Of a DNA stretch of 64,000 nucleotides, positions 1-64,000 are shown in pieces. This stretch comes from Gemmatimonadales bacterium. Its GTDB lineage: Bacteria; Gemmatimonadota; Gemmatimonadetes; Gemmatimonadales; GWC2-71-9. The notes under the pieces are model-generated. The model searched no databases, was not told the origin of the DNA, and was given only the letters and a program-made list of their open reading frames with translations. A program made the translations under genes and the position numbers. How positions within the stretch are numbered: the first letter of the stretch is position 1; the number at the start of each line of letters is the position of its first letter. Location of the stretch: NCBI GenBank assembly GCA_038321865.1, contig JBBQFH010000005.1, forward strand, positions 11,237-75,236, in the 5' to 3' direction.

Positions 1-303
1 ATCTCGTCGGGGTACAACATCTCAGGTCCCGAGGTCGAGGGCGTGCTGCTGCTGCATCCTGCGGTCCACGAGTGCGCCGTGATCGGCGCGCCGGACGCCG
101 AGCGGGGGCAGATCGTGAAGGCCTACATCGTCCTCCGGCCGGCGCACGCGCCGGGCGCCGACCTGGTGAAGGAGCTGCAGCAGTTCGTGAAGGCCGAGCT
201 CGCACCGTACAAGTATCCCCGCGCGATCGAGTTTGCCGGAGCGCTGCCGCGCACCGAGACCGGCAAGCTGCAGCGGTTCCGCCTTCGTGAGGACAGCGCA
301 TGA
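1..303 (+). CDS. AMP-dependent acyl-CoA ligase, C-terminal part (benzoate/2-aminobenzoate-CoA ligase-like); 5' end outside window
   Basis: Frame open from base 1: [13 protein letters not shown]...[25 protein letters not shown]...APYKYPR.IEF...[11 protein letters not shown], the ANL-family C-terminal domain with the A10 lysine. Confidence 0.85.
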
Positions 304-707
304 GCGAAGAGTTTTCCTTTCTCCGCCCCGCCGGCTGGGCCGAGCCGAAGGGATACACCGACGGCATCAGCGCGACCGGACGCATGGTCTTCGTGTCCGG
401 CCAGGTCGGGTGGAATCCCGCGACATGCGAGTTCGAGACCGACGACTTCGCCGGGCAGGCGGAGCAGGCGCTGGCCAACCTGCTCGCGGTCGTGCACGCC
501 GCGGGCGCCCGCCCCGAAAACCTGGTCCGGCTCACCTGGTACGTCACCGACCGCGAACGGTACGTCGCGGCGCGATCGGCACTCGGTGCCGCCTATCGCC
601 GCACCGTCGGTTCACATTATCCGGCGATGTCGCTCGTGATCGTCGGCGGGCTGCTCGAGCAGCGGGCGCTGCTCGAGATCGAGGCCACCGTCGTGATCCC
701 CGAGTGA
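300..707 (+). CDS. RidA/YjgF family protein
   Basis: [15 protein letters not shown] and [11 protein letters not shown] motifs; ATGA overlap with the ligase stop. Confidence 0.9.
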
Positions 708-709
708 CG

Positions 710-1912
710 ATGCCCGACCCGGTGATCGTCGCGGCACTCCGGACGCCGGTCGGCCGGTACGGCGGCGCGCTGGCTCGGGTCCGCCCCGACGACCTCGCCG
801 CCGGCGTGCTGCGGGCGCTGGTCGAGCGTACCGCGCTGGACCCCGCCACCGTCGATGACGTCATCCTCGGCTGCACCAACCAGGCGGGCGAGGATTCGCG
901 CAACGTCGCCCGGATGGCGCTCCTGCTGGCCGGACTTCCGGTGGAGGTGCCGGGGCAGACCGTCAATCGCCTGTGCGGGTCCGGGTTGCAGGCCCTGGTC
1001 AGCGCCTCGCATGCGATCCGGGCCGGCGAAGGTTCCTGCTTCCTGGCCGGCGGCGTGGAGAGTATGTCGCGCGCGCCGTGGGTCACGCTCAAGCCCGAAG
1101 AGGGCTTTCCGCGTGGCGCGCCGGACACCGCCGACTCGACGATTGGCTGGCGCTTCACCAATCCGCGCCTGCCCGCCGAATGGACCGTCTCGATGGGGGA
1201 GACGGCGGAGGAGGTCGCCCGGCGCTACCGGATCTCGCGCGAGGACCAGGACGCCTTCGCCCTCGAGAGCCAGCGGCGCACCGCCGCGGCGGTCCGCTCG
1301 GGACGCTTTGCCGATGAGATCGTGCCGGTCGCGGTCACCGACCGGCGAGGGCGGACCACGCTGGTCGAGACCGACGAGCATCCCCGCCCCGACAGCAGCG
1401 CCGAGGCACTCGCCGCCCTGCCGCCGGCCTTCCGGGATCGGGGGACCGTCACCGCGGCCTCGTCGAGCGGTATCAACGACGGCGCGAGCGCGGCGCTGGT
1501 GATGGAGGCCGGGGCCGCGCGGGCCGCCGGCCTCACCCCGATGGCGCGTATCGTCTCGACGGGGGTGGCAGGCGTCGCGCCGGAGGTCATGGGCGTCGGG
1601 CCGGTGCCGGCGATGCGGAAAGCGCTCGGCCGCGCCGGCCTCACCGTGAACGACCTCGACCTCATCGAGCTGAACGAGGCCTTCGCCTCGCAGGCACTCG
1701 CCTGCATCCGTGACCTCGAGCTCGACCCCGCGCGCGTCAACGTGAACGGCGGCGCCATCTCCCTCGGCCACCCGCTCGGCTCCAGTGGCAGCCGCATCGT
1801 GGCGACGCTGGTGCACGAGCTCGCGCGCCGGGGCGGACGCTTCGGCGCGGCGACGATGTGCATCGGCGTGGGCCAGGGCATCGCGGTGATCGTGGAGCGC
1901 ATCGACCCATGA
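710..1912 (+). CDS. Acetyl-CoA C-acyltransferase (thiolase, PcaF/PaaJ-like)
   Basis: RTPVGRYGG, TVNRLCGSG (catalytic Cys), ELNEAFA, GGAISLGHPLG, MCIGVGQG; start taken at ATG 710 within ORF 233..1912. Confidence 0.92.
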   Translation: MPDPVIVAALRTPVGRYGGALARVRPDDLAAGVLRALVERTALDPATVDDVILGCTNQAGEDSRNVARMALLLAGLPVEVPGQTVNRLCGSGLQALVSASHAIRAGEGSCFLAGGVESMSRAPWVTLKPEEGFPRGAPDTADSTIGWRFTNPRLPAEWTVSMGETAEEVARRYRISREDQDAFALESQRRTAAAVRSGRFADEIVPVAVTDRRGRTTLVETDEHPRPDSSAEALAALPPAFRDRGTVTAASSSGINDGASAALVMEAGAARAAGLTPMARIVSTGVAGVAPEVMGVGPVPAMRKALGRAGLTVNDLDLIELNEAFASQALACIRDLELDPARVNVNGGAISLGHPLGSSGSRIVATLVHELARRGGRFGAATMCIGVGQGIAVIVERIDP

Positions 1913-2757
1913 TCGAGCAGGTGACGATCGTCGGCGCCGGCACGATGGGCCACGGCATTGCGGCGGTAGCGGCGATGGCCGGGTATCGCGTCGTGCTCAC
2001 CGACGCGCACGAAGCGGCCCTGCCCGAGGGGATGAAGCGCATCGGCGGGATCCTGGACAAGGCCATCGAGCGAGGGAAGCTCGCCCCGGATGCCCGTGCG
2101 GCCGTGCTCGGCCGGGTGCGCTCGATCGCTGATCTGGCCGACGCCGTTGGCAGCAGCGATCTGGTGATCGAGGCGATTCCCGAGCAGCTCGAGCTCAAGC
2201 GGACGCTCTTTGCCGCGGTCGAAGCGGCGGCGTCCGCAGGCGCGATCCTCGCCACCAATACGTCGTCGCTTCCGATTTCGGAGATCGCGGGCGCGCTCCG
2301 GAGGCCCGACCGCGTGGTCGGGCTCCACTTCTTCAATCCAGTTCCCGCCATGCGCCTCGTCGAGGTGGTGCGCGGTGCCAGAACGAGTGAGGCCACCGTC
2401 GCGGCCGCCCGCGCCTTTGCCGAGTCGCTCGGGAAGACGCCGATCGTCGTGCGGGACTCTCCCGGATTCGCCACCAGCCGGCTCGGCGTCGTCCTCGGCC
2501 TCGAGGCGATCCGCATGGTCGAGGAGGGCGTCGCCGCCGCAGCGGACATCGATCTCGCCATGGAGCTGGGCTACAACCACCCGATGGGTCCGCTTCGGCT
2601 CGGCGACCTGGTCGGGCTCGACGTGCGGCTCGCCATCGCCGATCACCTGCACGCCACGCTCGGCGGCGACACCTATGCCGCCCCTGCCCTGCTCCGACGC
2701 ATGGTGGCCGACGGCAAGCTGGGGAAGAAGGCCGGTCAGGGGTTTTATGAATGGTGA
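1909..2757 (+). CDS. 3-hydroxyacyl-CoA dehydrogenase
   Basis: GAGTMGHG Rossmann motif, EAIPE, ATNTSS, GLHFFNP, HPMGP, GKKAGQGFY; ATGA overlap with thiolase. Confidence 0.92.
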   Translation: MIEQVTIVGAGTMGHGIAAVAAMAGYRVVLTDAHEAALPEGMKRIGGILDKAIERGKLAPDARAAVLGRVRSIADLADAVGSSDLVIEAIPEQLELKRTLFAAVEAAASAGAILATNTSSLPISEIAGALRRPDRVVGLHFFNPVPAMRLVEVVRGARTSEATVAAARAFAESLGKTPIVVRDSPGFATSRLGVVLGLEAIRMVEEGVAAAADIDLAMELGYNHPMGPLRLGDLVGLDVRLAIADHLHATLGGDTYAAPALLRRMVADGKLGKKAGQGFYEW

Positions 2758-3532
2758 GACGCCGGTGCTGATCCGGGAGCGGCGGGGAGCCGTTGAGCTG
2801 CTGACGCTCAACCGGCCCGAAAAGCGGAACGCACTCAACGGCGAGCTCCGCGCGGCGCTCCTGACGGCGCTCGCCGGCATCGCGGCGGACCCGACTGTCC
2901 GCGCCGTCGTCATCACCGGCGCCGGAGACAAGGCGTTCGTCGCCGGCGCCGACGTGAGCGAGTTCGCCAAGCGCGACGTGGCGGCGCAGGCGCGGACGAT
3001 GCAGGGCCCGCGCGTCTACGACGCGGTCGCCGCCATGGAGCGGCCGGTGATCGCCGCGATCAACGGCGTCTGCCTGGGCGGCGGCCTCGAGCTCGCACTC
3101 GCCTGCGACATCCGCATCGCGTCCGCGGCCGCCCGGTTCGGCCAGCCCGAAGTCACTCTCGGCCTGATGCCGGGAGGTGGCGCCACCCAGCGGCTCCCGC
3201 GCCTCGTCGGCACCGGGGCGGCGCTCAGGCTGATCCTCACCGGCGACCCGATCGACGCGGCCGAAGCGCTGCGGATCGGGCTGATCGAGGAGATCACGGA
3301 GCCCGCCGGCTGCGTCACTCGTGCCGTCGCGCTGGCCGAGCGGATCGCCCGGAACGCCCCGGTGGCGGTGGCCGCCGCCAAGCGGGTGACCCGCGCGGCG
3401 CTGGGCCTGCCACTCGATGCCGGGCTCGACCTCGAACGCGCCGCATTCCTCGCCGCCTTCGCCTCGGATGACCGCACTGAGGGGGTCCGCGCCTTCCTCG
3501 AGAAGCGCCCGCCGACGTTCACCGGCCGATGA
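2747..3532 (+). CDS. Enoyl-CoA hydratase/isomerase
   Basis: LTLNRPEKRNAL, AFVAGAD, GGGLELALACD, FGQPEV.LGLMPGGGATQRLPR; both catalytic Glu residues present. Confidence 0.92.
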   Translation: MNGETPVLIRERRGAVELLTLNRPEKRNALNGELRAALLTALAGIAADPTVRAVVITGAGDKAFVAGADVSEFAKRDVAAQARTMQGPRVYDAVAAMERPVIAAINGVCLGGGLELALACDIRIASAAARFGQPEVTLGLMPGGGATQRLPRLVGTGAALRLILTGDPIDAAEALRIGLIEEITEPAGCVTRAVALAERIARNAPVAVAAAKRVTRAALGLPLDAGLDLERAAFLAAFASDDRTEGVRAFLEKRPPTFTGR

Positions 3533-4374
3533 AGACGCCGCTGCCGCAGCTGGTCACGGTCGGGGGAATCGGGCTGCACTACGCTGCCGCCGGCAGCGGT
3601 CGGGCGATCGTTTTCGTGCACGGCGGCCTGGGTGATTACCGCTACTGGGCGGCGCAGCTCGAGCCGTTCGCCGCGCGCGGGCGCGCGGTCACCTACAGCC
3701 GGCGCTACTCGTATCCCAACGACAATCACCCCTTCGACCCCGAGTACTCGCCGCTGAGCGATGCCCGCGATCTGATCGGCCTGATCGAGGCGCTGTCGCT
3801 CGGCCCAGCGCACGTCATCGCGGCCTCGATCGGGGCCTGTGGCGCGCTCTTCGCGGCGGTCGAGCGTCCCGATCTGGTCCGCTCGCTGGTGGTGGCTGAG
3901 CCGCCGATGCTGCGCTGGCTGCCCGAGCTGCCCGGTGGCGGCGCTGTCTGGCGCGCCTTCCGGGAGCAGGTCTGGGACGTCTGCACCGAAGGCTTCCGCC
4001 GAGGCGAGCGCGTGCGGGCGGTGGCGGCGTTCATCGACTACTTTCTCGGTCCGGGCCGCTACGACCGTCTCCCGGCGCCGGTGCGTGCCCGGATCCTCGA
4101 GGACTCGCGTGACCTCGAGGCGCAGGCACTGTCGGTCGCTCCCTTTCCCGAGCTGGGCCGTGACGCCATCCGGGCGCTCCCGATGCGGGTGCTGATGCTG
4201 AGCGGCGCGCTCACCCGCCCCACTCACGCGCTGGTGGATGCCGAGCTGGAGACGGTGCTGTCGCTCGGCGAGCGCGTCATCGTGCCGGCGGCCGGGCATG
4301 ATGTGTGGGTCGAGCAGCCGGCATTCTGCCGCGATGCGACGCTCGCGTTCCTGAATCGGGTGGAGCAGCGGTGA
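3529..4374 (+). CDS. Alpha/beta hydrolase
   Basis: VFVHGG, nucleophile elbow AASIG, LVVAEPP, C-terminal AGH; ATGA overlap. Confidence 0.8.
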   Translation: MKTPLPQLVTVGGIGLHYAAAGSGRAIVFVHGGLGDYRYWAAQLEPFAARGRAVTYSRRYSYPNDNHPFDPEYSPLSDARDLIGLIEALSLGPAHVIAASIGACGALFAAVERPDLVRSLVVAEPPMLRWLPELPGGGAVWRAFREQVWDVCTEGFRRGERVRAVAAFIDYFLGPGRYDRLPAPVRARILEDSRDLEAQALSVAPFPELGRDAIRALPMRVLMLSGALTRPTHALVDAELETVLSLGERVIVPAAGHDVWVEQPAFCRDATLAFLNRVEQR

Positions 4375-4979
4375 ATCACTATCTCGCGCTGGGCGATTCC
4401 TACACCATCGGCGAGGGCGTCGAGGCCGGCGGCCGCTGGCCGCTCCAGCTGCGGAAGCGCCTCGTCGCCCGGAACGTCGAGCTCGAGCCGCCCACGATCA
4501 TCGCCCAGACCGGCTGGACCACGGCGGAGCTGATGGCGGGAATCCGTGAGGCCGCCCCTGAGGGCCCGTTCGCCCTGGTGTCGCTCTCCATCGGGGTAAA
4601 CAATCAGTACCGCGGCCTGCCGCTCGAGGAGTACCGCGCCCAGTTTGGCGAATTGCTCGCGCTGGCGGCGGGGCTCGCGGGGGGTGAGTCGCGCAAGGTG
4701 CTGGTGCTGTCGATTCCCGACTGGGGCGTCACGCCGTTCGCCAAGGGGCGCAACCGGCCGGCGATCGCCGAGGACATCGACCGGTTCAATGCCGCGTGCC
4801 GCGAGGAGACCGGCCGCGTCCGGGCCCGGCACGTGGACGTGACGGCCATCTCCCGCCGGCACGGCGACGACGCTAACTATCTTGCACCCGACGGCCTGCA
4901 CCCCTCCGCACCCATGTACTCCGAGTGGGCCCACGCCGCCGAAGCCGAGGCGCGCCAGGCGCTCGGGGCGAGACGGTAG
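4371..4979 (+). CDS. SGNH/GDSL hydrolase
   Basis: YLALGDSYT, IGVNN, DGLHPS; GTG start overlaps the upstream stop. Confidence 0.88.
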   Translation: MNHYLALGDSYTIGEGVEAGGRWPLQLRKRLVARNVELEPPTIIAQTGWTTAELMAGIREAAPEGPFALVSLSIGVNNQYRGLPLEEYRAQFGELLALAAGLAGGESRKVLVLSIPDWGVTPFAKGRNRPAIAEDIDRFNAACREETGRVRARHVDVTAISRRHGDDANYLAPDGLHPSAPMYSEWAHAAEAEARQALGARR

Positions 4980-5018
4980 CCAGCCGCCACCGGGCGCGAT
5001 CCATCCACGCGAGGTCCC

Positions 5019-5819
5019 ATGTCGTTCGGACTGCCCGACAGCCAGCAGAAGCTCACCTACGGCGGATACCTGCGGATCCGGGAGCTGACCGCGCTCCAGG
5101 AGCTGCAGTCGAGTCCGGGCCAGCACGACGAGACGCTCTTCATCATCATCCACCAGACCTACGAGCTCTGGTTCAAGCAGGTGCTCCACGAGGTGGATGC
5201 GATCATTGCTCATCTCGACCGCGACGAGGTGCTCGGGGCCACCCGGCTGCTCCACCGCTGCCTCGAGATCCAGCGCGTGCTCGTCAGCCAGATCACGGTG
5301 CTGGAGACGATGACGCCGGTGGACTTCCTCAGCTTTCGCGACCACCTCATGCCGGCCAGCGGCTTCCAGTCGGCGCAGTTCCGTGAGATCGAGTTCGTCT
5401 CGGGATTGAAGGACCCGAAGTTTCTCGGCAACTACGAAGCGGGCTCGGTCGAGCACGGCACGCTCACACGCCGGCTCGAGGCGGGTTCGCTGCGTGACGC
5501 CTTTCACGCGCTGCTCCGGCGGCGGGGCTTCGCGCTGCCGGAAAGCGGGGGCACTGAAGAGGCTGCGGTCGAGGCGCTCATCACCCTGTACCGCGATCCG
5601 TCACGGCAGTACGACGTGTTCCTCCTGGCCGAAGGCCTGACCGAGTACGACGAGATGTTCTCGCTCTGGCGGATGCGGCACGTGCAGATGGTGGAGCGGG
5701 TGATCGGCGGACGGCCGGGGACCGGCGGCAGCGACGGCGCATCGTATCTCCGGAGCACGGTCAGTCGGCGATTCTTTCCGGAGCTGTGGGAGATGCGATC
5801 GCGGATCGGTGCGAGCTGA
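5019..5819 (+). CDS. kynA: Tryptophan 2,3-dioxygenase
   Basis: LTY..YL, HDETLFIIIHQTYELWFK, ASGFQS.QFR, WR.RH..MVERVIG..PGTGGS, FFPELW. Confidence 0.93.
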   Translation: MSFGLPDSQQKLTYGGYLRIRELTALQELQSSPGQHDETLFIIIHQTYELWFKQVLHEVDAIIAHLDRDEVLGATRLLHRCLEIQRVLVSQITVLETMTPVDFLSFRDHLMPASGFQSAQFREIEFVSGLKDPKFLGNYEAGSVEHGTLTRRLEAGSLRDAFHALLRRRGFALPESGGTEEAAVEALITLYRDPSRQYDVFLLAEGLTEYDEMFSLWRMRHVQMVERVIGGRPGTGGSDGASYLRSTVSRRFFPELWEMRSRIGAS

Positions 5820-5824
5820 CGCCG

Positions 5825-6388
5825 GTGACGCACCAGGCGACCCTCGTCCCGACGCTTGAGACCGGGCGCCTCGTTCTCCGTCCGTTCACCCTCGATGACG
5901 CGCCGGCGATCCACGCGCACGTGAGCCAGTGGGACGTCGCCTCCACCACGCTCAACATTCCGCACCCCTACGAGCCGGGCATGGCGGAATCCTGGGTGCG
6001 GACCCATGCGATCAGCGCGGCGGCCGGCGACGGCTTCACGCTGGCGATCACCGAGCGCGCCGCGGGAACCCTCGTCGGCTCCATAGGACTTCGGGTCTGG
6101 GAGGCGCATGGCCGGGGCGAGCTCGGGTACTGGATCGGAAAGCCGTACTGGGGCCGCGGCTACGTGACCGAGGCGGCCGGCGCGGTCATGGCCTATGGTT
6201 TCGGTACCCTCGCGCTCAATCGCATCGAGGCCCACCACCTCTCCCGCAATCCCGCCTCCGGCCGGGTGATGCAGAAGCTGGGCATGACCTGGGAGGGCCG
6301 GATGCGCGATCACGTGAAGAAGTGGGGATCGTTCGAGGACGTCGAAGCCTACTCCATCCTGCGGCGGGAGTACGACGCACGTGGCTGA
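5825..6388 (+). CDS. GNAT N-acetyltransferase (RimJ/RimL-like)
   Basis: LETGRLVLRPF, ELGYWIG.PYWGRGY.TEA, NPAS.RVMQKLGM..EG; start approximate (GTG 5825). Confidence 0.85.
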   Translation: MTHQATLVPTLETGRLVLRPFTLDDAPAIHAHVSQWDVASTTLNIPHPYEPGMAESWVRTHAISAAAGDGFTLAITERAAGTLVGSIGLRVWEAHGRGELGYWIGKPYWGRGYVTEAAGAVMAYGFGTLALNRIEAHHLSRNPASGRVMQKLGMTWEGRMRDHVKKWGSFEDVEAYSILRREYDARG

Positions 6389-6890
6389 CCAGCTCTCCCG
6401 CCGGACTCCTCCGGCCACGACGGTGCACGACCGGCAGATCGAGCGGCTCCGCACGCTGGCGCACTGGCTGGACGACGGCATCCCGGTGCCCGGCACCGGA
6501 TTCCGGTTCGGGGTGGACGCCATCCTCGATATCGTCCCGGTGCTCGGCGATTTCGCCGGCGTCGGGTTCTCGTCGTGGATACTGCTCCAGGCCTCGCGCA
6601 TGGGCGCGTCGAAGACCACCCTGCTCCGGATGCTGTGGAACATCGGCGTGGACGCGCTGGTCGGCATCGTGCCCGCGATCGGCGTCTTCTTCGACGCCGC
6701 GTGGAAGGCGAACCTCAAGAACGTGGCCCTGCTGGAAGGCCAGGCACTGCACCCGGCGGAGACGCACCGCGCGAGCCGGAAGTTCGCGGTCGTGCTGCTG
6801 ACCGGCGCTGCCCTGCTGGCGATCGGCGCCGCCGCCGCCACCTGGTTCCTCCTCCGCGCCGGCTCGGCGCTGCTGCGCCACACCTTCTGA
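6381..6890 (+). CDS. DUF4112-family membrane protein
   Basis: LDDGIPVPGTGFRFGVDAI...VPVLGD...RML.N...DALVGIVP.IG.FFD.AWKAN.KN. Confidence 0.85.
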   Translation: MADQLSRRTPPATTVHDRQIERLRTLAHWLDDGIPVPGTGFRFGVDAILDIVPVLGDFAGVGFSSWILLQASRMGASKTTLLRMLWNIGVDALVGIVPAIGVFFDAAWKANLKNVALLEGQALHPAETHRASRKFAVVLLTGAALLAIGAAAATWFLLRAGSALLRHTF

Positions 6891-6904
6891 CCGCCATCAG
6901 ACTG

Positions 6905-7384
6905 GTGCTGTTCGGTCTCGCCGCGGCCTGTGCCACGCCGCCGGCGCTGCACCCGGGCCTCAGCTGCCGGGTGGAGCGCGTGTCCGACGGCGACACCTTC
7001 CGGGCCCGCTGCCCCAATGCGCTCAAGGTGCGCCTCCTGCAGATCGACGCCCCCGAGCGCGACCAGCCGCCGTATGGCCGCCAGGCCTGGACCCACCTCG
7101 AGGAGCTCCTCCCCCGCGGCAGCGCCGTCACCCTCGAGCTCGATGTGCGGCAGCGGGACCAGTATGGCCGCACCCTCGCCTACGCGTACGATGCGAAGGG
7201 CCGCATGGTCAACGAGGAGATGGTGCGCGCCGGCTACGCCGTGGTGCTGGTCTACCCGCCCAACGTGCGCTATGTCGAGCGGATCCGCGCCGCGGCCGCC
7301 GAAGCGCGCACCGCAAGGCGCGGGCTGTGGGAGACGGACGGCTTCTCCTGCTCGCCCAAGGATCACCGGCAGCGGCGCTGCTGA
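6905..7384 (+). CDS. Thermonuclease (SNase) family lipoprotein
   Basis: RVSDGDT, VRLLQIDAPE, DQYGRTLAY, VNEEMVR.GYA, A..ARRGLW; lipobox-like LAAAC; start uncertain (CTG 6887 or GTG 6905). Confidence 0.85.
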   Translation: MLFGLAAACATPPALHPGLSCRVERVSDGDTFRARCPNALKVRLLQIDAPERDQPPYGRQAWTHLEELLPRGSAVTLELDVRQRDQYGRTLAYAYDAKGRMVNEEMVRAGYAVVLVYPPNVRYVERIRAAAAEARTARRGLWETDGFSCSPKDHRQRRC

Positions 7385-7517
7385 TGGGGCCGCGGCTCGG
7401 CGGTCGCCGCCGCGGTGCTGGACTGCGGCGATCCCCCTCTTACCAGCCGGCGCTCCCGGGCGTAGGTTCGGGCGCTTCCCCTGATCCCGATCCTCCGACT
7501 CACTCCAGGAGCTCGTC

Positions 7518-8087
7518 ATGACCGACCTGATGGCGCTGTGGCTGCCCATTCTTCTGTCGGCGGTGATCGTATTCGTCGTGAGCTCGATCATCCACATGGC
7601 CATGCCCTGGCACAAGAACGAGTATCCGCAGGTCCCCGACGAGAACCGGTTCATGGAAGCCGTCCGCCCGCTGGCCATCCCGCCCGGCGACTACATGGTG
7701 CCCCGCTGCAACGACATGAAGGAGATGAAGACGCCGGCGTTCGCCGACAAGCTGGCCAAGGGACCGGTCATGATCATGACCGTGCTGCCGAACGGGATGA
7801 TGAGCATGACCCGGAGCCTGACGCTCTGGTTCGTCTATCTCGTGGTCACGGGGCTGTTCGCGGGCTATGTCGCGAGCCGGGCGCTCCCGCCGGGCGCCGA
7901 CTACCTCAGGGTCTTCCAGCTGGTCGGCGCCAGCGCGTTCATGGCGTATGCCTTCGGGCTCTGGCAGATGAACATCTGGTATCACCGGTCGATGAGCACC
8001 ACGGTCAAGTCCACGTTCGACAGTCTGATCTACGCGCTGCTCACGGCCGGCACTTTCGGCTGGCTCTGGCCGCACCTCGCCGCCTGA
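7518..8087 (+). CDS. Hypothetical membrane protein
   Basis: AGGAG RBS; several hydrophobic segments; ends FGWLWP; protein-like composition. Confidence 0.75.
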
Positions 8088-8105
8088 CGGCGACGCTTCC
8101 CTGCC

Positions 8106-8615
8106 TCAGAATCGGACCGACAGACCGGCGCTGACACTCGGATAAGCGCCGGTCGCGGTCACCCGCACCTTGGCCGACGCCGTCACGCCGAGTCCCGGCG
8201 TCAGCCATTGCGTCACATGCCCGCCGGCGAACCCGCCGATGCCGCCGCCGACCAGCTCCGAGCTGTCTCCCACCAGAAACGCCGTGACGCCGGCCGTCGC
8301 GCCCAGGTCGGTGCGGCGGCCCTGCTGCGTCCAGGTCGCGCCGAGATCGGCTGCGGCTCCCCCGGCGCCGCCGCCGAAGACGGGGAGCGAGAGGGTGAGA
8401 CCGGCGCCCCATCGGTTGCGGCCGTCGTAGCGCACCGAGAGCTCGGGGCCGTATCCCCAGCCCTCGCGGCTCCCTACCGAGATGCCGGTGGCGGACGCGG
8501 TCAGATTCCAGTGCCGGAAGGCAGGCGCCTGGGCCTCTGACTGACGCGCGGCGACGGCTGAAGCGGCGAGGGCGATTAAGGTGATTTCTATCAACGGCTT
8601 GCGATGGAACGGCAT
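8106..8615 (-). CDS. Hypothetical secreted protein, possibly a small beta-barrel
   Basis: Signal peptide; alternating beta-strand pattern; terminal Phe (GLSVRF); AGGAG RBS. Confidence 0.6.
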   Translation of the reverse strand: MPFHRKPLIEITLIALAASAVAARQSEAQAPAFRHWNLTASATGISVGSREGWGYGPELSVRYDGRNRWGAGLTLSLPVFGGGAGGAAADLGATWTQQGRRTDLGATAGVTAFLVGDSSELVGGGIGGFAGGHVTQWLTPGLGVTASAKVRVTATGAYPSVSAGLSVRF

Positions 8616-8882
8616 GGCTGGCTCCTGAACCGGTGGGCGATTGGTTGAGCCATACTACCGTGTCGGCGTTGCCTGGCCGTGACCCGGCGCCGCGGCCGGG
8701 CAGCGCCCCGGGGGGTCACGCCTCGGGGACGGGAATTCGACCCTGGTGCGCCTGCTCCGCCTGCCGAGCGGGCGCCGGTGGTGCAACGCCCACGCCGACC
8801 CCACATTGATTGAAGGAAGCGCCGCCGCGGGTTCCGGCTCACGTCGGCATGGGTACGACTCGCCCGGAGTGACGAGAGACCG

Positions 8883-9308
8883 ATGAACGGATTCCGCGCG
8901 GCCCTCGCCATCCTCGTCGTCACCGCCTGCGGCGATGGCCTCGCCGGACCAGCCGACAGCGTCCTGATCGGCCAGTTCGGGATCGCGACGATGCCGATCG
9001 AGCTGCTGGCGACGCACGCCGGCATCGAGCTCGATCTCGACTGCGGCCGCTACTTCGCCTCGAGCGAGTCCGCCCTGCTCGCTCCGGACGGCAGCTTCCG
9101 CCTCCGCGGCCGCTATCACGCCGGCAGCTTCGTGATCCCCTCCGAGCTCGGCGCCACGATCTCGGGTGCTGTCGGGAGCCAGAGCCAGCCTGGCACGGTG
9201 AGCGTGACCCTCACCCTCGACGGCAGCGGTCCGCTGGCCGATCCGTTCAGCATCACGCTCACGCGCGGCGTGCGCTTCGAAGGCCAGCCTCAGGCCTGCC
9301 CGGTCTGA
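8883..9308 (+). CDS. Hypothetical lipoprotein
   Basis: Lipobox VTAC after a hydrophobic stretch. Confidence 0.65.
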   Translation: MNGFRAALAILVVTACGDGLAGPADSVLIGQFGIATMPIELLATHAGIELDLDCGRYFASSESALLAPDGSFRLRGRYHAGSFVIPSELGATISGAVGSQSQPGTVSVTLTLDGSGPLADPFSITLTRGVRFEGQPQACPV

Positions 9309-9311
9309 ACG

Positions 9312-10517
9312 GTGATCCCGGCTGACGAAAGGACCGGCATGACCGGGTCAGCACGCAAGTCGGCGAGAACGTTATCCCTGCTGTTCCTCGTCATCACCGT
9401 GCTCCTGCTGCTCCCGCTTCGGCCGGTGCCGGTCATCCCGCGGCATCGGGTGCCGGACGGGACGACCACGATGCTCGTGGCGGCGGGCGCGCAATATCGG
9501 GGGGACCCGTTTCGCGACTTTCTGCTCGGCGGCAGGTACCGGCGGCTCTGGACCCAGCCGATCAGCGTGCCGGTCCTCGACCTCCGCCGGTTCGATGGCG
9601 GCGTTCGGCCCACCATCGAAGGCGGCGGACGGCAGACGCGAACCCTCCACTTCACCTCCGCCGCCGGCCGCCACTTCGTCTTCCGCTCCGTCGACAAGGA
9701 CCTGGCCCACCTGACGCCGCTTGGCTTCAGGCGAAGCCTCCTGGGCAGCATCATCCAGGACCAGGTCAGCGCATCCTTCCCGGCCGCCGCTCTCGTCGCC
9801 GCACCGCTCCAGGCCGCAGCCGGACTTCCCCACCCCGATCCGTCGCTGGCGATCCTGCCGGACGACAGCCTGCTCGGCCTGTTTCGGTCCGGCTACGCCG
9901 GCATGCTCGGCATCATCCAGGAGAATGCCAGCGACATTCGTATCCCCGGACCGATGTCAGCGGTCCCGGGCATGCGCGGCACGATCGAGACCCTCGCGCT
10001 GCTCGCCTCTCCTCGCCAGCGGATCGACGTGCACGCCTTCCTCACGGCACGCCTCTTCGATGTGTTCCTCAACGACTGGGACCGGCACGAGGGCCAGTGG
10101 CGGTGGGCCGGACACCTGGAGGGCGCCGACACCGTATGGCTACCGATCCCGGTGGATCGGGACCAGGCGTTCTCGTCCTATGAGGGACTGGTGGACGACA
10201 TCGCCCGGCTCGGTATCCGGAAGCTGCCGCGGTTCGGCCCCGAGCCCGGCCTGTCCGCCCTCACCGTCAACAGCGCCCGACTCGACCGGAGATTGCTCGG
10301 GGGACTCTCCGGGCATACCTGGGATTCGACGGCAGCGTGGCTGGCGGCCCGGCTCACCGACTCGGTGATCGACGACGCCGTTCATCGCATGCCGGATCCC
10401 TACTGGCGTCTCTCCGGCACGGCGCTCGCCGCCACGCTGAAACAGCGCCGGGATCGATTGCGCAGCGTGGCGAAGCAGTTCTACCTGCTGTTGCCTCGAG
10501 AGGCCGGGGCTGACTAG
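9312..10517 (+). CDS. Exported protein with a putative atypical kinase-like domain
   Basis: N-terminal hydrophobic anchor; GGGRQT, FVFRSVDKD, DWDRHEGQWRW, PIPVDRDQAF; start may be ATG 9339. Confidence 0.65.
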   Translation: MIPADERTGMTGSARKSARTLSLLFLVITVLLLLPLRPVPVIPRHRVPDGTTTMLVAAGAQYRGDPFRDFLLGGRYRRLWTQPISVPVLDLRRFDGGVRPTIEGGGRQTRTLHFTSAAGRHFVFRSVDKDLAHLTPLGFRRSLLGSIIQDQVSASFPAAALVAAPLQAAAGLPHPDPSLAILPDDSLLGLFRSGYAGMLGIIQENASDIRIPGPMSAVPGMRGTIETLALLASPRQRIDVHAFLTARLFDVFLNDWDRHEGQWRWAGHLEGADTVWLPIPVDRDQAFSSYEGLVDDIARLGIRKLPRFGPEPGLSALTVNSARLDRRLLGGLSGHTWDSTAAWLAARLTDSVIDDAVHRMPDPYWRLSGTALAATLKQRRDRLRSVAKQFYLLLPREAGAD

Positions 10518-10549
10518 GGATTGCCCACAACTCACCGACGGGAGCTCAG

Positions 10550-11485
10550 ATGCGTGAAGGATCGTTCGGCCATCTCACCACGGCACTCGCGTGGCTGGCG
10601 CTGTGCGGTGCCTGCGCCCGCCCATCGGCGACGACCCCTGCCGCCCCCTCGGAGGACGGCCGCGTCGCCGTGGCGGAGCTGCTCGCCGCCGACCGGGCCT
10701 ACGCGGCAGCGAGCTCGCGCACCGACCCCGGCGCCGGTCTCGCGCCGATGTTCGCCGACGGGGCGGTGATGCCCGCACCGGGCCATTTCGCCGAGGGGCG
10801 CGCCGCCATCATGGCGCTGCTGGCCGGCGCCCCCGACACCGCCGGCACTCGTATTGACTGGACGCCCGTGCGCGGGGGCATCTCCGCCGACGGGCAGCAG
10901 GGCTTCACGCTGGGCTACGCGACCGCGCGCCGCACCGACGGAACGTCGGCCCCGTTCAAGTATCTCGCCTACTGGGTGAAGTCGTCCGGTGGATGGCACA
11001 TCGTGGCGTATCGACGCGGGCGCCGGCCCGGCGGAGACACCCCGGTCGCGCCGATGGCGCCGTCGGTGCCGCTCCGCATGGTGCGCCCGACGGCCGACTC
11101 CGCCCTGGTGCGCGCCTTCCGCTCCAGCCTGGACAGCGCCGAGCGGGCGTTCTCCCGCGATGCGCAGACGATGGGCCTGGGACCCGCGTTCGCCCGCTAC
11201 GGCCGGCCGGACGCAGTGAACATGGGCGGCGCCCGCCGCGATGCCTTCGTCGTCGGTGCCGACTCGATCGCGGCCGTCGTCTCGGCCGGCGATCCCCCGG
11301 GCGGCAGCCGCGTGTCGTGGGCCCCCGACCGTGTCATCGTCGCGTCGAGCGGCGACCTCGGCGTCACCATCGGCATGATCCGGGTCAATCAGCCGGACTC
11401 GGCCGGCGTCCGTGCCGCATTTCCGTTCTTCACCGTCTGGCGGCGGGACGGTGTCGGGCAGCCGTGGCGCTACATCGCCGAGTGA
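10550..11485 (+). CDS. Tandem NTF2/DUF4440-like lipoprotein
   Basis: Lipobox-like CGAC; two repeats (LLAADRAYA...WTP..GGISADG..GFT and LDSAERAFS...WAP....ASSGDLGVT). Confidence 0.7.
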   Translation: MREGSFGHLTTALAWLALCGACARPSATTPAAPSEDGRVAVAELLAADRAYAAASSRTDPGAGLAPMFADGAVMPAPGHFAEGRAAIMALLAGAPDTAGTRIDWTPVRGGISADGQQGFTLGYATARRTDGTSAPFKYLAYWVKSSGGWHIVAYRRGRRPGGDTPVAPMAPSVPLRMVRPTADSALVRAFRSSLDSAERAFSRDAQTMGLGPAFARYGRPDAVNMGGARRDAFVVGADSIAAVVSAGDPPGGSRVSWAPDRVIVASSGDLGVTIGMIRVNQPDSAGVRAAFPFFTVWRRDGVGQPWRYIAE

Positions 11486-11529
11486 ATCCGGTTACTCGAT
11501 GAGCTTCGAATCCGAGCCGGCGCTGAGCG

Positions 11530-13623
11530 CTACCCCAGCATCACTCTCGCGTCCGCCGCCACGGCTCCCGACGGCATCGCGATCAGCGGATTGATGTCGA
11601 GCTCGGCGATCTCCGGGAAGTCCCTCACCAGCTTCCCCACGCGAAGCAGCACGTTCTCCACGGCGATCCGGTCGGCCGCGGCCGTGCCGCGCACCGCATC
11701 GAGCAGCGAGGCGGCGCGGATCTCCCCCATCATCCGCTTCGCGTCGTCTCGGCCGAACGGCGCAATCCGGAAGGTCACGTCGCGCAGCACCTCCACCAGC
11801 ACGCCGCCGAGCCCGTACATCACCAGCGGGCCGAACAGCGGGTCGCGCGTCATCCCCACGATCAGCTCGCGGCCGGTCTGCACCATCGGCTGCACCAGTA
11901 CGCCCGAGATGAGCGCATCGGGACGGGCGGTGCGCGCTCCCTCGACGATCCGGTAGTATGCGCGCCGCACCTCCTCAGCGTCGGCCAGGTTGACGTGGAC
12001 GCCGCCGACGTCCGACTTATGGAGGATGGCCGGCGCCACGATCTTGAGCACCACCGGATAGCCCATCCGCGACGCGATCTCCGCCGCCTGGTCGGCGCAG
12101 ACCGCGAGCTCCCCGCGCGCCACCGGAATCCCGTAGGCCTCCAGCAGCTCGAGTGCCTCCGCCTCCGCGAGCCGGGTGTGGCCGGCGGCCCGCGCAGCGG
12201 CGATCAGGCGCCGCGCCACCGCGTCGTTGACCGCCAACAGCTCCGGCACCGCCGCTGGGCGGTCACGCCACTCGCGCCAGCGGCACATCGCCGCCAGCGC
12301 CCGCGCGGCCGACTCGGGAAAGATGTAGGCCGGCACCTTCGCCGCATGCAGCGTCGCCTTCCCCTGGGGCAGTCCCTTGTGTCCCATCAGCACGCCGAAC
12401 ACCGTCTTCTCCGGATGCGCTTCCGCCACCGACGCGATGGCGAGGCTCACGTCTTCCTGGGTGACGCCGAGCGGCGGGACGAAGATCGCGAGGGCACCGT
12501 CCACGTTCGGGTCGTCGAGCAGCGTACCGAGGGCGGCTCGGTAGCCCTTTGGCGTGGCGGACGCGATCATGTCGAGCGGATTCCGGATGGACGCCTCCGC
12601 CGGGAAGAGCGGCGCCAGGCGGGCCACCGTCTCCGGCACGAGCTCGGGCAGCTCGAGCCCGTACGCCTCGCAGGCATCGGCCGCGAGGATGCCGGGGCCG
12701 CCGGCATTAGTGACGACCGCGATCCGGCGCGAGGCCGGCGGCCGCTGCACCGAGAACGCCATCGCCAGGTCGAACAGCTCCTCCATGGTGCCGGCGCGAA
12801 GGACGCCGGCCTGCGCCAGCAGCGCGTCTACCGCTACGTCGCTCGCCGCGAGGGCGCCGGTGTGCGACGACGCTGCGCGGGCGCCGGCCCGCGAGCGGCC
12901 CGACTTGACCACGATGATCGGCTTCCGCCTGGTGATGCGCGAGGCGATCTCGAGGAAGGTCGCGGGGTTGCCGAAGTTCTCGACGTACATGAGGATTGTC
13001 TCGACGTCGGGATCGTCCTCCCAGGCGAGCAGGAGGTCGTTGCCGCTCACGTCCGGCTTGTTGCCGATGGAGACGAACTGCGAGATCCCGATCCCGTACT
13101 CCCGCGCGTAGTCCAGCACCGACAGCCCCATCGCACCCGACTGCGACACAAAGCCCACCTTGCCGTAGGGCGGCAGGTGCGGCGCGAAGGTGCCGTTCAT
13201 CGAGATGACCGGATTGGCGTTCAGGACGCCCATGCAGTTGGGCCCGAGCATCCGCATCCCGTGCGCGCGGACGAACGCGGTGAGCCTCCTTTCCCGTTCA
13301 GCGCCCTCAGCGCTCACCTCACGGAAGCCGGCCGAGATGACGACGAGACCCTTGACGCCCTTGCGGGCGCAGGCCTCGACGACCTCCTGCACCAGGTCGC
13401 GGGGCACCACGATGATCGCCTGGTCGATCGGGGCGGGAATGGACTCGATGTCGGGATAGGCGGGGATCGAGCAGATGGCGGATGCCTTCGGGTTGACCGG
13501 ATAGACACCGCCGGTGAACCCGCAGCGCACCAGGCTCGCCACGATCTCGTGGCCGATGGTGCCCGCGGTGCGGGAAGCGCCAATCACGGCGATGCTCGCG
13601 GGGGCGAGTATGGCGTTCAGCAT
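11530..13623 (-). CDS. ADP-forming acyl/acetate-CoA ligase (fused alpha-beta, ATP-grasp)
   Basis: SIAVIGAS, LGPNCMG, SQSGA, ASSHTGALA (phospho-His), NPLDM, HKSDVGGV, ELDINPL. Confidence 0.9.
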   Translation of the reverse strand: MLNAILAPASIAVIGASRTAGTIGHEIVASLVRCGFTGGVYPVNPKASAICSIPAYPDIESIPAPIDQAIIVVPRDLVQEVVEACARKGVKGLVVISAGFREVSAEGAERERRLTAFVRAHGMRMLGPNCMGVLNANPVISMNGTFAPHLPPYGKVGFVSQSGAMGLSVLDYAREYGIGISQFVSIGNKPDVSGNDLLLAWEDDPDVETILMYVENFGNPATFLEIASRITRRKPIIVVKSGRSRAGARAASSHTGALAASDVAVDALLAQAGVLRAGTMEELFDLAMAFSVQRPPASRRIAVVTNAGGPGILAADACEAYGLELPELVPETVARLAPLFPAEASIRNPLDMIASATPKGYRAALGTLLDDPNVDGALAIFVPPLGVTQEDVSLAIASVAEAHPEKTVFGVLMGHKGLPQGKATLHAAKVPAYIFPESAARALAAMCRWREWRDRPAAVPELLAVNDAVARRLIAAARAAGHTRLAEAEALELLEAYGIPVARGELAVCADQAAEIASRMGYPVVLKIVAPAILHKSDVGGVHVNLADAEEVRRAYYRIVEGARTARPDALISGVLVQPMVQTGRELIVGMTRDPLFGPLVMYGLGGVLVEVLRDVTFRIAPFGRDDAKRMMGEIRAASLLDAVRGTAAADRIAVENVLLRVGKLVRDFPEIAELDINPLIAMPSGAVAADARVMLG

Positions 13624-13702
13624 GGGTGTACCCTCGAAGCCGTTGCCTGCAACGGTGGCCGCGAGGGGGTGAAACCGGAGGGAAGTGAGTGTGATGAAGC
13701 CT

Positions 13703-14188
13703 TCATGCGCGGCCGACGTCGGCCGCCCGCGCCACCCGGCTGATCGTCGCGCGCGCACTGCGCTGAACCCAGCTGCCGCCGACGAGCGTGATCAGCACCG
13801 TCGGCACCGCGACCCCGGGAAGGAAGGAAGCGCCGGGGATCCGGACCCCCGCTTCCGCGCCGGCCGCCGCGCACAGTCCGACGTACGACCACCCCATGAA
13901 GTAGTAGTGATAGCGAATCCAGGTATTCCTGGGCCGCCGGAGAAATGCGGAACTGAATCCCGTGAGCAGCACCGTCAGGTTCACGACCGCGAGCGCATGG
14001 AACACGCCGAACGTGCCGTCGCCGCGATAGATCGTCAGGGCGGTCACATTGACGCTGAACGAGCTCAGGACGTACAGCATGCCCACGGCCCGGTGCGCTT
14101 CGGTTCCCTTCGGGCGGCTCAGTACCCAGCCGCCGAGGACAAGCGCTGCCAGCGCGAACGCGGCATGGGCCACTCCGTCTGCCTGCAT
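13703..14188 (-). CDS. DUF2306-like membrane protein
   Basis: KGTEAHR.VG..YV, FGVFH.L, HY..MGWSY.GL. Confidence 0.75.
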   Translation of the reverse strand: MQADGVAHAAFALAALVLGGWVLSRPKGTEAHRAVGMLYVLSSFSVNVTALTIYRGDGTFGVFHALAVVNLTVLLTGFSSAFLRRPRNTWIRYHYYFMGWSYVGLCAAAGAEAGVRIPGASFLPGVAVPTVLITLVGGSWVQRSARATISRVARAADVGRA

Positions 14189-14268
14189 TCGTCTCGCCTC
14201 GATCTTCTGTCTGCGTGGGGTTCACGACCCTGCATCATACTGCAGCCACTTCAAAGTCGCGCTGCCCG

Positions 14269-14499
14269 CCGGCAACTTCGTCCGTCGGTGCTGCAGCTTC
14301 GTCCCTTGGCGCTGCAGCTTCGTCCCTCGGTGCTGCAGTTTCGTCCGGTAGCGCTGCAGTTTCGTCCCGCGGTGCTGCAACTGCGTCCGTCGGTCCTGCA
14401 GCTTCGTCCCGCGGTGTCGTAGCTTCGTCCCGCGGTATCGCAGCTGCGCCCGTGGCTGCTGCAGTCAGGCGCCGCAGCGCCACAGATTCGTCCGTCAGC
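14269..14499. repeat. Tandem array of about 11 degenerate 21-bp units, consensus GCTGCAGCTTCGTCCCGCGGT
   Basis: Units start in phase at 14269, 14290, 14311, 14332, 14353, 14374, 14395, 14416, 14437, 14458 and 14479; no spacers. Confidence 0.9.
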
Positions 14500-14841
14500 G
14501 TCAATCGAAGCTTCGACGCGGCGTTTGCGCGGCGCCGCAGCATGTTCAGTCGGCTCCGCGGTTCGGTGCGGCCATGCCGCTCTGCATTTCGGCGGCCCGG
14601 CTGGGCATTCGGGCCGTGCCGGCGGAGATTTTACAGGCGCCGCCCGGCATTTGCGGGCCGTCGGCAGGTGTTTCGGGAACGCCGTGCCACCGTGCGAGCG
14701 CGCTTGACCGCCCCAGCGGCGAGCCGTAACGTCGAACGATGATCCCTGCCGGTCGCAACGTCATTCCGCCCGGTTTTCTGGTCTTCCCGTCTGCCTCGGC
14801 GGAGGTGGAGAGGTTGAAGTGTTTCAGGAAGGAGATTGACC

Positions 14842-15402
14842 GTGGATAGCGCGTCACCGAGGACCCACGAGTGCGTCGTCCGCGGCTTCGCGACGACCGT
14901 GATCAACACCCGCACCGACATCGACACCGCCGACGTCATCGCCCGCCTGGACGGGGCGCTGGCGCTGATCGAGCAGTACGTCCCGCACCACTACCGCCGC
15001 TTCTGCCGCGACTTCAGCGGCTTTCTGGTCGAGCGGCGCGCCTACCGCGGCGCCTTCCTGGTGCAGAGCCGCGCCTGCATGGTCGAGCTCACCTTCGTGG
15101 TGAACCGCTCGTTCACGCTGGCGCAGGTGGCGGCGACGATCCTGCACGAGGCGATGCACGCCCGCCTCTATGCCTGCGGAGTGGCCACCGGCGCCGGAGA
15201 GTCCCACCGCCAGGAGCGGTTCTGCCGGCGGGCCGAGATCGAGTTCGGCAGGCTGGTGCCCGGCGGGGAGCCGGTGGTGCGGCGCGCGCTCGACGCGCTC
15301 GCGCTGTCGGATGAGGATGTGGCGCCGGTGGTCGACAACGCCCTCGCCGCCCGGCGCATCGCCGAAGTCGACTCCCGGGCGGGACCGCGCGCAAGCCACT
15401 AG
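14842..15402 (+). CDS. Hypothetical protein with HExxH motif
   Basis: AGGAG RBS before GTG 14842; ILHEAMHARL followed by E.FC...E. Confidence 0.7.
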   Translation: MDSASPRTHECVVRGFATTVINTRTDIDTADVIARLDGALALIEQYVPHHYRRFCRDFSGFLVERRAYRGAFLVQSRACMVELTFVVNRSFTLAQVAATILHEAMHARLYACGVATGAGESHRQERFCRRAEIEFGRLVPGGEPVVRRALDALALSDEDVAPVVDNALAARRIAEVDSRAGPRASH

Positions 15403-15470
15403 CGCCCCTGCAGCCCGGAGTGCACCTTGCCCTCGTCCCTCCGAAGCCTTCTCCCACCTTGGATGTGACC

Positions 15471-16094
15471 ATGCCACAGATGCCGAGGCGGCCCCGTGTG
15501 CAGCGGTTCATGCGCGCCGTGGTGGCGCTGGCGATGACGACGGTGGCCGCCGGTGCGGCGGACGCGCAGGCCGGGCCGGGAAACGAACAGGCACTGCCGG
15601 CAAATCTCGTCGCCACGCGGGCGGCGCTCGAGAAGTACCAGGATCCGGTCGCCGCGGTGCGCGATGGTTACCTCTCGACGCTGGGCTGCGTTGATTATCC
15701 AAAGGGCGGCGGCATGGGCGAAATGGCCTACAAGCCGGGCGGAATGGGCGTGCACTTCATCAATACCGCGCTCGTTGGTCCGACACTCGACTCACTGAAG
15801 CCGCAAGTGCTGATCTACGAGCCGGTCGGCGATCGCCTTCGGCTTGTTGCGGCCGAGTGGTTTGTCCCGGCCGCACTCGCGAAGGACGCACCCGTGATCT
15901 TCGGCACCAGGCTGGGCGGCCCGATGGAGGGCCACGCTCCTGTCATGCCGGCTGAGCTGCACCACTGGGATCTGCACGTGTGGCTGTGGAAAGCCAATCC
16001 GAACGGCTTGATGGACCCGACGAATTCAACCATAAAGTGTCCCGAGAACCCGTACACTTTTCATGAACGGGCCGTCCGCATGGTGGCGCCTTAG
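15471..16094 (+). CDS. Hypothetical secreted His-rich protein
   Basis: Signal peptide ending ADA-Q; GGMGVHF, P.VLIYEP, LVAAEW, HHWDLHVWLW..NP.G; start approximate. Confidence 0.75.
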   Translation: MPQMPRRPRVQRFMRAVVALAMTTVAAGAADAQAGPGNEQALPANLVATRAALEKYQDPVAAVRDGYLSTLGCVDYPKGGGMGEMAYKPGGMGVHFINTALVGPTLDSLKPQVLIYEPVGDRLRLVAAEWFVPAALAKDAPVIFGTRLGGPMEGHAPVMPAELHHWDLHVWLWKANPNGLMDPTNSTIKCPENPYTFHERAVRMVAP

Positions 16095-16137
16095 CGGCAG
16101 GTCGCCGAAGCCGACTCCCGTCCGTGGGACGCGAAAC

Positions 16138-16503
16138 ATGACCGTCAAGCCCGCAGTCTGGCATCCGATCAGCATCGCGCTCAGCGCCATCAACCTCGTG
16201 GGGCTCGGCCTCGCGGCCGGCGCGACCGAGCCGCTGCACGCCGGTGTCCACGCGGTACTGGCGCTGGCCTTCGGCGCCGGGGCGTGGCGCCTGCGGCGCG
16301 GACCCGGTGGTCTCGACGAGCTGGCCGGCCTGAACGCGGTCGACGCCGAGATCGAGAGCCTCCGGCAGGAGCTGATCGAGACCCAGGAGCGCCTCGACTT
16401 CGCGGAACGGGTCCTGGCGCAGCGGGTGGAGGTTCCGCGCGTGGAGACGAGCGACGCGTATCCGCCGGGCGCCCTGCAACCACCAGCGAAGGACCCCCCA
16501 TGA
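16138..16503 (+). CDS. Small membrane protein with C-terminal coiled coil
   Basis: Two hydrophobic segments, then EIESLRQELIETQERLDFAERVLAQ. Confidence 0.75.
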   Translation: MTVKPAVWHPISIALSAINLVGLGLAAGATEPLHAGVHAVLALAFGAGAWRLRRGPGGLDELAGLNAVDAEIESLRQELIETQERLDFAERVLAQRVEVPRVETSDAYPPGALQPPAKDPP

Positions 16504-17108
16504 TTCGCCGCCTGCCTCTGATACTCGCACTCGCCGTCGTCACCGCACCGCTGACGGCACAAACGCCGGCATCCGTGCCGCGTGCGATCCAGCTGCCTGA
16601 CACGATGGGCGCGAACTTCCCGGCCGCGGACACGCTCACCGCAACGAGCGGAGCCGCCGACTACGATTTCCTCGTCGGCACCTGGCGCTTCACCTTTCAG
16701 GCGCGGAGCCGTGATGGTGCCTTCACCCCTCCCTTCACTGGGCACTGGGTCTTCACGAAGAAGCAGACCGGCGGCCAGGGCGTGCTGCTGGAAGACCACT
16801 GGCGGCCGGACGACCCGAGCTCGACCTGGGAAGCCGGCACCTGGACCTATCGCGCCTGGAATCCCGCGCGCAGGCTCTGGGAGATGGAGGGGATCAACAC
16901 CGCGCGCGGCGCGTGGCAGCCGGGGCTCATGTGGACCGCCGGCGACAGCAGGCTGCTCATCGAATGGTATGGACCGATGCTGGTCCGGTTTCGCTACTTC
17001 GCCATCCAGCCGGAGAGGTTTCTCTGGCGCGCCGACGCGACATTCGATCGCGGCAAGACGTGGATCAGGGATTACTGGACGATGGAGGCGCAGCGGGTGT
17101 CGCGATGA
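16500..17108 (+). CDS. Secreted Trp-rich protein (DUF1579-like)
   Basis: Signal peptide; DYDFLVGTW...SFD-like ATFDRGKTW..YW.M; ATGA overlap. Confidence 0.7.
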   Translation: MIRRLPLILALAVVTAPLTAQTPASVPRAIQLPDTMGANFPAADTLTATSGAADYDFLVGTWRFTFQARSRDGAFTPPFTGHWVFTKKQTGGQGVLLEDHWRPDDPSSTWEAGTWTYRAWNPARRLWEMEGINTARGAWQPGLMWTAGDSRLLIEWYGPMLVRFRYFAIQPERFLWRADATFDRGKTWIRDYWTMEAQRVSR

Positions 17109-17137
17109 CGCGCCCGGAGCAGTAGGCGAATCGGTGC

Positions 17138-17178
17138 TTGACGCGGCGCCATTCGCCATGATACTTTGTGATGCAAAG
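17138..17178 (+). promoter_or_regulatory. Putative sigma70 promoter with overlapping palindrome
   Basis: TTGACG (17138) N18 TACTTT (17162); inverted repeat CTTTG-N5-CAAAG at 17164-17178. Confidence 0.45.
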
Positions 17179-17216
17179 CACTTCGCTTTGACACCCCACG
17201 GGGACCGGGCGCCATA

Positions 17217-17783
17217 ATGACCGACGACAGAAGCCGAACACTGCGGGCCGTGCTCCGGACCGCGGCGCTCTGGAGCGTGGCCTGGGGGATTGCCGGCGGC
17301 GCGATCGTGGCCACCTTGAGCCTTTTCGATCCCGGTCCGGGGGTCGAGTCACTGTCGGAGCGCCTGGGACTGGCCGTGCTGGCCGGTGTCTCCTGGGGTG
17401 TGCGGTTCGCCATCGCCGGGGCCGTGATCGGAACCGTTTTCTCCACGGTCATCCGATTCGGCTACCGGGGCCGGCGGCTGGCGGACATCAAGCCCGTGCG
17501 CTTCGCGCTCCTGGGAGCGGTCGTCGGCGGCGTCGGCGTCCCCCTTTTCCTCCAGGCGATGAACGTGCTGGCGGACGGCAGGCCGATCGCCTGGGGCCTC
17601 GTCACCGACGATAGCGTTTGGGCGTCGGTGTTCGGCGCGGTCGTCGCCGCCGGATCGATCATGCTGGCGCGCCGGGCAGATGCGCTGCATCCCGTACCGC
17701 ATCACGAGGCACTCGAACACGGCGACGACCTGAGCGCCACGTCGGCCGCCACCCGATCGAAGTCGTCGATCGAGCAGCGCTGA
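17217..17783 (+). CDS. Hypothetical membrane protein
   Basis: About four Gly-rich hydrophobic helices. Confidence 0.7.
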   Translation: MTDDRSRTLRAVLRTAALWSVAWGIAGGAIVATLSLFDPGPGVESLSERLGLAVLAGVSWGVRFAIAGAVIGTVFSTVIRFGYRGRRLADIKPVRFALLGAVVGGVGVPLFLQAMNVLADGRPIAWGLVTDDSVWASVFGAVVAAGSIMLARRADALHPVPHHEALEHGDDLSATSAATRSKSSIEQR

Positions 17784-17786
17784 CCG

Positions 17787-19457
17787 TCAGGGTGACGCCG
17801 GTGCCGCCGTCACGTAGAACTCCGGATCGACCCTGAGCACCGTCCCCGCCGCCAGCTTCGAGTCCGCCGTCTGCCACTGCTCCGTCGGCTTCACCTTCAC
17901 ATAGCCTTCCTCCGCCACCCCGATCCGCACCGGCATCGCGAAGCCCGGCACCACGTTGGTCCACCGGTACGAGAGCCTGGCCCCGTCGAACCGGTACTCC
18001 AGCACCGGGATCTTCACCGTCTCCTGATACTGCTCGAAGATCCTGGACAGGTCCACGCCCGTGGCGCTGCTCATGTAGTCGCGGATCTGCTCCGCCGTCA
18101 CCGTCTGGTGCCCGAAGTTCGCCTGCAAGCCGCGCAGCGTGGCGAGCCAGCGGGCGTCGTCGTCCACCACTGCGCGGATCGTCATCAGCATGTTGGCGCC
18201 CTTGGGGTACCGGTCCTGCGAGCGCGGCGTGTCGTTCACGCCGTAGGTCCCGATGATCGGCACGTCGTTCCGGATCATCTTCCGCGCACCCACCAGGTAC
18301 CGGTCTCCCGCCGCCTTGTCCTTCACGCACTCGACATACAGTGCCTCGGCGTACATGCCGAAGCTCTCGTGGATCCACATGTCGGCGTGGTCCTTCGCGC
18401 TCACGCTGTTGCCCCACCATTCGTGCGCGCTCTCGTGGACAATGATGTAGTCCCAGGTCATCCCCTCGCCGGTGCCCGAGAGATCGCGGCCGAGGTAGCC
18501 GGGGAGATAGCGGTTGCCGTAGGCGATGCCGCTCTGGTGCTCCATGCCGAGGTACGGCACTTCGATCAGCTTGTAGCCGTCGCGATACCAGGGATACGCG
18601 CCGAACCAGTGTTCGTGGCAGCCGAGCATCGTCTTCACCGCCGGCATCAGCTTCAGCGCGGCGTCGCGGTGCGGCGCCAGCGCCCAGAACTCAACGGTGA
18701 GCGGGCCGTTCACCCCCTTGAACTCGTCGCGCACCGGCACGTAGGCGGGGCTCGCGTTGATGGCGACGTCGTAGTTGTTGATCGGGTCGGCGACGAACCA
18801 TTCGTACGTGGTGGTCTTGTCCGGATTGTGCGTAGTGGAGCGGAGCCGGCCGTTGGAGACGTCGATCATCGGGTCGGGGATGGTGATCGCGATGCGCTGG
18901 CTGTCCGGCTCGTCCGCCGGAATGTCCTTGAGCGGCCACCAGGTGCTGGCGCCGGGTCCCTCATTCGAGGTCGCGACCCAGGGGGCGCCGGCGCTGTCCA
19001 CCGCCCAGTGGAACGGGCCGAAGCTCCGGCGGGTGGTCGTGTCGCCCGGCGCCCTGGCGTAGCTGCCGTGATACCAGACGGTCAGCGACCCGCGGGTCCC
19101 GGCCTTTGCCGCAGCCGGCAGCGTGACAAAGAACGCGTTCCCGTCGCGACGATATTGGAGCTTCGCCGCTCCCTGGACGATGCTGTCGACCTGATGCGGC
19201 GGCTGGAGATCGATCTGCATCTCGGTCGCGGGCGCCAGCACGCGGTAGGTGATCGCATTGCGGCCGGTAATGCTCGAGTCGGACGGATTTACCTTTACGT
19301 GCAGGTCATAGAACTCGGCGTCCCACCAGGCGCGGCCCGGTCCGTTCGAGCCGCGGAGGGTGTCGGCGTGGGTGAAGACCCGCGGCGTCTGGGCCCGGGC
19401 GGCGGGCGCCAGGGCAAGCGTGGCGGCAAGCAGGGTGACGGGTAGAGCGTGTCGCAT
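17787..19457 (-). CDS. M1 family zinc aminopeptidase (secreted)
   Basis: Signal peptide; LGMEHQ; HESAHEWWGN..WIHESF; YPKGA. Confidence 0.92.
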   Translation of the reverse strand: MRHALPVTLLAATLALAPAARAQTPRVFTHADTLRGSNGPGRAWWDAEFYDLHVKVNPSDSSITGRNAITYRVLAPATEMQIDLQPPHQVDSIVQGAAKLQYRRDGNAFFVTLPAAAKAGTRGSLTVWYHGSYARAPGDTTTRRSFGPFHWAVDSAGAPWVATSNEGPGASTWWPLKDIPADEPDSQRIAITIPDPMIDVSNGRLRSTTHNPDKTTTYEWFVADPINNYDVAINASPAYVPVRDEFKGVNGPLTVEFWALAPHRDAALKLMPAVKTMLGCHEHWFGAYPWYRDGYKLIEVPYLGMEHQSGIAYGNRYLPGYLGRDLSGTGEGMTWDYIIVHESAHEWWGNSVSAKDHADMWIHESFGMYAEALYVECVKDKAAGDRYLVGARKMIRNDVPIIGTYGVNDTPRSQDRYPKGANMLMTIRAVVDDDARWLATLRGLQANFGHQTVTAEQIRDYMSSATGVDLSRIFEQYQETVKIPVLEYRFDGARLSYRWTNVVPGFAMPVRIGVAEEGYVKVKPTEQWQTADSKLAAGTVLRVDPEFYVTAAPASP

Positions 19458-19614
19458 CGGAATCCCGTGGGAAAGGAGGCGGAAACGGCGCGCCTGAACG
19501 CTAGGCTGGCCGCCGCCGCACGACAACGGCTGGCCCGCGCGTGTCATCCTCCCGTCATCTATCCGGTCTAGGTTCACGGCCCGCTCCACGCTCGCATCCG
19601 ATCCGGGAGAATTC

Positions 19615-22038
19615 TTGACGGTACCGATCCGCCCGCTCGCCGCTTCGCTGCTGCTCCTCCTCGGTTTCCATTCCCGCGCCATCGCGCAGGGCGGCATGCA
19701 TGGACGGGTGGTGGACGCCGCCACCCGGGCATCGATCGGCGGGGCCCTGGTGACCATCGTGCCCGCCGGCGCGACGTCCGCCGCCGCCTCGACCACCAGC
19801 GCCGGCGATGGCACCTTCCGTATCGGCGGGCTCCGGTCGGGACGCTACCTCGCCCGCGTCCGGGCGATCGGGTACCGACCGGTCGAGGTAACGTCCATCG
19901 CGATCTCTGCCCCGGACTTCGACCTCCGCACGGTGGCGATGGCCGCATCCGCGGTCGAGCTCCCGCCGGTTCAGGTCACCGCGCCGGAACAGGCGGTGCA
20001 GCTCGCACCCGACCGCAACACCTACGTCACCCGCGACATGGCGACCACCCGCGGCGGCACCGCGCTCGACGTGCTGCGGAACGTGCCCACGGTGGACGTG
20101 GACATCGACAACAACGTGAGCCTCCGTGGTGATCCGGGCGTGGTGGTGCAGATCAACGGCCGGCCGAGCCCGCTGAAGGCCGCGCAGCTCGGCAACTACC
20201 TGGCCCAGCTGCCGGCCGACATGGTGGACAAGGTGGAGATCGTCACCAACCCCTCGGCCCGGGAGAATCCGGAAGGGGTCGCCGGCATCATCAACATCGT
20301 GCTGAAGCAGAAGCCCGAGGCCGGAGCCAGCGGCGCGGTCACCATCGGCGGGTCGACCCGCGGGCACGCCGATGCCGGGGGCAACGCGGGCTTCGAGCAC
20401 GGGCCGCTGACTTTCTATGGCAGCTACGGATTCTTTCGCGAGAACCGGCCCCGGACCGAGTCGCTGTTCCGGGAGAATCTCTTTCTCGATCCGGTCACCT
20501 ATCTCGACGAGAGTGGCCTTCGCACCCAGGTCCAGCGCGCGCACACCTTCACCACCACCGCGGGATATCAGCTCGGCGAGCACGATCAGCTCTCGCTTGA
20601 AAACCTGTTCACCACCCGGCACGAGGACGAGGTCCGCACCATCCTCTACCGCGATCTGAATGCGGCGCGGGATACCACCGGGCTGAGCGACCGCGTGACC
20701 ACCGGCATCAACCACGAGCTGGAGCTGGAGACGACGCTGGGCTGGGAGCACGCCTTTGCCGGCGACGAGCACAAACTCACCAGCGAGGTCCATCTCGTCC
20801 GGGGGCAGGAGGACGGCCCGCAGTCCGTCGTAGCTCGCGCGCTGACGCTCGCCGGTGACCCGGCGGCCGTCACGGCGCGGGAATCCCAGGCGAGCCTGGA
20901 CCACAGCGCCGAGAGCTCGTTCAAGGCGGATTACGCCAGGCCGCTGGCGGGACACCTGCAGCTCGAAGCGGGCTACAGGGGATCGTTCCAGCGCTTCCAC
21001 ACCTCGCTCGACACGCAGGTCTTCGATACGACGCAGGCCCTGTATGTTCCCGATCCGGCCCGCATCAACGACTTCACCTACCACCAGAACGTCCACGCCG
21101 TCTACGGCATCGTGGACGCCCAGCCCGGAAAATTCGTGATGCAGGCCGGCGCCCGCGTGGAGCACGCGTCCACCCATTTTCACCTGACGAACGCCGGCAC
21201 CACCTACGACAATGGCTACAACAGCGTCTTTCCGAGTGCGCTGGTCGCCTACAATTTCGACGAGTTCCGCCAAGTCAAGCTGAGCTACTCGACCCGCATC
21301 CGGCGGCCCGACGACACCGATCTGCTGGACCCGACACCGCACTTCGCCGATCCGCTCAACCTCTCGATCGGCAACCCGAACCTGAAGCCCGAGTACATTC
21401 GCGCCTTCGAGCTCGGACTGCAGCGGAGGGCCGGCCGCATGACGGTCCAGCTGACGCCGTACTACCGGCACACCCTCGACGCCGTCCGCTCCATCCGCAC
21501 CATCGACACCCTGGGCGTCACGACGCGCACCTTCGCCAACATCGCGTCGAGCGACGCGTACGGCGGGGATGCGACCCTCGCCCTGAACGGCGGCCGCCTG
21601 AGCGGGTTCCTGAGCGCCAGCGCGTTCCGGCAGGTGAGTAACGCGCCCGACCTCGGGCCCGGCTTTGCGATTCGGACCTTCGGCTGGTCGGTCCGGACCA
21701 ACGCGTCGTTCCGCGTCTCCCCCTCGCTCGACTGGCAGGTCTTGCTGGCGTACCAGGCGCCGATGACGGTCGAGCAGGGCCGGAACGGGAGCCGGACCCG
21801 ATTCAGCTTCGCCGCGCGGCAGAAGCTGATGGCCGACCGGATGAGCGTTACCTTTCGCGTGATCGATCCGTTCAACGTGTCGAAGGAGACATCCACGACC
21901 GTCGATCCGCAATTCACGCTCTCATCGGTGCGCCGGCGCGCCATCCGGGCCCTCCAGCTCAACGTGACCTGGATGTTCGGTCAGCCGCCGAAGAAGGCGC
22001 ACGCGCCCGGCGATCTCCTCGGCCCGGACGCGGGGTGA
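19615..22038 (+). CDS. TonB-dependent receptor with carboxypeptidase-regulatory-like N-terminal domain
   Basis: GRVVDA.T, IGYRP, plug region ALDVLRNVP.V...KVEIVTNPSA...EGVAGIINIVLK, GNPNLKPE. Confidence 0.9.
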   Translation: MTVPIRPLAASLLLLLGFHSRAIAQGGMHGRVVDAATRASIGGALVTIVPAGATSAAASTTSAGDGTFRIGGLRSGRYLARVRAIGYRPVEVTSIAISAPDFDLRTVAMAASAVELPPVQVTAPEQAVQLAPDRNTYVTRDMATTRGGTALDVLRNVPTVDVDIDNNVSLRGDPGVVVQINGRPSPLKAAQLGNYLAQLPADMVDKVEIVTNPSARENPEGVAGIINIVLKQKPEAGASGAVTIGGSTRGHADAGGNAGFEHGPLTFYGSYGFFRENRPRTESLFRENLFLDPVTYLDESGLRTQVQRAHTFTTTAGYQLGEHDQLSLENLFTTRHEDEVRTILYRDLNAARDTTGLSDRVTTGINHELELETTLGWEHAFAGDEHKLTSEVHLVRGQEDGPQSVVARALTLAGDPAAVTARESQASLDHSAESSFKADYARPLAGHLQLEAGYRGSFQRFHTSLDTQVFDTTQALYVPDPARINDFTYHQNVHAVYGIVDAQPGKFVMQAGARVEHASTHFHLTNAGTTYDNGYNSVFPSALVAYNFDEFRQVKLSYSTRIRRPDDTDLLDPTPHFADPLNLSIGNPNLKPEYIRAFELGLQRRAGRMTVQLTPYYRHTLDAVRSIRTIDTLGVTTRTFANIASSDAYGGDATLALNGGRLSGFLSASAFRQVSNAPDLGPGFAIRTFGWSVRTNASFRVSPSLDWQVLLAYQAPMTVEQGRNGSRTRFSFAARQKLMADRMSVTFRVIDPFNVSKETSTTVDPQFTLSSVRRRAIRALQLNVTWMFGQPPKKAHAPGDLLGPDAG

Positions 22039-22138
22039 GCGGCCGCCTCCGCGCGATACCTCATAGGGTGCGGACGGTGATAGCTTCATGCTGCAGGGTG
22101 CTTCCCTCGCACGACCCATATCCAGCCAGGAGGTTTGC

Positions 22139-22342
22139 ATGTCCGTCGCCAAGATCACCGAAATTCAATCATCCTCGAAGAAGAGCTTCGACGAGGCGCT
22201 CCTGACCGGCATCGCGCGGGCCGAGAAGACGCTGCGGAATCTCACCGGCGCGTGGGTCAAGAGCCAGAAGGTCGTGATCGAGAAGGGCAAGATCACCGAG
22301 TACCGGATTCTCCTGAAGGTGTCCTTCGTGCTGAACGACTGA
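22139..22342 (+). CDS. Dodecin family flavin-binding protein
   Basis: MSVAKITEI...S.KSFDEA...GI.RA.KTLRN...AWVK.QKV....GKITEYR..LKVSFVL; AGGAGG RBS. Confidence 0.9.
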   Translation: MSVAKITEIQSSSKKSFDEALLTGIARAEKTLRNLTGAWVKSQKVVIEKGKITEYRILLKVSFVLND

Positions 22343-22348
22343 ACTGAC

Positions 22349-24397
22349 ATGAATCGCCTGCTCGGCGCGCTCGCGCTCGCGCTCGCGCTCGCCGCGGCCG
22401 CGCCGCTCACGGCCCAGCATGCCACCCTGGGCCTCGACACCGCCGGCATGGACCGCTCGGTCCGCCCCGGCGACGATTTCGTCCGCTATGCCGGCGGCCG
22501 GTGGTTCGACCGCACCGTGATCCCGGCCGACCGAAGCGGCTACGGCGCATCCAGCATCTCGGCCGAGGTGGCGGAGAGGCAGGTGACCGCCGTGGTCCGT
22601 GGCGCCGCGGCGGCCCACGCGCCGGCGGGCTCCGACCTCCGCCGGATCGCGGATTTCTACGCGAGCTTCGTCGATACGACCGCGATCACGACGGCCGGCC
22701 TCACCCCGCTCCAGCCGCAGCTCGCGCGCATCACTGCGATCAACGACCGCACGGCACTGGCGCGCTTCATCGGTGCAACGCTCCGGGCCGATGTGGACGT
22801 CATCAACGACGGCGCGCTCCACACCGACAACCTCTTCGGCCTCTGGGTGGACCAGGATTTCGACGATCCGGCTCGCAACTCCGCCGCGCTGCTGCAGGGC
22901 GGCCTCGCCATGCCTGACCGGAGCTACTACCTCGACACGTCACCGTCGATGGAGCGGATCCGGAAGGCGTACCGCACGCACGTCGCCACGATGCTTTCGC
23001 TGGCCGGGATCGCCGAGCCGGAGCTGAAGGCCGACGCGATCCTCCAGCTGGAAACCAGGATCGCCGGCACGCACTGGAAGCGGGAGGACAGCTGGGACGT
23101 GGTCAAGGGCAACAATCACTGGGTCCGGGCCGATTTCATGAAGAAGGCACCCGGGCTCGACTGGGACGCCTTCTTCTCCGCCGCCCGGCTCGGCGACATC
23201 CCCGTCTTCGTCGCCTGGCAGCCGAGCGCCATTACCGGGCTCTCCGCGCTGGCGGCGAGCGAGCCGCTCGACGCATGGAAGGCACTCCTGACCTATCACG
23301 CGATCGAGCACGCGGCGCGCGTGCTGCCGGTGGCGTTCGACCGTGAGGCGTTCGCTTTCTTCGGCCGGACGCTGAGCGGCGCGCCGGAACAGACCCCGCG
23401 CGCCAAACGGGCGATCCAGGCCACCAGCGCGGCACTCGGCTTCGCGGTCGGCCGGCTGTATGTCGAGCGGTACTTCCCGCCCAGCGCCAAGCGGCGTGCC
23501 GAGGTGATGGTGGCCGGCATCATCCGGGCGCTCGACGCGCGGATCGTGCGGCTGGCGTGGATGGCGCCCGCGACCAAGGCGGAGGCGCGGGCGAAACTCC
23601 GGACGCTGCGGGTGAGTGTCGGGTATCCTGACCAGTGGCCGGACTACACCGGACTCGACATCGCCGCCGGGGATGCGTACGGCAACGCCGAACGGCTGGA
23701 GCAGTTCCAGTACGACCGGAATCTCGCCAAGCTGCACCGGCCCACCGACCGCACCGAGTGGTCCATGACGCCGCAGCTGGTCAACGCGGTGAACATGCCG
23801 GCGATGAACGCGATGAACTTCCCCGCGGCGATCCTCCAGCCGCCGTTCTTCGACCCGTCCCGGCCCGAGGTGATGAACTACGCGGCGATCGGCGCGGTGA
23901 TCGGCCACGAGATCAGCCACAGCTTCGACAACCTCGGCGCCAACTTCGACGCCCACGGCCGGCTCCGGAACTGGTGGACGCCGGAGGACCTGGCCCACTT
24001 CAATGCGGGGGCCGAGCAGCTGGTGCGACAGTACGACGCCTACCGGCCGTTTCCCGACCTCGCCGTGAACGGCAAGCTCACCCTGACCGAGAACCTCGCC
24101 GATCTCGCCGGCCTCACCGCGGCGTACGACGCCTACCGCGCATCGCTCCATGGGAAGAAGTCGCCGACGATCGCGGGACTCACCGGCGATCAGCAGTTCT
24201 TTCTGAGCTTTGCCCAGATCTGGCGGACCAAGTCGCGCGACGCCATGCTGCGCCAGCGGGTGCTGACCGACGGCCACTCGCCGGCCCAGTACCGCACGCT
24301 CACGGTGCGAAACATCGACGCGTGGTACCAGGCGTTCGGCGTGCGGCCGGGGCAGGCGGAGTATCTGGCGCCGGGGGATCGGGTGCGGATCTGGTGA
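22349..24397 (+). CDS. M13 family metallopeptidase (neprilysin/PepO-like)
   Basis: MD.SVRPGDDF, VNAVN, FPAAILQPPFF, GHEISHSFD, ENLAD. Confidence 0.93.
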   Translation: MNRLLGALALALALAAAAPLTAQHATLGLDTAGMDRSVRPGDDFVRYAGGRWFDRTVIPADRSGYGASSISAEVAERQVTAVVRGAAAAHAPAGSDLRRIADFYASFVDTTAITTAGLTPLQPQLARITAINDRTALARFIGATLRADVDVINDGALHTDNLFGLWVDQDFDDPARNSAALLQGGLAMPDRSYYLDTSPSMERIRKAYRTHVATMLSLAGIAEPELKADAILQLETRIAGTHWKREDSWDVVKGNNHWVRADFMKKAPGLDWDAFFSAARLGDIPVFVAWQPSAITGLSALAASEPLDAWKALLTYHAIEHAARVLPVAFDREAFAFFGRTLSGAPEQTPRAKRAIQATSAALGFAVGRLYVERYFPPSAKRRAEVMVAGIIRALDARIVRLAWMAPATKAEARAKLRTLRVSVGYPDQWPDYTGLDIAAGDAYGNAERLEQFQYDRNLAKLHRPTDRTEWSMTPQLVNAVNMPAMNAMNFPAAILQPPFFDPSRPEVMNYAAIGAVIGHEISHSFDNLGANFDAHGRLRNWWTPEDLAHFNAGAEQLVRQYDAYRPFPDLAVNGKLTLTENLADLAGLTAAYDAYRASLHGKKSPTIAGLTGDQQFFLSFAQIWRTKSRDAMLRQRVLTDGHSPAQYRTLTVRNIDAWYQAFGVRPGQAEYLAPGDRVRIW

Positions 24398-24404
24398 CGT
24401 CGCC

Positions 24405-24806
24405 ATGACAGCGCCGGCCGAACGCTGGTCCATCGCCCCGTATTTCATCGTGGACGACGTCATCTCCACCGCCGCCTGGTACCGTGACATGCTCGGTTTC
24501 GGCTACGAGCGGCTCTGGGGCGAGCCGCCCGCGTTCTGCATGGTCCGGCGGAGCGGCGTCGTCATCATGCTGGCCCAGCTGGAGCAGGTTGGTGTCATGC
24601 GCCCGAACCGCACGGTGAACCCGGAAGCAGCCGCCTGGGATGCCTACATCTTGGTGGCGGATGCCACCGCGCCCCGCGATGAGTTCGCGTCGCGCGGCGT
24701 TACGGTGGTGCGGGATCTCTGCGATCAGGTCTACGGATGCCGGGATTTCGAAATCGACGACTGGAACGGGTACCGCCTCTGTTTCGGCCAGGATCTCAAC
24801 CGATGA
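24405..24806 (+). CDS. VOC/glyoxalase/bleomycin-resistance family protein
   Basis: WYRDMLGF, YGCRDF.IDD.NGYRLCFGQ. Confidence 0.8.
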   Translation: MTAPAERWSIAPYFIVDDVISTAAWYRDMLGFGYERLWGEPPAFCMVRRSGVVIMLAQLEQVGVMRPNRTVNPEAAAWDAYILVADATAPRDEFASRGVTVVRDLCDQVYGCRDFEIDDWNGYRLCFGQDLNR

Positions 24807-24827
24807 CGCCGTCGGTCAGCACGTGAA

Positions 24828-25979
24828 ATGATTCGGACACTCGCGTTGCTGCTCGCCGCCACGATGGCGGCCACCGCAGAGGCACAGTCCACCTGTCGCA
24901 CGGCATTCGCCGACTCGGTATCGGTGCGCGAGCTTCGTGCGTTCGACCGCGTGGCGGCCGTCCCGCCCGTCTGGGACGGCTACCGCCTGGCGCGGCACCC
25001 GCTGCTCCTGCTGGCGGATTCGACGCACCACGGAGGACCAGTCACGCCGGTGTGCGCAGCCATCTGGAAGGCAGGCGCGCGGCTCCGGATCGTCGAGCTC
25101 GCGGCGCGCCCCGCGTTCTCCACTGCGCTCTACGGCATGATCGACCTCGATCCCGTCGGGCCGCACGCCCGGAATGCCACCGAGCTGGCCGCCGCCTTCC
25201 ACCAGCCCACTCCCGTCGTTGCCTCGGCGCTGCGCGCGCAGGGCGTGCGCCGCGCCATCGTGCTGAACGTCCCGCTCGATTTCGGGCCGCTCGGCGCGCT
25301 CGGCCGGATGCTCACGACGATGAAGGCCGACCCCGCTCTCCTCCACGCCGATCTCGCCGTGCACGAGAGCTTTCACCTGCACACACAATTCCCCGCGTGG
25401 CTCGATCAGCATCGGACCTACGCATGGCCCGCCTGGGACGTCCAGCCCGACCGCCGGCAGCTCCGTGAGCGATGCTACGCCGGCACGACGGAGCTGTCCG
25501 CGGCGCTCGAGTCCGAGATCGGGACGCTGCTGGCGGCATTCGACGCGCTCTATGCCGACTCCGCCAGCCCGGATCCCGTCCTCGCGCTGGCTCATGCACG
25601 CCGCTTCGTGGACGCGCGCGCGGCGCGCCGGAGGCTGCAGGACACCATGAGCGTCGCGCGGGGTGCCACCCGGATTTCCTGCGCGCTGGCCGAGGACCTG
25701 ATGGAGCTCGAGGAAGGGACGACCCAGTGGATCGGTCACGCGACGACGGTTCGCGCGGGACTGACCACGCTGGCGCGGCAGCGCGGTTCATATGCGGGAA
25801 AGCAGCCGGACGCGTACTATCGGACCGGGCCGCTGCAGCTCTGGATTCTCGAGGGGCTGCTGGGCCGCGACGCGATGCGGCGCGTCACCGCGTCCATCGC
25901 ACGCTCGGCTGGCCCGGATGGCGGCGTGTTCGGGCAGTTCGCGCAGCGGACGCTCGTGCTGGCGGACGCGCGGAAATAG
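24828..25979 (+). CDS. Secreted hypothetical protein, putative zinc metallopeptidase
   Basis: Signal peptide; VHESFHLHTQ, distal ELEEGTTQW, YYRTG. Confidence 0.65.
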   Translation: MIRTLALLLAATMAATAEAQSTCRTAFADSVSVRELRAFDRVAAVPPVWDGYRLARHPLLLLADSTHHGGPVTPVCAAIWKAGARLRIVELAARPAFSTALYGMIDLDPVGPHARNATELAAAFHQPTPVVASALRAQGVRRAIVLNVPLDFGPLGALGRMLTTMKADPALLHADLAVHESFHLHTQFPAWLDQHRTYAWPAWDVQPDRRQLRERCYAGTTELSAALESEIGTLLAAFDALYADSASPDPVLALAHARRFVDARAARRRLQDTMSVARGATRISCALAEDLMELEEGTTQWIGHATTVRAGLTTLARQRGSYAGKQPDAYYRTGPLQLWILEGLLGRDAMRRVTASIARSAGPDGGVFGQFAQRTLVLADARK

Positions 25980-26006
25980 CCCATGCTTCCAACGACAGAG
26001 GACGCG

Positions 26007-27416
26007 ATGACGGCAGTTCCCGACCGGCAGCAGGCCACCCTCGAACGGGCGACCGAGCTCGCGGTCGCCTTTCTCGAATCGCTCGACGCGGCACCGGTGG
26101 CCGCGACGACGTCGCTCGCTGAGCTGCGCCGGCGCTTCGCGGTGGAGTTGCCCGCCGAGGGCGTTGATCCCGTCACCGTCATCGACGACCTGGCGCGCGA
26201 TACCGACGGCGGATTGCTCGGCAGCGCCGGCGGGCGGTTCTACGGATGGGTGATCGGCGCCGGCCTGCCCGCCTCGCTCGCGGCCGACTGGCTCACCGCA
26301 ACGTGGGACCAGAACGCCGGCCTCTACGCCTGCAGCCCTGCGGCGGCCGTCGTCGAGGAGGTCTGCGGCACCTGGCTCAAGGACGTGCTCGGGCTCCCGC
26401 CCTCGGCATCGTTCGCGCTGGTCACCGGCTGCCAGATGGCGCACGTGACCTGTCTCGCGGCGGCGCGGCATGCGGTGCTCGCGCGTGTGGGGTGGGACGT
26501 GAACCGTGACGGATTGCCCGGAGCGCCGCCCATCCGCATCATCACCTCCGCCGAGGTGCACGGCACCTGCACCCGCGCGGCCAAACTGCTCGGGCTCGGC
26601 ACCTCGAACATGCTGGTGCTGCCGAGCGACGCGGCCGGGCGCCTGCCCGCGGCGGCGCTGCGAGAGGCCCTCGCGGCCGATCCCGGCCGGCCCACGATCG
26701 TCATCCTCCAGGCGGGCGACGTGAACTGCGGCGTTTTCGACGAATTTCCCGAGCTGATCGCCATCGCGCACGAGGCCCGGGCATGGGTCCACATCGACGG
26801 CGCCATGGGACTCTGGTGCAACGCGACACCCGCACTCCGGCACCTGCTGGCCGGCGCCGAGCGGGCCGACTCGTGGGCGACCGACGGCCACAAGTGGCTC
26901 AACGTGCCGTACGACTGCGGCTACGCGTTCGTGGCGCACCCGGAGCACCATCGCGCCGGAATGGAGCACCGCGCCAGCTACCTGGTGCACGCCGAAGACG
27001 CGCGGGACGAGCTCGACTGGACGCCAGAGCATTCGCGCCGCGCCCGCGGCTTCGCCACCTGGGCGGCGCTCCGGGAGCTCGGCCGCTCGGGCCTCGCCGA
27101 CCTGATCGAGCGCTGCTGCCGGCATGCGTACGATATCGTGACCCGGATCGGCGCGCTGTCGGGTGCGCAGGTCGTATCCGTGCCGCAGATCAATCAGGGC
27201 CTCGTGCGCTTTCATGACACGCAGCCCGGCGCGACCGCCCGGGACCACGACCGCCGCACCGACGAGGTGATGGCCGCCATCAACGCCACCGGCGAGGCGT
27301 TCTTCACCGGGACCACCTGGCGGGGAATGCGCTGCATGCGCGTCTCTGTCTCCAGCTGGCGCACCACCGCAGGCGACGTGGACCGCGCGGTGGCGGCGGC
27401 GGCGCGGGTGCTGTGA
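26007..27416 (+). CDS. PLP-dependent group II decarboxylase (aromatic-L-amino-acid decarboxylase-like)
   Basis: RFYGWVIG, WDQNAG, WVHIDGAMG, DSWATDGHKWLNVPYDCG (PLP Lys), SRRARGF; start 25983 or 26007. Confidence 0.9.
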   Translation: MTAVPDRQQATLERATELAVAFLESLDAAPVAATTSLAELRRRFAVELPAEGVDPVTVIDDLARDTDGGLLGSAGGRFYGWVIGAGLPASLAADWLTATWDQNAGLYACSPAAAVVEEVCGTWLKDVLGLPPSASFALVTGCQMAHVTCLAAARHAVLARVGWDVNRDGLPGAPPIRIITSAEVHGTCTRAAKLLGLGTSNMLVLPSDAAGRLPAAALREALAADPGRPTIVILQAGDVNCGVFDEFPELIAIAHEARAWVHIDGAMGLWCNATPALRHLLAGAERADSWATDGHKWLNVPYDCGYAFVAHPEHHRAGMEHRASYLVHAEDARDELDWTPEHSRRARGFATWAALRELGRSGLADLIERCCRHAYDIVTRIGALSGAQVVSVPQINQGLVRFHDTQPGATARDHDRRTDEVMAAINATGEAFFTGTTWRGMRCMRVSVSSWRTTAGDVDRAVAAAARVL

Positions 27417-29113
27417 CATCCAGGCGCGATTTCGTCGAGCGCGCTGCGCTCGCGACGATGGGTCTCGCACTCCCTGCCCCGCTGGCTCGCCCGCTGATCC
27501 GTCCGCCGAACAGGGCGGCCGGCGGCTTTCTCGATCTGGTCCGCCCGCCCGACCGCGTCACGGTGCAGGGAGGCAGCGGCGACATCGTGCTCGCGAGCGG
27601 CCCAGCCACACGCTGGACCGGCGCCGGCGGCATCGTCGTCTCTACCGCCGTTCGATCGGGTGCGCTGCACATCACCCTTGGCTCACCCTCCGTCGGCATT
27701 TACCGTCTTCACCTCCGCTGGCGCGGCCGCATCCCGGGCACACCCGCGATCGCCGGCGACGCGTGGGAGCGCGGCTACGGCGACCTGGAATGGCGCGGGT
27801 GGGTGCCCGACCGTGTCATGCCCTGGTACTTCGCCATGCACGACGGCGCGCTCACCCACGCCTACGGCGTGCGCACCAACCCCGCGGCCTTCTGCAGCTG
27901 GCAGGTCGACGCCGACGGCATCAGTCTCTGGGCCAATGTCCGGAGCGGCGGCGCGGGCGTCGCGCTCGGCGACCGGACGCTCGACGTCTGCGACGTCGTC
28001 TGCCGGGCCGGCCACGCCGGCGAGTCGGCGTTTGCGGCGCTGCACGCCTTCTGCCGCGTGATGTGCCCCCAGCCACTGATGCCCTCCGCGCCGGTGTACG
28101 GCAGCAACGACTGGTATTCCACCTACGGCGCCAACAGTGCAGAGACGGTGCGTGCCGACGCGGGGCGCATCGTCGAGCTCTCTCCCGCCGGGCCCAACCG
28201 GCCGTTTGCCGTGATCGACGATGGCTGGCAGCCCGGTGGCGGGAAGGATCTGCCCGGCGCCGGCATCTGGGATCGCGGCAATGAGAAGTTTCCCGACCTG
28301 CCCGGGCTCGCCGCTTCGGTGCACGGGGCGGGGGCACGGCCGGGGATCTGGGTCCGTCCGCTCCAGGCCGCGGCTGACTCACCGGCTGGCTGGCGGCTCG
28401 CGCGCGAGCGCGGCACGCTCGACCCGAGCATTCCCGAAACGCTGCACAAGGTCACCGCCGACATCGCCCGGCTCCGTGAGTGGGGCTTCGAGCTGATCAA
28501 GCATGACTACACCACCTTCGACATCTTCGGCCGCTGGGGATTCCAGATGGGTTCGGCGATGACGAAGGACGGGTGGACCTTCGCCGCCGGATCGTCCCGC
28601 ACGACGGCTGAGGTGATCGACGAGCTGTATCGCACGATCCGGACGGCGGCGGCCGGGAGTCTGGTGATCGGGTGCAACACGGTGAGTCACCTCTCCGCGG
28701 GCCGTTTCGAGATCTGCCGCATCGGCGACGATACCAGCGGCACCGAGTGGGCGCGCACCCGGAAGATGGGCGTCAACTCGCTCGCCTTCCGCGGTGTGCA
28801 GCACGGAGCGTTCTACGCCGCTGATCCGGACTGCGTCGGCGTTACGATGGCGGTGCCGTGGGCGCTCAACCGCCAGTGGCTCGACCTGGTGGCGCGGAGC
28901 GGGACGATGCTGTCGGTCTCCCTCGCCGCCGACGCGCTGGGCGCCGAGCAGCGGCGGGATCTCAGGGCCGCGCTCGCGCTCGCGGCGGTGCGCCAGCCGC
29001 TGGCTGAGCCGCTCGACTGGGAGCGCTCGGCGTATCCGGCGCGCTGGCGGATGCTGGGCCGGGAGCGGGTGTTCGACTGGGTGGGCCCGGACGGGGCCGG
29101 AGCCCCCCAGTGA
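27413..29113 (+). CDS. Tat-exported glycoside hydrolase, GH36/GH27-like (clan D) TIM barrel
   Basis: Tat signal SRRDFV; NDWY, IDDGWQ, KFPD, PGIW.RP, LIKHDY (nucleophile Asp), RIGDD, ADPD. Confidence 0.75.
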   Translation: MTSRRDFVERAALATMGLALPAPLARPLIRPPNRAAGGFLDLVRPPDRVTVQGGSGDIVLASGPATRWTGAGGIVVSTAVRSGALHITLGSPSVGIYRLHLRWRGRIPGTPAIAGDAWERGYGDLEWRGWVPDRVMPWYFAMHDGALTHAYGVRTNPAAFCSWQVDADGISLWANVRSGGAGVALGDRTLDVCDVVCRAGHAGESAFAALHAFCRVMCPQPLMPSAPVYGSNDWYSTYGANSAETVRADAGRIVELSPAGPNRPFAVIDDGWQPGGGKDLPGAGIWDRGNEKFPDLPGLAASVHGAGARPGIWVRPLQAAADSPAGWRLARERGTLDPSIPETLHKVTADIARLREWGFELIKHDYTTFDIFGRWGFQMGSAMTKDGWTFAAGSSRTTAEVIDELYRTIRTAAAGSLVIGCNTVSHLSAGRFEICRIGDDTSGTEWARTRKMGVNSLAFRGVQHGAFYAADPDCVGVTMAVPWALNRQWLDLVARSGTMLSVSLAADALGAEQRRDLRAALALAAVRQPLAEPLDWERSAYPARWRMLGRERVFDWVGPDGAGAPQ

Positions 29114-29952
29114 CACTGTCGTACGCGGCCATGCTCGCGATCGTGACGGCATCCGCCGCGCTGCCGGCCTGTGCGACGGTGCGCGCCGCGCGCGGCAGTA
29201 GTTCAAACGCATCCCCGCTCAGCATCGGCGAAACCTTCACCATCGACTCGCGCGTATTGGGAGAAGTCAGGCGCATCAACGTCTACCTCCCGCCGGGCCA
29301 TGCGGATTCGTCCAACGTGCGCCTGCCGGTGCTCTACATGCCGGACGGCGGCATGAAGGAGGATTTCCTCCACGTCGCCGGGCTGGTGCAGGTGCTGGTC
29401 GGGAACGGCACCATGCGGCCGTTCCTGCTGGTCGGCATCGAGAATACGGCCCGCCGCCGAGATCTCACGGGGCCCACCGATAACCCCGACGACCGGAAGA
29501 TCGCGCCGGTGGTCGGCGGATCGGAGGCGTTTCGGCGCTTCATCCGCTCCGAGCTGATGCCCGCGGTGCGCGCGCGCTACCGCACGACTGGCGAAACGGC
29601 CATCGTCGGCGAATCACTGGCCGGGCTGTTCGTGGTCGAGACGTTCTTCCGTGACCCGACGCTGTTCAACACCTACATCGCCTTCGACCCGAGTCTCTGG
29701 TGGAACAACGGCGAGCTGGTCGATCACGCTGCGGAGCGGCTCGGTGCCGCCGGGGGGCGCTCGCTCTACCTCGCGAGCAGCAGCCAGCCTGATATCGCGC
29801 TGCTCACGCTACGGCTGGCGGAGGTGCTCGCGGCTCACCCGCCGCGCGACGGGTGGTGGCACTACGAGCCGATGCCGGAAGAGACCCACGGCACCATCTA
29901 TCACCCGGCGGCGCTGCGGGCGTTTCGCCTGGCGTTCGGGCCCGGTCGGTGA
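29110..29952 (+). CDS. Alpha/beta hydrolase (IroE/putative esterase family)
   Basis: RRINVYLP, PVLYMPDGG, RRRDLT, GESLAG, PSLWW, ETHGT. Confidence 0.88.
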   Translation: MTLSYAAMLAIVTASAALPACATVRAARGSSSNASPLSIGETFTIDSRVLGEVRRINVYLPPGHADSSNVRLPVLYMPDGGMKEDFLHVAGLVQVLVGNGTMRPFLLVGIENTARRRDLTGPTDNPDDRKIAPVVGGSEAFRRFIRSELMPAVRARYRTTGETAIVGESLAGLFVVETFFRDPTLFNTYIAFDPSLWWNNGELVDHAAERLGAAGGRSLYLASSSQPDIALLTLRLAEVLAAHPPRDGWWHYEPMPEETHGTIYHPAALRAFRLAFGPGR

Positions 29953-29980
29953 GCCAACTCCCCCCTGAGGCGAGAGACTG

Positions 29981-30796
29981 ATGCCAGGTGTACGGAGACA
30001 ACCGTTGGTATTGCTTTGGCTGCTGTCCGCCTGCACCGGAGCCGCGGAAACGCCGGACCCGCGCCCGGTGCCGGTTCGGCGAGTCCTCTTCGTCGGCAAC
30101 AGCCTCACGTATGTGAACGACCTCCCGTCCGTTGTCACCGCCGTGGCGGCCTCGGCCGGGATCCGGCTTGAGACCGGGACCTCCGCCGGGCCGAACCTCG
30201 CGCTGATCGATCACCTCGACGGCCAGACCGATGCACTCGCCAGGCTGGCGACGCAGCACTGGGACTGGGTGGTGCTGCAGCAGGGGCCGACCACGATCGG
30301 CCTCTGTCGTGACTCACTTCTGCTGTGGGCTCGCGAATTCGGCGCGCGTATTCGGGCGCGGGGCGGCAAACCGGCGCTGCTCATGACCTGGCCGGCCAAA
30401 TCGTCTCCCGAGCACTTCGACGACGTGCGGCTGTCGTTCCAGAGCGCCGCGGCGGCGGCGGACGGCATCTTTCTGCCGGCCGGCGAGGCCTGGCGGCTGG
30501 CGCTGGCCGGTGCGGCGGGGGCGCCGCTCTACGCGCGCGACGGATTCCATCCCGCCCCCGCCGGGACCTATCTCGCCGCACTCGTCGTCGTGGAGCGGCT
30601 CACCGGCCGCGACCCGCGCACATTCCCGGTCACGGGAGTCGTGAACGGCGTTCCCGCCAGGCTCTCACCGGCAACGGTCCGGCTGCTTCAGGAGTCGGCG
30701 CACGCCGCCAACGAGCGCTGGCCCGCGGGACGCCCCGGGCCGCTGGCCGCACTCGGCAACACATCGCACGCCTCGCCGCCCGGCGGGCGGTGCTGA
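29981..30796 (+). CDS. SGNH/GDSL-like lipoprotein
   Basis: Lipobox LSAC; VLFVGNSLT, WD.VVLQQ, DGFHP..AGTYLAA. Confidence 0.82.
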   Translation: MPGVRRQPLVLLWLLSACTGAAETPDPRPVPVRRVLFVGNSLTYVNDLPSVVTAVAASAGIRLETGTSAGPNLALIDHLDGQTDALARLATQHWDWVVLQQGPTTIGLCRDSLLLWAREFGARIRARGGKPALLMTWPAKSSPEHFDDVRLSFQSAAAAADGIFLPAGEAWRLALAGAAGAPLYARDGFHPAPAGTYLAALVVVERLTGRDPRTFPVTGVVNGVPARLSPATVRLLQESAHAANERWPAGRPGPLAALGNTSHASPPGGRC

Positions 30797-30834
30797 ACGC
30801 ACTCCCCACTTCAACTCCAGCGGAGCGAGCACCC

Positions 30835-31290
30835 ATGATCCGGATACTCTGCGCGATGAGTGTGGCAATCCTGGCCGTGACACCGGTCGGCGCATCCGAC
30901 AAGACGGACGTGATGGCCACCGTGCATCAGTTCGTGGACAGCTTCAACAAGGGTGACACGAAAACCGCCGCGGCCGCCTGCGCCGATCAGACATCCATCA
31001 TCGACGAGTTTCCGCCCCATGAGTGGCACGGAAGCGGGGCGTGCCTCCGGTGGATGGCTGACTACGATGCCGACGCCGCAAAAAATGGGATCACCGGGGG
31101 AGTCGTCACCCTCGGCACCCCGCGGCACATCGATATCATGGCGGATCGCGCCTACGTCGTCATTCCCTCGAACTACGCCTTTCAGAGGAAGGGGAAGCCG
31201 GTGAAGGAGATCGGCTCGATGTTTACGTTCGCCCTCGCGAAGGGCGCAACCGGCTGGCGCATCACCGGCTGGGCGTGGGCCAAGCGGTAA
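30835..31290 (+). CDS. Secreted NTF2-like protein
   Basis: Signal peptide; V.QFVDSFNKGD, IIDEFPPH.W, DRAYVV.P, GWRITGWAW. Confidence 0.78.
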   Translation: MIRILCAMSVAILAVTPVGASDKTDVMATVHQFVDSFNKGDTKTAAAACADQTSIIDEFPPHEWHGSGACLRWMADYDADAAKNGITGGVVTLGTPRHIDIMADRAYVVIPSNYAFQRKGKPVKEIGSMFTFALAKGATGWRITGWAWAKR

Positions 31291-31321
31291 TGACTGATCT
31301 GACATCTTCCGGAGCGATCCC

Positions 31322-32068
31322 ATGCGCAAGCTGATCCTCTCCTGCATCCTGGTCGCCGTTCCCGCCGCGGCCGTCGCGCAGGTCGCCGGCCATTTTCCAC
31401 CGGACTCGCTGGTCAACACCAAGGTGATCGCGCACAACACACCGGTCATCCAGGTGGTGGGCATGATGCGGAACTTCGCCGGCGGGCTGGGCGTCCGCTG
31501 CCCGTACTGCCACGTCGGCGAGGAGGGCCGGCCGCTAGAGACCTTCGATTTCCCCAGCGACCAGAAGCGCACCAAGCTCGTCGCCCGGCAGATGATGCTG
31601 ATGGTCCAGGAGATCAACCGTCGGGTGGACACCCTGCCCGGCCGCACGAATCCCGGACTCCAGGTCACCTGCGCGACGTGCCACCACGGCGCCAGCCGCC
31701 CGGTGCCGCTCGGCATGCTCATCGCCGATGCCGCGACGGCCGGTGGTGCCGATTCCGCCGTCAGGACCTACCGCGCGCTACGCGAGCGGTATTACGGTCG
31801 CGACACCTACGACTTCAGTGAGAACTCGCTCAACACCGCCGCCTTCCGCCTGGCGCGCGCGAACAAGTACGACGAGGCGTTCGCGCTCCTTCGGCTGAAC
31901 GAGGAGTTCTATCCCACGTCGTCCGGCATGTACGTCTTCCGCGGCAATATCGAGCTCCTCAAGGGCGACACCACCGCCGCGGCGAAGGCGTTCGGTGAGG
32001 CGGTGCTGCGCGACCCGAAGAACCAGGAGGCGCAGGGGCGGCTGCGGGACATCGGCCGGAAGCCATAA
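31322..32068 (+). CDS. Diheme c-type cytochrome with C-terminal TPR-like region
   Basis: Signal peptide; CPYCH and CATCHHG; candidate Met ligands (MMRNF, ARQMM); TPR-like end. Confidence 0.88.
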   Translation: MRKLILSCILVAVPAAAVAQVAGHFPPDSLVNTKVIAHNTPVIQVVGMMRNFAGGLGVRCPYCHVGEEGRPLETFDFPSDQKRTKLVARQMMLMVQEINRRVDTLPGRTNPGLQVTCATCHHGASRPVPLGMLIADAATAGGADSAVRTYRALRERYYGRDTYDFSENSLNTAAFRLARANKYDEAFALLRLNEEFYPTSSGMYVFRGNIELLKGDTTAAAKAFGEAVLRDPKNQEAQGRLRDIGRKP

Positions 32069-32088
32069 TTAGCCAGCCGAACTTGGCG

Positions 32089-32132
32089 ATATGTCTGCTA
32101 TGCTTGACATATTGCCTGCTGAAGAGTACATT
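32089..32132 (+). promoter_or_regulatory. Sigma70 promoter with overlapping operator palindrome
   Basis: TTGACA 32104-32109, 17-bp spacer, TACATT 32127-32132; inverted repeat ATATGTC-N10-GACATAT at 32089-32112. Confidence 0.75.
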
Positions 32133-32159
32133 GCTTCTGCACCCCAATAAGGCGGGCGA

Positions 32160-32378
32160 GTGGACACACCCCGGTTACGAAACCGACTTCGCGTGGCGCG
32201 CGCCGAGCTGAGGATCTCGCAGGAGCAGGCCGCCGTCCTCGCCGGGGTCACCCGGCAGACGATCAGTTCGATCGAGACCGAGCAGTACACCCCATCGGCT
32301 CTGCTGGCATTCGTCCTGGCGCACCGATTGGGGAAGCCGGTCGGCGAACTCTTCTTCCTGGAAGGAACCGCATCATGA
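32160..32378 (+). CDS. XRE-family HTH transcriptional regulator
   Basis: LRNRLRVARAE..ISQE..A..AGVTRQTISSIE..QYTPS..LAF.LA. Confidence 0.92.
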   Translation: MDTPRLRNRLRVARAELRISQEQAAVLAGVTRQTISSIETEQYTPSALLAFVLAHRLGKPVGELFFLEGTAS

Positions 32379-32668
32379 CATCCGCAGCCGTGGAGCGCGA
32401 CGAACGGACCGTCGCCCTGGAGAACTCGGGCTACCGCTGGTCCTACCTGGTGCTGTCGTTCGGTCTGCTGCTGAGCGTCGCGTACCGGAGCTTCGCACGC
32501 GGTGAGACATCGTGGGACCTGTTCGCGTTGGTGCTGGTGGGAGGCGCCGTGAACGCGGTGTACCAGGCCACGCACCACGTGCTGTACCGGCGCTGGGCGG
32601 TGTTGTCCACGCTGGCGATACTGGTCGGAGCGGCACTGGCCGCGATGCTCGTCGTGTTTCGGCACTAG
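32375..32668 (+). CDS. Small membrane protein coupled to the XRE gene
   Basis: DERT motif then three hydrophobic helices; ATGA overlap. Confidence 0.75.
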   Translation: MTSAAVERDERTVALENSGYRWSYLVLSFGLLLSVAYRSFARGETSWDLFALVLVGGAVNAVYQATHHVLYRRWAVLSTLAILVGAALAAMLVVFRH

Positions 32669-32703
32669 GGCCAGGCCATCATCGCTCTTCGCGAAACGCT
32701 GCG

Positions 32704-33507
32704 ATGATCATCGGACTGGCGTCGCCGGGCGTGGCGGCCAGTCTGGAGGACGGCCTCGGGCGTATCGACCGGCTTCTGGCGGATGCATCGGGCCGGGGCG
32801 CCGAGATCGTGTGCTTCCCCGAGGCGTACCTCCCGGGACTGAGGGGTCAGGACTTCGACGTGCCGCCGTTCGGCGAGGCGCAGCAGGAGGAGACGCTCCA
32901 GGCCGTCGGCGACCTGGTTCGACGGCACGGAGTCACCACGATTCTCGGCATGGAACGCGTGACGCCGGCCGGCCGCCAGATCGCCGCCTTCGTCATCGAT
33001 CATCGCGGCCGGCTGCAGGGCTTTCAGACCAAGAACCAGCTCGATCCCACCGAAGACCGCCATTACATCCCTGGACACACTCGCCGGCTCTTCGAGGCCG
33101 GCGGCGTGAAATTCGGCATCGTGATCTGCCACGAGGGGTGGCGATATCCGGAGACGGTCCGCTGGGCGGCGGTTCGTGGCGCCAGGATCGTCTTCCACCC
33201 GCACCATGCGGGAAGCGACCGAACCGGGGCGCGCCCCCAAAGCTGGGGCGCCGCGGGCGGTGCCTACTACGAGAAGGCGATGATGCTCCGGAGCATCGAG
33301 AACACCATCTATTTCGCCAGCGTCAACTACGCGCTGCGGTTTCCGGAATCGGCCACCAGTCTGATCGAGCCGTCGGGCCAATGTGAGGCGTATCTGCCGT
33401 ACGGAGAGGAAGGGGTACTGGTGCGGGAGATCGATCCCGCCCGGGCGACCGGACTACTGGCCGGCCGGTACGCGCCCGACCGCTATCAGGACGAGAGCGT
33501 CGAATAG
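32704..33507 (+). CDS. Carbon-nitrogen hydrolase (nitrilase superfamily)
   Basis: Catalytic triad motifs CFPEAY, QTKNQ, VICHEG.RYPE. Confidence 0.9.
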   Translation: MIIGLASPGVAASLEDGLGRIDRLLADASGRGAEIVCFPEAYLPGLRGQDFDVPPFGEAQQEETLQAVGDLVRRHGVTTILGMERVTPAGRQIAAFVIDHRGRLQGFQTKNQLDPTEDRHYIPGHTRRLFEAGGVKFGIVICHEGWRYPETVRWAAVRGARIVFHPHHAGSDRTGARPQSWGAAGGAYYEKAMMLRSIENTIYFASVNYALRFPESATSLIEPSGQCEAYLPYGEEGVLVREIDPARATGLLAGRYAPDRYQDESVE

Positions 33508-34301
33508 CCGGCGGTCAGCGCCGGCCACTCCGCCGCATCGAACCGCAGGTGTGGGACGACACGGGCGCCGAGGGCGGCCGCGGCCGGCACCAGTCCGGCG
33601 TTGACGGCCGCCCCGCCCACCAGGATCGGTCCGGTGAAGGCGGGCGGGCGGGCGAACGCGTCGAGCAGGACGCGAAGTGCCGGAGTCTGTGAGGGCATGG
33701 AAATCGACAGGCCGACGGCTGTGCACCGCTCCGACAATGCCGCGTCGACGATGGCCTGGGGGCTGAATCCGTAACCCAGGACCGTGGTGCGCACGCCCAT
33801 GCTCTCGAATCCCAGGCTCGCGAAGCGAAGCCCGAGCATGTGCATGTTTCCCGGAACCGCGGCGATCAGGATCGTCGGTGCGTTCGGCGCCGGCGCGCTC
33901 AGCGCCGCCGCCTGAATGTGGCGCTCGATCAGATCGACCAGCGCCTCGCAGGCTTCGGTGAAGCGATGCTCTTCGCACACCGTCAGCAGGTTCGCTTCCC
34001 AGCGCCGGCCCACGGTGACCAGCTGGGGTCCGGCAAAGCCGAACAGCATGTCGAGCGGTCGGATGCCCGCCGCAAACCCTTCGACAGCGAGCGCTTCCAT
34101 CTCGAGTGGCGCGCCCTTGCGCCCCGCAGCCCAGAACCGGCGGTTGAGGTCCGCGAGATACCGCATTCGCCGCTCCTGCTCTCCGGTCCACTGCAGGACG
34201 GAATCGCCGCAGGCATCGCAGAGCCCGTGCGATACTTCATGGGTCTCGTACGGCGAACTCTCACCCTGGAACCGCTGACAGTACGCGCACCATTTGATCA
34301 C
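33486..34301 (-). CDS. Cobalamin-binding protein (CarH-type helical bundle plus Rossmann domain) with N-terminal Cys4 zinc-finger-like motif
   Basis: WCAYCQ...SHGLCDAC; VGRRWEANLLTVCEEH (W-x9-EH); GNMHMLG; VGLSIS; ILVGG; GTG start overlaps upstream TGA (GTGA 34298-34301). Confidence 0.82.
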   Translation of the reverse strand: MIKWCAYCQRFQGESSPYETHEVSHGLCDACGDSVLQWTGEQERRMRYLADLNRRFWAAGRKGAPLEMEALAVEGFAAGIRPLDMLFGFAGPQLVTVGRRWEANLLTVCEEHRFTEACEALVDLIERHIQAAALSAPAPNAPTILIAAVPGNMHMLGLRFASLGFESMGVRTTVLGYGFSPQAIVDAALSERCTAVGLSISMPSQTPALRVLLDAFARPPAFTGPILVGGAAVNAGLVPAAAALGARVVPHLRFDAAEWPALTAGYSTLSS

Positions 34302-35539
34302 GAGACACTCGCCGCTGCGTCCAGCGCGACGGACAGCTCGCGCACCGCCGCCCGCCACTCGTTGCCGAAACGGGTCTCATCGGTCAGCCACGACTCGATG
34401 GCCGCGTAGGCGCCGGGCACGCCGGCCGCCTCGTCGGCATGCGCCGAGGCCAGCAGCGGCACCGCACCATGGAGGGCGGAAAGGCGTTGGTCGAATCGGG
34501 CGTTCAGGTCTTCCACCGCCGCATCGGGCAAGTGAGCCCGCCGGCTTGCGCCCAGCTCCCCCACCACGCGCCTGAAGCTGGCGGTCTCCCGGGTGCGCGC
34601 CGGCGCCGCGGATTCTATCTCCGTCGCCAGCTCACGCATGTGTGTCTCGAGAATCAGCGTGGGAATGCCGCGGCTCGCCAGCACCGTGCGTAGCCACGCG
34701 ATGCTTCGGGCGATGGATTCATACTGGAGCGGCATGAGGGTAAGCAACCAGCAGCTGTCGCTCGCGGTGAACCGCCGGCCGCGTTCGCCGAAGCGCCGCT
34801 CGAGGTACGGATACCGTTCCCGCGCACGGACCCCCGCACGGATCGCGATGGCGATCTCGGCCGGATCGTCCGGCAATGCGTGCCGGCCCGCCTCGGGATT
34901 GAGCGCCGTGAGCTGCACGGTGACGTTGGCGGCGGTGAAGGGAAAAAGTGCCAGCACGATGGTCTGCAGCCCCGCGAAGGCGGCGACCGCGGCCGCCTCG
35001 ATTCTGCCTCCTTCGGGGTCAGTCAGCCGGATCGCGTCGAGGTCGGTCACGAACCGCGTCCAGGCCCTGCGGGTCTCCTTGCCGTAGCAGCCGAAGTAGC
35101 GAAGGGCGTCCGGCGCCACGTCGAGCGACTTGGCAAAGAGCGACTTCAGCGCGATACCACCGTTCTGCGAACCCTCGAACACGTACAGATAGCCGAGCAG
35201 CTCGATCTCGGGTGACTGCACGAGCTGGTCGGCCATCGCGAGTGCGGCGCGGACGGCGGGATCGATCGCCGTAAGGTGCCCTTCGGGCCGCAATGCCAGG
35301 TCTTCGATCAGGTGCGGCAGTTTTGCGAGATCGTCCCGCCAGACCCGTCCGACCCGGGGGTCCCGGGCGGTCGAGAGGCCGCGCTCGAGCACGGCATGGA
35401 TGATCGCAAGACAGTGGAGATACGATTCGGCCGCGGCGGCGGGCAGCGTCCCCGCCCGCAGCGCGTCGTAGAAGGGCGTCGCCTCGATGCCGTCATGAGC
35501 GTTCGATGTCGCCGCCTGCAGGCGGGCTCTCACGGACAT
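34298..35539 (-). CDS. Biliverdin-producing heme oxygenase fused to a C-terminal helical (putative phycobiliprotein/globin-like) domain
   Basis: L..AT..AH..IE..PF (proximal His), LLGYLYVFEGSQNGG, RYF..Y, W..F...LD, A.AAF; about 210 extra residues including YPYLERRFGERGRRFTASDSCWL and WLRTVLASRGIP; AAGGA RBS before ATG 35539. Confidence 0.85.
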   Translation of the reverse strand: MSVRARLQAATSNAHDGIEATPFYDALRAGTLPAAAAESYLHCLAIIHAVLERGLSTARDPRVGRVWRDDLAKLPHLIEDLALRPEGHLTAIDPAVRAALAMADQLVQSPEIELLGYLYVFEGSQNGGIALKSLFAKSLDVAPDALRYFGCYGKETRRAWTRFVTDLDAIRLTDPEGGRIEAAAVAAFAGLQTIVLALFPFTAANVTVQLTALNPEAGRHALPDDPAEIAIAIRAGVRARERYPYLERRFGERGRRFTASDSCWLLTLMPLQYESIARSIAWLRTVLASRGIPTLILETHMRELATEIESAAPARTRETASFRRVVGELGASRRAHLPDAAVEDLNARFDQRLSALHGAVPLLASAHADEAAGVPGAYAAIESWLTDETRFGNEWRAAVRELSVALDAAASVS

Positions 35540-35724
35540 GCACATCCTTGATGCCGCCCGGGACGGCGGAGATTGCGGGGCTTCGCTACCGGATGGAACA
35601 TAGCGGGTGGTGGACGCGCTCGCCTTTCACGCAGTGCCAGCCGCGCGATGAACTCCTCATCCCCGGGCGCATAGCTCCGTGCAATACGAAGGAACTCGCT
35701 CCCGCTTCACACGGTCCGGTCGGG

Positions 35725-36207
35725 CTACCGGTTGAGGGCGCCCCGGATGCGGCCAAGATGGTGATAGCTGTGGCGGACGGCGTGATCCTCGAGCACGAAC
35801 TGGCTGGTGAGCGGCGCGTCGAAGTAGAGTGAGACGGGCGCTGCCCGGTCCAGCTCGGCGTCGCTCAGCGCGCGGATCGCCGCGGCCGCGGCCGCGCTGT
35901 TGGTGCGCAGCAGCGCCAGCGCCTCCTCCCTGGTCACGGCGTCGTTGTCCCGCGCGTGCCCCGCGTTCATCGCATGAACGTCGGCCATCGTCACTCCGGC
36001 CACCGGCTTGCCCGCCGCGACGGTCTGGGCCAGCTGGATTTCGAGCGGATACACGCTGGCGACATGGTGCACGATGACGCCGATCTTGCGGCCATCGCCT
36101 GGTACCGGCGTCCGCCATTCAGCGTCTGTGAGCGTGGCGGCCAGGCTGGCGAGTGCGTGTGCGCCCTGTTCGAGACAGTCAGCCAGGGCATCGGAACGTT
36201 TGCTCAT
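35725..36207 (-). CDS. DinB/MDMPI-like four-helix protein
   Basis: LTDAEW.TP, GVIVHHVA, LSDAELDR, HAVRHSYHHL..I. Confidence 0.8.
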   Translation of the reverse strand: MSKRSDALADCLEQGAHALASLAATLTDAEWRTPVPGDGRKIGVIVHHVASVYPLEIQLAQTVAAGKPVAGVTMADVHAMNAGHARDNDAVTREEALALLRTNSAAAAAAIRALSDAELDRAAPVSLYFDAPLTSQFVLEDHAVRHSYHHLGRIRGALNR

Positions 36208-36425
36208 GGTCAGTCCACTCCGTTAAGAGTCGGGGCGCGCCCTCGTGGCGCGAGAGCCAAGGTACGATGGTGTCGCCCATTCACAAGAGACTGATCGCCC
36301 TGCACCGGAGGGTGGGGTTGTGGCGGGACCGCCCGGAACGGTACTGTAGGACGGCGGACTGCAAACCTCTCTCGAGAAACGTGCGTGAGGGCCGAGGCCG
36401 CGTTCATCCAGGAGAATCTCGATTA

Positions 36426-37271
36426 ATGGACCCCAGCGCTTCCCCCAACGCCGCCTTCGTCGGGTCCATCCCCGAGTACTATCACCGGCACCTCGGGCCG
36501 CTCCTCTTCGCGGACTACGCGGCCGACCTCGCGGCGCGGATGCGCTTCGCCGAGGGGCGCGGGTCGGCGGTGCTGGAGCTGGCAGCCGGCACCGGCATCC
36601 TCACCCAGCAGGTGCTCGCGCGGCTGCCGGAGGGCGCCACACTGACCGCGACCGACCTGAACGCGCCGATGCTCGACGTGGCCCGGCACCGGCTCGGGAC
36701 CACCGGCCGAGGGGAAGGGGTGACCTGGCAGGTGGCGGACGCCACGGCGCTTCCCTTTCCGGATTCGGCGTTCGATGTCGTCGTCTGCCAGTTCGGCGTC
36801 ATGTTTTTCCCCGACAAGCCACGCGCGGCCGGCGAGGCGTTCCGCGTGCTTCGGCCCGGCGGCCAATGGCTGCTGAACGTCTGGGGCTCGTGGGACGAGA
36901 ACCCCTTCGCGCGCATCGTGCATGAGACGATCGCCCGTTTCTTTCCCGACGATCCGCCCGGGTTTTACCGGGTGCCGTTCGGCTTTTCCGATCCCGCCGG
37001 GCTCGAGGCGATGACCAAGGGGGCGGGGTTCGCGCGCCTGGAGCTGGTGACGCTGGACCGCCTCGTCGAAGCGCCGTCGGCCGCCGACGCCGCGCTGGGC
37101 CTGGTGCTCGGCAATCCCGTGATCACGGCAATCGAGGAGCGTGCCACCGCCAATTCGCCGGAAATCGTGTGGGCGGTCGCGGAGGCGCTGGCGCGCGCCT
37201 TCGGCGATCACCCGCTGCGATTGCCGACCAGGGTCCGGGTCATGTCCGCCACGCGGCCGCAGCATGGCTGA
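36426..37271 (+). CDS. Class I SAM-dependent methyltransferase
   Basis: F.GSIPE.Y...LGP, VLELAAGTG, TDLN.PML, ADA..LPF.D..FD, CQFGVMFFPD, RVLRPGG. Confidence 0.92.
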   Translation: MDPSASPNAAFVGSIPEYYHRHLGPLLFADYAADLAARMRFAEGRGSAVLELAAGTGILTQQVLARLPEGATLTATDLNAPMLDVARHRLGTTGRGEGVTWQVADATALPFPDSAFDVVVCQFGVMFFPDKPRAAGEAFRVLRPGGQWLLNVWGSWDENPFARIVHETIARFFPDDPPGFYRVPFGFSDPAGLEAMTKGAGFARLELVTLDRLVEAPSAADAALGLVLGNPVITAIEERATANSPEIVWAVAEALARAFGDHPLRLPTRVRVMSATRPQHG

Positions 37272-38433
37272 CGCGCCGGCCGCGCGGACGCGCCTCGAAG
37301 CGGTCGACGTCGTCCGCGGCGTCATCATGATCATCATGGCGCTCGATCACACACGGGATTACTTCGGTATTCCGGGCCAGAATCCCACCAATCTCGCCAC
37401 CGCTTCCGCGGCGCTGTTCCTCACGCGCTGGATCACCTTTTTCTGCGCGCCCGTCTTCTTTCTGCTGACCGGCACCGGCGCCTATCTGGCGCTGCGGCGG
37501 AAGACGCGGGCCGAGCTGTCCCGATTTCTGGTGACGCGCGGACTCTGGCTGATCGTCGTCGAGCTGGTGCTGATGCGGTGTCTCGCCTACCAGTTCAACT
37601 TCGACTATCGCGTCACCATGCTGCTCGTCCTCTGGGCGCTCGGCTGGGCGATGATCGCGCTTTCGGCGCTCATGTGGCTGCCCGCGTCCATCGTCACCAC
37701 GATCGGCGTGGTGCTGATGGCCGGGCACAACCTCCTGGACTCCATCCGGTCCACCAATCCGCTCTGGGCCATTCTGCATCAGCCGGGCTTCGTGCTCAAC
37801 ACGCCGGCGCACGTCGTGTTCGCCGCGTACCCGCTGATTCCGTGGATCGGCGTCACCGCAGTGGGCTATGGCCTGGGACAGGTATACCGGTGGGATCAGG
37901 CGCGCCGCAGGACGCTGCTCCTCCGCCTGGGCATCGCGCTGACGGTCGCGTTCTTCGTGGTGCGCGGCATCAACGTCTACGGCGACCCGTCCCGCTGGGC
38001 CGCGCAGAAGACGTCCCTGTTCACCGTGCTGTCGTTCCTGAACGTCACCAAGTATCCGCCCTCGCTGTCGTTCCTGCTGATGACGCTGGGGCCGGCGCTG
38101 ATCTTCCTTTGGGCGGTGGACCGGCGGGTACCGCCAGCGCTGCGCCCGGCGGTCGTGATCGGTCGGGTGCCGATGTTCTACTACATGATCCACTTCGCGC
38201 TGATCCACCTGCTTGCGGTCATCGTCTGCCATGCGCGCTACGGCTCGGCCCACTGGATGTTCCAGTCACCCGATCTGGGTAACTACCCGTTCACCCCGCC
38301 GCCGGGATGGGGCTGGTCACTGCCGGTGGTCTATCTGGTCTGGGCACTCGTGGTGACGGCGATGTACCCGCTGTGCCGGTGGTTCGCGGGTGTCAAGCAG
38401 CGGCGGAGCGACGCCTGGCTGAGCTACCTGTAA
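37264..38433 (+). CDS. DUF1624 / heparan-alpha-glucosaminide N-acetyltransferase-domain membrane protein
   Basis: DVVRG..MIIMALDH.RD, RWIT.FCAPVF, YPLIPW, FLNVTKYPPSL, WLSYL. Confidence 0.85.
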   Translation: MADAPAARTRLEAVDVVRGVIMIIMALDHTRDYFGIPGQNPTNLATASAALFLTRWITFFCAPVFFLLTGTGAYLALRRKTRAELSRFLVTRGLWLIVVELVLMRCLAYQFNFDYRVTMLLVLWALGWAMIALSALMWLPASIVTTIGVVLMAGHNLLDSIRSTNPLWAILHQPGFVLNTPAHVVFAAYPLIPWIGVTAVGYGLGQVYRWDQARRRTLLLRLGIALTVAFFVVRGINVYGDPSRWAAQKTSLFTVLSFLNVTKYPPSLSFLLMTLGPALIFLWAVDRRVPPALRPAVVIGRVPMFYYMIHFALIHLLAVIVCHARYGSAHWMFQSPDLGNYPFTPPPGWGWSLPVVYLVWALVVTAMYPLCRWFAGVKQRRSDAWLSYL

Positions 38434-38461
38434 TCGTCCTTCCCGCACCATCGGAGCCGGT

Positions 38462-38734
38462 ATGGAACCCACGACCGCATTCGTGCTCGGCGCGCTGATC
38501 GCGTCGGTGAAGGGGATCGGACTGGTCGCCATCGGGGCCGGCATCGCCTGGTGGCGCGCCCGGCGCCGGGTTCGCGAGCTGGAAGCGCAGCTGGCGGCCG
38601 CCGCCCTGCCGGACGGCGGCGATCTTGCCCGGCTCGAGCAGGGTATCGACTATCTCGGCGGCCGGATGAATACACTGGCCGAGCAGCAGCAGACCCTCCT
38701 CCGACGCCTTTCCCCCGGCGGCGAGGGTCCATGA
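38462..38734 (+). CDS. Small membrane-anchored coiled-coil protein
   Basis: N-terminal hydrophobic segment; LARLEQGIDYL...MNTLAEQQ..LLRRL. Confidence 0.7.
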   Translation: MEPTTAFVLGALIASVKGIGLVAIGAGIAWWRARRRVRELEAQLAAAALPDGGDLARLEQGIDYLGGRMNTLAEQQQTLLRRLSPGGEGP

Positions 38735-38836
38735 GAACGGCGATTCAGTTGCCCCCGCCCATTCCAGGGCGTACGTTATCGGCGCCCTTCCGTTCCTGAT
38801 CCGTCTCTGCCACTCTCCGTAACCTGGGAGCACGAC

Positions 38837-39316
38837 ATGCGTAGCCTCGCAGTGTGCTGTGCCGTGGTCGTCACTGCTGCGTGCGCCAAAGGCGAGCAGA
38901 AACCCACCATGGATTCGACGGCGACCGCACCGGTCACGGCGGCTCCCGCCCCGCCGGCCCCGGCGCCGGTCTCGCTCGCCAGCGTCGCCGGCACCTGGAA
39001 CATGCGGACGATGGCGGCCGGCAGCGACAGCGTGCTGGTGAGCTACCAGATGGTCGCGACAGCCGACACCACGGGCTGGGCCTTCCACTTCCCCAAGCGC
39101 GCGCCGGTCGCCATTCGCATCCTGTCCGTCGCGGGCGACAGCATCGTCACCGAGTCCGGCCCCTACCAGAGCGTGCTGCGCAACGGCGCCAAGGTGACAA
39201 CCAACAGCGTGATGCGCCTGCAGGACGGCAAGCTGATCGGCAGCACGGTCGCCCATTACACCAGCGGCCCCGATACGGTGCGGAACCTCCGGACCGAAGG
39301 CACGCGCGCGCCGTAA
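38837..39316 (+). CDS. Hypothetical beta-rich lipoprotein (paralog of 57106..57612)
   Basis: Lipobox TAAC; AGTW, VATAD..GW, GDS....GPY.S.LR, VAHY, RTEG. Confidence 0.8.
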   Translation: MRSLAVCCAVVVTAACAKGEQKPTMDSTATAPVTAAPAPPAPAPVSLASVAGTWNMRTMAAGSDSVLVSYQMVATADTTGWAFHFPKRAPVAIRILSVAGDSIVTESGPYQSVLRNGAKVTTNSVMRLQDGKLIGSTVAHYTSGPDTVRNLRTEGTRAP

Positions 39317-39344
39317 GCGGGACTGGATACGCGGGAGGCCACTC

Positions 39345-39749
39345 GTGCTGGTCCACGGCCTGACGCCGATTCTCAACGTATCGAACCTCACGCAGAGCTT
39401 CGAGTGGTTCGCGAAGCTGGGCTGGACCAGGTGCTGGGACTGGGGCGACCCACCGAGCTTCGGTTCGGTCCAGAACGGCACGATCCAGATCTTCCTCTGC
39501 CTGGATGGACAGGGCTGCCGAGGCGGGCCGTCTCCCCGCTTTGCGGGAGACGATGAAACGGGCGGCACCTGGATGAGCTGGTGGGTCGACTCACCGGCGG
39601 CGGTGGATGCAGCACACGCGGCCGCGCTCGCCGCCGGCGTGACCGTCACCTGGCCGCCGACCGATGAACCATGGGGGGTGCGTGAATGTCATGTTCGACA
39701 TCCCGACGGTCACACCTTCCGCGTGAGCGCATCATTGGAGGAGGAGTGA
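39345..39749 (+). CDS. VOC/bleomycin-resistance family protein
   Basis: TPILNVS....SFEWF.KLGW, PPTDEPWGVRE.HVRHPDGH.FRVS. Confidence 0.85.
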   Translation: MLVHGLTPILNVSNLTQSFEWFAKLGWTRCWDWGDPPSFGSVQNGTIQIFLCLDGQGCRGGPSPRFAGDDETGGTWMSWWVDSPAAVDAAHAAALAAGVTVTWPPTDEPWGVRECHVRHPDGHTFRVSASLEEE

Positions 39750-40969
39750 TCCAGCGCGCCCTGGCGATCGCGGTCCTCGCCGTGGGCCCCGCGGCTGGCA
39801 CGGCCCAGGCCCAGCACCCGGCGCCGTTCCTGTATGTGTGGAGCGGCGACGCCGACAGGACCGACAGCGATTTCCTCGCGGTCATAGACGCGCGGCCCGG
39901 GTCGCCGACGTATGCGCGCGTAATCTCGACCCTGCCGGTCGGCGCGCGGGCGACCGGTCCCCACCACACCGAGCACCAGCTCGAGCGCGACCAGCTGCTG
40001 TTCGCCAACGGATTCGGTTCCGGTCGCACCTTCCGCTTCGACCTGACCCACCCCGGCCAGCCTCGGCTGCTCGGCTCCTTCACCGAAGAGGGCGGGTTCA
40101 ATCATCCGCATTCGTTCGTGCGGCTGGCCAACGGACACCTGCTGGCCACCTTTCAGGGCCACGGTCCGAAGAACACTCCGCCCGGCGGACTGGTCGAGCT
40201 CGATCGCGAGGGCCGCTTCATTCGCGGCACCAGCGCCCGCTCCGCCGCGTTCGACAGCACCCAGCTGCGGCCGTACAGTCTGGCCGTACTGCCGGCGATC
40301 GACCGCGTCGTGTCCACCAGCACCGACATGACCGGCGATTTCGGCGCGCATCTCCAGATCTGGCGCCTGTCCGACCTCAGCCTGCTCCGGACCGTCGAGC
40401 TGCCGGCCACCGCCGCGAACGACGGCCATGTCCACGACGGCGCGATCAGCCCGCACGAGGATCACCATCTCTTCCCCGGCGAGCCGCGCCTCCTCGCCGA
40501 TGGCCGGACCGTGCTCCTCGCCACCTTCACCTGTGGCTTCTACCGGGTGACCGACATCGCCGCGCCCAGCCCCCACGTAGAGTTTCTCCGCGCCTTCGCC
40601 GGCGAGAACTGCGCGGTGCCGCTGCTGGTCGGTTCCACCTGGATTCAGACGGTGCCCGACGAGCATGCCCTCATCACGCTCGATGTCTCCGACCCGGGCC
40701 GTCCACGGGAAACCGGTCGCGTCGTCTTCGATTCCCTGTTCGCGCCCCACTGGATGGCGTACGACGCAGGCGGATCCCGCCTCGTCGTGAACGATGCCAA
40801 GACCCGCCTGTTCATCGTCGCGCTCGACCGCCGGACGGGCAGTCTCCGGATCGATGAGACGTTTCGTGATTCGGCGGCCGCGGTGGCCGGCGTCAGCTTC
40901 GCGCGCGCCCAGTGGCCGCACGGCGCCACCGGCCCCGCCGTGCCCCACGGTTCGGTGTTCGCACGCTGA
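39746..40969 (+). CDS. Secreted beta-propeller of the selenium-binding protein (SBP56/methanethiol oxidase)-like group
   Basis: LYVW.GD....DSDFLAVID..PGSPTY..VI.T.P......PHH, HPHSF.RL.NG, PGGLVELD, PHWMA, PHGSVF. Confidence 0.7.
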   Translation: MIQRALAIAVLAVGPAAGTAQAQHPAPFLYVWSGDADRTDSDFLAVIDARPGSPTYARVISTLPVGARATGPHHTEHQLERDQLLFANGFGSGRTFRFDLTHPGQPRLLGSFTEEGGFNHPHSFVRLANGHLLATFQGHGPKNTPPGGLVELDREGRFIRGTSARSAAFDSTQLRPYSLAVLPAIDRVVSTSTDMTGDFGAHLQIWRLSDLSLLRTVELPATAANDGHVHDGAISPHEDHHLFPGEPRLLADGRTVLLATFTCGFYRVTDIAAPSPHVEFLRAFAGENCAVPLLVGSTWIQTVPDEHALITLDVSDPGRPRETGRVVFDSLFAPHWMAYDAGGSRLVVNDAKTRLFIVALDRRTGSLRIDETFRDSAAAVAGVSFARAQWPHGATGPAVPHGSVFAR

Positions 40970-41005
40970 CCAGGCCCCGGCGCTACCGCGAGATCGACGA
41001 CCCGT

Positions 41006-42910
41006 TCAGCGTGCCCGCGGTGCCGCACCCCAGCGGTTGTTCGTACTGTCCGCGTCCATCCAGATCCCTCCCGCCAGCGCCACCGACGTGATCCGCTTCT
41101 TCGTCGGAATCACGACAGTCGTGCGCCGAGGGTTCGCCTTCCACACGGCTGCGCTCTGTCGCAGGGTGGCCGACGAGCCGTCGCTGTAGCCGACGTTCAG
41201 ATCCACTGGCGCCGGCATCCCCCCGACGTTGTCGATCACGACCTGCCATCCGCGGGCGGTCCGGGTCACCCCTCCGACCGCGAAATCGATGTAGCTGGTG
41301 CTGAAGAACCACCCCTGCCAGAACCAGTCCAGGTTCCGGCCGGTGGCGCTGTTGAATGAATTGAAGAAGTCCCACGGAATAGGGTGCTTGCCGTGCCAGC
41401 GGTCCATGTACGCGTGAAGTCCTGCACGAAACAGTGAGTCGCCCAGCATCTCTTTGAGGGCGAGGTAACCCAGGGCCGGCTTGACGTAGCCGTTGTCGCC
41501 GGAGGCGTACGGCGTGACGATGGGGAGCTCGTCCTGGATCGGCGGGTTGTAGGTCCAGCCGTCGACCCGGAACTGGCGGAAATTGTCGGCGGCCTTGGCA
41601 GGCCCCAGGTCGGCCTGCGACACCAGGTACTCGAAGGTCGTGGCCCACCCCTCGTCCATAAAGGCGTGGCGGGTTTCGTTGATGCCCATGTAGAAGGGGA
41701 ACCAGGTGTGCGCGATCTCGTGCTCGGCGACGAAGCGCGAGAATGTCGTATCCGCGTAGCTCTCGTCGTTCACCATCATCGGGTATTCCATCCCGGCAAA
41801 TCCCTCGACGACCGTGGTCTTCTCGTACGGGTACGGGACGCCGGGCCAGTTGCGCGAGAGCCACTGGAGCCCGTGCGCCGCATAGCGCGCCATCTGGTGG
41901 TAGTCGGCCGCGGTGTCGTTGTAGGCCGCCTGCGCACTGGCCCGGCGGCCCGTCGCATCGTCCACGACGACGCTCGTGGCGTCCCAGTCGTAGTGGTCAC
42001 TCATGGCGAAGGTCATGTCGGGAACGTTGGTGGCCGTGAAGTGCCATGCGTTCATCGCCTGCTGCGCGGTAACGCGCCTGGCCGACAGATCGGCCGCCGT
42101 CGCGACACGAATCGTCGTATCCGAGGTGAGCGACTGTCGCAGCCGCTCCGCGATCGCGGGCTGGAGTACGTCCGCCGGATTCTGCAGCGTGCCGGTGCCC
42201 CAGACGACATAGTTGGCCGGCGCCTGCACCGTCACGTCGTAGTCGTTGAAGTCGCTGTAGAACTCGAGCCGGTCGTCGAACGAATAGGTGTCCCAGCCGT
42301 TGTAGTCGTCATAGACGGCGACGCGGGGATAGAAGTAGGCCAGGTAGAACGTCGTCGAATCGATGGCCCCCTCCCGCCCGCTCTGCCGCGACATGTCGTA
42401 GTGCCACGCGAGGGCGAGATGCACCGAATCGTGCGGCATGAGCGGCGCGGGAAGGGCGACGAACTGGCTGGTGAACACGTTGGCGTCCGGGGGCCACGCG
42501 GCCTTGTGGCCGTTCGCCGCGAAGGAGTCCACGTGGACGCCGGAGGTGAGGTAGTCGGCACCGGCGTTTCCGGCCCGTGCGGCCCCCGGCTTGTGGATGT
42601 TGACCAGCAGCTTGAACACCAGTCGCCGCAGCGTGTCCGGACTGTTGTTCGTGTACACGATCTGCTCGGTCCCGTAAATGGCCCGCGCCGGCGGCGCGGC
42701 CGTCACCGTGATGGTGTAGCGACCATGGTTCTGCCAGTAGGCGGCGCCGGGCCGGCCGTCGGGGGACCGCGTGTGCCGGACATAGGCGCGCTTCACGGCG
42801 CGCGGCTGGTACAGCGCCTGGGCAGTGGCTTCCTGCGCAGACAGGGCGGCGAGCAGCCCGATCAGTCCAAGGACCGTGAGGACGCTGGCGGATCGTGAGA
42901 GGCGGATCAT
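41006..42910 (-). CDS. M1 family metallopeptidase (secreted)
   Basis: DGRPG..YWQN, YFYPRVAVYDD..GW, AGMEYPM, HEIAHTWFP...MDEG, KHP.PWDFF. Confidence 0.92.
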   Translation of the reverse strand: MIRLSRSASVLTVLGLIGLLAALSAQEATAQALYQPRAVKRAYVRHTRSPDGRPGAAYWQNHGRYTITVTAAPPARAIYGTEQIVYTNNSPDTLRRLVFKLLVNIHKPGAARAGNAGADYLTSGVHVDSFAANGHKAAWPPDANVFTSQFVALPAPLMPHDSVHLALAWHYDMSRQSGREGAIDSTTFYLAYFYPRVAVYDDYNGWDTYSFDDRLEFYSDFNDYDVTVQAPANYVVWGTGTLQNPADVLQPAIAERLRQSLTSDTTIRVATAADLSARRVTAQQAMNAWHFTATNVPDMTFAMSDHYDWDATSVVVDDATGRRASAQAAYNDTAADYHQMARYAAHGLQWLSRNWPGVPYPYEKTTVVEGFAGMEYPMMVNDESYADTTFSRFVAEHEIAHTWFPFYMGINETRHAFMDEGWATTFEYLVSQADLGPAKAADNFRQFRVDGWTYNPPIQDELPIVTPYASGDNGYVKPALGYLALKEMLGDSLFRAGLHAYMDRWHGKHPIPWDFFNSFNSATGRNLDWFWQGWFFSTSYIDFAVGGVTRTARGWQVVIDNVGGMPAPVDLNVGYSDGSSATLRQSAAVWKANPRRTTVVIPTKKRITSVALAGGIWMDADSTNNRWGAAPRAR

Positions 42911-43013
42911 GGGCGATCGCTTTCGGCTCTGAAGGCGGCGGCGGACGGACGACCTCATCAAGTGTAGCGGAGACGGGTGGATCCTACGTGTCCGAAAGGA
43001 ATTGGTTGCAGGA

Positions 43014-44462
43014 CTAGGCGACGGTGCCGCCGGCCGCGCGCGCGATGCCGCGCAGCATGCCGCGAAACACCAGTTCGTGGACCGGGTACAGGGCATACCA
43101 GTAGAGCCTGCCGGTCAGGCCCGACGGGTCGAAGGTGGCGGTTTGCCTGATCGTCGTCGTCGAGCCGTGGCCGACGACCTCGAACTCGAGCCACGCGCGG
43201 CCCGGCAGCTTCATCTCCGCCACCAGCCGGAGCCGCCGGTTCGGCTCGATCGCCTCGACGCGCCAGAAGTCGACCGGATCGCCGGCTCGGAGCGTCGACC
43301 GCGCCGGACGGCCGCGCCGCATCCCCACACCCCCGCCCAGCAGGTCCAGTGCGCCGCGCAGCCGCCAGAGCCAGTTCCAGGCGTACCACCCAGTATCACC
43401 TCCGATGCGCTCGATGGCACGAAAGGCCACGTCAGGCATCACGGCGACCACCGCACTGCGCGAGTCGCTCAGCCGCGCGTCTGGCGTCGCGTCGCTCCCG
43501 ACCCGCGGTGCTCCAGCCGAAGACACGGCATCGTACCATCGCGTCTCGGCAGCGGCCTTCGCGTCACTTGCGATGGCGCGCCGCACCGCCTCCTCGACGC
43601 CGACCGGCCGGATGGCGAAGGCCGTCAGCGCTTCGGGATCCCGGACAACGGTGGAATGCACGATGCTTTCGATGAGCTTGCGTCCGATGCGGGCGTACAG
43701 CGGGGTCACCAGGCCGAGCCAGAGGCTGGACACGAACGGCGTCAGCACGGGCACCGGAATCATGTGGCAGGGAAGCCCTCGCAGGCGGGCATAGACCCGC
43801 ATGATATCGGCGTAGGACACCTGGTCGGCACCGCCTATCTCGTAGACCCGGCATTGGCGGGCCGAGAGGTTCAGCGCGAGCACCAGGTAGTCGAGGAGGT
43901 CGTCGATCGCGATCGGCTGGGCCGGCACCTTGACCCATCGCGGCGTGATCATCACCGGCAGGCGCTCGACCAGCGCGCGAATCATCTCGAACGACAAGCT
44001 ATTCGATCCGATGACGATCGAGGCGCGAAACTCGACGACCGGAATGCCGGAGGCGCTCAGGATGCGGCCGACTTCGTGGCGGCTCCGGAGATGCGCCGAC
44101 AGCCGCTCCTCCTCCCGTCCGAGTCCGCCGAGATAGATGATCCGCTCCACGCCGGCCGCCTTTGCCGCGGCGGCGAAATTGGTCGCCGCCTGCCGGTCGG
44201 CGGCTTCGAACGAGCCAGTTGCGCCCATCGAGTGCACGAGATAGTAGGCAACGGAGACACCCGTGAGCGCCGCGTCCAGGCTTGCGCGATCGAGCACGTC
44301 GCCGGCGACGATCTCGGTGGATGACTGCACCCGATGAGCCAGCACTTCCGGCCGGCGCGCCAGGCAGCGCAGCCGCGGGCCGCGGGCCTCGAGGCGCGCG
44401 AGCAGGCGTCCGCCGACGTAACCGGTGGCACCGGTCAGGAGGATGAGGGGCGAATCGGGCAC
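43014..44462 (-). CDS. SDR/NAD(P)-binding oxidoreductase with DUF2867 domain (YbjT-like)
   Basis: ILLTGATGYVGG, AYYLVHSM, SAHLRSR.EV, QPIAI.D, IGG..GWY, DFWRVE, AEMKLPGRAWLEF, GRLYWY. Confidence 0.9.
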   Translation of the reverse strand: MPDSPLILLTGATGYVGGRLLARLEARGPRLRCLARRPEVLAHRVQSSTEIVAGDVLDRASLDAALTGVSVAYYLVHSMGATGSFEAADRQAATNFAAAAKAAGVERIIYLGGLGREEERLSAHLRSRHEVGRILSASGIPVVEFRASIVIGSNSLSFEMIRALVERLPVMITPRWVKVPAQPIAIDDLLDYLVLALNLSARQCRVYEIGGADQVSYADIMRVYARLRGLPCHMIPVPVLTPFVSSLWLGLVTPLYARIGRKLIESIVHSTVVRDPEALTAFAIRPVGVEEAVRRAIASDAKAAAETRWYDAVSSAGAPRVGSDATPDARLSDSRSAVVAVMPDVAFRAIERIGGDTGWYAWNWLWRLRGALDLLGGGVGMRRGRPARSTLRAGDPVDFWRVEAIEPNRRLRLVAEMKLPGRAWLEFEVVGHGSTTTIRQTATFDPSGLTGRLYWYALYPVHELVFRGMLRGIARAAGGTVA

Positions 44463-44588
44463 AGCGCAATGTACCCGGCGGCGGCGATCGGCGGGGAATG
44501 GCTGAGTGTGGCCACTATCACCGCATCCGCGGGTCGCATACGGCCACCTTGTGAAGGTATGTCGATCCATCACCCTTCGGAGGTCATT

Positions 44589-45497
44589 ATGTCCCGCTTT
44601 TGCATGCATGCAGCACGCGTGGCCGCCGTGGCGATCGTCGCCCTGGTGATACCGCGCCATTCGGCGCAGGCGCAGGAGGCCCGCATGACCTGCGGCAGCA
44701 CCTCCGACGTGCAGCAGACCTGCCGGACCAACAACTACATCACCGCGGCTCGGGTGGAGCGGGACCTCAACGGGAACCGCTGCCGCCAGGGCTCGACCTG
44801 GGGCTTCAACAGCACGTCGATCTGGACCAACTCCGGCTGCCAGGCCGATTTCATTGTGACCTACGGCAACGGCGGCGTCGGGGCGGGCTCGGGCGTTGCC
44901 GGCACCACGCGCACGATCCGCTGCGGCGACTCGCACGGCGCGCTCGTACAGTGCAGCACCGGCGGCGGAGCCAGCAGCGTCCGCCTGAAGAGTCAGCAGC
45001 TGATGGGCGCGTGCCGCGAAGGCACCAGCTGGGGGTTCACCGATGCCTACGTCTGGACCAGCAAGATGTGCATCGGCGATTTCGAAGTGACCTACAACGG
45101 CCAGCCCACCGTCTATTCGAACGGCAACGTACCGGGCGGCGTGATCCAGAATGGCACCGCGGGCACGCGTATCATTACCTGCGGGGCCGGCACCGCCAAC
45201 GCGAACGGCGGGTACGGAGTCGATAACGGCAACGGCAACGGCAACGGCAATGGTAACGGCAACGGCAACGGTAACGGCAACGGCAACCGCGGCTACGGCA
45301 ACGGCAACGGTCGGGGGAATACCTTCTCCTGCGATGCCGGCGGCCGAATTGCGAGCGCGCGTCTGGTCCGGTCGGATAACGCACGGCGCTGCCGGCTGGG
45401 CAACAGCTGGGGCTTCACCCGGCGGCAGATCTGGACCAAGGCAGGGTGCCGTGGGGATTTCGAAGTCACCTACGCGGGCCAGTATCGCAATCAGTAG
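44589..45497 (+). CDS. Secreted DUF3011-like Cys-repeat protein with a Gly-Asn tract
   Basis: Signal peptide; three repeats of C..S.....C...C..G.SWG......WT..GC..DF.V. Confidence 0.82.
   Translation: MSRFCMHAARVAAVAIVALVIPRHSAQAQEARMTCGSTSDVQQTCRTNNYITAARVERDLNGNRCRQGSTWGFNSTSIWTNSGCQADFIVTYGNGGVGAGSGVAGTTRTIRCGDSHGALVQCSTGGGASSVRLKSQQLMGACREGTSWGFTDAYVWTSKMCIGDFEVTYNGQPTVYSNGNVPGGVIQNGTAGTRIITCGAGTANANGGYGVDNGNGNGNGNGNGNGNGNGNGNRGYGNGNGRGNTFSCDAGGRIASARLVRSDNARRCRLGNSWGFTRRQIWTKAGCRGDFEVTYAGQYRNQ
45225..45287 (+). repeat. (AACGGC)10 coding hexamer repeat encoding (NG)10
   Basis: Ten in-frame units; two carry synonymous variants (AATGGT, AACGGT). Confidence 0.9.
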
Positions 45498-45573
45498 ACC
45501 CGCCGGGCTCGCGGCCGTCGCATCGGGGCGTTCCCGGTGCGGCGGCCGACGGCGCCGGGCACTACCTTCCAGC

Positions 45574-47652
45574 ATGATCTCCCACCCATTTCGCCTGCTC
45601 TGCACCGTTGCGCTCCTTGCCGCAGGCGGGCGCGACGCCGGCGCGCAGCGCGCCATGCCTCGCCTGCAGCAGCTCCAGCGCCTGCTCACGGCCGAGGACG
45701 CACGCGGCCTCGGCGCCGACAGTGTGCAGCCGCTGATCGAGGGCGCGGGCGACCGCGATCCCGTGATCCGTCGCGTCGCCGTCCGGGGCATCGGCCGCCT
45801 CCAGCGACCGGAGATGGTGCCCCGCCTGACCGTGGCGCTGTCCGACGCGGTGCCGGCAGTGCGAGCCGAAGCCGCCAATGCCATCGCGCAGTCGGTTCGG
45901 CATCTCCGCCGCGCACCTGCCGCTGACCCTGGATGGAGATTCGCCCTCGACGGCGAACGCGCCCTGCTTTCCGCGCTCGGGCGTGAGCGGAACGACCCGG
46001 CGGCCGATGCGATCGCTGAGGCGGTCGGCCGCCTCCCATTCGACAGCAGCCGCGCACGTGCCGCCGAGCGGATGATCCGGGAGCGGGCGGGGTCGTCGCC
46101 CGGCTACGGGGCGCTGCACGCGTTCTACACGCTCGCGCTCGCCCGGCGGCAGACCGGGAATCTGGAGCCGGAGAGCATCGGCCGGCTGAAGACTGCTTCT
46201 CGCAGCGCAGCGGATCCTCGGGCTCGCCGCATGGCCATGCTGACGCTCGGCGTCTCCTCGGCGCTGGACAGCGGCACCACCCTGGCCGGGACCCGGGACG
46301 CGGACGACCAGGTGCGCCGGCTCGCACTGACCGGCGTCGCCGCGCTGCCGGCGGCGGTTCGCAGCGACATCCTGGCACGCGCCCTCCGTGATACCAGCAT
46401 CATCGTCAGAGCGGCCGCCGTCGCGCTGGCACGCGCACGCGGCACGCCGGCCGAGTGCGCCGGGCTGATCGCCGCCACCGGCGATGCACATCCCTATGTC
46501 GCGATGGTCGCACTCGACTCGCTTGGCCCTCCGTGCCCGACCGACAGCGTCCGCGCGACGCTCGCAGCAGTGCTCGACCAACCGCGCACGGGGCTCCCCG
46601 CACACGCATGGCAGGCCCCCGCGCATGCGCTGGTCTCACTGGCGCGCGCAGATGCCGGTGCCGCCGCACCGTTCATCGAGCGGTTCGCCGCTGCTCCGCG
46701 GTGGCAGGAACGGCTCTACGCCGCGCGGTCAGCGGCGATCACGCATTCGGTCCCGCTGCTCCTGCGCCTTGCCGCCGACTCCGACGACAATGTGCGCGAG
46801 GCGGCCGTGGCCGGGCTGATCCCCCTGCAGCAGCATGCCGCGGATAGCGTGTACATCACGGTACTCGGCTCCGAGGGAAACCAAGCCGTGCTGATGGCCG
46901 CGCAGGCGCTGGCCGGCTCGACTCATCCGGCGGCGGTGCCTGCGCTGTTTGCGGCACTCGATCGGCTCAGTGCCCGACGGAGTGAGAACCCCCGTGACCC
47001 GCGCCTCATGATTCTCCGCCGTATCGGCGAGCTCGGCCGACCGGCGGACAGCCTGCGGCTGGCACCCTACACCGCCGCTTTTGATACGACGGTCGCCGCG
47101 ATGGCGGGGGTGCTGCTGACCAGGTGGACGGGACATGCCGTAGCGGCCCGGCCGGCCCGGCTCCCAATCAGCCCGGTGCCGCTGGCGGCCGTCTATGCCA
47201 GCCCGGACGTTCGGCTCCGTGTCACCTTGGCGAAGGCCAGCGGCGGCGGATCGTTCGTGGTGCGCCTGTTCACCGACGAGGCCCCCGCCACCGCGGCGCG
47301 CATCATCGGCCTGGCGCGGTCACACTATTACGACGGTGTCGTGCTGCACCGGGTCGAGCCCAACTTCGTCTGGCAGGGTGGCGGGCCGGGCGCATCCGAG
47401 TACATCGGGAATCCGCGATTCATGCGGGACGAGCTGGCGTGGCGTTCGCACCTGCGGGGAACGCTGGGTATCTCGTCCCGCGGACGCGACACCGGTGACG
47501 CGCAGTGGTTCCTCAACCTGGCGGACAACCCGCTGCTCGATCACGAGTACACCGTCTTCGGCGAGATCGTGTCCGGCCGCGCCGCGGCCGAGCGGATCGT
47601 CGAGGGCGACACGATCGCGCGGGTGGACGTGCTCGGCGCACCCGCGCGATAA
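45574..47652 (+). CDS. HEAT-repeat protein with C-terminal cyclophilin-type peptidyl-prolyl isomerase
   Basis: Signal peptide; HEAT repeats (D..P.VR..AA.A); AP.T, YYDG...HRVEPNFV.QGG, RG.LG.S.RGRDTG..Q.F.NL, LD.EYTVFG. Confidence 0.88.
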   Translation: MISHPFRLLCTVALLAAGGRDAGAQRAMPRLQQLQRLLTAEDARGLGADSVQPLIEGAGDRDPVIRRVAVRGIGRLQRPEMVPRLTVALSDAVPAVRAEAANAIAQSVRHLRRAPAADPGWRFALDGERALLSALGRERNDPAADAIAEAVGRLPFDSSRARAAERMIRERAGSSPGYGALHAFYTLALARRQTGNLEPESIGRLKTASRSAADPRARRMAMLTLGVSSALDSGTTLAGTRDADDQVRRLALTGVAALPAAVRSDILARALRDTSIIVRAAAVALARARGTPAECAGLIAATGDAHPYVAMVALDSLGPPCPTDSVRATLAAVLDQPRTGLPAHAWQAPAHALVSLARADAGAAAPFIERFAAAPRWQERLYAARSAAITHSVPLLLRLAADSDDNVREAAVAGLIPLQQHAADSVYITVLGSEGNQAVLMAAQALAGSTHPAAVPALFAALDRLSARRSENPRDPRLMILRRIGELGRPADSLRLAPYTAAFDTTVAAMAGVLLTRWTGHAVAARPARLPISPVPLAAVYASPDVRLRVTLAKASGGGSFVVRLFTDEAPATAARIIGLARSHYYDGVVLHRVEPNFVWQGGGPGASEYIGNPRFMRDELAWRSHLRGTLGISSRGRDTGDAQWFLNLADNPLLDHEYTVFGEIVSGRAAAERIVEGDTIARVDVLGAPAR

Positions 47653-47657
47653 TTCGC

Positions 47658-48206
47658 TCAGGTCGCCTTGCGGTGGTAGGTGACTTCGACCGTCGCGGGA
47701 TTTCCGGCATCGTTGAGGATGTCGGAGTGTCCCACGAACTCGTCCGGACCCTTGCGAATGAAACTGGTCGTTCGCGGCTGCGTGGACATCACGCCCTTCT
47801 CGAAGGGCGTGGCATTGGTGAAGATGTCGCGGTCGGCCAGGTGCGACGTGAGCCGCATGTTCTGCCTGAACACCGGCTCGTAGGCCTCGAGCTCGGCTGA
47901 GAAGTGCCGGAACCGCATCTGCACGCCGTCCGCGGCGTCCGTGATGGTCAGGAGCTCGACGACGAGCACCTTCCCCTGCTCATCCACCAGCCGCATGGTG
48001 CCGGTCATCAGCCCGGCCTTCGGCGTGCTGAAGCTGATGTCGGCGACGGCCGTCATCCCGGTCATCCGGCCCTCCCAGGTACCGGTGAGCCAGCCGAAAT
48101 CGGCGGTGGTCGCGCGCGCCGCGGGCATGACGCCCTGGGCGGCCGCCGCGGCCGCCATGAGCATCAGCGCCAGCGCGCAGCCGAGGGATTTCGCAACAGA
48201 CGGCAT
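47658..48206 (-). CDS. Secreted hypothetical protein (DUF6265-like)
   Basis: Signal peptide; DFGWLTGTWEG, P..GLM.G.MR, MRFRHF. Confidence 0.7.
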   Translation of the reverse strand: MPSVAKSLGCALALMLMAAAAAAQGVMPAARATTADFGWLTGTWEGRMTGMTAVADISFSTPKAGLMTGTMRLVDEQGKVLVVELLTITDAADGVQMRFRHFSAELEAYEPVFRQNMRLTSHLADRDIFTNATPFEKGVMSTQPRTTSFIRKGPDEFVGHSDILNDAGNPATVEVTYHRKAT

Positions 48207-48217
48207 GGAAAGCTCCT

Positions 48218-48811
48218 TCAGTGGGTGGGACCGCGATCGAGACTTCGGATGTATCGTTCCAGCTGGGCCACCGACGCGTCGAACAGCTCCACGCTCCGGT
48301 GGGTGCGCGCCTGCATCACGGCGCCTTCCATGACGGTGAGGACCAGCGTGGCCAGTCCCGCGCGGTCGGTGTCGGCCGGGAGGCGCTCGCCGGCCGCCTC
48401 GAAGCACTGCTGGATGGCGGCCCGCCACTGCTCAAAGTTTTGGGCGATCCTGTCGCGGGCCGCGGGTGAGCTCTCGCCGACCTCGAGCGCCAGGCTGCCG
48501 ATCGGACAGGAATAGGTGCACCCGGAGCTCCGGACGCGTTCGCGGTAGTCCTCGAGCACGGCGAATACGCGCTCGATCGGATCCTCCGTCCGGCCAAACG
48601 CCGGATTCATGACGATCGGCCACAGGCCGGCCAGGTAGGCATCCAGCACCGCGAGCAGCAACGCTTCCTTGCCGTTGAAGCAGTGATAGAGGCTGCCGCT
48701 GTTCGCATTGGCCGCCTCCAGCACCTGGCCGATGCTGGTCGCCTCGTAACCCTGACGATGGAAGAGCTCCATCGCGGCGAAAACGATCCGGTCCCGGGTG
48801 GGCGTCGCCAT
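48218..48811 (-). CDS. TetR/AcrR family regulator
   Basis: TRDRI..AA.ELF..QGY.ATS...V..AA....GSLYH.F.GKE.L; CPIG.LALE. Confidence 0.92.
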   Translation of the reverse strand: MATPTRDRIVFAAMELFHRQGYEATSIGQVLEAANANSGSLYHCFNGKEALLLAVLDAYLAGLWPIVMNPAFGRTEDPIERVFAVLEDYRERVRSSGCTYSCPIGSLALEVGESSPAARDRIAQNFEQWRAAIQQCFEAAGERLPADTDRAGLATLVLTVMEGAVMQARTHRSVELFDASVAQLERYIRSLDRGPTH

Positions 48812-48822
48812 GAACACTGCTC

Positions 48823-48846
48823 CCTTGGTTGAACGATCAATCAAGG
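48823..48846. promoter_or_regulatory. Putative TetR operator (24-bp imperfect palindrome)
   Basis: CCTTGGTTGAAC/GATCAATCAAGG: 10 of 12 positions complementary; lies between the divergent tetR and ICL/PEP-mutase genes. Confidence 0.7.
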
Positions 48847-48893
48847 TGGAGCAGCCCGCTGTTCCCCGCAAGGCCCCGGGCCGAGGAAAGGCC

Positions 48894-49742
48894 GTGAATC
48901 TTCAGCGCGATCGCACCGCCACCTTCCGGAAACTCCACCAGGCGGGCTGTTTCGTGATGCCCAATCCCTGGGATGCAGGCAGCGCCCACCTCCTGGCGAT
49001 GCTGGGCTTCCCCGCCCTCGCGACGACCAGCTCCGGCCTCGCCTGGTCGCAGGGTCGGCGCGACAACGCCCTATCGCTCGAGGGGACGCTGGCCCACTTC
49101 CGCGCCCTGGCGCTCGCGGTCACGGTGCCGGTCAACGCAGATTTCGAAGGCGGTTTCGCGGTTGAGGCCGAAGGCGTCGGGCGAAACGTGGCGGCCGCGA
49201 TGGGCACCGGCATCGCCGGCATCTCGATCGAGGACTCGACCGGCGATCCCTCGCGCCCGCTGTTCGAGTTCGCGGCGGCGGTGGAGCGGATCCGCGCCGC
49301 GCGCCGGGCCATTGACGCAGCCGGCAGCGGTGTGGTGCTCACGGGCCGCTCGGAGGGCTTCATCGTCGGCCGGCCTGATCTCGGGGAGACGATCCGCCGC
49401 CTGCAGGCCTTTGCGGAGGCCGGAGCGGAGTGTCTCTACGCGCCCGGCATCCGGCGCCGGGAGGATATCGTTGCCGTGGTCGAGGCGGTGGCACCGAAGC
49501 CGGTGAACGTGCTGGTCGGGAGCGATTTCACTACGGTGGAGGAGCTCGCCGGACTGGGTGTCCGCCGGATCAGCGTGGGTGGAGCACTGGCACGCGTGGC
49601 GTGCGCCGGTTTCCTTCAGGCGGCGAGGGAGATCGCCGAGCTGGGGACGTTCACCGGGTTGGCCCGAGCGGTGTCGTTCGACGACCTCAACGGGGCGTTC
49701 CCTCCGAGCGACGTCGATCCAGCCCGGGGCCATTCCTCGTGA
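48894..49742 (+). CDS. Isocitrate lyase/PEP mutase family protein
   Basis: FRKLH, MPNPWDAGSA, ALATTSSG, PVNADFE.GF, SIED, LYAPG, GVRRISVGG. Confidence 0.9.
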   Translation: MNLQRDRTATFRKLHQAGCFVMPNPWDAGSAHLLAMLGFPALATTSSGLAWSQGRRDNALSLEGTLAHFRALALAVTVPVNADFEGGFAVEAEGVGRNVAAAMGTGIAGISIEDSTGDPSRPLFEFAAAVERIRAARRAIDAAGSGVVLTGRSEGFIVGRPDLGETIRRLQAFAEAGAECLYAPGIRRREDIVAVVEAVAPKPVNVLVGSDFTTVEELAGLGVRRISVGGALARVACAGFLQAAREIAELGTFTGLARAVSFDDLNGAFPPSDVDPARGHSS

Positions 49743-49808
49743 CGGTGGGACCCGTCATGCCTGTGCGATCTCCCATCCCGGATTCTCACGTTCAGCGGAG
49801 ACACGACC

Positions 49809-49892
49809 ATGCGGTTCATGATGCTGGTAAAGGCCGACGATGCGAGCGAAGCCATGCAGGCCGAAAATGAATTCCGCAAGCGCAGCTCGTGA
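49809..49892 (+). pseudogene. Probable remnant of a YciI/DGPF-family gene (27 codons)
   Basis: GGAG RBS then MRFMMLVKADDASEAMQAENEFRKRSS*; the first 15 residues resemble YciI-family N-termini. Confidence 0.55.
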
Positions 49893-49920
49893 TCCATCCA
49901 CTCTCCGACGGCGGTCATTC

Positions 49921-52101
49921 GTGAAGCAGCACTTCCTCCTGGCGGCTGGACTGCTTGTCCCGCACAGCCTCCCGGCCCAGTCGCCTCGTGCCGAGCTTCT
50001 CCGGTGGCAGCGCGAAGCGGCGCGCGTCACCATCGTCCGCGACGACCACGGAATTCCGCACCTCCACGGCCCGACCGACGCCGCCGCCGTCTTCGGCCTC
50101 ATGTACGCGCAGGCCGAGGATGATTTCAACCGGGTGGAGACCAACTATCTCACCTCGATGGGCCGGCTGGCGGAGGCGGAAGGCCAATCCGCGGTCTACA
50201 GCGACCTCCGGATGAAACTGTTCATCGATCCCGACTCGATGAAGGCGATGTACGCGAGAAGCCCCGTCTGGCTGAGGAAGGTGATGAACGGATGGGCCGA
50301 CGGCCTCAATTACTACCTTGCGACGCATCCCGCCGTGCATCCGAGGGTGCTCACGCGGTTCGAGCCCTGGATGGCGCTCACCTTCAGCGAGGGAAGCATC
50401 GGCGGGGACATCGAGCGGATAAGCCTGGCTCAGCTCGAGGCGTTCTACGGCCGGGAGACGCACGGCGAAGCGCCGCCCGAGCCCGAGCCGTCCGGTGACG
50501 GAGAGCCGCGCGGCTCCAACGGAATCGCGATCGCGCCGTCCAACACGCTGGCCCATCGCGCGCTGCTGCTCATCAACCCGCACACCTCGTTCTTCTTCCG
50601 GGCCGAAGTGCAGGTCACCAGCGACGAGGGACTCAACGCCTACGGTGCGGTGACCTGGGGCCAGTTCTTCGTCTACCAGGGCTTCAACGAACGTGCCGGG
50701 TGGATGCACACCAGCAGCGGCGTGGACAACATCGACGAGTATCGCGAGGTGGTGACGCGGCGGGGAGACCGTTTCACCTATCGGTATGGCGGCACGGAAC
50801 GGCCGGTGAGCGCCCGCCGCGTCGTCGTGCCGTACCGCACGCCGAACGGCATGTCCCGGAAGGAGTTCACGGTGTTCCGGACGCATCACGGGCCGATCGT
50901 GCGTCAGGCCGGCGGGAAGTGGATCAGCGTGCGATTGATGCAGGAGCCGCTCAAGGCACTGACGCAGTCGTACGCGCGGACGAAGACCCACAGCTATCGT
51001 GAGTTCCGCGCCGTCATGGACCTGCATACCAACTCGTCCAACAACACGATCTTCGCCGATGCCGACGGGAACATCGCGTACTTCCACGCCAACTTCATCC
51101 CTCGGCGCGATCCCCGTTTCGACTGGTCCAAACCGGTGGACGGCAGCGACACCGCCACCGAATGGCACGCGCCCTTCACGGTGGAGCAGAGCCCTCACCT
51201 GCTGAATCCCGCCGGCGGCTGGCTCTACAACAGCAACGACGCCCCCTGGACCGCGGCCGGCGCCGACAGCCCGCGGAAGGCGGGTTTTCCGGCGTACGTG
51301 GAGACCGGCGGGGAGTCCGCCCGGGGCCATCACGCGGTGATGGTGCTCGAGCACACCACGGATTTCACGCCGGCTTCGCTCAACGCCGCGGCGTACGACA
51401 GCTACCTGCCGGCGTTCGCCAGGCTGATTCCACCGCTGCTGCGGGGCTACGACTCCCTGCCATCAGGCGACCCGCTGAAGGACCGGCTTCGCGATCAGAT
51501 CGCGACGCTCCGCACCTGGGACTACCGCTGGTCCGTCACATCGGTCCCGACCTCGCTTGCCGTCTTCTGGGGCGAGGAGCTGGGCCGCCGTGCCTCACCC
51601 GGCGCCCGAGCGGCCGGCGTCCCGCTGGACACTTACGCCGCCACTGCCGACATCGGTGGACTGAGGCTCCAGGCACTCATCGCGGCGTCGGACAAGCTCT
51701 CGGCCGACTTCGGCACCTGGCGCACGGCGTGGGGCGACATCAACCGCTTTCAGCGCCTGACCGGCGATATCGTGCAGCCGTTCAACGACGCGGGGCCAAG
51801 CATCCCGGTGGGGTTCACGTCGGCAGTCTGGGGCTCGCTCGCATCATTCGGCGCGAACCAGTACCCCGGCACGAAGAAGCGGTACGGCACCAACGGCAAC
51901 AGCTTCGTGGCGATCGTGGAATTCGGGAAGGACAGCGTGCGCGCGCGGGCGGTGACGGCCGGCGGTGAGAGCGGCGACCCGGCATCGCCGCATTTCAACG
52001 ATCAGGCGGAGCGATACAGCACCGGCGACCTGCGTGCGGTCTACTACTACCCCTCCCAGCTGGCGGGGCACACCGAACGGACCTATCACCCCGGGCACTG
52101 A
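49921..52101 (+). CDS. Penicillin acylase / AHL-acylase-like Ntn hydrolase (peptidase S45)
   Basis: VTIVRD..GIPH..G, YAQAED, GSNGIAIAP (beta-chain Ser), LLINPH, GFNE..GW.HT, GNSFVA.VEF, SPHF.DQA. Confidence 0.92.
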   Translation: MKQHFLLAAGLLVPHSLPAQSPRAELLRWQREAARVTIVRDDHGIPHLHGPTDAAAVFGLMYAQAEDDFNRVETNYLTSMGRLAEAEGQSAVYSDLRMKLFIDPDSMKAMYARSPVWLRKVMNGWADGLNYYLATHPAVHPRVLTRFEPWMALTFSEGSIGGDIERISLAQLEAFYGRETHGEAPPEPEPSGDGEPRGSNGIAIAPSNTLAHRALLLINPHTSFFFRAEVQVTSDEGLNAYGAVTWGQFFVYQGFNERAGWMHTSSGVDNIDEYREVVTRRGDRFTYRYGGTERPVSARRVVVPYRTPNGMSRKEFTVFRTHHGPIVRQAGGKWISVRLMQEPLKALTQSYARTKTHSYREFRAVMDLHTNSSNNTIFADADGNIAYFHANFIPRRDPRFDWSKPVDGSDTATEWHAPFTVEQSPHLLNPAGGWLYNSNDAPWTAAGADSPRKAGFPAYVETGGESARGHHAVMVLEHTTDFTPASLNAAAYDSYLPAFARLIPPLLRGYDSLPSGDPLKDRLRDQIATLRTWDYRWSVTSVPTSLAVFWGEELGRRASPGARAAGVPLDTYAATADIGGLRLQALIAASDKLSADFGTWRTAWGDINRFQRLTGDIVQPFNDAGPSIPVGFTSAVWGSLASFGANQYPGTKKRYGTNGNSFVAIVEFGKDSVRARAVTAGGESGDPASPHFNDQAERYSTGDLRAVYYYPSQLAGHTERTYHPGH

Positions 52102-52126
52102 TCCGCCGGCGCCGCACCCGCGCGCA

Positions 52127-52156
52127 GAAATGGCCGCCATCGCTGGCGGCCATTTC
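52127..52156. terminator. Hairpin between convergent genes, probable terminator
   Basis: Perfect 13-bp stem GAAATGGCCGCCA-TCGC-TGGCGGCCATTTC. Confidence 0.75.
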
Positions 52157-52181
52157 CGTTTCCGTCAGACGGGCGGCGAGA

Positions 52182-54176
52182 TCAGTTCGATCCGCTCGCC
52201 ATTCCCCGCACCGTCGCCGCGAGCAGGCGGACACGGGCACCATCGCTGGCGCTGGCCGCGTCGCCATCGAGCTCGACGGCCAGAGCCGTCAGCGCGGTCT
52301 GCCGCCCGGCGCCGCTCATGTGATCCGCGGTGTTCAGCGCGCGGGAGATCGCCGAGAGGCGCGAGCCCGAGAGGCCCTTGCCGCGGGTCAGCTGGTCGAG
52401 GTACGCGCGAGCCACGACCGCCGTGTTGGGCCAGACGAACTTCGGCTGATCCTGCGGATTGAAGTAGGTGAGGTGCACCGACTTCGCCGCGTCGATTTCG
52501 TTCTGCGAGAGCAGCGGGCTCGGCGTAAGCTCGAGGATATCGAGCCCGCGCGCGATCTCGGAGCTCACGATCACGCCGTTATACCAGTAGGCCGACCAGG
52601 TACCGCCGGGGCCCTGCTTCGTCGAATCCGACGGACCGCGGTCGAAGAACGCGATTTCCTTCGGATGCGCCGCGTCGGTCCAGTCGAACACCGATACGCC
52701 GCCCTGGTACCAGGACTGGGCCATGATGTCACGGCCGGGCACCGGAATCAGCGAGCCGTTGTGCGCGACGCAGTTCTCGAATGACGTCTGCGGGGCCGGC
52801 ATCTTGTAGTAGCTCTGGAAGACGAGCTTGTCATTTACCCTGGTGAAGATGGCATCCGCGCCCCACTCGTGCTTGTCGGTCACGCGGCACTTCGGCTGGC
52901 CGCCGCCGCCCCACTCGTCCGAAAAGAGCATCTTGGTGCCGTCGTTGTTGAACGTCGCCGAATGCCAGTAGGAGAAGTTGGAGTCGGCGACGGCGCCGAT
53001 GCGCTTCGGGTTGGCCGGGTCGCTCAGGTCGAGCAGCAGGCCGTAGCCGCCGCAGGCGCCGCCGGCGCGTGCGAGGGTGGGGTAGACGGTGATGTCATGG
53101 CACTGGTTTGGGCCGGTGCGCTGGGCGCCCGGGCGCGGCGCGCCGATGAGGCGATCGATGATGCCGGGCAGCGCGGCGCGGAGCGTGGCGCTGTCGGCGG
53201 CCGTCGGTGCGCCGGTGCCGCCACGGGCCTTCACCACACTGTCGAGCATCGGATTGATGAACTGCGGCGGAAGCACCCGCTCAGCGCCCTGGATCATGGC
53301 GGTGTAGCCACCATGCGCGCGGGCGTCGGCGGCCGCCTTGGCGGCGGCGGCGATATCCTGCGGCGCTTCCCCGTGAACCGGCGGCGCGGCCAGACCCTGA
53401 AAGATGCGCGCGGAGTTCACGACCGCGGCCTGCTCCGGGTGAGCCAGCGGCACCTTGATGACTTCGATGCGGAAGAGCGCGGAGTTGGGATCCTGATCGG
53501 GCGCGAGGCGCGAGCAGCCCGCGAGCTCGTTCGGCGAGCGGACGCCGGCGGAGCCGGAGATATAGACGTAGACGTTTTCCTTGTCCTTCGGATCCTCGAC
53601 CACGGTGTGCGTGTGCGATCCGCGGCAGGTCTGCACGTTGGCGATGTACTTCGGGCTGCTGATGTCGGTGATGTCGAAGATGCGGAGGCCACGGACGCGG
53701 TCATGGCTCACGGTGTCGCGCACGCCCTGGGCGCCGCAGTCGAGCCGGCCCGACGTGCCCTCGCTCGAGACGAAGAGGAGGTTGTGCCAGACCGACACGT
53801 CGCTCTGCGAGGCCGGGCAGAAGAACGACGTCTTCAGCGTGGGTGCGGCCGGGTTGGAGATGTCCCAGACCTGGTAGCCGTTGTAGTTGCCCTGAATGGC
53901 ATAGTTCTGCGAGAACGAGAGATCCGAGTTGGTGCTGCCCAAAAACTTCTCGGACGGGTGCGTGTTGGACACGAGCCGGAGGTTCCACGTCGCCTGGGCG
54001 GCATCCCACATGCCGGCCTTGAGGCCGACGCGCGGATCGGGGCTCGGCGCCACCGCCGACATGTTGGGCGTCACCGACATGTCGGAGCCCGCTGACGAGG
54101 TCTTGGCGCACGACGCGAGGCTGAACGCCCCGATCGCGAGCGCGAGCGTGGTACAGGCTTTTGATACTGAGGCCAT
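52182..54176 (-). CDS. LVIVD-repeat lipoprotein
   Basis: Lipobox LASC; NSDL.F, GNYNG, Q.DVSV, QTCRGSHTHT, QCHDITVYP, YWHSATFNNDG, ENCVAHNGS; alternative start 54233 overlaps the upstream stop. Confidence 0.82.
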   Translation of the reverse strand: MASVSKACTTLALAIGAFSLASCAKTSSAGSDMSVTPNMSAVAPSPDPRVGLKAGMWDAAQATWNLRLVSNTHPSEKFLGSTNSDLSFSQNYAIQGNYNGYQVWDISNPAAPTLKTSFFCPASQSDVSVWHNLLFVSSEGTSGRLDCGAQGVRDTVSHDRVRGLRIFDITDISSPKYIANVQTCRGSHTHTVVEDPKDKENVYVYISGSAGVRSPNELAGCSRLAPDQDPNSALFRIEVIKVPLAHPEQAAVVNSARIFQGLAAPPVHGEAPQDIAAAAKAAADARAHGGYTAMIQGAERVLPPQFINPMLDSVVKARGGTGAPTAADSATLRAALPGIIDRLIGAPRPGAQRTGPNQCHDITVYPTLARAGGACGGYGLLLDLSDPANPKRIGAVADSNFSYWHSATFNNDGTKMLFSDEWGGGGQPKCRVTDKHEWGADAIFTRVNDKLVFQSYYKMPAPQTSFENCVAHNGSLIPVPGRDIMAQSWYQGGVSVFDWTDAAHPKEIAFFDRGPSDSTKQGPGGTWSAYWYNGVIVSSEIARGLDILELTPSPLLSQNEIDAAKSVHLTYFNPQDQPKFVWPNTAVVARAYLDQLTRGKGLSGSRLSAISRALNTADHMSGAGRQTALTALAVELDGDAASASDGARVRLLAATVRGMASGSN

Positions 54177-54229
54177 AGGAGATTCCGGTGAAAGGACGGA
54201 GTGGGGCGACTGGGTGTCGGAACGGAACA

Positions 54230-54916
54230 TCATGGCGCGCTGCCCCCGCCGGGGAGCGTCGCGAGCAGCTTCTGCATGCGATCAATTTCAGTGGACTGGT
54301 CGGCGTAGACGTCGGAGGCGAGGCGGAACACCGGCTCGTCCTGCCCGGCGCCTTCGGTCCCGAAGAGCTCGTTGACCATCGTGAGCGCGCCGGTGTGGTG
54401 CTGAATCATGAACGTGAGAAAGAGTCGGTCGAAGGCGGAACCGCGCGCCGCATCCAGCTGGGCCATCTGCTCCGGGGTGAGCATCCCCGGCATCAGCATC
54501 GGATGGTTCATCCCCGGCATCGACATGTTCATCGGCGCATCGGGGCTCGGCACCGGCAGATTCCGGTCGCGAAGCCAGTTCTGCATCAGCGTGATCTCGT
54601 CGCTCTGGCCGACGATGATGCGCTCGCCCAGCGCGCGGAGCGCGGGACTCGAGCCGTGGCTGGGAATCCAGCGGGCCATGACCAGCGCCTGGCCATGGTG
54701 GCCGATCATACCGGTCATGAAGTGGACGTCGGCCGGGACGAAGGCGCGCCGGAGGCTGTCGGCCATCAGCGCATCGCGTGAACGCGGGACCGTCGCAGCC
54801 GACACGGGTGCCGGCGCCGGTGTGGTGGGTGCATGCCCGGCCGCGGGGCTGCAGGCGGAAATGGCGAGCGCGGCGACCAGGCTGCCTGCGCCCATCCGCC
54901 GGGACGATCTGTTCAT
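54230..54916 (-). CDS. DUF305 lipoprotein
   Basis: Lipobox ISAC; ADV.FM.GMI.HH.QA, Q..EI..M..WL, MPGMLT, FDRLFL..MIQHH.GA. Confidence 0.9.
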   Translation of the reverse strand: MNRSSRRMGAGSLVAALAISACSPAAGHAPTTPAPAPVSAATVPRSRDALMADSLRRAFVPADVHFMTGMIGHHGQALVMARWIPSHGSSPALRALGERIIVGQSDEITLMQNWLRDRNLPVPSPDAPMNMSMPGMNHPMLMPGMLTPEQMAQLDAARGSAFDRLFLTFMIQHHTGALTMVNELFGTEGAGQDEPVFRLASDVYADQSTEIDRMQKLLATLPGGGSAP

Positions 54917-55025
54917 TGGGTCACGTATCCTCGGGATGGTGAAAATGCCATGGCCCTCAATTATCGGGCGTATATTCCGGAACGCAAGCGGCACCACCAG
55001 ACTCGCCCCGCCCCGGAGGCCCTCG

Positions 55026-57038
55026 TTGCGGCCCATCAGCCTGCTCCTGCCCATCTTCATGGTATCGGCTCCGGCGCTCGCCCAGACCCGGGCGGCGGCG
55101 GCCGGGGATCCGGCGGGGATCGTGTCGGCCGGCCGGCCGCTCCCAGGTCCCGTCTTCGAGATTCCGGAGTTCAGTGCCGCCGTGGCCCGCGGGTCCCGGA
55201 CCCGCACCGGCCGGCCGGGAGCGGCCGGCTGGGTGCAGCAGGCCCGCTATCGAATAGACGCCCGTCTGGACGCCGCCACCTCGCGGCTGACCGGCAACGA
55301 GACCATCACCTACCTCAATCGCTCGCCCGACACCCTCAGACGAATCGCAGTCTACCTGCGCCAGAACGTCTTCGCCGCCGGCAGCCCCCGCCGGGAGCCG
55401 GTGCCGGTCACTGGCGGGGTCTCGCTTTCGCGCGTCGTCGCGGCCGGCCGGGAGCTGCAGCCGATCGACGGGGGCCGGCGGCGCCGGGGCGAGGGAGTGG
55501 CCGCGGGCTATCAGACGAGCGGCACCGTCATGTGGATTCAACTTCCGGCGCCGCTCCTGCCACATGACAGCGTCGGACTCGAGTTCGGCTGGTCCTTCAC
55601 CCCGCCCACGGGGCCTGCGGATGGCCGCGAGGGAATGGAAGATCACCTGTACTTCTTCGGGTACTGGTACCCTCAGGTTGCCGTGTACGACGACGTAAAC
55701 GGCTGGGTGACCGACCCTTACCTCAATGGCGCCGAGTTCTACATGGACCCGGCCGACTACGAGGTGCGGTTGACGGTTCCCCACGGCTGGGTCGTTGGCG
55801 CGACCGGCGTCCTCCAGGACCCGGCGACGGTACTCTCGCGCCGCTCGCTCGACCGGCTGGCCCTGGCTCGGCGCGGGCGCAGCCCGGTTCGTGTGATCGG
55901 CGCCGACGACCGCGGCACCGGTGGCGGCTTCGCGCCCGGTGGCGCCGCGGCGGTCTGGCATTTCCGGGCGACGGATGTGCGGGACTTCGCCTGGGGAACC
56001 AGCGACCGGTACGCGTGGGATGCCGCGAGCGCCGTCGTCCGCGACTCGGCGCGGGGCCGCGCCGACACGGTGGCGATCAGCAGCTTCTTCCGGCTCGACA
56101 GCGCGGCGGCCGCGTGGCCGCTGGGCGGAGCGCGCTACACCCGCGATGCGATCGAGCAGATGTCGGCCTATCTCTGGCCGTATCCCTACCCGCAGATGAC
56201 CTCCATGGAGGGCGTGATCAACAGCGGCGGGATGGAATATCCGATGATGACGCTGATGCAGCCGTGGGCCGATACCCTCTCGCTCGCCGGCGACCTGATG
56301 CACGAGACCGGTCACATGTGGTTCCCGATGCAGGTCGGCTCCAACGAGACTCGCCATCCGTGGATGGATGAGGGCCTGACCCAGTTCGACGTCGCCCAGG
56401 CGATGCGTGTCCTCTACGGCGAGCCTCGGCCCGGCGGGCGTCCCAACGACTCCGAGCAGGGCCAGCGCGGGCGCTACCTGCGCGCGGTGCAGACCGGCCA
56501 CGACCAGCGCCTCATGGTCTGGGGCGACCTGTTCCCGCTCGAGTTCTACTCGATGTACTACGACAAGACGGCACAGGTCCTCGCCGCGCTGCGGGGCGTG
56601 CTGGGTGAGGACGTGTTCCACCGAGCGCTGCGGGAGTATGGCCACCGCTGGGTGGGTCGCCACCCCTATCCGGCCGACTTCTTCAACACCTTCAGCGACG
56701 TGTCGGGTCGCGACCTGTCGTGGTTCTGGCAGAGCTGGTTCGACGAGGCATGGCCGCTCGACCAGGCGATCGCATCGGTCCGGCAGGACGGTGATTCGGT
56801 CACGATCGGCGTGGAGGATCACGGACTCGCGCCGATGCCGGTCCGGCTGGCCATCACCCGGACCGGCGGCGCGGTGGAACGGGTCGAGCTGCCGGTGGAT
56901 GTCTGGCTGCACGGGGCCCGCACCGCCCCGGTCAGGGTCGCGGCGAATCCCGCCATCACCCGCGTCGAGATCGATCCCGATCAGGCATTCCCGGACCTGA
57001 ACCGCGACAACAACGTCTGGCAGCGGTCGGCGCGGTGA
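55026..57038 (+). CDS. M1 family metallopeptidase (secreted)
   Basis: TGRPG, YWYPQVAVYDDV.GW, GGMEYPM, HETGHMWFPM...WMDEG, HPYP.DFF; start uncertain (TTG 55026 or ATG 54945). Confidence 0.9.
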   Translation: MRPISLLLPIFMVSAPALAQTRAAAAGDPAGIVSAGRPLPGPVFEIPEFSAAVARGSRTRTGRPGAAGWVQQARYRIDARLDAATSRLTGNETITYLNRSPDTLRRIAVYLRQNVFAAGSPRREPVPVTGGVSLSRVVAAGRELQPIDGGRRRRGEGVAAGYQTSGTVMWIQLPAPLLPHDSVGLEFGWSFTPPTGPADGREGMEDHLYFFGYWYPQVAVYDDVNGWVTDPYLNGAEFYMDPADYEVRLTVPHGWVVGATGVLQDPATVLSRRSLDRLALARRGRSPVRVIGADDRGTGGGFAPGGAAAVWHFRATDVRDFAWGTSDRYAWDAASAVVRDSARGRADTVAISSFFRLDSAAAAWPLGGARYTRDAIEQMSAYLWPYPYPQMTSMEGVINSGGMEYPMMTLMQPWADTLSLAGDLMHETGHMWFPMQVGSNETRHPWMDEGLTQFDVAQAMRVLYGEPRPGGRPNDSEQGQRGRYLRAVQTGHDQRLMVWGDLFPLEFYSMYYDKTAQVLAALRGVLGEDVFHRALREYGHRWVGRHPYPADFFNTFSDVSGRDLSWFWQSWFDEAWPLDQAIASVRQDGDSVTIGVEDHGLAPMPVRLAITRTGGAVERVELPVDVWLHGARTAPVRVAANPAITRVEIDPDQAFPDLNRDNNVWQRSAR

Positions 57039-57105
57039 CGCCCCCGCTTGACGGCACCTTGCCCGCATTCTATGTAGGCAGTGCCGGCCGGACGTTTCTC
57101 TCGCA

Positions 57106-57612
57106 GTGGAGCGCAACATGACATGTCACCGGACTCACCCGATCCTGCTGACTTTCGGCGTTCTGGCCTCGTCGTGCAGCTCCGGAGACCGTGCGAGCGG
57201 TGCCCCCGCCGCCGACACCCTAATCTCGCCCGGCACAGTGCACGCCGCATCGACGACGGTACCGAACCCGCTCGCCGCGATGGCTGGAATCTGGGATATG
57301 CGCGTACTGAGCCGGAAGGGCGACAGCCTGGCGGCGTATACCCTGGTCGCGACCACCGATTCGAGCGGCTGGAGCATGAACTTTCGCGGGCGGGAGCCGA
57401 TTCCGCTCCACGTCATCGGCAGCCGGGGAGACAGTGTGATGGCCGAGGTGGGCCCCTATGTGAGCGAGCTTCGCCCCGGTATCAGCGTCACGACCAACTT
57501 CGTCGGCCGGATACACAACGACAGCTTCATCGGCAGCTGGGTGGCGCATTATCGGTCCAAGTCGGCCGACTCCGTGCTGCGCGGACGCACCGAGGGTGTC
57601 AAGGCGCGCTGA
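57106..57612 (+). CDS. Hypothetical lipoprotein (paralog of 38837..39316)
   Basis: Lipobox-like ASSC; AGIW, VATTD..GW, GDS....GPY.S.LR, VAHY, RTEG. Confidence 0.78.
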   Translation: MERNMTCHRTHPILLTFGVLASSCSSGDRASGAPAADTLISPGTVHAASTTVPNPLAAMAGIWDMRVLSRKGDSLAAYTLVATTDSSGWSMNFRGREPIPLHVIGSRGDSVMAEVGPYVSELRPGISVTTNFVGRIHNDSFIGSWVAHYRSKSADSVLRGRTEGVKAR

Positions 57613-57627
57613 GCCGCCGAGGCAAGA

Positions 57628-59886
57628 TCAGATCGCAGGCGCCGAGCGGCCTCCCGCGGGGAGGTGCTCCAGCAGATAGCGATTGAGCAGCGAGTAGATG
57701 TGCTGGGTGGTGCCGGGTCCCTCGAAGATCCCGTGGGTCCGGTTGGGATACACCATCAGCTCGAACGGCTTCCCCAGCGCCACGAGGCGGTTGACCAGGC
57801 GCTCGGTGCCCTGGTAGTGCACGTTGTCGTCGCCCGAACCGTGCACGATCAGCAGGTGGCCCCGCAGTCCCTCCGCGAAGTTGATCGCCGACCCGGCCTT
57901 GTAGCCCTCGACGTTCTCCTGGGGAAGCCCCATGTACCGTTCCTGATAGATCGTGTCGTACAGCTTCTGATCCGGGACCGGCGCCACGGCCATCCCGACC
58001 CGGAACAGGTCGGCATCGCGGAACATCGCATTGAGGGTGTTGGTGCCGCCGCCGCTCCAGCCCCAGATCGCCACGCGCGTCGTATCCACGAAGCGATGCA
58101 GCGCCGCCAGCGCGCGAACCCCTGCCGCCTGGTCCGCCGCGGCCAGCACGCCGACCGAGCCGTAGATGCTCTTCCGCCAGGCCCGGCCCTTCGGGGCCGG
58201 CGTGCCGCGGTTGTCGATGCTCACCACGAGGTAGCCCTCGTTGGCGATCATCCGGTGGAAGAGCGTGCCGGCCCCGCCCCACACATCGTTGACCGTCTGG
58301 GCCGCCGGCTCCCCGTACACCTCGACCAGCACCGGGTACGACTTCGTCGAATCGAATCCGGCGGGGCGCATCAGCCAGCCGTCGAGCGGGACGCCCTCCG
58401 GGGTCTTCACATGGAAGAATTCGGTCGGGGGCGCGTGGAGGGCGGCGATCTTCTCGCGAAGCGCCGCGTTGTCTTCCAGCACCCGCACCACGGCGTGCGA
58501 CGGCAGGCGGATCAGCTCGACTCTCGGCGGGGTGTCGAAGCGCGAGGTCGTGTGCACGGCCCAGCGCCCGTCCGGCGAGACGTCGTACCCGTGGCGGCCC
58601 GCCTGATCGGCCGGCGTGACCCGCAGCGCCTTGCCGCCCTTGAGCGGCACCCGGTACAGATAGCGCTGCGTCGCATTGTCGGGGGACGCGAGGAAATAGA
58701 GCAGTCCGCCTTTTTCATCCACACCGGCGAACTGGATCACGTCGTAGGGCCCGTCGGTCAGCTTGCGGAGCCCGCTTCCGTCGCGGCGCATGCTGTAGAC
58801 GTGGCGCCAGCCGTCGCTCTCACTCTGGAACAGCGCGGTCTTCCCGCCATCGATCCAGCGGAAATCCTGCTGGTCGACCCACGCGCTGTCACGGTCGGTG
58901 TGGGCGACGCGGCCTTTGCCGGTCGTCGCGTCGCCGATCCAGAATTCATTGGCGTTCTGCCGCCGGTTGAGGTGCTGCACCAGGAGCGTCGTCGGGTCGG
59001 TCCACTCCACGCCGGCGATGTAGCTCGTGGCGGTGTCGCCGGCCACGTCCATCCAGGTGACGGCACCGCCAGTGGGAGCCACGACGCCGATCGTCACCCG
59101 GGAGTTCGTCGTGCCGGCCTTCGGGTACGGAATCCGTGTCGTGGCCGGATACAGCGAGTCCGTGTCGTTGATGAGCAGGAAGTCGCGGACCGGCGAGGCA
59201 TCGAAGTGCCAGAACGCGATCCGCCGGCCGTCCGGGCTCCACTGGAAGGCCTGGCGGACGTCCAGCTCTTCCTCATAGACCCAGTCCGACGTGCCGTTGA
59301 TGCTGGTGGGAGTTCCGTCGCGAGTCAGGCGCGTGATGGTCCCGTCGGCGAGATTTTCGACATACATGTCGTTCTCCCGCACGTACGCCACGCGACTCCC
59401 GTCCGGTGAAAATGTCGCGAACATCAGCGTGCTGGGCCGCGCGTCACCGCCAAGCTTGGCCAGCTTGCCCGTCTTGCGGTCGAGCACCCAGTAGTCACCG
59501 CGGGTATTTTGGCGCCAGACCTTCTTGGTATTGGTGAAGAGCAGCAGCTTCGAGTTGTCCTCCGACCAGGCGAAGCTCTGGAAGCCGAGCGGGGCGCTGG
59601 CGCCGGCCGGCGTGAGCTGGGCCGCGGTGACCAGCACGGTGCGGGCGTCGGTCGCCGTCTCGTGCCGCACGATCTCCCGGCCGGTGCCGCCGGCGGCCGG
59701 CTCCACGGTCAGAAATCCCGTCCCCCCGTCCACCCAGCGCAGCTGGCCCACGCCGCGGGCGCCGAACTCGTTCGAGAAGATGCGCTGAACCGTAAGACTG
59801 TCGGCCGGGCTCCGGGCGGGCATCTGGGCCGTGAGCCCGGGAGCGACGAGGAGGAGAGTCGCGAGCGTGCTGGCGAAGTGGCGCAT
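57628..59886 (-). CDS. S9B dipeptidyl peptidase IV family protein
   Basis: Signal peptide; NGTSDWVYEEE, YPKAG, VYGEP, GWSGGG, YQERYMG, HGSGDDNVH, YPNRTHGI. Confidence 0.93.
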   Translation of the reverse strand: MRHFASTLATLLLVAPGLTAQMPARSPADSLTVQRIFSNEFGARGVGQLRWVDGGTGFLTVEPAAGGTGREIVRHETATDARTVLVTAAQLTPAGASAPLGFQSFAWSEDNSKLLLFTNTKKVWRQNTRGDYWVLDRKTGKLAKLGGDARPSTLMFATFSPDGSRVAYVRENDMYVENLADGTITRLTRDGTPTSINGTSDWVYEEELDVRQAFQWSPDGRRIAFWHFDASPVRDFLLINDTDSLYPATTRIPYPKAGTTNSRVTIGVVAPTGGAVTWMDVAGDTATSYIAGVEWTDPTTLLVQHLNRRQNANEFWIGDATTGKGRVAHTDRDSAWVDQQDFRWIDGGKTALFQSESDGWRHVYSMRRDGSGLRKLTDGPYDVIQFAGVDEKGGLLYFLASPDNATQRYLYRVPLKGGKALRVTPADQAGRHGYDVSPDGRWAVHTTSRFDTPPRVELIRLPSHAVVRVLEDNAALREKIAALHAPPTEFFHVKTPEGVPLDGWLMRPAGFDSTKSYPVLVEVYGEPAAQTVNDVWGGAGTLFHRMIANEGYLVVSIDNRGTPAPKGRAWRKSIYGSVGVLAAADQAAGVRALAALHRFVDTTRVAIWGWSGGGTNTLNAMFRDADLFRVGMAVAPVPDQKLYDTIYQERYMGLPQENVEGYKAGSAINFAEGLRGHLLIVHGSGDDNVHYQGTERLVNRLVALGKPFELMVYPNRTHGIFEGPGTTQHIYSLLNRYLLEHLPAGGRSAPAI

Positions 59887-60031
59887 GCGATGCCTGTCTG
59901 GTGAAAAGTGGGTGTCGGCCACAGCATGACGCGGGCAGCCGCCATCCTGTTTCGAGTGGTTCCATGTCGGTGAATTCAGTCTAGCTTTCTCCCTAGTCGT
60001 GGCGGTTCGGCACCTGTGCTCCGGAGGTCGC

Positions 60032-60400
60032 ATGCGCATTCCCCTGTTGTCCCTGATCCTCACCATCGCCGCCGGGTGCGCTCACGAGCCCGATGCCATG
60101 CTCGACGGCGTCTGGCAGGCGGCGTTTCAGCCCGTGCCGGGCGTGAACCACACGCTCACGCTCACCCAGCACGGATCAGCCGTCACCGGCACCGGCACCT
60201 GGACCGGCGAGGCGATCAATCCACCGGGCGGGTCGCTCACCGTCTCGGGAACGGCGAGCGATCGCCACGTCCTGCTCACATTCACCTACGACAACAACCG
60301 GACGACCACCTACAAGGCGACGCTTGTGGACGCGACGCACCTGGCGGGCAGCGAGACCTTCGCAGGCGGCACCGACAGCCTGGTCTTCACGAAGGAGTGA
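60032..60400 (+). CDS. Hypothetical lipoprotein
   Basis: GGAGG RBS; lipobox AAGC; Thr/Gly-rich beta strands (LTLTQ.G..VTG). Confidence 0.75.
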   Translation: MRIPLLSLILTIAAGCAHEPDAMLDGVWQAAFQPVPGVNHTLTLTQHGSAVTGTGTWTGEAINPPGGSLTVSGTASDRHVLLTFTYDNNRTTTYKATLVDATHLAGSETFAGGTDSLVFTKE

Positions 60401-60794
60401 CGCGGACCGCCCACCCGGCCGCGATACCGGCGAGGCCCACCAGGGGAATCACCCAGCCGTACCAGCCGGGCTGGCTGGCGGCGGCCGGCGTCGAGCGCAT
60501 CGTCATGGCGCTGATCACGCCCATCACCAGCAGGAGCGCGCCGAGTGCCAGCACGTGCGTACCCGGGCTGCTCGCGGCGAATCGGGTCACCAGCCACCCG
60601 GCCAGCACGGCGGCGAGGAACGAGATGACGAGATTCGCGCCGAGGTACGACGCGGGGAGCCGGCCGGTGGGGCCATTGCGCATGGTGGCGAGTCCGCCGG
60701 GCACCACGGCCGCGGTGGCGGCCATGGTGCCGAGCATGACGACGATCGCCATCACGATGAATCCGCCGAGCACGACGCCAATGCTGCGCAGCAT
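60387..60794 (-). CDS. Hypothetical membrane protein
   Basis: GGAGG RBS; MLRSI..VL.G; four hydrophobic helices; QP.WY. Confidence 0.75.
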   Translation of the reverse strand: MLRSIGVVLGGFIVMAIVVMLGTMAATAAVVPGGLATMRNGPTGRLPASYLGANLVISFLAAVLAGWLVTRFAASSPGTHVLALGALLLVMGVISAMTMRSTPAAASQPGWYGWVIPLVGLAGIAAGWAVRVTPS

Positions 60795-60881
60795 GACGAC
60801 CTCCGGACTAGGGGAAGCTGGATCGGGGATACTCAAGTATATGCGAACCGTTGCCGGACCTGGGTTCCGGGGTCCGTCGCC

Positions 60882-61349
60882 ATGACCAACCCGCCGGTGG
60901 TCAGTGCGGGCATTCTCCTCTATCGCCGTCACGGCGAGGCGCTGGAGGTCCTGCTCGCGCACCCGGGCGGCCCGTTCTGGTCGCACCGCGATGCCGGGGC
61001 GTGGACCATTCCGAAGGGGATCGTGATGGACGGCGAGGGCCTGCTCGCGGCGGCGCAGCGCGAGTTTGCCGAAGAAACCGGCGCTTCACTCGCCGGTCCG
61101 TTCATCGAGCTCGGCTCGGTCCGGCAGAAGGCCGGCAAGGTCGTTCACGCGTGGGCCTGCGCGGGAGACCTCGATCCGGCACGCGCCGTGAGCAATACGA
61201 TGACGACCGAGTGGCCGCGCGGGTCGGGCCGCCGGATCACCTTTCCCGAGATTGACCGCTGCGCCTGGTTCGGGACGGCGGAAGCCCGGACCCGCATCAA
61301 CCCGGCCCAGGCCGAGCTGCTGGAGCGGCTGGAGCGGCTGACTCCATGA
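60882..61349 (+). CDS. NUDIX hydrolase
   Basis: SAGILLYR, LAHPGGPFW, WTIPKG......L.AA.REF.EETG, EWP..SGR...FPEIDR. Confidence 0.92.
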   Translation: MTNPPVVSAGILLYRRHGEALEVLLAHPGGPFWSHRDAGAWTIPKGIVMDGEGLLAAAQREFAEETGASLAGPFIELGSVRQKAGKVVHAWACAGDLDPARAVSNTMTTEWPRGSGRRITFPEIDRCAWFGTAEARTRINPAQAELLERLERLTP

Positions 61350-62332
61350 GCGACGCACTGCGGGACCTGTTTTTCGGCGCCCGTGCGCGGCTGGTCGAGA
61401 CCATCGCCCCCAGGCGCACCTTCGACGATGTGGTGCTGCCGCCGTCCACGCTCGACTCGATCCGTCATGCACTGGCATTGATCCGGAAGCAGGACCTCAT
61501 CTTCCGGCAGTGGGGGCTGGCCGAGCGACATGGCGGCGGCCTGGGTCTGGCGTTCCACTTTGCCGGACCGCCGGGCACCGGCAAGACGATCGCCGCCGAA
61601 GCGATCGCCGCGACGCTGGGACGGGAGCTGCTCGTGGTGCGGTACGCCGAACTGGAATCCCGCTGGGCGGGCCAGACGGCCAAGCACGTCGCCGCGGTCT
61701 TTCGCGCGGCGGCCGACGCCAACGCCGTGCTCTTCTTCGACGAGGCGGACGCGATCGCGGGCCGGCGCTTCACCAACCTGACGCAGGGCTACGAGCGGGA
61801 CTCCAACGCCACCGTCGCGGTGCTGCTGAACGAGCTGGAGCGCTTCCCCGGGGTCGTGATTTTCGCGACCAATCTCGCGACCAACATCGATCCGGCCTTC
61901 GAGCGCCGGATCCGGCACCACATCCGCTTCGAGATGCCGGGACCGTCCGAGCGCGAACGCATCTGGCGCGCGCAGCTCCACGCCACCAAGACCCCGCTCG
62001 CGCCGGACGTGAATTTCGCCGAGCTGGGAGACCGTTTCCAGCGCGCCGGCGGCGACATCAAGAACGCGGTGCTGAAGGCCGCCCAGATGGCGACGCTCGA
62101 GCCGGGCCCCGACGACGAAAAGCGGATTCATCAGCGCCATTTCATCAATGCGATGCAGCAGGTCGTCGGTGCCGGGGAGGTCATGTCGCAGTCGCTGTTC
62201 GACGGCCGCGAGACCGATCCACTCGCGCCGCTGGCCGGCGCCCTCCAGGCGCGGGAGCGGCAGCTCGTCCTGCTCGCGGGGGGCGCGCTGCTGGTCGCGC
62301 TGATCGCGCTCGCCGTGGCGCTGTTCCGCTGA
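61346..62332 (+). CDS. AAA+ ATPase with C-terminal transmembrane helix
   Basis: FDDVVLP, Walker A GPPGTGKT, Walker B LFFDEAD, FATN, DPAFERR; hydrophobic C-terminus; ATGA overlap with NUDIX. Confidence 0.88.
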   Translation: MSDALRDLFFGARARLVETIAPRRTFDDVVLPPSTLDSIRHALALIRKQDLIFRQWGLAERHGGGLGLAFHFAGPPGTGKTIAAEAIAATLGRELLVVRYAELESRWAGQTAKHVAAVFRAAADANAVLFFDEADAIAGRRFTNLTQGYERDSNATVAVLLNELERFPGVVIFATNLATNIDPAFERRIRHHIRFEMPGPSERERIWRAQLHATKTPLAPDVNFAELGDRFQRAGGDIKNAVLKAAQMATLEPGPDDEKRIHQRHFINAMQQVVGAGEVMSQSLFDGRETDPLAPLAGALQARERQLVLLAGGALLVALIALAVALFR

Positions 62333-62333
62333 G

Positions 62334-64000
62334 CTAGTTGGCCGCGAGCGCTGCCCGATACTTGCCGGCCAGGCGCCGGGCAACCTCGATCGCATCCCCC
62401 CGTGGCACCGTCGGGTACCGCTCCCGCCCCCGCGACCACGCCCGCTCCCACGTACACATCGCCTCGGCGTAGGGCCTCCGGTCGAAGGTCGTGCCCTGAT
62501 CCAGCGAGCGGTGCAGGGCCGCAAAGAAGGCGGTCCAGCGCGGCAGATAGTATCCGGTGAACATCCCCTGCCACTGCTTGTAGGCGTACAGGTTGAGGTC
62601 GTCGTTCTGGCCTTCGGTGCATTTCTCGCCCCAGAGCGTGATGATGTTCCGCGCATTCCACTGGTAGAGCGCCCGTTCGCCGGGCGTTCGCCCCCAGCGC
62701 CCGGCGTCCTCGAGCCACCGGCCAAGGAGAAATTCCGGCCGCGTGCCGACCAGCTCGTCCAGATCGCGGAGCAGGCCGGTGATGCGCCGCTCGGCGCCTG
62801 CGATCCCCACCCGATCCTTGCGTTCGTATGCCGCCTGCAGCGCATTGACCAGCGGCAGCCCGAGCCCACCGAGGACCTGGCGCGTGAGGTTGACGACATC
62901 GTAGCGGTAGGCGTCGTTCGTCGCGAGGCCGTCGGACGCCGCGAGCAGCGTATCCAGCGCCTGCGCCAGCACCCGTGCGTCATACGGCGGCGTCGGCTGT
63001 GTGCGGTACGCCGCCTTCGGGTCATAAAACCCCGGCCGCTCGGCGAGAAAGGTTCCGGTCTGCTGGGCGGACCGGTACGCTGTCGCGAGCAGCAGCCGCC
63101 ACGCGTTCCAGGCGTGCGCCCCGGGCCCGCCGTAGCGGCGGCTGACGTACTCGTGCGCCCATGCCTCGAGATCGGGTACACGGTCGCGCCAGGCGAGGTC
63201 CATCACGAAATCGGGCACGATCGGGTTGTATCCCAGGCCCTCCATCATCATGCCGAGTCCGGCGAGCCTGCCCCGGGCCGGACTGCGGAGCGCGTCGCCG
63301 AGATTCGCGGCGATCTTTGGCAGATCGCCGTTGACGGTGACCTGGCCGCCGAAGTTGTACAGCACGTTCCAGATCCACGGCTTGCCGTAGAACGCCTGCC
63401 GCTCCTTCCAGACCGGATGGAGGTCGCCGTAGAGATCGAGCACCAGCATGCGATCATCAGGCACCGCCCCAAGGAGCGCCCGCGCCTGCGGCTCCTTCCA
63501 GAATTTGGCCTGGTAATAGAGAAACCACCCCTGCAGCACCCACACCGCGTCGGGATCCGCGGCGTGCATCGACTCGTACACCGTGCGCCCCATCCCGGCG
63601 AGAAACACGGAGTCGTTCGTCGGCGGGTCGATTTCGTTGAAGCTGTCGGCGGCGTAGAAGTGGTCGGTGCCGAAGAGCTCGGTCTGCCGCTCGATGAAGC
63701 GGCGCCCCATCCGCTGGAAAAGCGGGTCGAGCGGGTCGAGGAACCAGGTGCCGGAAAAGCCGGCCGACCAGTCGCCGGTGCGGTGGATCTTCGCCCCCGG
63801 GAAGTGAGCCCGGATCGACTCCGGCACATGGCCGGTAAATCCCTGAAGCACGGGGCGCATGCCCAGCGCCCGCTCGCGCGCGAGGATCCGGCGCTCCAGC
63901 GCCACATGGCTCGTGATCCATGACCGGGGCAGCGGCCCGCCCAGTCCGTCGATGTTGCCCATCCAGCCCCACGGCAGATACGCCGGCCCCACCAGGAACT
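62334..64000 (-). CDS. Alpha-N-acetylglucosaminidase (GH89), 5' end outside window
   Basis: GPAYLPW..MGN..G.GGPLP..W, GM.PVL.GF.GHVP, DSFNE..PP, WV.QGW.F, NFGG, MEG, WNARN.ITLWG, YA.KQW.G. Confidence 0.92.
   Translation of the reverse strand, partial: FLVGPAYLPWGWMGNIDGLGGPLPRSWITSHVALERRILARERALGMRPVLQGFTGHVPESIRAHFPGAKIHRTGDWSAGFSGTWFLDPLDPLFQRMGRRFIERQTELFGTDHFYAADSFNEIDPPTNDSVFLAGMGRTVYESMHAADPDAVWVLQGWFLYYQAKFWKEPQARALLGAVPDDRMLVLDLYGDLHPVWKERQAFYGKPWIWNVLYNFGGQVTVNGDLPKIAANLGDALRSPARGRLAGLGMMMEGLGYNPIVPDFVMDLAWRDRVPDLEAWAHEYVSRRYGGPGAHAWNAWRLLLATAYRSAQQTGTFLAERPGFYDPKAAYRTQPTPPYDARVLAQALDTLLAASDGLATNDAYRYDVVNLTRQVLGGLGLPLVNALQAAYERKDRVGIAGAERRITGLLRDLDELVGTRPEFLLGRWLEDAGRWGRTPGERALYQWNARNIITLWGEKCTEGQNDDLNLYAYKQWQGMFTGYYLPRWTAFFAALHRSLDQGTTFDRRPYAEAMCTWERAWSRGRERYPTVPRGDAIEVARRLAGKYRAALAAN

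Follow-up and report, generated by a model that had tools for sequence, protein, structure and literature searches.

A gene on the minus strand at 33486..34301 of the window (the whole stretch of 64,000 nucleotides of Gemmatimonadales DNA that was analysed) encodes a protein of 271 residues, P0001, for which we use the family name ZnF-CBD. With a probability of roughly 55%, P0001 is the part with the cobalamin-binding domain (CBD) in a photocobilin-like light sensor that is encoded by two genes and would supply its own chromophore, an N-terminal Cys4 finger being the proposed interaction or output module. Its coupling to a gene for a haem oxygenase (HO)-photoglobin fusion places P0001 with the photoglobin and photocobilin systems, which combine B12 and biliverdin, and not with CarH or AerR. 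B12-based photoreception is a young field; to our knowledge, the characterised B12 photoreceptors are CarH-type repressors, AerR-type antirepressors and fused photocobilins only. The ZnF-CBD family is large, extends across soil and sediment phyla, and joins the light-sensing B12 signature with an invariant Cys4 finger and an asparagine in the His-ligand motif, neither of which comes up in the main texts of the key papers on these systems.

The cobalamin-binding domain and its motifs

P0001 opens with a CxxC-x19-CxxC finger and continues with a four-helix bundle of the B12-binding_2 type, which bears W-x9-EH; a B12-binding domain of Rossmann type with NxHxxG comes last, and the chain ends behind it. 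The globin described below sits on the product of the upstream gene. Like every feature given here, the gene lies on the minus strand; it starts with GTG at 34301, and homologues open at a matching M-I-x-W-C. The copy of P0001 in the public database (P0003, 226 residues) begins at Met46, and the finger is therefore absent from the public gene call. The AF2 model of P0001 has a pLDDT of 92.7 and a pTM of 0.88. At E<=1e-30 the family comprises 336 clusters at 50% identity, and conservation was counted over 142 representatives, no two of which share a 50%-identity cluster. A scan of 33300-36500 for promoters and terminators gave zero sites. No RNA run is listed among public sequencing runs; the one DNA run possibly represents the source sample, and there is one soil run with a small share.

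The light-responsive CBD signature consists of GxxW, EH, GxxH and GxxxP (PMC11796333); the W-x9-EH and lower-ligand His motifs belong to what has been published as light-responsive (PMC11796333; PMC10979010), and W-x9-EH touches the adenosyl group in CarH and photocobilins (PMC10979010). The bundle of P0001 occupies residues 40-134 (33900..34184), with helices at 40-61, 65-77, 82-102 and 108-134 in the AF2 model, and is matched by Pfam B12-binding_2 (PF02607) over residues 54-125 at E 1.7e-6, above the cut-off. A preliminary description of this DNA had claimed an exact W-x9-EH, and the translation bears this out: W101-EANLLTVCE-E111-H112 lies at 33966..34001, the full form being G98-R-R-W101-x9-E111-H112. 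It had also raised the loss of the motif from homologues as a check. Among the 142 representatives W101 is found in 128, E111 in 136 and H112 in 126, and the pattern G..W-x9-EH as a whole is kept in 113.

The Rossmann-type domain (residues 143-250, 33552..33875), recognised both by Foldseek and by Pfam B12-binding (PF02310, residues 143-234, E 1.1e-9, above the cut-off), holds N152-M-H154-M-L-G157 at 33831..33848, in which, as had been noticed, Asn stands where Asp or Glu would be expected. N152 is present in 139 of the 142 representatives and D/E-x-H-x-x-G in none, while H154, the predicted lower axial cobalt ligand, is present in all 142. The GxxH element is G151-N-M-H154 in P0001 and recurs in 110/142. 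GxxxP is less strictly kept: P0001 has G176-YGFS-P181 (G-x4-P), the literal form is found in 10/142, and a proline 22-30 residues past the histidine in 117/142. The SIS and ILVGG of the preliminary description are found at residues 198-200 and 226-230. As judged by conservation in the 142 representatives, this set of motifs is far beyond chance.

Profile and fold agree that the closest solved relative of the CBD is photocobilin 8J2W. The family profile finds the photocobilin SasPcob (8J2X/8J2W) first in the PDB, at E 1.7e-17, with CarH (5C8A) behind at 8.6e-11 and AerR/PpaA (7TE2) weaker at 3.2e-8, and the best Foldseek match of the P0001 model is again 8J2W (E 1.2e-10, TM 0.63). The CarH model NF052513 scores 20.5 bits on P0001 against a cut-off of 400, and Pfam detects no MerR domain. 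The earlier picture of a CarH-like B12 domain carrying a Cys4 finger in place of MerR thus stands; the accompanying suggestion of an AerR-style antirepressor or a redox-sensitive receptor is conjectural, no repressor partner having been found among the neighbours scanned in the window.

A finger shared with other sensors

The Cys4 finger covers residues 1-35 (34197..34301) and has the form that had been read from the DNA, namely KWCAYCQ at residues 3-9, a gap of 14 residues and SHGLCDAC at 24-31. W4 and the four cysteines, C5, C8, C28 and C31, are each found in 142/142 representatives and H25 in 139/142; Q9, G13, E14 and P17 are also conserved. Pfam gives no match to residues 1-50 even at E<=1. 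The AF2 model has strands at 2-5, 11-14 and 23-26 and a helix at 29-35 (pLDDT ~89), from which the finger is most likely of the zinc-ribbon or treble-clef type, the treble clef being read from secondary structure and not from a fold search. Its metal is most likely a structural Zn. The mean net charge of the finger in family representatives is -0.75; the finger is therefore not basic, and a DNA-binding role was set aside on account of this acidity. The ZAS anti-sigma motif, Hx3Cx2C, was likewise ruled out, the spacing in P0001 being H-x2-C-x2-C. A search of the ESM Atlas with residues 1-42 gave a best score of 0.82, under the level of a meaningful match, and a word-index search for longer finger-bearing proteins gave no candidates, a result that the tool itself treats as weak evidence.

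When loci were seeded on the first eight residues of the finger only, 79 of 80 ran on into a CBD of the ZnF-CBD type. Related fingers are found in front of PAS domains (L055, L057, L059, L148-L152), some of which hold a further Cys-rich cluster, in front of a PYP-like domain (L058; TIGR02373, E 8.2e-30), and alone as proteins of 40-120 residues. The finger is therefore an independent, portable module that is not specific to B12 proteins, and its presence on PYP-like and PAS sensors hints at an output route shared by small stand-alone sensors. Two-component or c-di-GMP genes adjoin ZnF-CBD at a number of loci (L007, L009, L011, L083, L096, L103, L105, L108, L126, L129, L140), those at L103, L105 and L140 encoding REC-HD, REC-EAL and PAS-HK proteins, and P0142 is a ZnF-CBD-REC fusion; in this window no signalling gene is adjacent to ZnF-CBD. 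Literature searches for a zinc finger or ribbon on B12-binding photoreceptors or PYP found no relevant paper. The word 'zinc' is absent from the main texts of PMC8717448, PMC10151467, PMC10979010, PMC11796333 and PMC9664959, although the architecture galleries and the B12-protein tree in the supplements may show the finger; a finger on the B12 partner is hence not described in the main texts of PMC8717448 and PMC10151467.

The upstream partner and the recurrence of the pair

The gene upstream (34298..35545) encodes P0002, a protein of 415 residues in which a photoglobin-like globin and then a helical tail follow a haem oxygenase domain. This first domain (residues 1-205, 34931..35545) scores 52.7 bits with Pfam PF01126 against a cut-off of 23. 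The family profile of P0002 matches PDB haem oxygenases at E 3.6e-17, and VIA-align superposes the domain on them with Z 24 and an rmsd of 2.3-2.4 A over ~200 aligned residues. In a weak fragment alignment H17, conserved in at least 90% of homologues, falls opposite His23 of HemO (1J77), which we take to be the haem ligand; G118, Y121, E124 and S126, within LGxLYVxEGSxxGG, are invariant. Both the proximal His and the Gly-rich distal helix of a haem oxygenase are present in P0002, the only HO match in its genome.

The globin domain (residues 225-337, 34535..34873) is of the photoglobin, or bilin-binding, type and is seen by fold alone: the sequence and family profile of P0002 find only haem oxygenases in the PDB, and the Foldseek list for the whole model is filled by HO chains. 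The top fold match of the domain outside haem oxygenases is 8j2w_B, residues 234-345 (rmsd 2.3 A, 107 aligned), at Z 11.7, which for an all-helical domain (<13) is within the range where the tool warns of a mere common arrangement; allophycocyanin and phycobilisome chains are the runners-up, at Z 10.3-10.7. Among 37 homologues, D263, W284, R292 and G293 never vary. By the aligned ranges, 225-337 against 234-345, and not by residue-level alignment, D263 appears to lie about where SasPcob has Asp270, the conserved residue that holds its biliverdin. The photoglobin motif CxQD, as given in the main text of PMC10151467, would correspond to T260-A-S-D263, with the Asp kept and the Cys gone.

The tail of P0002 (residues 338-415, 34301..34534) forms four helices in the AF2 model (341-351, 361-373, 379-387 and 395-414); it is conserved in homologues and matches no known family. 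Taken as a whole, P0002 most likely makes and holds biliverdin, and the pair therefore looks like a two-protein counterpart of the B12-plus-bilin photoreceptors described in recent years. The Heme_oxygenase-photoglobin architecture is listed in PMC8717448, according to the main text of which stand-alone photoglobins nearly always adjoin B12-binding genes. The genome from which the window comes (89.85% complete) encodes a PduO-type adenosyltransferase and, elsewhere, a canonical MerR-CBD CarH (L021). A search of it for PHY domains found none, and there is thus no bacteriophytochrome found in it to use biliverdin.

In the window the ZnF-CBD start overlaps the HO-photoglobin stop by 4 nt in the sequence GTGA (34298..34301), and such stop/start overlaps, of 4-8 nt, occur at 25 of the 27 loci where the two genes share a strand. 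HO-photoglobin lies directly upstream of ZnF-CBD at 6/19 genome loci, in one more genome from the phylum of the window (L024) and at 20/80 metagenome loci, with an adjacent photoglobin on the other strand at 7 more of these. The pairing is found in Gemmatimonadota, Acidobacteriota, Myxococcota and Bdellovibrionota. On the protein tree, adjacency to photoglobin is clustered, requiring 9 changes against a mean of 15.2 on shuffling (0/500 shuffles were as low), and P0001 is sister to another photoglobin-linked protein with a support of 99.

Neither gene is bound to the other throughout. There is no adjacent photoglobin at 51/80 metagenome loci; among the 39 with enough flank, a photoglobin or HO fragment is adjacent in 17 and absent in 22. 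Ten genomes that hold an unlinked ZnF-CBD, of unreported completeness, were searched for HO-photoglobin, and in 9 it was not found anywhere; it follows that the ZnF-CBD family can work without this partner. Conversely, there are HO-photoglobin genes without ZnF-CBD (L026-L028), and one (L030) accompanies a CBD lacking the finger and a histidine kinase. Prediction of a complex of P0002 with P0001 gave ipSAE values of 0.00 and 0.01, where 0.32 is the mark to reach; in a comparison run without controls, these are uninformative on binding.

Proposed mechanism, competing readings and known systems

We propose that the four-helix bundle, with GxxW-x9-EH, and the Rossmann domain, with His154 as lower axial ligand, would bind adenosylcobalamin much as CarH and photocobilins do. 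The haem oxygenase of P0002 would turn haem into biliverdin, to be retained by the photoglobin-type globin fused to it. P0001 and P0002 would be produced in fixed proportion and might dock like the fused CBD and globin of photocobilin 8J2W, giving a sensor with its own source of bilin, sensitive to green light via B12 and to red light via biliverdin. The Cys4 finger, at the position held by the DNA-binding domain in CarH, could then pass a light-dependent change of assembly to a partner protein; in other genomes likely candidates for this partner are the adjacent two-component or c-di-GMP proteins.

A more far-reaching version of this proposal is possible but doubtful. The finger, CxxC...HGxCxxC, would be an undescribed output or adaptor module that stands before unrelated sensors (B12, PYP-like PAS, Cys-rich PAS) or alone and converges on one common target. 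In the window it would top a self-contained two-protein green/red switch, in which bilin from the haem oxygenase is presented by that protein's own globin to a B12 domain with a new Asn-x-His ligand environment.

There are other ways of reading P0001. One is that ZnF-CBD stands alone as a B12 photoreceptor sufficient in itself, which would act in the manner of AerR or of a stand-alone CBD through its finger on some regulator, HO-photoglobin being separate or loosely coupled and no physical partner. The absence of an adjacent photoglobin from 51 of the 80 metagenome loci, and from 22 of the 39 that are well flanked, is what this would predict, as is the failure to find HO-photoglobin in 9 of 10 genomes with unlinked ZnF-CBD, and the finger and motifs are as well conserved in unlinked members. 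We nonetheless think it unlikely, given the overlapping stop and start in 25 of 27 same-strand pairs, the recurrence of the pair over four phyla, a photocobilin CBD as the closest solved relative, and the pairing of photoglobins with B12 domains reported in the main text of PMC8717448. It has also been considered that the Cys4 site is a rubredoxin-like Fe redox centre or an oxidation-sensitive Zn-thiolate switch, which would join redox with light or trade electrons with photolysed cobalamin. Two CxxC pairs, a flanking aromatic and the near-invariant His25 would fit Fe or Zn, between which sequence cannot tell, and related fingers occur on PAS domains with an extra Cys-rich cluster; moreover, oxygen and redox chemistry are common to HO and B12 photochemistry. 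In rubredoxin knuckles, however, Gly comes after the second Cys of each pair, and that Gly is not conserved here, Q9 following C8. Neither ferredoxin nor reductase genes adjoin ZnF-CBD in the window or at the other loci scanned, and a redox role would come as some surprise.

The remaining readings concern the cobalamin domain itself. P0001 might sense the availability or type of cobalamin in the dark and not light: with its Asn for Asp/Glu and its loosely kept GxxxP, it strays from the validated light-responsive signature (PMC11796333), and the genome already holds a canonical MerR-CBD CarH. This is improbable in view of G..W-x9-EH, which is kept in 113/142 and contacts the adenosyl group (PMC10979010), and of the association with a bilin-binding globin and the PYP-like relatives of the finger. 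That P0001 is a corrinoid methyl-carrier of a methyltransferase system, an identity for which the preliminary description had asked that homologues be checked, is very improbable indeed. One source gives 'MtbC1' names, and both Pfam domains are shared with MtaC/MtbC/MttC, but the NCBIfam matches are weak and far under the cut-offs (15.4 bits against 215.3 for pyl_corrinoid and 14 against 350 for MtbC). No methyltransferase genes were found among the window neighbours or among the neighbours scanned at other loci, namely 36 ORFs in one set and 84 of the 125 called ORFs in another; W-x9-EH is present, and photoreceptors rank first among the PDB matches.

If the preferred reading of a two-gene, bilin-supplying sensor is right, the pairing with haem oxygenase-photoglobin would be a natural split photocobilin making its own bilin. 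The pair would then offer a tractable system for the docking of B12 and biliverdin domains and for signalling between them, and possibly a compact optogenetic part.

With AerR/PpaA (7TE2), antirepressors of CrtJ/PpsR, P0001 shares a stand-alone CBD and, as proposed here, protein-protein contact as its mode of action; the profile match is weaker (E 3.2e-8), and there is no CrtJ/PpsR-type gene among the window neighbours scanned. In CarH/LitR (5C8A, 5C8D) the CBD is built of the same two domains, again with W-x9-EH and with His as lower ligand, and there too an extra N-terminal module is joined to the bundle at its first helix. In contrast to CarH/LitR, that module in P0001 is an acidic Cys4 finger and not a MerR helix-turn-helix, and Asn, not Glu, precedes the motif's His. 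The photoglobin or BBAG-2 globins, as described in the main texts of PMC8717448 and PMC10151467, resemble P0002 in the Heme_oxygenase-photoglobin architecture with an adjacent B12-binding gene; P0002 differs in having TASD for CxQD and RG[IM]P for RGMC, if the positions correspond as they seem to. Closest are the photocobilins (SasPcob, 8J2W/8J2X; AbPcob, 8J2Y; PMC10979010). Unlike them, the present system has its CBD and globin on two polypeptides; the globin stands in its chain between a haem oxygenase and a helical tail, and the CBD has a Cys4 finger at its N-terminus and Asn for the Asp/Glu of E/DxH. Like them, the system has W-x9-EH and the lower His in a CBD for which they are the nearest solved structure, and a partner globin that best fits the biliverdin-binding domain of 8J2W.

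The Cys4 finger–B12 domain protein of the window

The open reading frame at 34301..33486 on the minus strand has a GTG start, which shares the nucleotides GTGA with the TGA of the preceding gene, and encodes a protein of 271 residues (P0001; ZnF-CBD, a Cys4 finger followed by a cobalamin-binding domain). The motifs listed in the preliminary description are all present in its translation: the N-terminus reads KWCAYCQ, 14 residues, then SHGLCDAC (cysteines 5, 8, 28 and 31), and W101-x9-E111-H112, N152-M-H154-M-L-G157, SIS and ILVGG are also found. Pfam assigns B12-binding_2 to residues 54–125 and B12-binding to residues 143–234, both above cut-off; relaxing the threshold to E ≤ 1 still leaves residues 1–50 unassigned. 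In NCBIfam the CarH model (20.5 bits against the 400 needed) and the corrinoid-protein models (14–15 bits against 215–350) stay far below threshold. The copy in the public collection (P0003, 226 residues) begins at Met46 and the deposited gene call consequently lacks the finger; the gene calls of P0010 and P0013 are short in the same way. The finger may be hidden in databases by such shortened calls.

The AlphaFold2 model of P0001 (142-row alignment; pLDDT 92.7, pTM 0.88) has strands at 2–5, 11–14 and 23–26 and a helix at 29–35 in the finger (pLDDT ~89), four helices over residues 40–134 and then a Rossmann domain. From the strand–knuckle–helix order in the model, we read the finger as a predicted zinc-ribbon/treble-clef unit. 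Four residues separate it from the bundle's first helix, the place where CarH carries its DNA-binding domain. The best PDB profile match of the family is the photocobilin SasPcob (8J2X/8J2W, E 1.7e-17), with weaker matches to CarH (5C8A, E 8.6e-11) and AerR (7TE2, E 3.2e-8), and the best fold match of the model is 8J2W (E 1.2e-10). P0001 is very probably a B12-binding protein of the photosensor type with a predicted metal-binding Cys4 finger.

Of 7999 candidates scored in a word-indexed search with P0001, 22 are relatives at E ≤ 0.001; most of these are 255–277 residues long and cover the query from its first residues. In a 16-sequence alignment the N-terminus MIxWCAYCQxFxGE..P......SHGxCxxC is conserved. 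An exhaustive profile search over 1.84 billion cluster representatives returned 16807 proteins at E ≤ 0.001, which comprise B12 domains of all kinds, and 336 at E ≤ 1e-30; among the 150 matches listed, nearly all align from profile position 1. Conservation was assessed in 142 family representatives, obvious fragments and N-terminally shifted rows having been left out. W4, the four cysteines (C5, C8, C28, C31) and H154 are present in 142/142, H25 and N152 in 139 each, E111 in 136, W101 in 128 and H112 in 126. The pattern G..W-x9-EH matches 113/142; literal GxxxP occurs in 10/142, and a proline at about that position in 117/142. The asparagine noted earlier in place of Asp or Glu in the lower-ligand motif is, on this alignment, a family trait and not a local oddity, as Asp or Glu precedes the histidine in 0/142. 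Given this family-wide conservation, the combination of finger and B12 motifs is real and under selection.

Upstream, the sensor gene pair is flanked by a DinB-family gene; a nitrilase-type CN_hydrolase gene (32704–33507, plus strand) is convergent with the ZnF-CBD gene. The 3' ends of the latter two overlap by 22 nt (33486–33507). No signalling gene adjoins the pair in the window. A 248-residue protein encoded at 31322–32068 (plus strand), 1.4 kb from the sensor genes, matches PF02276 (E 1.4e-9), the family of cytochrome c subunits of photosynthetic reaction centres, and also has a TPR repeat.

The haem oxygenase–photoglobin, a probable partner

The coupled upstream gene (35545..34298, minus strand), absent from the preliminary description, encodes a three-part protein of 415 residues (P0002, HO-photoglobin; AlphaFold2 pLDDT 91.1). 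A haem oxygenase domain occupies residues 1–205 (Pfam 52.7 bits, cut-off 23; family profile against PDB haem oxygenases, E 3.6e-17; VIA-align Z about 24); homologues keep both the proximal His17 and the LGxLYVxEGSxxGG helix. Residues 225–337 match no Pfam family. Among 48161 representative chains, and leaving haem-oxygenase-like folds aside, the best-scoring counterpart of this segment is the globin domain that holds biliverdin in photocobilin 8J2W (residues 234–345; Z 11.7, rmsd 2.3 Å, 107 aligned), followed by allophycocyanin and phycobilisome chains (Z 10.3–10.7) and then by phycoerythrins, RsbR and a sensor globin. A Z of 11.7 alone is not decisive in a helical domain; the ranked list is coherent. 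At the C-terminus, residues 338–415 make up a four-helix tail that is conserved and unassigned to any known family. Searching with P0002 (8000 candidates scored) gave 183 proteins at E ≤ 0.001; most have about 420 residues, and several carry the source name ‘biliverdin-producing heme oxygenase’. A C-terminal cysteine (...SC, ...AC) occurs in 20/37 aligned homologues; P0002 ends in serine.

Among 19 genome loci retrieved by the family pattern, six have an HO-photoglobin gene whose end meets the start of ZnF-CBD (L001, L004, L005, L006, L007 and L012; Bdellovibrionota, Acidobacteriota and Myxococcota). Within the window's own phylum, 26 of 401 sampled genomes have a match at E ≤ 1e-20, and in 18 of them it is a plain haem oxygenase; full-length HO-photoglobins occur in the window's genome (G000), G240, G339, G337 and G298, and partial or variant forms in G404, G126 and G116. 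Only G000 and G240 have ZnF-CBD directly behind, and the single same-genus genome in the sample gave no match at that threshold. At locus L030 in G126, a CBD with W-x9-EH and a normal ExHxxG but no finger comes after an HO-photoglobin that seems frameshifted between its haem oxygenase and globin parts, and a histidine kinase comes next; the arrangement repeats the theme, here with an output of conventional type.

We also collected 80 metagenome loci, seeded on the first eight residues of the finger only. The finger runs on into a CBD in 79/80. A photoglobin gene lies upstream on the same strand in 20/80, convergent downstream in six and divergent in one; two have a haem oxygenase fragment only, and 51 have no adjacent photoglobin or haem oxygenase. 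Where at least 700 nt upstream and at least 1000 nt downstream are available (39 loci), 17 have an adjacent photoglobin gene or haem oxygenase fragment and 22 have neither. Among ten genomes with an unlinked ZnF-CBD, HO-photoglobin is encoded elsewhere in one. The family thus also exists without this partner. Where the two genes share a strand, the ZnF-CBD start overlaps the stop of its partner in 25 of 27 pairs, by 4, 7 or 8 nt. In a quick maximum-likelihood tree of 55 rows (85 full-length proteins made non-redundant at 90% identity, with fragments below 230 residues removed), photoglobin adjacency changes nine times, against a shuffled mean of 15.2 (0/500 shuffles as low), and P0001 groups with photoglobin-linked L001 at support 99. 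By the overlaps, the locus counts and the tree, the two genes are often paired, their coupling is tight and the pairing is clustered in the phylogeny.

The finger as a module, and signalling neighbours

A 40-residue finger profile, run over 401 Acidobacteriota and 301 Myxococcota genomes, matched in 9 and 17 genomes, respectively, ZnF-CBD genes included; for the weaker matches (E 1e-4 to 1e-3), which depend on the Cys/His pattern, homology is less certain. Proteins of 111–114 residues at L052:1267-1602 (−) and L053:1474-1818 (+) have CAWCQKYxG...SHGICxxC and no B12 domain, and a Pfam/NCBIfam scan of both gave no family; stand-alone fingers of 40–65 residues occur at L153, L154 and L156–L158. 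These small proteins consist of the finger alone or with a short Arg-rich tail. A recurring family of ~165–200 residues (L055 and L059, Acidobacteriota; L148–L152, Myxococcota) has the finger ahead of a PAS-like domain, for which the Pfam match is weak in L057 and L059; it contains a second conserved cysteine cluster, ECxxxR...GCGxxVHCxxCTxR, and could act as a sensor of the metal or Fe-S type. At L058:1168-1620 (−), also in Acidobacteriota, a 151-residue ORF joins a related finger, CxxC...HSHGICPAC, to a PAS domain resembling photoactive yellow protein (PYP), with the chromophore motif NFFTDVAPCT (TIGR02373, E 8.2e-30, 103 bits against an equivalog cut-off of 143); the available text of a PYP survey (PMC9664959) does not mention such an architecture (‘zinc’, 0 occurrences). 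As judged from these sequences, the finger is a module in its own right. A nucleic-acid-binding role is argued against by its mean net charge within the CBD family, −0.75 (range −6 to +4).

Two-component or c-di-GMP genes adjoin ZnF-CBD genes at several loci, with or without HO-photoglobin: REC at L007, HK-REC-Hpt and REC-EAL at L009 and L105, PAS-HK-REC at L083 and L096, PAS-HK at L140, REC-HD_5 directly downstream at L103, and others at L011, L108, L126 and L129. The family representative P0142 (407 residues) is a ZnF-CBD with a C-terminal REC fusion. The remaining neighbours are unrelated housekeeping genes.

A proposed split photocobilin-like sensor

P0001 and HO-photoglobin are probably functional partners. 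The most economical reading, to which we give a probability of roughly 0.55, is that together they form a split photocobilin-like sensor: the haem oxygenase would make biliverdin, the fused globin would hold it, the co-translated CBD would bind AdoCbl, and the finger would give the assembly its handle on a partner. Assignment of the finger as an output module is itself tentative.

The window's genome (assembly completeness 89.85%) encodes a PduO-type adenosyltransferase; no CobA-type transferase was found in this assembly. With imported cobalamin, the organism can make AdoCbl. At the same completeness the genome yielded no second haem oxygenase (E ≤ 1e-20), no PHY domain and no bacteriophytochrome able to use biliverdin from P0002. 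It also encodes a canonical MerR-CBD protein of the CarH/LitR type (G000:C13:65213-65704; L021:1102-2058) with W-x9-EH and ExHxxG, and the organism thus has two different B12 photoreceptor-type proteins.

In the portions of the literature examined, we found no description of the finger, of its occurrence on PAS/PYP-like sensors or of the Asn-x-His variant. Published work already covers the HO-photoglobin architecture and its preference for B12-binding neighbours: the available text of Schneider et al. (PMC8717448) lists Heme_oxygenase-photoglobin, and describes stand-alone photoglobins as almost always adjacent to B12-binding_2/B12-binding and two-component genes. In fused CBD-photoglobin proteins, according to the portion available of Zhang et al. 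(PMC10979010), AdoCbl and biliverdin are bound side by side and light alters the quaternary structure.

Follow-up and report, generated by a model that had tools for sequence, protein, structure and literature searches.

We describe here two overlapping genes that probably encode a self-supplying sensor module of the photocobilin type, divided between two chains. Gene 1 encodes a heme oxygenase to which a globin module of the bilin-binding type is fused, and gene 2 a B12-binding protein with an N-terminal zinc ribbon. The genes lie in a 64,000-nucleotide stretch of DNA, called the window below, from a Gemmatimonadales bacterium (GenBank assembly GCA_038321865.1, contig JBBQFH010000005.1, positions 11,237 to 75,236 of the forward strand), and all positions refer to this window. 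Judged from their sequences, the two proteins resemble known photocobilin sensors split into two pieces, with a Cys4 ribbon and a conserved C-terminal subdomain added, and not a new kind of system.

Organization of the gene pair

The following features were recognized.

34298..35545, minus strand: gene 1, 415 aa, heme oxygenase, bilin-binding-type globin module and C-terminal subdomain (ORF and translation)
34967..35530, minus strand: heme oxygenase domain, residues 6-193 of gene 1 (Pfam PF01126, E 6.6e-14)
34592..34903, minus strand: predicted bilin-binding (photoglobin-type) module, about residues 215-318 of gene 1, with T260-x-x-D263, W284 and R292-G-I-P295 (hhalign)
34301..34591, minus strand: C-terminal subdomain of gene 1, about 95 residues (319-415), conserved across the gene 1 family
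34298..34301, minus strand: GTGA stop/start overlap, in which TGA is the stop of gene 1 and GTG the start of gene 2 (direct read)
33486..34301, minus strand: gene 2, 271 aa, zinc-ribbon and B12-binding protein (translation)
34206..34301, minus strand: N-terminal CxxC...CxxC ribbon of gene 2 with Cys5, Cys8, Cys28 and Cys31 (conserved motif)
33927..34142, minus strand: B12-binding_2 four-helix cap, residues 54-125 of gene 2, with G98-x-x-W101 and E111-H112 (Pfam PF02607, E 1.7e-6)
33600..33875, minus strand: B12-binding Rossmann domain, residues 143-234 of gene 2, with G151-x-x-H154 (Pfam PF02310, E 1.1e-9)

An initial annotation of this DNA had described a minus-strand gene pair overlapping at a GTGA, and the sequence at 34298-34301 reads exactly so. 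An alternative start of gene 1 at 35539, two codons later, gives the 413-residue version of the gene caller (P0003). In the public annotation, gene 2 (P0123, 226 aa) begins at Met46 and loses the ribbon; the GTG start is favored over Met46 because conservation supports it.

The heme oxygenase domain of gene 1

Gene 1 has 183 relatives at E ≤ 0.001, and PF01126 was found in 118 of 120 among the matches listed, most of which are about 420 aa long. The PF01126 match of gene 1 itself scored 52.7 bits against a cut-off of 23 and extended over profile positions 4-198 of 204, and the GYLYVFEGSQNGG motif is present in the translation. A comparison of the family profile with the PDB retrieved HO-2, HO-1 and HmuO (E 4.5e-17 to 1e-11, profile positions 1-201). 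In it, His17 falls on His25 of human HO-1 and LEGSQNGG on LGDLSGG; the distal helix of the gene 1 oxygenase is LYVFEGSQNGG. Conservation in the family reaches at least 90% at His17, G125 and G129 and is complete at G118, Y121, E124 and S126. His17 is probably the proximal heme ligand, where the roles of this residue and of the Gly-rich distal helix are ones that we presume from the HO-1 literature. With a full-length PF01126 match above the cut-off and with both a proximal His and a Gly-rich distal helix in place, the oxygenase is apparently intact, as the initial annotation had stated.

A bilin-binding-type module and a separate subdomain in the extension

The approximately 210 extra C-terminal residues that had been ascribed to gene 1 are present and conserved in the family. 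They had been read as one bilin-holding domain, of which the first half stands, sharing homology with the globin-like, bilin-binding domain of photocobilins, whereas the last ~95 residues belong to a separate subdomain. In hhalign comparisons, the first ~105 residues of the extension matched the photocobilin-like bilin-binding domain with a probability of 93.8% (E 1.8e-7, 85 columns); a deeper profile of 257 sequences gave 92.3% (E 5.7e-7, 103 columns, residues 216-332 of a 339-aa photocobilin-like protein), and another alignment of the gene 1 family with the photocobilin-like alignment gave 89.2%. These probabilities are below 95% and cover only half of the extension, and a direct profile search of the PDB with the extension reached the photocobilin structures 8j2x and 8j2w only at E 0.34-0.4. 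At the level of residues, the gene 1 family shows little or no variation at T260-x-x-D263 and W284, and five family-invariant residues (T, D, W, R and P) coincide with the photocobilin-like invariants T265, D268, W294, R302 and P305. The aligned Asp and Trp are the equivalents of Asp270 and Trp296 in SasPcob (PDB alignment and PMC10979010), and the Thr three residues before D263 corresponds to the pocket motif of photoglobin D49/SasPcob Asp270. The homology of residues ~215-318 to the bilin-binding globin-like domain of photocobilins is hence supported.

By sequence comparison, the last ~95 residues are a separate conserved subdomain without a photocobilin counterpart. R335, A368, D371 and W397 are invariant there, and the subdomain gave no match in photocobilin-like proteins (E 0.12) and no sequence match in Pfam or the PDB. 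An internal duplication of the extension was also considered and rejected, the two halves giving E 0.35 when compared with each other.

The B12 module and the Cys4 ribbon of gene 2

Homologues of 260-268 aa span 95-97% of gene 2. Both B12 Pfam matches are above their cut-offs, and residues 48-257 matched the B12 half of photocobilin-like proteins with an hhalign probability of 99.8% (E 1.5e-27). When the light-sensing cobalamin signature was applied as defined in PMC11796333, its elements GxxW, EH and GxxH were all found in gene 2 (G98-R-R-W101, E111-H112 and G151-N-M-H154, respectively); among the homologues, G98, W101, H154, L156 and G157 are invariant, and E111 and H112 are conserved to at least 90%. 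At the fourth element, GxxxP, gene 2 has G-Y-G-F-S-P, which is one residue longer, and its nearest homologue (P0124) has G-G-G-T-P; this position is poorly conserved among the homologues. His154 is aligned with the cobalt-ligating His of MetH and of the photocobilin chains and would, by this correspondence, be the lower axial ligand. The CarH-type cobalamin-binding module that had been proposed for gene 2 is supported by both Pfam domains together with the GxxW/EH/GxxH signature.

The ribbon motif, WCxYCQxFxGE...HGxCxxC, recurs in all 20 zinc-type sequences extracted and is conserved in 12 of the 15 rows of the gene 2 homologue alignment. In a codon test of the ribbon, differences were clearly concentrated at position 3 in two of five in-register pairs (10/12/25 for L001/L008 and 8/8/24 for L006/L001). 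No Pfam family was assigned to the ribbon, the best match being PknG_rubred at E 0.13.

Pairing of the two genes in related genomes

A survey of gene neighborhoods had been suggested as a check on the pair, and the two genes do stay together: the B12 gene is present at 53 of 80 related loci, and at 40 of the 80 it is on the same strand and no more than 150 bp away. The DNA fetched around 27 of the loci shows no B12 gene; all five of the no-neighbor genomes tested, furthermore, encode a family-type B12 protein elsewhere. The pairing spans phyla, and the distance matrices of the two proteins are correlated with a Mantel r of 0.84 (46 pairs; 0 of 2000 permutations as high), a value inflated by shared ancestry. 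A zinc-ribbon partner occurs at 21 related loci, and its start is within 6 nt of the stop of the heme oxygenase fusion on the same strand in 15 of them, which indicates that the arrangement of the genes is not due to chance; the start/stop overlaps in relatives are mostly ATGCTGA.

The pair had been described as having no recognizable output domain. This holds for the window, where no output gene was found within about 14 kb of the pair, but not for the relatives, in which response regulators and histidine kinases flank it: same-strand ORFs with REC, PAS or kinase domains are present at 30 of the 32 loci of the ribbon-less subtype and two-component genes are mostly absent at the zinc-ribbon loci (present at 7 of 21), both counts being inflated by shared ancestry. 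A form in which the B12 and bilin modules are fused was not found among the 150 representatives listed or in the related loci. One apparent three-part fusion (a 718-aa ORF, L016) was rejected; its oxygenase fusion is split over two frames, which points to a frameshift and not to a real fusion. Also, a search of 40 relatives, five genomes of the same genus among them, did not turn up the pair, which is therefore dispensable for the lineage.

Comparison with known systems

In bphO-bphP operons, a heme oxygenase supplies biliverdin to the bacteriophytochrome encoded beside it. The window similarly encodes a HemO/BphO-type oxygenase with a candidate biliverdin receiver, but the receiver is a fused globin-type module in place of a PAS-GAF-PHY protein. 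The genome (89.85% complete) gave no match to a phytochrome PHY domain, which extends the earlier remark that the window has no phytochrome, and it encodes one heme oxygenase. Like CarH and AerR, gene 2 has the domains B12-binding_2 and B12-binding with GxxW, EH and GxxH; CarH differs in its N-terminal MerR helix-turn-helix, in place of which gene 2 has the small Cys4 ribbon domain.

The closest likeness is to photocobilins (SasPcob, 8j2w/8j2x; AbPcob, 8j2y), which were described in 2024 as carrying B12 and bilin domains in one polypeptide and in which Asp270 and Trp296 of SasPcob bind biliverdin and touch the corrin, as far as the source was available to us (PMC10979010). By sequence profile, the window pair has in common with them a CarH-type B12 domain and a bilin-binding globin-like domain, and also the W-x9-EH cap, a His as lower ligand and residues equivalent to Asp270 and Trp296. 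Photocobilins are single chains, whereas the window pair, known here from its genes, comprises two polypeptides; its bilin module, moreover, lies between a fused heme oxygenase and an additional ~95-residue subdomain, and the B12 protein bears the N-terminal Cys4 ribbon.

Parts of this architecture have been published. In the purely computational study of Schneider et al. (2022; PMC8717448, text and legends), the Fig. 4 legend names Heme_oxygenase (PF01126) as one of the fusion partners of photoglobin, a "biliverdin-producing heme oxygenase" is among the PSI-BLAST hits, stand-alone photoglobins almost always adjoin B12-binding genes, and the photoglobin pocket has a T/S/C-x-x-D motif; the window module shares both the oxygenase fusion and the motif, as T-x-x-D. 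According to the portions consulted of Rockwell et al. (2023; PMC10151467, restated in PMC13446030), biliverdin is bound by the BBAG-2 globins, for which an association with B12 proteins and heme oxygenase is described. As with BBAG-2, the gene of a globin-type module adjoins a B12-binding gene here and heme oxygenase is encoded in the genome. BBAG-2 is, however, separate from the oxygenase, and its RGMC motif, the Cys of which forms adducts, sits where the gene 1 family has RG[MIL]P, so that the equivalent in gene 1 is Pro295 (RGIP); the motif was located in 76 family ORFs, of which 75 have Pro at this position and none has Cys. BBAG-2 also goes with a pre-2 bilin reductase, while no match to the ferredoxin-dependent bilin reductase family (PF05996) was found in the genome of the window (89.85% complete).

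The idea of a two-chromophore pair is therefore not new, because the oxygenase and photoglobin architecture, the B12-adjacent photoglobins (PMC8717448) and the globins associated with oxygenase and B12 proteins (PMC10151467) are already in print, as far as these sources were accessible. In the literature consulted, which included PMC8717448 by its text and legends, we met with no account of either the zinc ribbon or the extra ~95-residue C-terminal subdomain; neither "zinc" nor "ribbon" occurs in the accessible text of that paper. These two parts are thus where new biology could lie.

Proposed mechanism and alternative explanations

In the reading that we consider probable, the heme oxygenase domain of gene 1 would, by homology, cleave heme to biliverdin, and the fused photoglobin-type module, which keeps the SasPcob-type Asp and Trp, would take up the product non-covalently. 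Gene 2 would be translationally coupled to gene 1, and its product, as the signature suggests, would bind adenosylcobalamin in the base-off/His-on state through His154 under the W-x9-EH cap. Given the homology of both halves and their conserved pairing, the two proteins may dock with the bilin beside the corrin as in single-chain photocobilins, and light would then alter the assembly state of the pair. In the ribbon-less subtype the two-component proteins on either side would most likely receive the signal; for the zinc-ribbon clade, to which the window belongs, our guess is that output occurs through protein-protein contacts made by the ribbon or the C-terminal subdomain.

It is instead possible that the heme oxygenase is the regulated output, the B12 protein and globin module gating a light-dependent degradation of heme, with release of iron or production of CO or biliverdin. 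Photocobilin domains are described as activating an attached or added enzyme, with the fused diguanylate cyclase being gated in AbDPcob (PMC10979010, consulted in part), and the oxygenase is the only enzyme in the pair, with no other output gene nearby in the window; its fusion to the module is strict (most among the 150 representatives listed are about 420 aa), and the zinc-type loci are mostly without two-component genes. We still regard this explanation as unlikely: the kinases and response regulators around the pair at nearly all ribbon-less loci point to a signaling output, and the module also occurs by itself, with no heme oxygenase attached. The oxygenase as a supplier beside a bilin receptor, furthermore, has a precedent in bphO-bphP.

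Some bacterial heme oxygenases are limited by product release, which would suit a light-independent, tetrapyrrole-handling pair in which the module accepts biliverdin for turnover of the oxygenase and the B12 protein senses or carries cobalamin or senses redox via Cys4. The sediment habitat of the one full holder, the weak likeness of the ribbon to a rubredoxin knuckle (E 0.13) and the inexact GxxxP element are in line with such a role; to our mind it is nonetheless improbable in view of the W-x9-EH cap, which is specific to light-sensing cobalamin domains (SignatureFinder study, PMC11796333), of the homology of both halves to a proven two-chromophore photoreceptor and of the CarH-like regulator also kept in the genome. 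Hardly credible at all is that gene 2 encodes a corrinoid methyl-carrier of the MtbC/MetH type, functionally unrelated to gene 1 and adjacent to it by operonic coincidence. Several homologues are named "methanogenic corrinoid protein MtbC1" by their sources, and methionine synthase fragments came first in a single-sequence PDB search with gene 2 (E 9e-8, against 1.8e-5 for photocobilins and 0.019 for CarH), but in the alignment neither the W nor the EH position is present in methionine synthase, and the NCBIfam scores for MtbC (14 bits against 350) and metH (16.8 against 1011) are far under their cut-offs, as is that for CarH (20.5 against 400). No conserved methyltransferase gene adjoins the pair in the 80 related loci, and the conservation of the pairing across phyla is also at odds with coincidence.

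If the two-chain photocobilin-type reading is correct, a natural form in which the bilin module is welded to the bilin-making enzyme would show a route of chromophore delivery, whether B12 and bilin halves assemble in trans, and what such modules signal to without an attached kinase. Photocobilins are a recently characterized class of photoreceptors of interest for broad-spectrum optogenetics, and a self-supplying pair would suit heterologous use, since biliverdin need not be provided from another source. For the zinc-ribbon clade, a rather doubtful extension is a self-contained light switch without a two-component system, in which the ribbon would replace the DNA-binding domain of CarH and the ~95-residue tail would give a light-dependent output, be it binding to a DNA or protein target or light-gated breakdown of heme. 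Were this true, heme and iron turnover would be coupled to light via two tetrapyrrole chromophores made or activated by the cell itself.

Genomic surroundings

An Rfam scan of the window gave no match, and nothing was found in a promoter and terminator scan of 33200-36300. The DinB-family gene upstream (35725-36207) was considered as a member of the unit and rejected, no such neighbor family recurring in the 80 loci. The flanking nitrilase was not found in five same-genus genomes at E ≤ 1e-20; the GC content around the pair is flat (0.66-0.71) and gives no signal of an island. The genome also encodes a PduO-type adenosyltransferase and a CarH-like MerR-B12 protein. Sediment is the habitat of the sole full holder, possibly the source sample itself.

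Heme oxygenase fusion and its overlapping partner

The initial annotation had described two minus-strand genes joined by a GTGA overlap, and this layout was confirmed by the open reading frames and their translation; GTGA is common to the GTG start of gene 2 and the TGA stop of gene 1. The features of the pair are as follows.

34298..35545 (-): gene 1 (P0001, 415 aa), ORF
33486..34301 (-): gene 2 (P0002, 271 aa), ORF with GTG start
P0001 residues 6-193: Heme_oxygenase (Pfam, E 6.6e-14, above cut-off)
P0001 residues 319-415: C-terminal subdomain of ~95 residues, with invariant R335, A368, D371, and W397
P0002 N-terminal 32 residues: Cys4 ribbon (Cys5, Cys8, Cys28, Cys31)
P0002 residues 54-125: B12-binding_2 (Pfam, above cut-off)
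P0002 residues 143-234: B12-binding (Pfam, above cut-off)

No Pfam match was obtained in P0001 residues 200-415, and NCBIfam had no name for P0001 or P0002, the models of CarH, MetH, and MtbC scoring far under their cut-offs.

Gene 1 had been claimed to encode an intact heme oxygenase with a proximal His. Indeed, the Pfam domain is complete, and a profile of 28 family members matched human HO-2 and HO-1, Synechocystis HO, and HmuO (E 4.5e-17 to 1e-11, profile positions 1-201), with His17 on His25 of HO-1 and LEGSQNGG on LGDLSGG of the distal helix. We take His17 to be the proximal ligand and the LEGSQNGG stretch to be the distal helix of gene 1. In the family alignment, His17, G125, and G129 are conserved at ≥90%, and G118, Y121, E124, and S126 are invariant; the enzyme is read as intact and presumably active. 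A full-length search retrieved 183 relatives among 8000 candidates; PF01126 was carried by 118 of the 120 relatives listed, the named sources of which were Gemmatimonadales, Rhodospirillales, Thermoanaerobaculia, Vicinamibacterales, Trueperaceae, and Desulfosalsimonadaceae.

Extension of gene 1 resembles the bilin-binding domain of photocobilins

When the last 211 residues of gene 1 were searched against 1.84 billion representatives, 540 matches were found at E ≤1e-3 and 437 at ≤1e-10; among the 150 listed, most were proteins of ~420 aa matched at around residues 210-415, and some were stand-alone proteins of ~215 aa. Conservation is higher in the extension than in the enzyme, and the extension has the motifs NPEAGxH, YPYLExRFGERGRRFTxSDSxW, and WLRxVLAxRG[MIL]P.

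A direct profile search of the PDB with the extension gave 8j2x and 8j2w at E 0.34-0.4 only, and the case for a bilin-holding domain, as initially proposed, therefore rests on profile-profile results and coincident invariants. A profile of the stand-alone copies, run over 301 actinobacterial genomes, weakly matched (E 1e-4 to 4e-3) the tails of 391-443-aa frames that open with a B12 module, one of which aligned over its full length with photocobilin structures (8j2y, E 2e-81; 8j2w, E 7e-52). In profile-profile comparison, the stand-alone copies matched four photocobilin-like proteins with 89.2% probability (E 2.2e-6) and an alignment of 18 such proteins with 93.8% (E 1.8e-7, 85 columns). Also, a 257-sequence profile made of the first 118 columns matched 28 photocobilin-like proteins with 92.3% probability (E 5.7e-7) over 103 columns, which correspond to residues 216-332 of a 339-aa protein, i.e., the near-entire bilin-binding domain. 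T260, D263, W284, R292, and P295 of P0001 align with T265, D268, W294, R302, and P305, invariant in the 18-protein alignment, and D268 and W294 in turn correspond to Asp270 and Trp296 of the photocobilin SasPcob through the alignment with photocobilin structures, once a six-residue shift between the numbering of the chain and that of the paper is allowed for (W61, E71-H72, and H108 agree with this shift). According to the available text of PMC10979010, Asp270 is a key biliverdin-binding residue, and Trp296 is in contact with both the corrin and ring D of the bilin. Furthermore, T-x-x-D of P0001 agrees with the pocket motif that PMC8717448, in the available part, gives for photoglobins (bilin-binding globin-like domains), C/S/T-x-x-D. 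The first half of the extension would hence appear homologous to the bilin-binding domain of photocobilins.

The ~95-residue subdomain, in contrast, had no match to the first half of the extension (E 0.35) or to the photocobilin-like proteins (E 0.12) and is, as judged from its sequence, family-specific. Among the 76 fusion-family ORFs where the motif was located, 75 have RG[MIL]P and none has Cys, whereas the biliverdin-binding globins BBAG-2 have RGMC (Rockwell et al., PMC10151467, in the text available); we infer that the two motifs are homologous.

Some variant arrangements were also noticed. In P0142 (632 aa), a single heme oxygenase domain precedes two extension stretches, and there is no B12 domain. 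Three actinobacterial copies of the extension (loci L091, L092, and L094) have another conserved N-terminus of ~100 residues (AVVGVERV...) in place of heme oxygenase. In a Nocardioides MAG (L072, 5556-7090), heme oxygenase and the globin-type protein appear to be encoded by separate, overlapping frames, of which the globin frame comes first. Two frames also share the fusion in L038, L071, and L012, as possible frameshifts or real splits.

B12 module and Cys4 ribbon of gene 2

The B12 half agrees with the CarH-type cobalamin module initially suggested. Alignment of the gene 2 family with the photocobilin-like proteins (hhalign; 99.8%, E 1.5e-27) paired residues 48-257 with 9-207 of the latter, which suggests homology to the B12 half of photocobilins. 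The light-response signature of cobalamin photoreceptors is GxxW, EH, GxxH, and GxxxP (PMC11796333, available text), and three of the four elements are kept (G98-x-x-W101, E111-H112, G151-x-x-H154), the fourth being off by one residue. In a single-sequence search, methionine synthase fragments (E 9e-8) ranked above photocobilins (1.8e-5) and CarH (0.019), but methionine synthase is without the W and EH positions in the alignment.

The ribbon motif, M-L-x-W-C-x-Y-C-Q-x-F-x-G-E...H-G-x-C-x-x-C, was found in 20 of 20 extracted sequences, and differences concentrated at codon position 3 in two of five in-register pairs (10/12/25 and 8/8/24 for positions 1/2/3). The GTG start is therefore considered right, and the public call P0123, from Met46, too short. 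The ribbon matched no Pfam family (best, PknG_rubred at E 0.13). Oxygenase fusions, we noticed, often end in Cys (16 ORFs); fusions of the ribbon clade have TGC-TGA as their final codons, inside the partner's ATG-CTG-A, and the terminal Cys may thus be a by-product of the 7-nt overlap and not a functional residue.

Conservation of the pair and relation to known systems

Adjacency in other genomes, a check proposed initially, was surveyed with one genome per species; at least 599 pattern matches were obtained, at least 422 of them encoding a relative, and the best 80 loci were kept (one, L068, from a genome flagged unpublished). By HMMs of the two families, a B12 gene was found in 53 of these best 80 loci, and in 40 of the 80 it is on the same strand and at most 150 bp away; 21 partners had the ribbon and 32 did not. 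The remaining 27 had no partner, at least five of them with one flank shorter than 700 bp, and all five no-partner genomes tested had a family-type B12 frame elsewhere (E 1e-21 to 6e-38). Of the 21 ribbon loci, 15 have a partner start that lies no more than 6 nt from the stop of the gene upstream, mostly as ATGCTGA. Clustering of neighbor ORFs gave one large family, in 48 of the 80 loci, composed by Pfam of REC-LuxR, REC-EAL, REC, PAS-REC, and PAS-kinase hybrids; same-strand two-component members occurred in 30/32 ribbon-less, 7/21 ribbon, and 2/27 no-partner loci.

In a quick maximum-likelihood tree of 68 full-length fusion proteins (13 partial or globin-only loci left out), the window falls in a clade of 18 rows (SH-aLRT 100). 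Sixteen of these rows have ribbon partners; a contig end truncates the partner in another, and the last locus is without one. Acidobacteriota, Myxococcota, Pseudomonadota, and Deinococcota are all represented in this clade. The distances of the two proteins are correlated (Mantel r 0.84, 46 pairs; none of 2000 permutations as high). These counts share ancestry; they show that the two genes are inherited together and do not represent independent events.

In the available text of Schneider et al. 2022 (PMC8717448), "biliverdin-producing heme oxygenase" entries were retrieved as photoglobin-containing, Heme_oxygenase is listed among the fused domains, and stand-alone photoglobins almost always adjoin B12-binding genes within two-component operons. 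For BBAG-2, Rockwell et al. 2023 (PMC10151467) describe a separate globin gene beside a B12-binding gene, in genomes with a heme oxygenase. A 2026 paper (PMC13446030, in the part available) states that such pairs share homology with both chromophore domains of photocobilins. Two-chromophore photochemistry has been proved for single-chain forms, and stand-alone photocobilins can act through protein-protein contacts (Zhang et al. 2024, available text). The pair is a variant of a catalogued architecture and not a new kind of system. A split B12/biliverdin sensor, as initially read, is the best-supported explanation and probably the right one, each biochemical step being a prediction. Our literature search turned up no experimental work on the oxygenase fusion and no paper on B12-binding with a zinc ribbon and photoreceptor; the Cys4 ribbon of gene 2, the additional subdomain at the C terminus of gene 1, and the contrast of ribbon loci (few two-component neighbors, overlapping genes) with ribbon-less loci were not found in print, while figures and supplements may already show the subfamily.

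Genomic setting

This genome (3.4 Mb, 89.85% complete) has one heme oxygenase and one extension copy; neither a PHY domain nor a ferredoxin-dependent bilin reductase was found in it. A PduO-type adenosyltransferase is present, as are five B12-binding matches; one of the five is a 312-aa frame (L084, 901-1839 (+), contig C13) with W-x9-EH and E-x-H-x-x-G in its B12 module and, by sequence reading, a MerR-type N-terminus. This frame may be a CarH-like regulator, so that the organism may have a second, classical cobalamin photoreceptor.

The fusion was in none of 40 relatives, and the pair is thus accessory here; heme-oxygenase-only matches occurred in three of the 40, and the five same-genus genomes among them (66-91% complete) had neither fusion nor heme oxygenase matches. 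The GC content of the pair does not stand out. No kinase, receiver, or cyclase was found within ~14 kb, and the only regulator-like gene nearby is the following.

32160-32378 (+), strand opposite the pair: XRE-type helix-turn-helix gene, 72 aa

It overlaps the start of a 97-aa hydrophobic ORF (32160-32668 (+) together), ~800 bp past the 3' end of gene 2. A convergent carbon-nitrogen hydrolase gene (32704-33507 (+)) overlaps that 3' end by 22 nt (33486-33507) and was not found in the five same-genus genomes at E ≤1e-20; the whole stretch around the pair may therefore be variable. A 248-aa protein at 31322-32068 (+) partially matches the photosynthetic reaction-centre cytochrome c subunit (PF02276, E 1.4e-9), with a weak TPR match under the Pfam cut-off. 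In a Rhodospirillales MAG (L015), where no B12 partner was found in the locus, a frame downstream of the fusion (3493-4557 (+)) presumably resembles, by eye, a magnesium-chelatase BchI-type ATPase.

Follow-up and report, generated by a model that had tools for sequence, protein, structure and literature searches.

A heme oxygenase-globin fusion and its B12-binding neighbour in a Gemmatimonadales bacterium: a probable split photocobilin-type photoreceptor

Structures of photocobilins have been solved for SasPcob (8J2W/8J2X) and AbPcob (8J2Y) by Zhang et al. (2024, PMC10979010). According to that work, Asp270 of SasPcob bonds rings A to C of biliverdin, with no Cys link to the pigment, and Trp296 touches both ring D and the corrin; a W-x9-EH motif together with an axial His constitutes the CarH/photocobilin signature (PMC10979010). 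The term "heme oxygenase" does not occur in the text of that paper. Photoglobins were defined by Schneider et al. (2021, PMC8717448), who include a "biliverdin-producing heme oxygenase" (example WP_045221611.1) and the Pfam family Heme_oxygenase among photoglobin architectures, and the heme oxygenase-photoglobin architecture is already in print there. In the searchable part of that paper the oxygenases are read as degrading heme, the fusion is not discussed as a pigment supply, and neither zinc nor a ribbon is mentioned. A further group, the BBAG-2 globins, binds biliverdin and was found experimentally to be specific for it (Rockwell et al. 2023, PMC10151467). Our literature searches, which covered main texts, returned no experimental study of a heme oxygenase-globin fusion.

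Here we describe a locus in a Gemmatimonadales genome where such a fusion is encoded next to a B12-binding protein; the window referred to below is the whole stretch of DNA analysed, 64,000 nucleotides in length. Since the globin tail of the fusion is related to the biliverdin domain of photocobilins, and since the next gene encodes the matching B12 half, the pair is probably a light sensor that also produces the pigment it uses.

The heme oxygenase-globin gene and its surroundings

The features of the two genes are collected in Table 1. The second ATG of the fusion gene is suggested as the true start both by homologues and by the database record P0003 (413 aa); residues are numbered here in the 415-aa frame, in which positions 34298-34940 correspond to residues 203-415 plus the stop codon.

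Table 1. Features of the gene pair (positions in the window; residue numbers refer to the encoding protein)
Feature	Position	Strand	Basis or remark
Heme oxygenase-globin gene	34298..35545	-	415-aa ORF and translation; possibly 413 aa from ATG 35539
Heme oxygenase domain, residues 6-193	34967..35530	-	Pfam PF01126, E 6.6e-14
N-P-E-A-G-x-H motif, residues 216-222, ahead of the globin core	34880..34900	-	Conservation
Bilin-type globin core, residues 225-337, photoglobin/BBAG-2 clade	34535..34873	-	
T260-A-S-D263	34757..34768	-	Thr at the phycobiliprotein/photoglobin Cys position and predicted bilin-binding Asp; hhalign register
W284-L-R-T-V-L289-A-S-R292-G-I-P295	34661..34696	-	HMMER alignment to 8j2x, hhalign, motif counts
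C-terminal extension, four helices, residues 341-415, family-specific	34301..34525	-	Model helices 139-149, 159-171, 177-185, 193-212
B12-binding partner gene, 271 aa from GTG 34301 (P0264)	33486..34301	-	Junction sequence, translation
Putative zinc ribbon W-C-A-Y-C-Q...H-G-L-C-D-A-C, partner residues 4-31	34209..34292	-	Partner alignment
B12-binding_2 four-helix bundle	33927..34142	-	Pfam PF02607, E 1.9e-6
B12-binding Rossmann domain	33600..33875	-	Pfam PF02310, E 1.3e-9

The N-terminal part of the protein passes the Pfam cut-off for heme oxygenases (52.7 bits against 23 for residues 6-193, and 54.8 bits in the genome search). A phmmer search of the PDB with this domain alone gave no match; the family profile did match, and aligned with human HO-1 (1OYK) at E = 7.9e-21. 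In that alignment His17, which is conserved in at least 90% of the sequences, corresponds to the proximal His25 of HO-1, and E124-G-S-Q-N-G-G130 aligns to the distal LGDLSGG. The initial annotation, which was made from the sequence without database searches, had proposed that a heme oxygenase is fused here to a domain resembling the chromophore-binding helices of phycobiliproteins in an apparently non-cyanobacterial genome; the fusion is confirmed by the domain match, and the organism is indeed not a cyanobacterium. The motif string that it quoted occurs exactly within residues 246-302, which read ...YPYLERRFGERGRRFTASDSCWLLTL...IAWLRTVLASRGIPTLILETH... in the minus-strand translation.

The 3.4-Mb genome assembly, with a completeness of 89.85%, contains a single copy of the C-terminal domain and a single heme oxygenase. 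Within this assembly no PHY domain, no Pfam Phycobilisome match and no other phycobilisome gene was found, and the bilin reductase family PF05996 had no match either in the assembly or in the window. Genes related to light, B12 or carotenoids are absent to a distance of about 15 kb from the gene pair, and no output domain is encoded nearby; between 33.0 and 36.5 kb, no Rfam family or riboswitch, sigma-70-like promoter or intrinsic terminator was found. Some 180 nt upstream of the fusion gene, also on the minus strand, lies a DinB_2/mycothiol-transferase-like gene (35725..36207) that could be co-transcribed with it. Downstream of the gene pair, at a distance of about 1.4 kb and past a convergent CN-hydrolase gene, the plus strand (31322..32068) encodes a protein of 248 aa. 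It has a signal-like N-terminus, a C-terminal TPR and CxxCH heme motifs, the last of which match part of the cytochrome c family of photosynthetic reaction centres (CytoC_RC, E = 1.4e-9).

The C-terminal domain as a bilin-type globin

Residues 203-415 match no Pfam or NCBIfam family, and direct comparison of this domain with the PDB by phmmer gave nothing significant, the best hits being cutinases (E = 0.23). Among profile searches of the PDB, profile A1 also gave nothing significant (8j2x at E = 0.26), and profile A4 ranked the photocobilin 8j2x first at a marginal E = 0.084, with no phycobiliprotein at E ≤ 10. The phycobiliprotein family PF00502 had no match at E ≤ 1 for the protein, and none in the genome.

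The relationship becomes apparent through intermediates. When the domain profile was run against 251 Polyangia genomes, it retrieved 6 strong orthologues and, as intermediate matches, three standalone globins with an RGMC or RGIC motif (L050-L052; E = 1e-10, 2.5e-10 and 9.2e-9) as well as a photoglobin-B12 fusion (P0284, E = 1.7e-4), a "cobalamin B12-binding domain-containing protein" of Enhygromyxa salina. This photoglobin scores 25.2 bits with the Phycobilisome model of Pfam, above the cut-off of 22.2. In hhalign comparisons, the domain family aligned with the RGMC globins, the closest group by sequence (probability 97.8%, E = 1.1e-12), and with five photoglobin-B12 fusions (probability 96%, E = 4.4e-9, 130 columns). 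The profile of these fusions, in turn, found 8J2W (E = 1.4e-47; globin part i-E = 2.4e-6) and the chains of allophycocyanin and phycocyanin (E = 3.6e-6 to 8e-4). Because photoglobins match phycobiliprotein chains, and the domain family matches photoglobins, the link to phycobiliproteins is real, but it runs via the photoglobins.

The AlphaFold2 model of residues 203-415, computed on a 70-sequence alignment, consists of nine helices (mean pLDDT 92.3, pTM 0.87), with the uncertainty confined to the first ~20 residues. Foldseek against the PDB gave no match at E ≤ 0.001; among its weak rows, the photocobilin 8j2x has a probability of 0.92 and a phycobilisome core subunit one of 0.89. The structural signal comes from VIA-align only, where bilin-binding globins score best and stand 2 to 5 Z units above heme globins; the model thus has a globin fold that is closest to the bilin-binding globins. 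The resemblance to phycobiliproteins that had been proposed is therefore upheld, by profile homology via the photoglobins and by the globin-type model, and the identity of the domain as a bilin-type globin of the photoglobin/BBAG-2 clade is close to certain.

The conserved residues agree with this assignment. Invariant in the 70-sequence domain alignment are Y247, R251, R255, G256, D263, W266, W284, L285, L289, G293 and W386, so that the helix-3 Asp (D263) and, at the proximal position, the hydrophobic L289 are each present in 70/70 sequences. For the comparison with SasPcob, the SEQRES index of 8J2W equals the numbering of the paper minus 6, an offset that was checked on W61, E71 and H72. T267-L-D-D270 of SasPcob aligns with C-L-E-D of the photoglobins and with T260-A-S-D263 here, its Trp296 with W284, and its RGV(S)P with R292-G-I-P295; this last turn is present as RG(M/I/L)P in 246 of the 251 motif-bearing homologues (MP 117, IP 96, LP 33). 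By spacing, the pocket residues Trp289, Leu294, Arg297 and Val299 of AbPcob would correspond to W284, L289, R292 and I294. The match of the Asp (TASD) and of LASRGIP to phycobiliproteins, made by eye in the initial annotation, was correct, hhalign placing T-A-S-D in register with C-L-E-D. These same positions bear on whether the domain might instead be a heme-binding globin that senses substrate heme or delivers it to the oxygenase. We consider this very improbable, as the proximal-His position is occupied by the invariant Leu289 and the distal one by Thr260 (positions as in Schneider et al., PMC8717448), and the VIA-align ranking likewise speaks against it.

It had further been noted that the canonical bilin-attachment position is Thr (T260) and that a Cys (Cys265) follows two residues after the Asp; both are found in the translation, and they raise the question of how a bilin would be held. 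If it were attached covalently via the shifted Cys265, or via another Cys, the product would be a phycobiliprotein-like pigment protein. In the 20 heme oxygenase fusions closest to the query, conservation of Cys265 is at least 90%; BBAG-2 globins have their Cys in another motif, RGMC, and show biliverdin adducts after denaturation (PMC10151467); and a C-terminal Cys, often as ...PS-C, ends 49 of the 204 heme oxygenase-globin homologues, where it may be a second site for attachment or for a metal, although it is absent from the query protein. Over the motif-bearing homologues, however, the residue two after Asp263 is Cys in 119/240 and Ala in 94/240, and, judging from the helix and not from the model, it would face away from the Asp side. 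Three residues before Asp263 these homologues have Thr in 178/240 and Cys in 2/240, and Thr is also the residue of SasPcob, a non-covalent binder (PMC10979010). At the position of the RGMC Cys, moreover, the query protein has Pro295 and a Cys occurs in 0/251. Covalent attachment thus appears improbable to us, and non-covalent binding at Asp263 is the reading that we carry forward.

On either side of the globin core the family has features of its own. In the NPEAGxH motif, N216 and G220 are invariant and A219 and H222 at least 90% conserved in the family alignments; the motif is kept in standalone globins too, and its stretch has low pLDDT in the model of the isolated domain (blocks 1-20: 44 and 69). 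The C-terminal extension lies outside the range of the structural matches to bilin globins, and its conserved residues are A368, D371, G375, W386, F393 and W397. It has no Pfam match, and comparison by hhalign with the RGMC globins, the photoglobin-B12 fusions and the B12 partner gave none either. Two interpretations of it, a B12-binding_2-like bundle and a degenerate second half of the globin like that of the RGMC globins, were rejected (hhalign probability ≤1%).

The B12-binding partner and the distribution of the gene pair

The start of the partner gene overlaps the upstream TGA stop as GTGA (4 nt), the two genes being in different frames. Partner homologues of 260-268 aa cover 95-97% of the 271-aa protein, and the database gene call P0265 (226 aa) begins too late and omits the zinc ribbon, for which Pfam offers PknG_rubred only (E = 0.11). 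In W101-x9-E111-H112 (33966..34001, minus strand) W101 is invariant and E111 and H112 are at least 90% conserved; in G-N-M-H154-M-L-G the lower axial His154 (33840..33842, minus strand) is invariant. With W101, E111, H112 and H154, the neighbouring protein carries the residues of a photocobilin-type B12 module, and in the PDB it matches 8j2w/8j2x (E = 2e-5) and MetH (E = 1e-7).

A HMMER scan of 1.84 billion cluster representatives returned 540 members of the domain family at E ≤ 1e-3, including 111 at E ≤ 1e-30; the motif lies far beyond chance. Architectures were counted in the 261 members that were retrieved. Fusion to a heme oxygenase is the dominant architecture (204/261), nearly always with one globin domain (202/261); a single member, P0087, combines heme oxygenase, globin and B12 module and is the only fused homologue found, and another, P0124 (632 aa), has a heme oxygenase and two tandem globin domains, both of them full copies with a C-terminal extension each. 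No heme oxygenase was detectable in 57 members, 39 of which look like complete standalone proteins. For one homologue, a protein atlas gave only "hypothetical protein" clusters.

We compared 39 related loci, all from metagenome-assembled genomes (L007 being almost identical to L008, and L015 from the same assembly as L026), whose hosts belong to Acidobacteriota, Proteobacteria, Myxococcota, Gemmatimonadota, Nitrospira, Trueperaceae and others. The B12 partner is present within the flanks at 30 loci, with none adjacent at the other 9, and in 24/39 it begins before the upstream ORF has ended. The zinc ribbon occurs in 28 of the 32 partner ORF fragments beside heme oxygenase-globin genes, the other four being partial or second fragments; it is absent from the fusion P0087 and from the B12 proteins of two unfused Polyangia clusters, L051 (42-3275) and L052 (123-2079), in which heme oxygenase, B12 protein and RGMC globin are separate genes in this order, followed in L051 by a histidine kinase gene. 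Three candidates for further heme oxygenase-globin-B12 fusions (L005, L025 and L029) were ruled out, their frames being different. In L029 (3878-6121), one stop-to-stop ORF holds the first ~100 globin residues and the whole B12 partner, with the remaining globin in another frame, which looks like a frameshift or an assembly error and not a true fusion. Within its own phylum the module is rare, with 3/201 genomes including the one described here, and 0/96 in the same family. The patchy spread across many phyla, together with the origin of all 39 loci from metagenome-assembled genomes, suggests that the module has spread horizontally and lacks cultured hosts.

These distributions can also be viewed from the side of the enzyme. 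The globin might be an acceptor or product-release module for biliverdin without any photosensing, relieving product inhibition or buffering or delivering the pigment, while the B12-like neighbour has another role, e.g. as a tetrapyrrole or redox sensor. The dominance of the enzyme fusion, the loci that have no adjacent B12 gene, the lack of an output domain nearby and the photoinert BBAG-2 holoproteins (PMC10151467) are all consistent with such a module. Yet the partner retains the photoreceptor signature of W-x9-EH and axial His, the start-stop overlap is kept in the 24 loci, a fusion of all three parts exists in P0087, and in SasPcob the homologous globin works with B12 in light sensing (PMC10979010). 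We therefore hold the acceptor module to be unlikely, and favour a photoreceptor.

Proposed function and comparison with known systems

From the domain identities, fold, homology, conserved residues and gene linkage observed here, we consider it probable that the gene pair is a photoreceptor of the photocobilin type, split into two proteins and supplied with a chromophore of its own making. That it binds biliverdin, forms a complex, responds to light and passes on a signal is what we infer from these observations. The N-terminal heme oxygenase would convert heme to biliverdin, which the fused globin domain would take up non-covalently, Asp263 bonding the pyrrole nitrogens and Trp284, Leu289, Arg292 and Ile294 probably lining the pocket. 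The second protein, a putative zinc ribbon joined to a CarH-type adenosylcobalamin module, is encoded by the translationally coupled gene, and would dock on the globin such that corrin and bilin lie side by side as in SasPcob. Light sensing would thereby be widened from UV and green to red. Illumination would then alter how the proteins assemble and, since the pair encodes no output domain, the signal would be relayed via protein contacts.

A more elaborate version is possible, and we put it forward tentatively: a self-loading photoreceptor of two proteins and two chromophores, in which biliverdin is handed over within one polypeptide, the zinc ribbon clamps the B12 module onto the C-terminal extension, and light feeds back on the heme oxygenase, tying heme or iron turnover to light. 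The ribbon may be a docking element, since it is found beside heme oxygenase-globin genes but neither in the covalent fusion nor in the unfused clusters. None of intra-polypeptide hand-over, ribbon docking or light feedback on a heme oxygenase is described in the papers that were searchable, and in the main texts searched we found no description of the zinc-ribbon partner, the NPEAGxH motif or the C-terminal extension.

If the proposal is true, the pair would be a compact natural module in which biliverdin is both made and bound, and is combined with B12 to sense light from UV to red. Such a module could appeal to optogenetics because it would be self-sufficient, with no external bilin supply needed. 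To the bilin-binding globins, a group relevant to how phycobiliproteins arose, the family contributes a widespread branch known for the most part only from metagenome-assembled genomes. The heme oxygenase fusion is itself genetic evidence for biliverdin as the natural ligand of the clade.

Compared with the phycobiliproteins (allophycocyanin, phycocyanin, phycoerythrin; smURFP), the domain lacks both the PF00502 match and the attachment Cys, having T260-A-S-D263 in place of C-x-R-D. The N-terminal helix pair that serves alpha-beta and trimer assembly in phycobiliproteins is also missing, as the model has no helix of at least 4 residues before its residue 26 and its structural matches begin at phycobiliprotein residue 41-44.

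BBAG-2 and related Myxococcota globins share with this family the RFG-x-RG-R...D...W-L...RG-M/I core, and the BBAG-2-related L051 and L052 share the genetic association with heme oxygenase and B12 genes, their clusters matching the BBAG-2-type association of Rockwell et al. (PMC10151467). In contrast to the Cys of the BBAG-2 motif RGMC, the family here has Pro (RGIP in the query protein), so that it falls outside the strict BBAG-2 motif; BBAG-2 genes are separate, in the order heme oxygenase, B12, globin, and their B12 proteins have no zinc ribbon. A pre-2 ferredoxin-dependent bilin reductase, with which some BBAG-2 genes are associated (PMC10151467), was not found in this genome.

[quoted passage not shown] To the photocobilins the direct sequence similarity is marginal (E = 0.084). 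Whereas photocobilins carry the B12 module and the globin in one polypeptide, here the two are encoded by separate, translationally coupled genes, with the globin fused to a heme oxygenase and extended by the NPEAGxH motif and 75 C-terminal residues, and with an N-terminal zinc ribbon on the partner.
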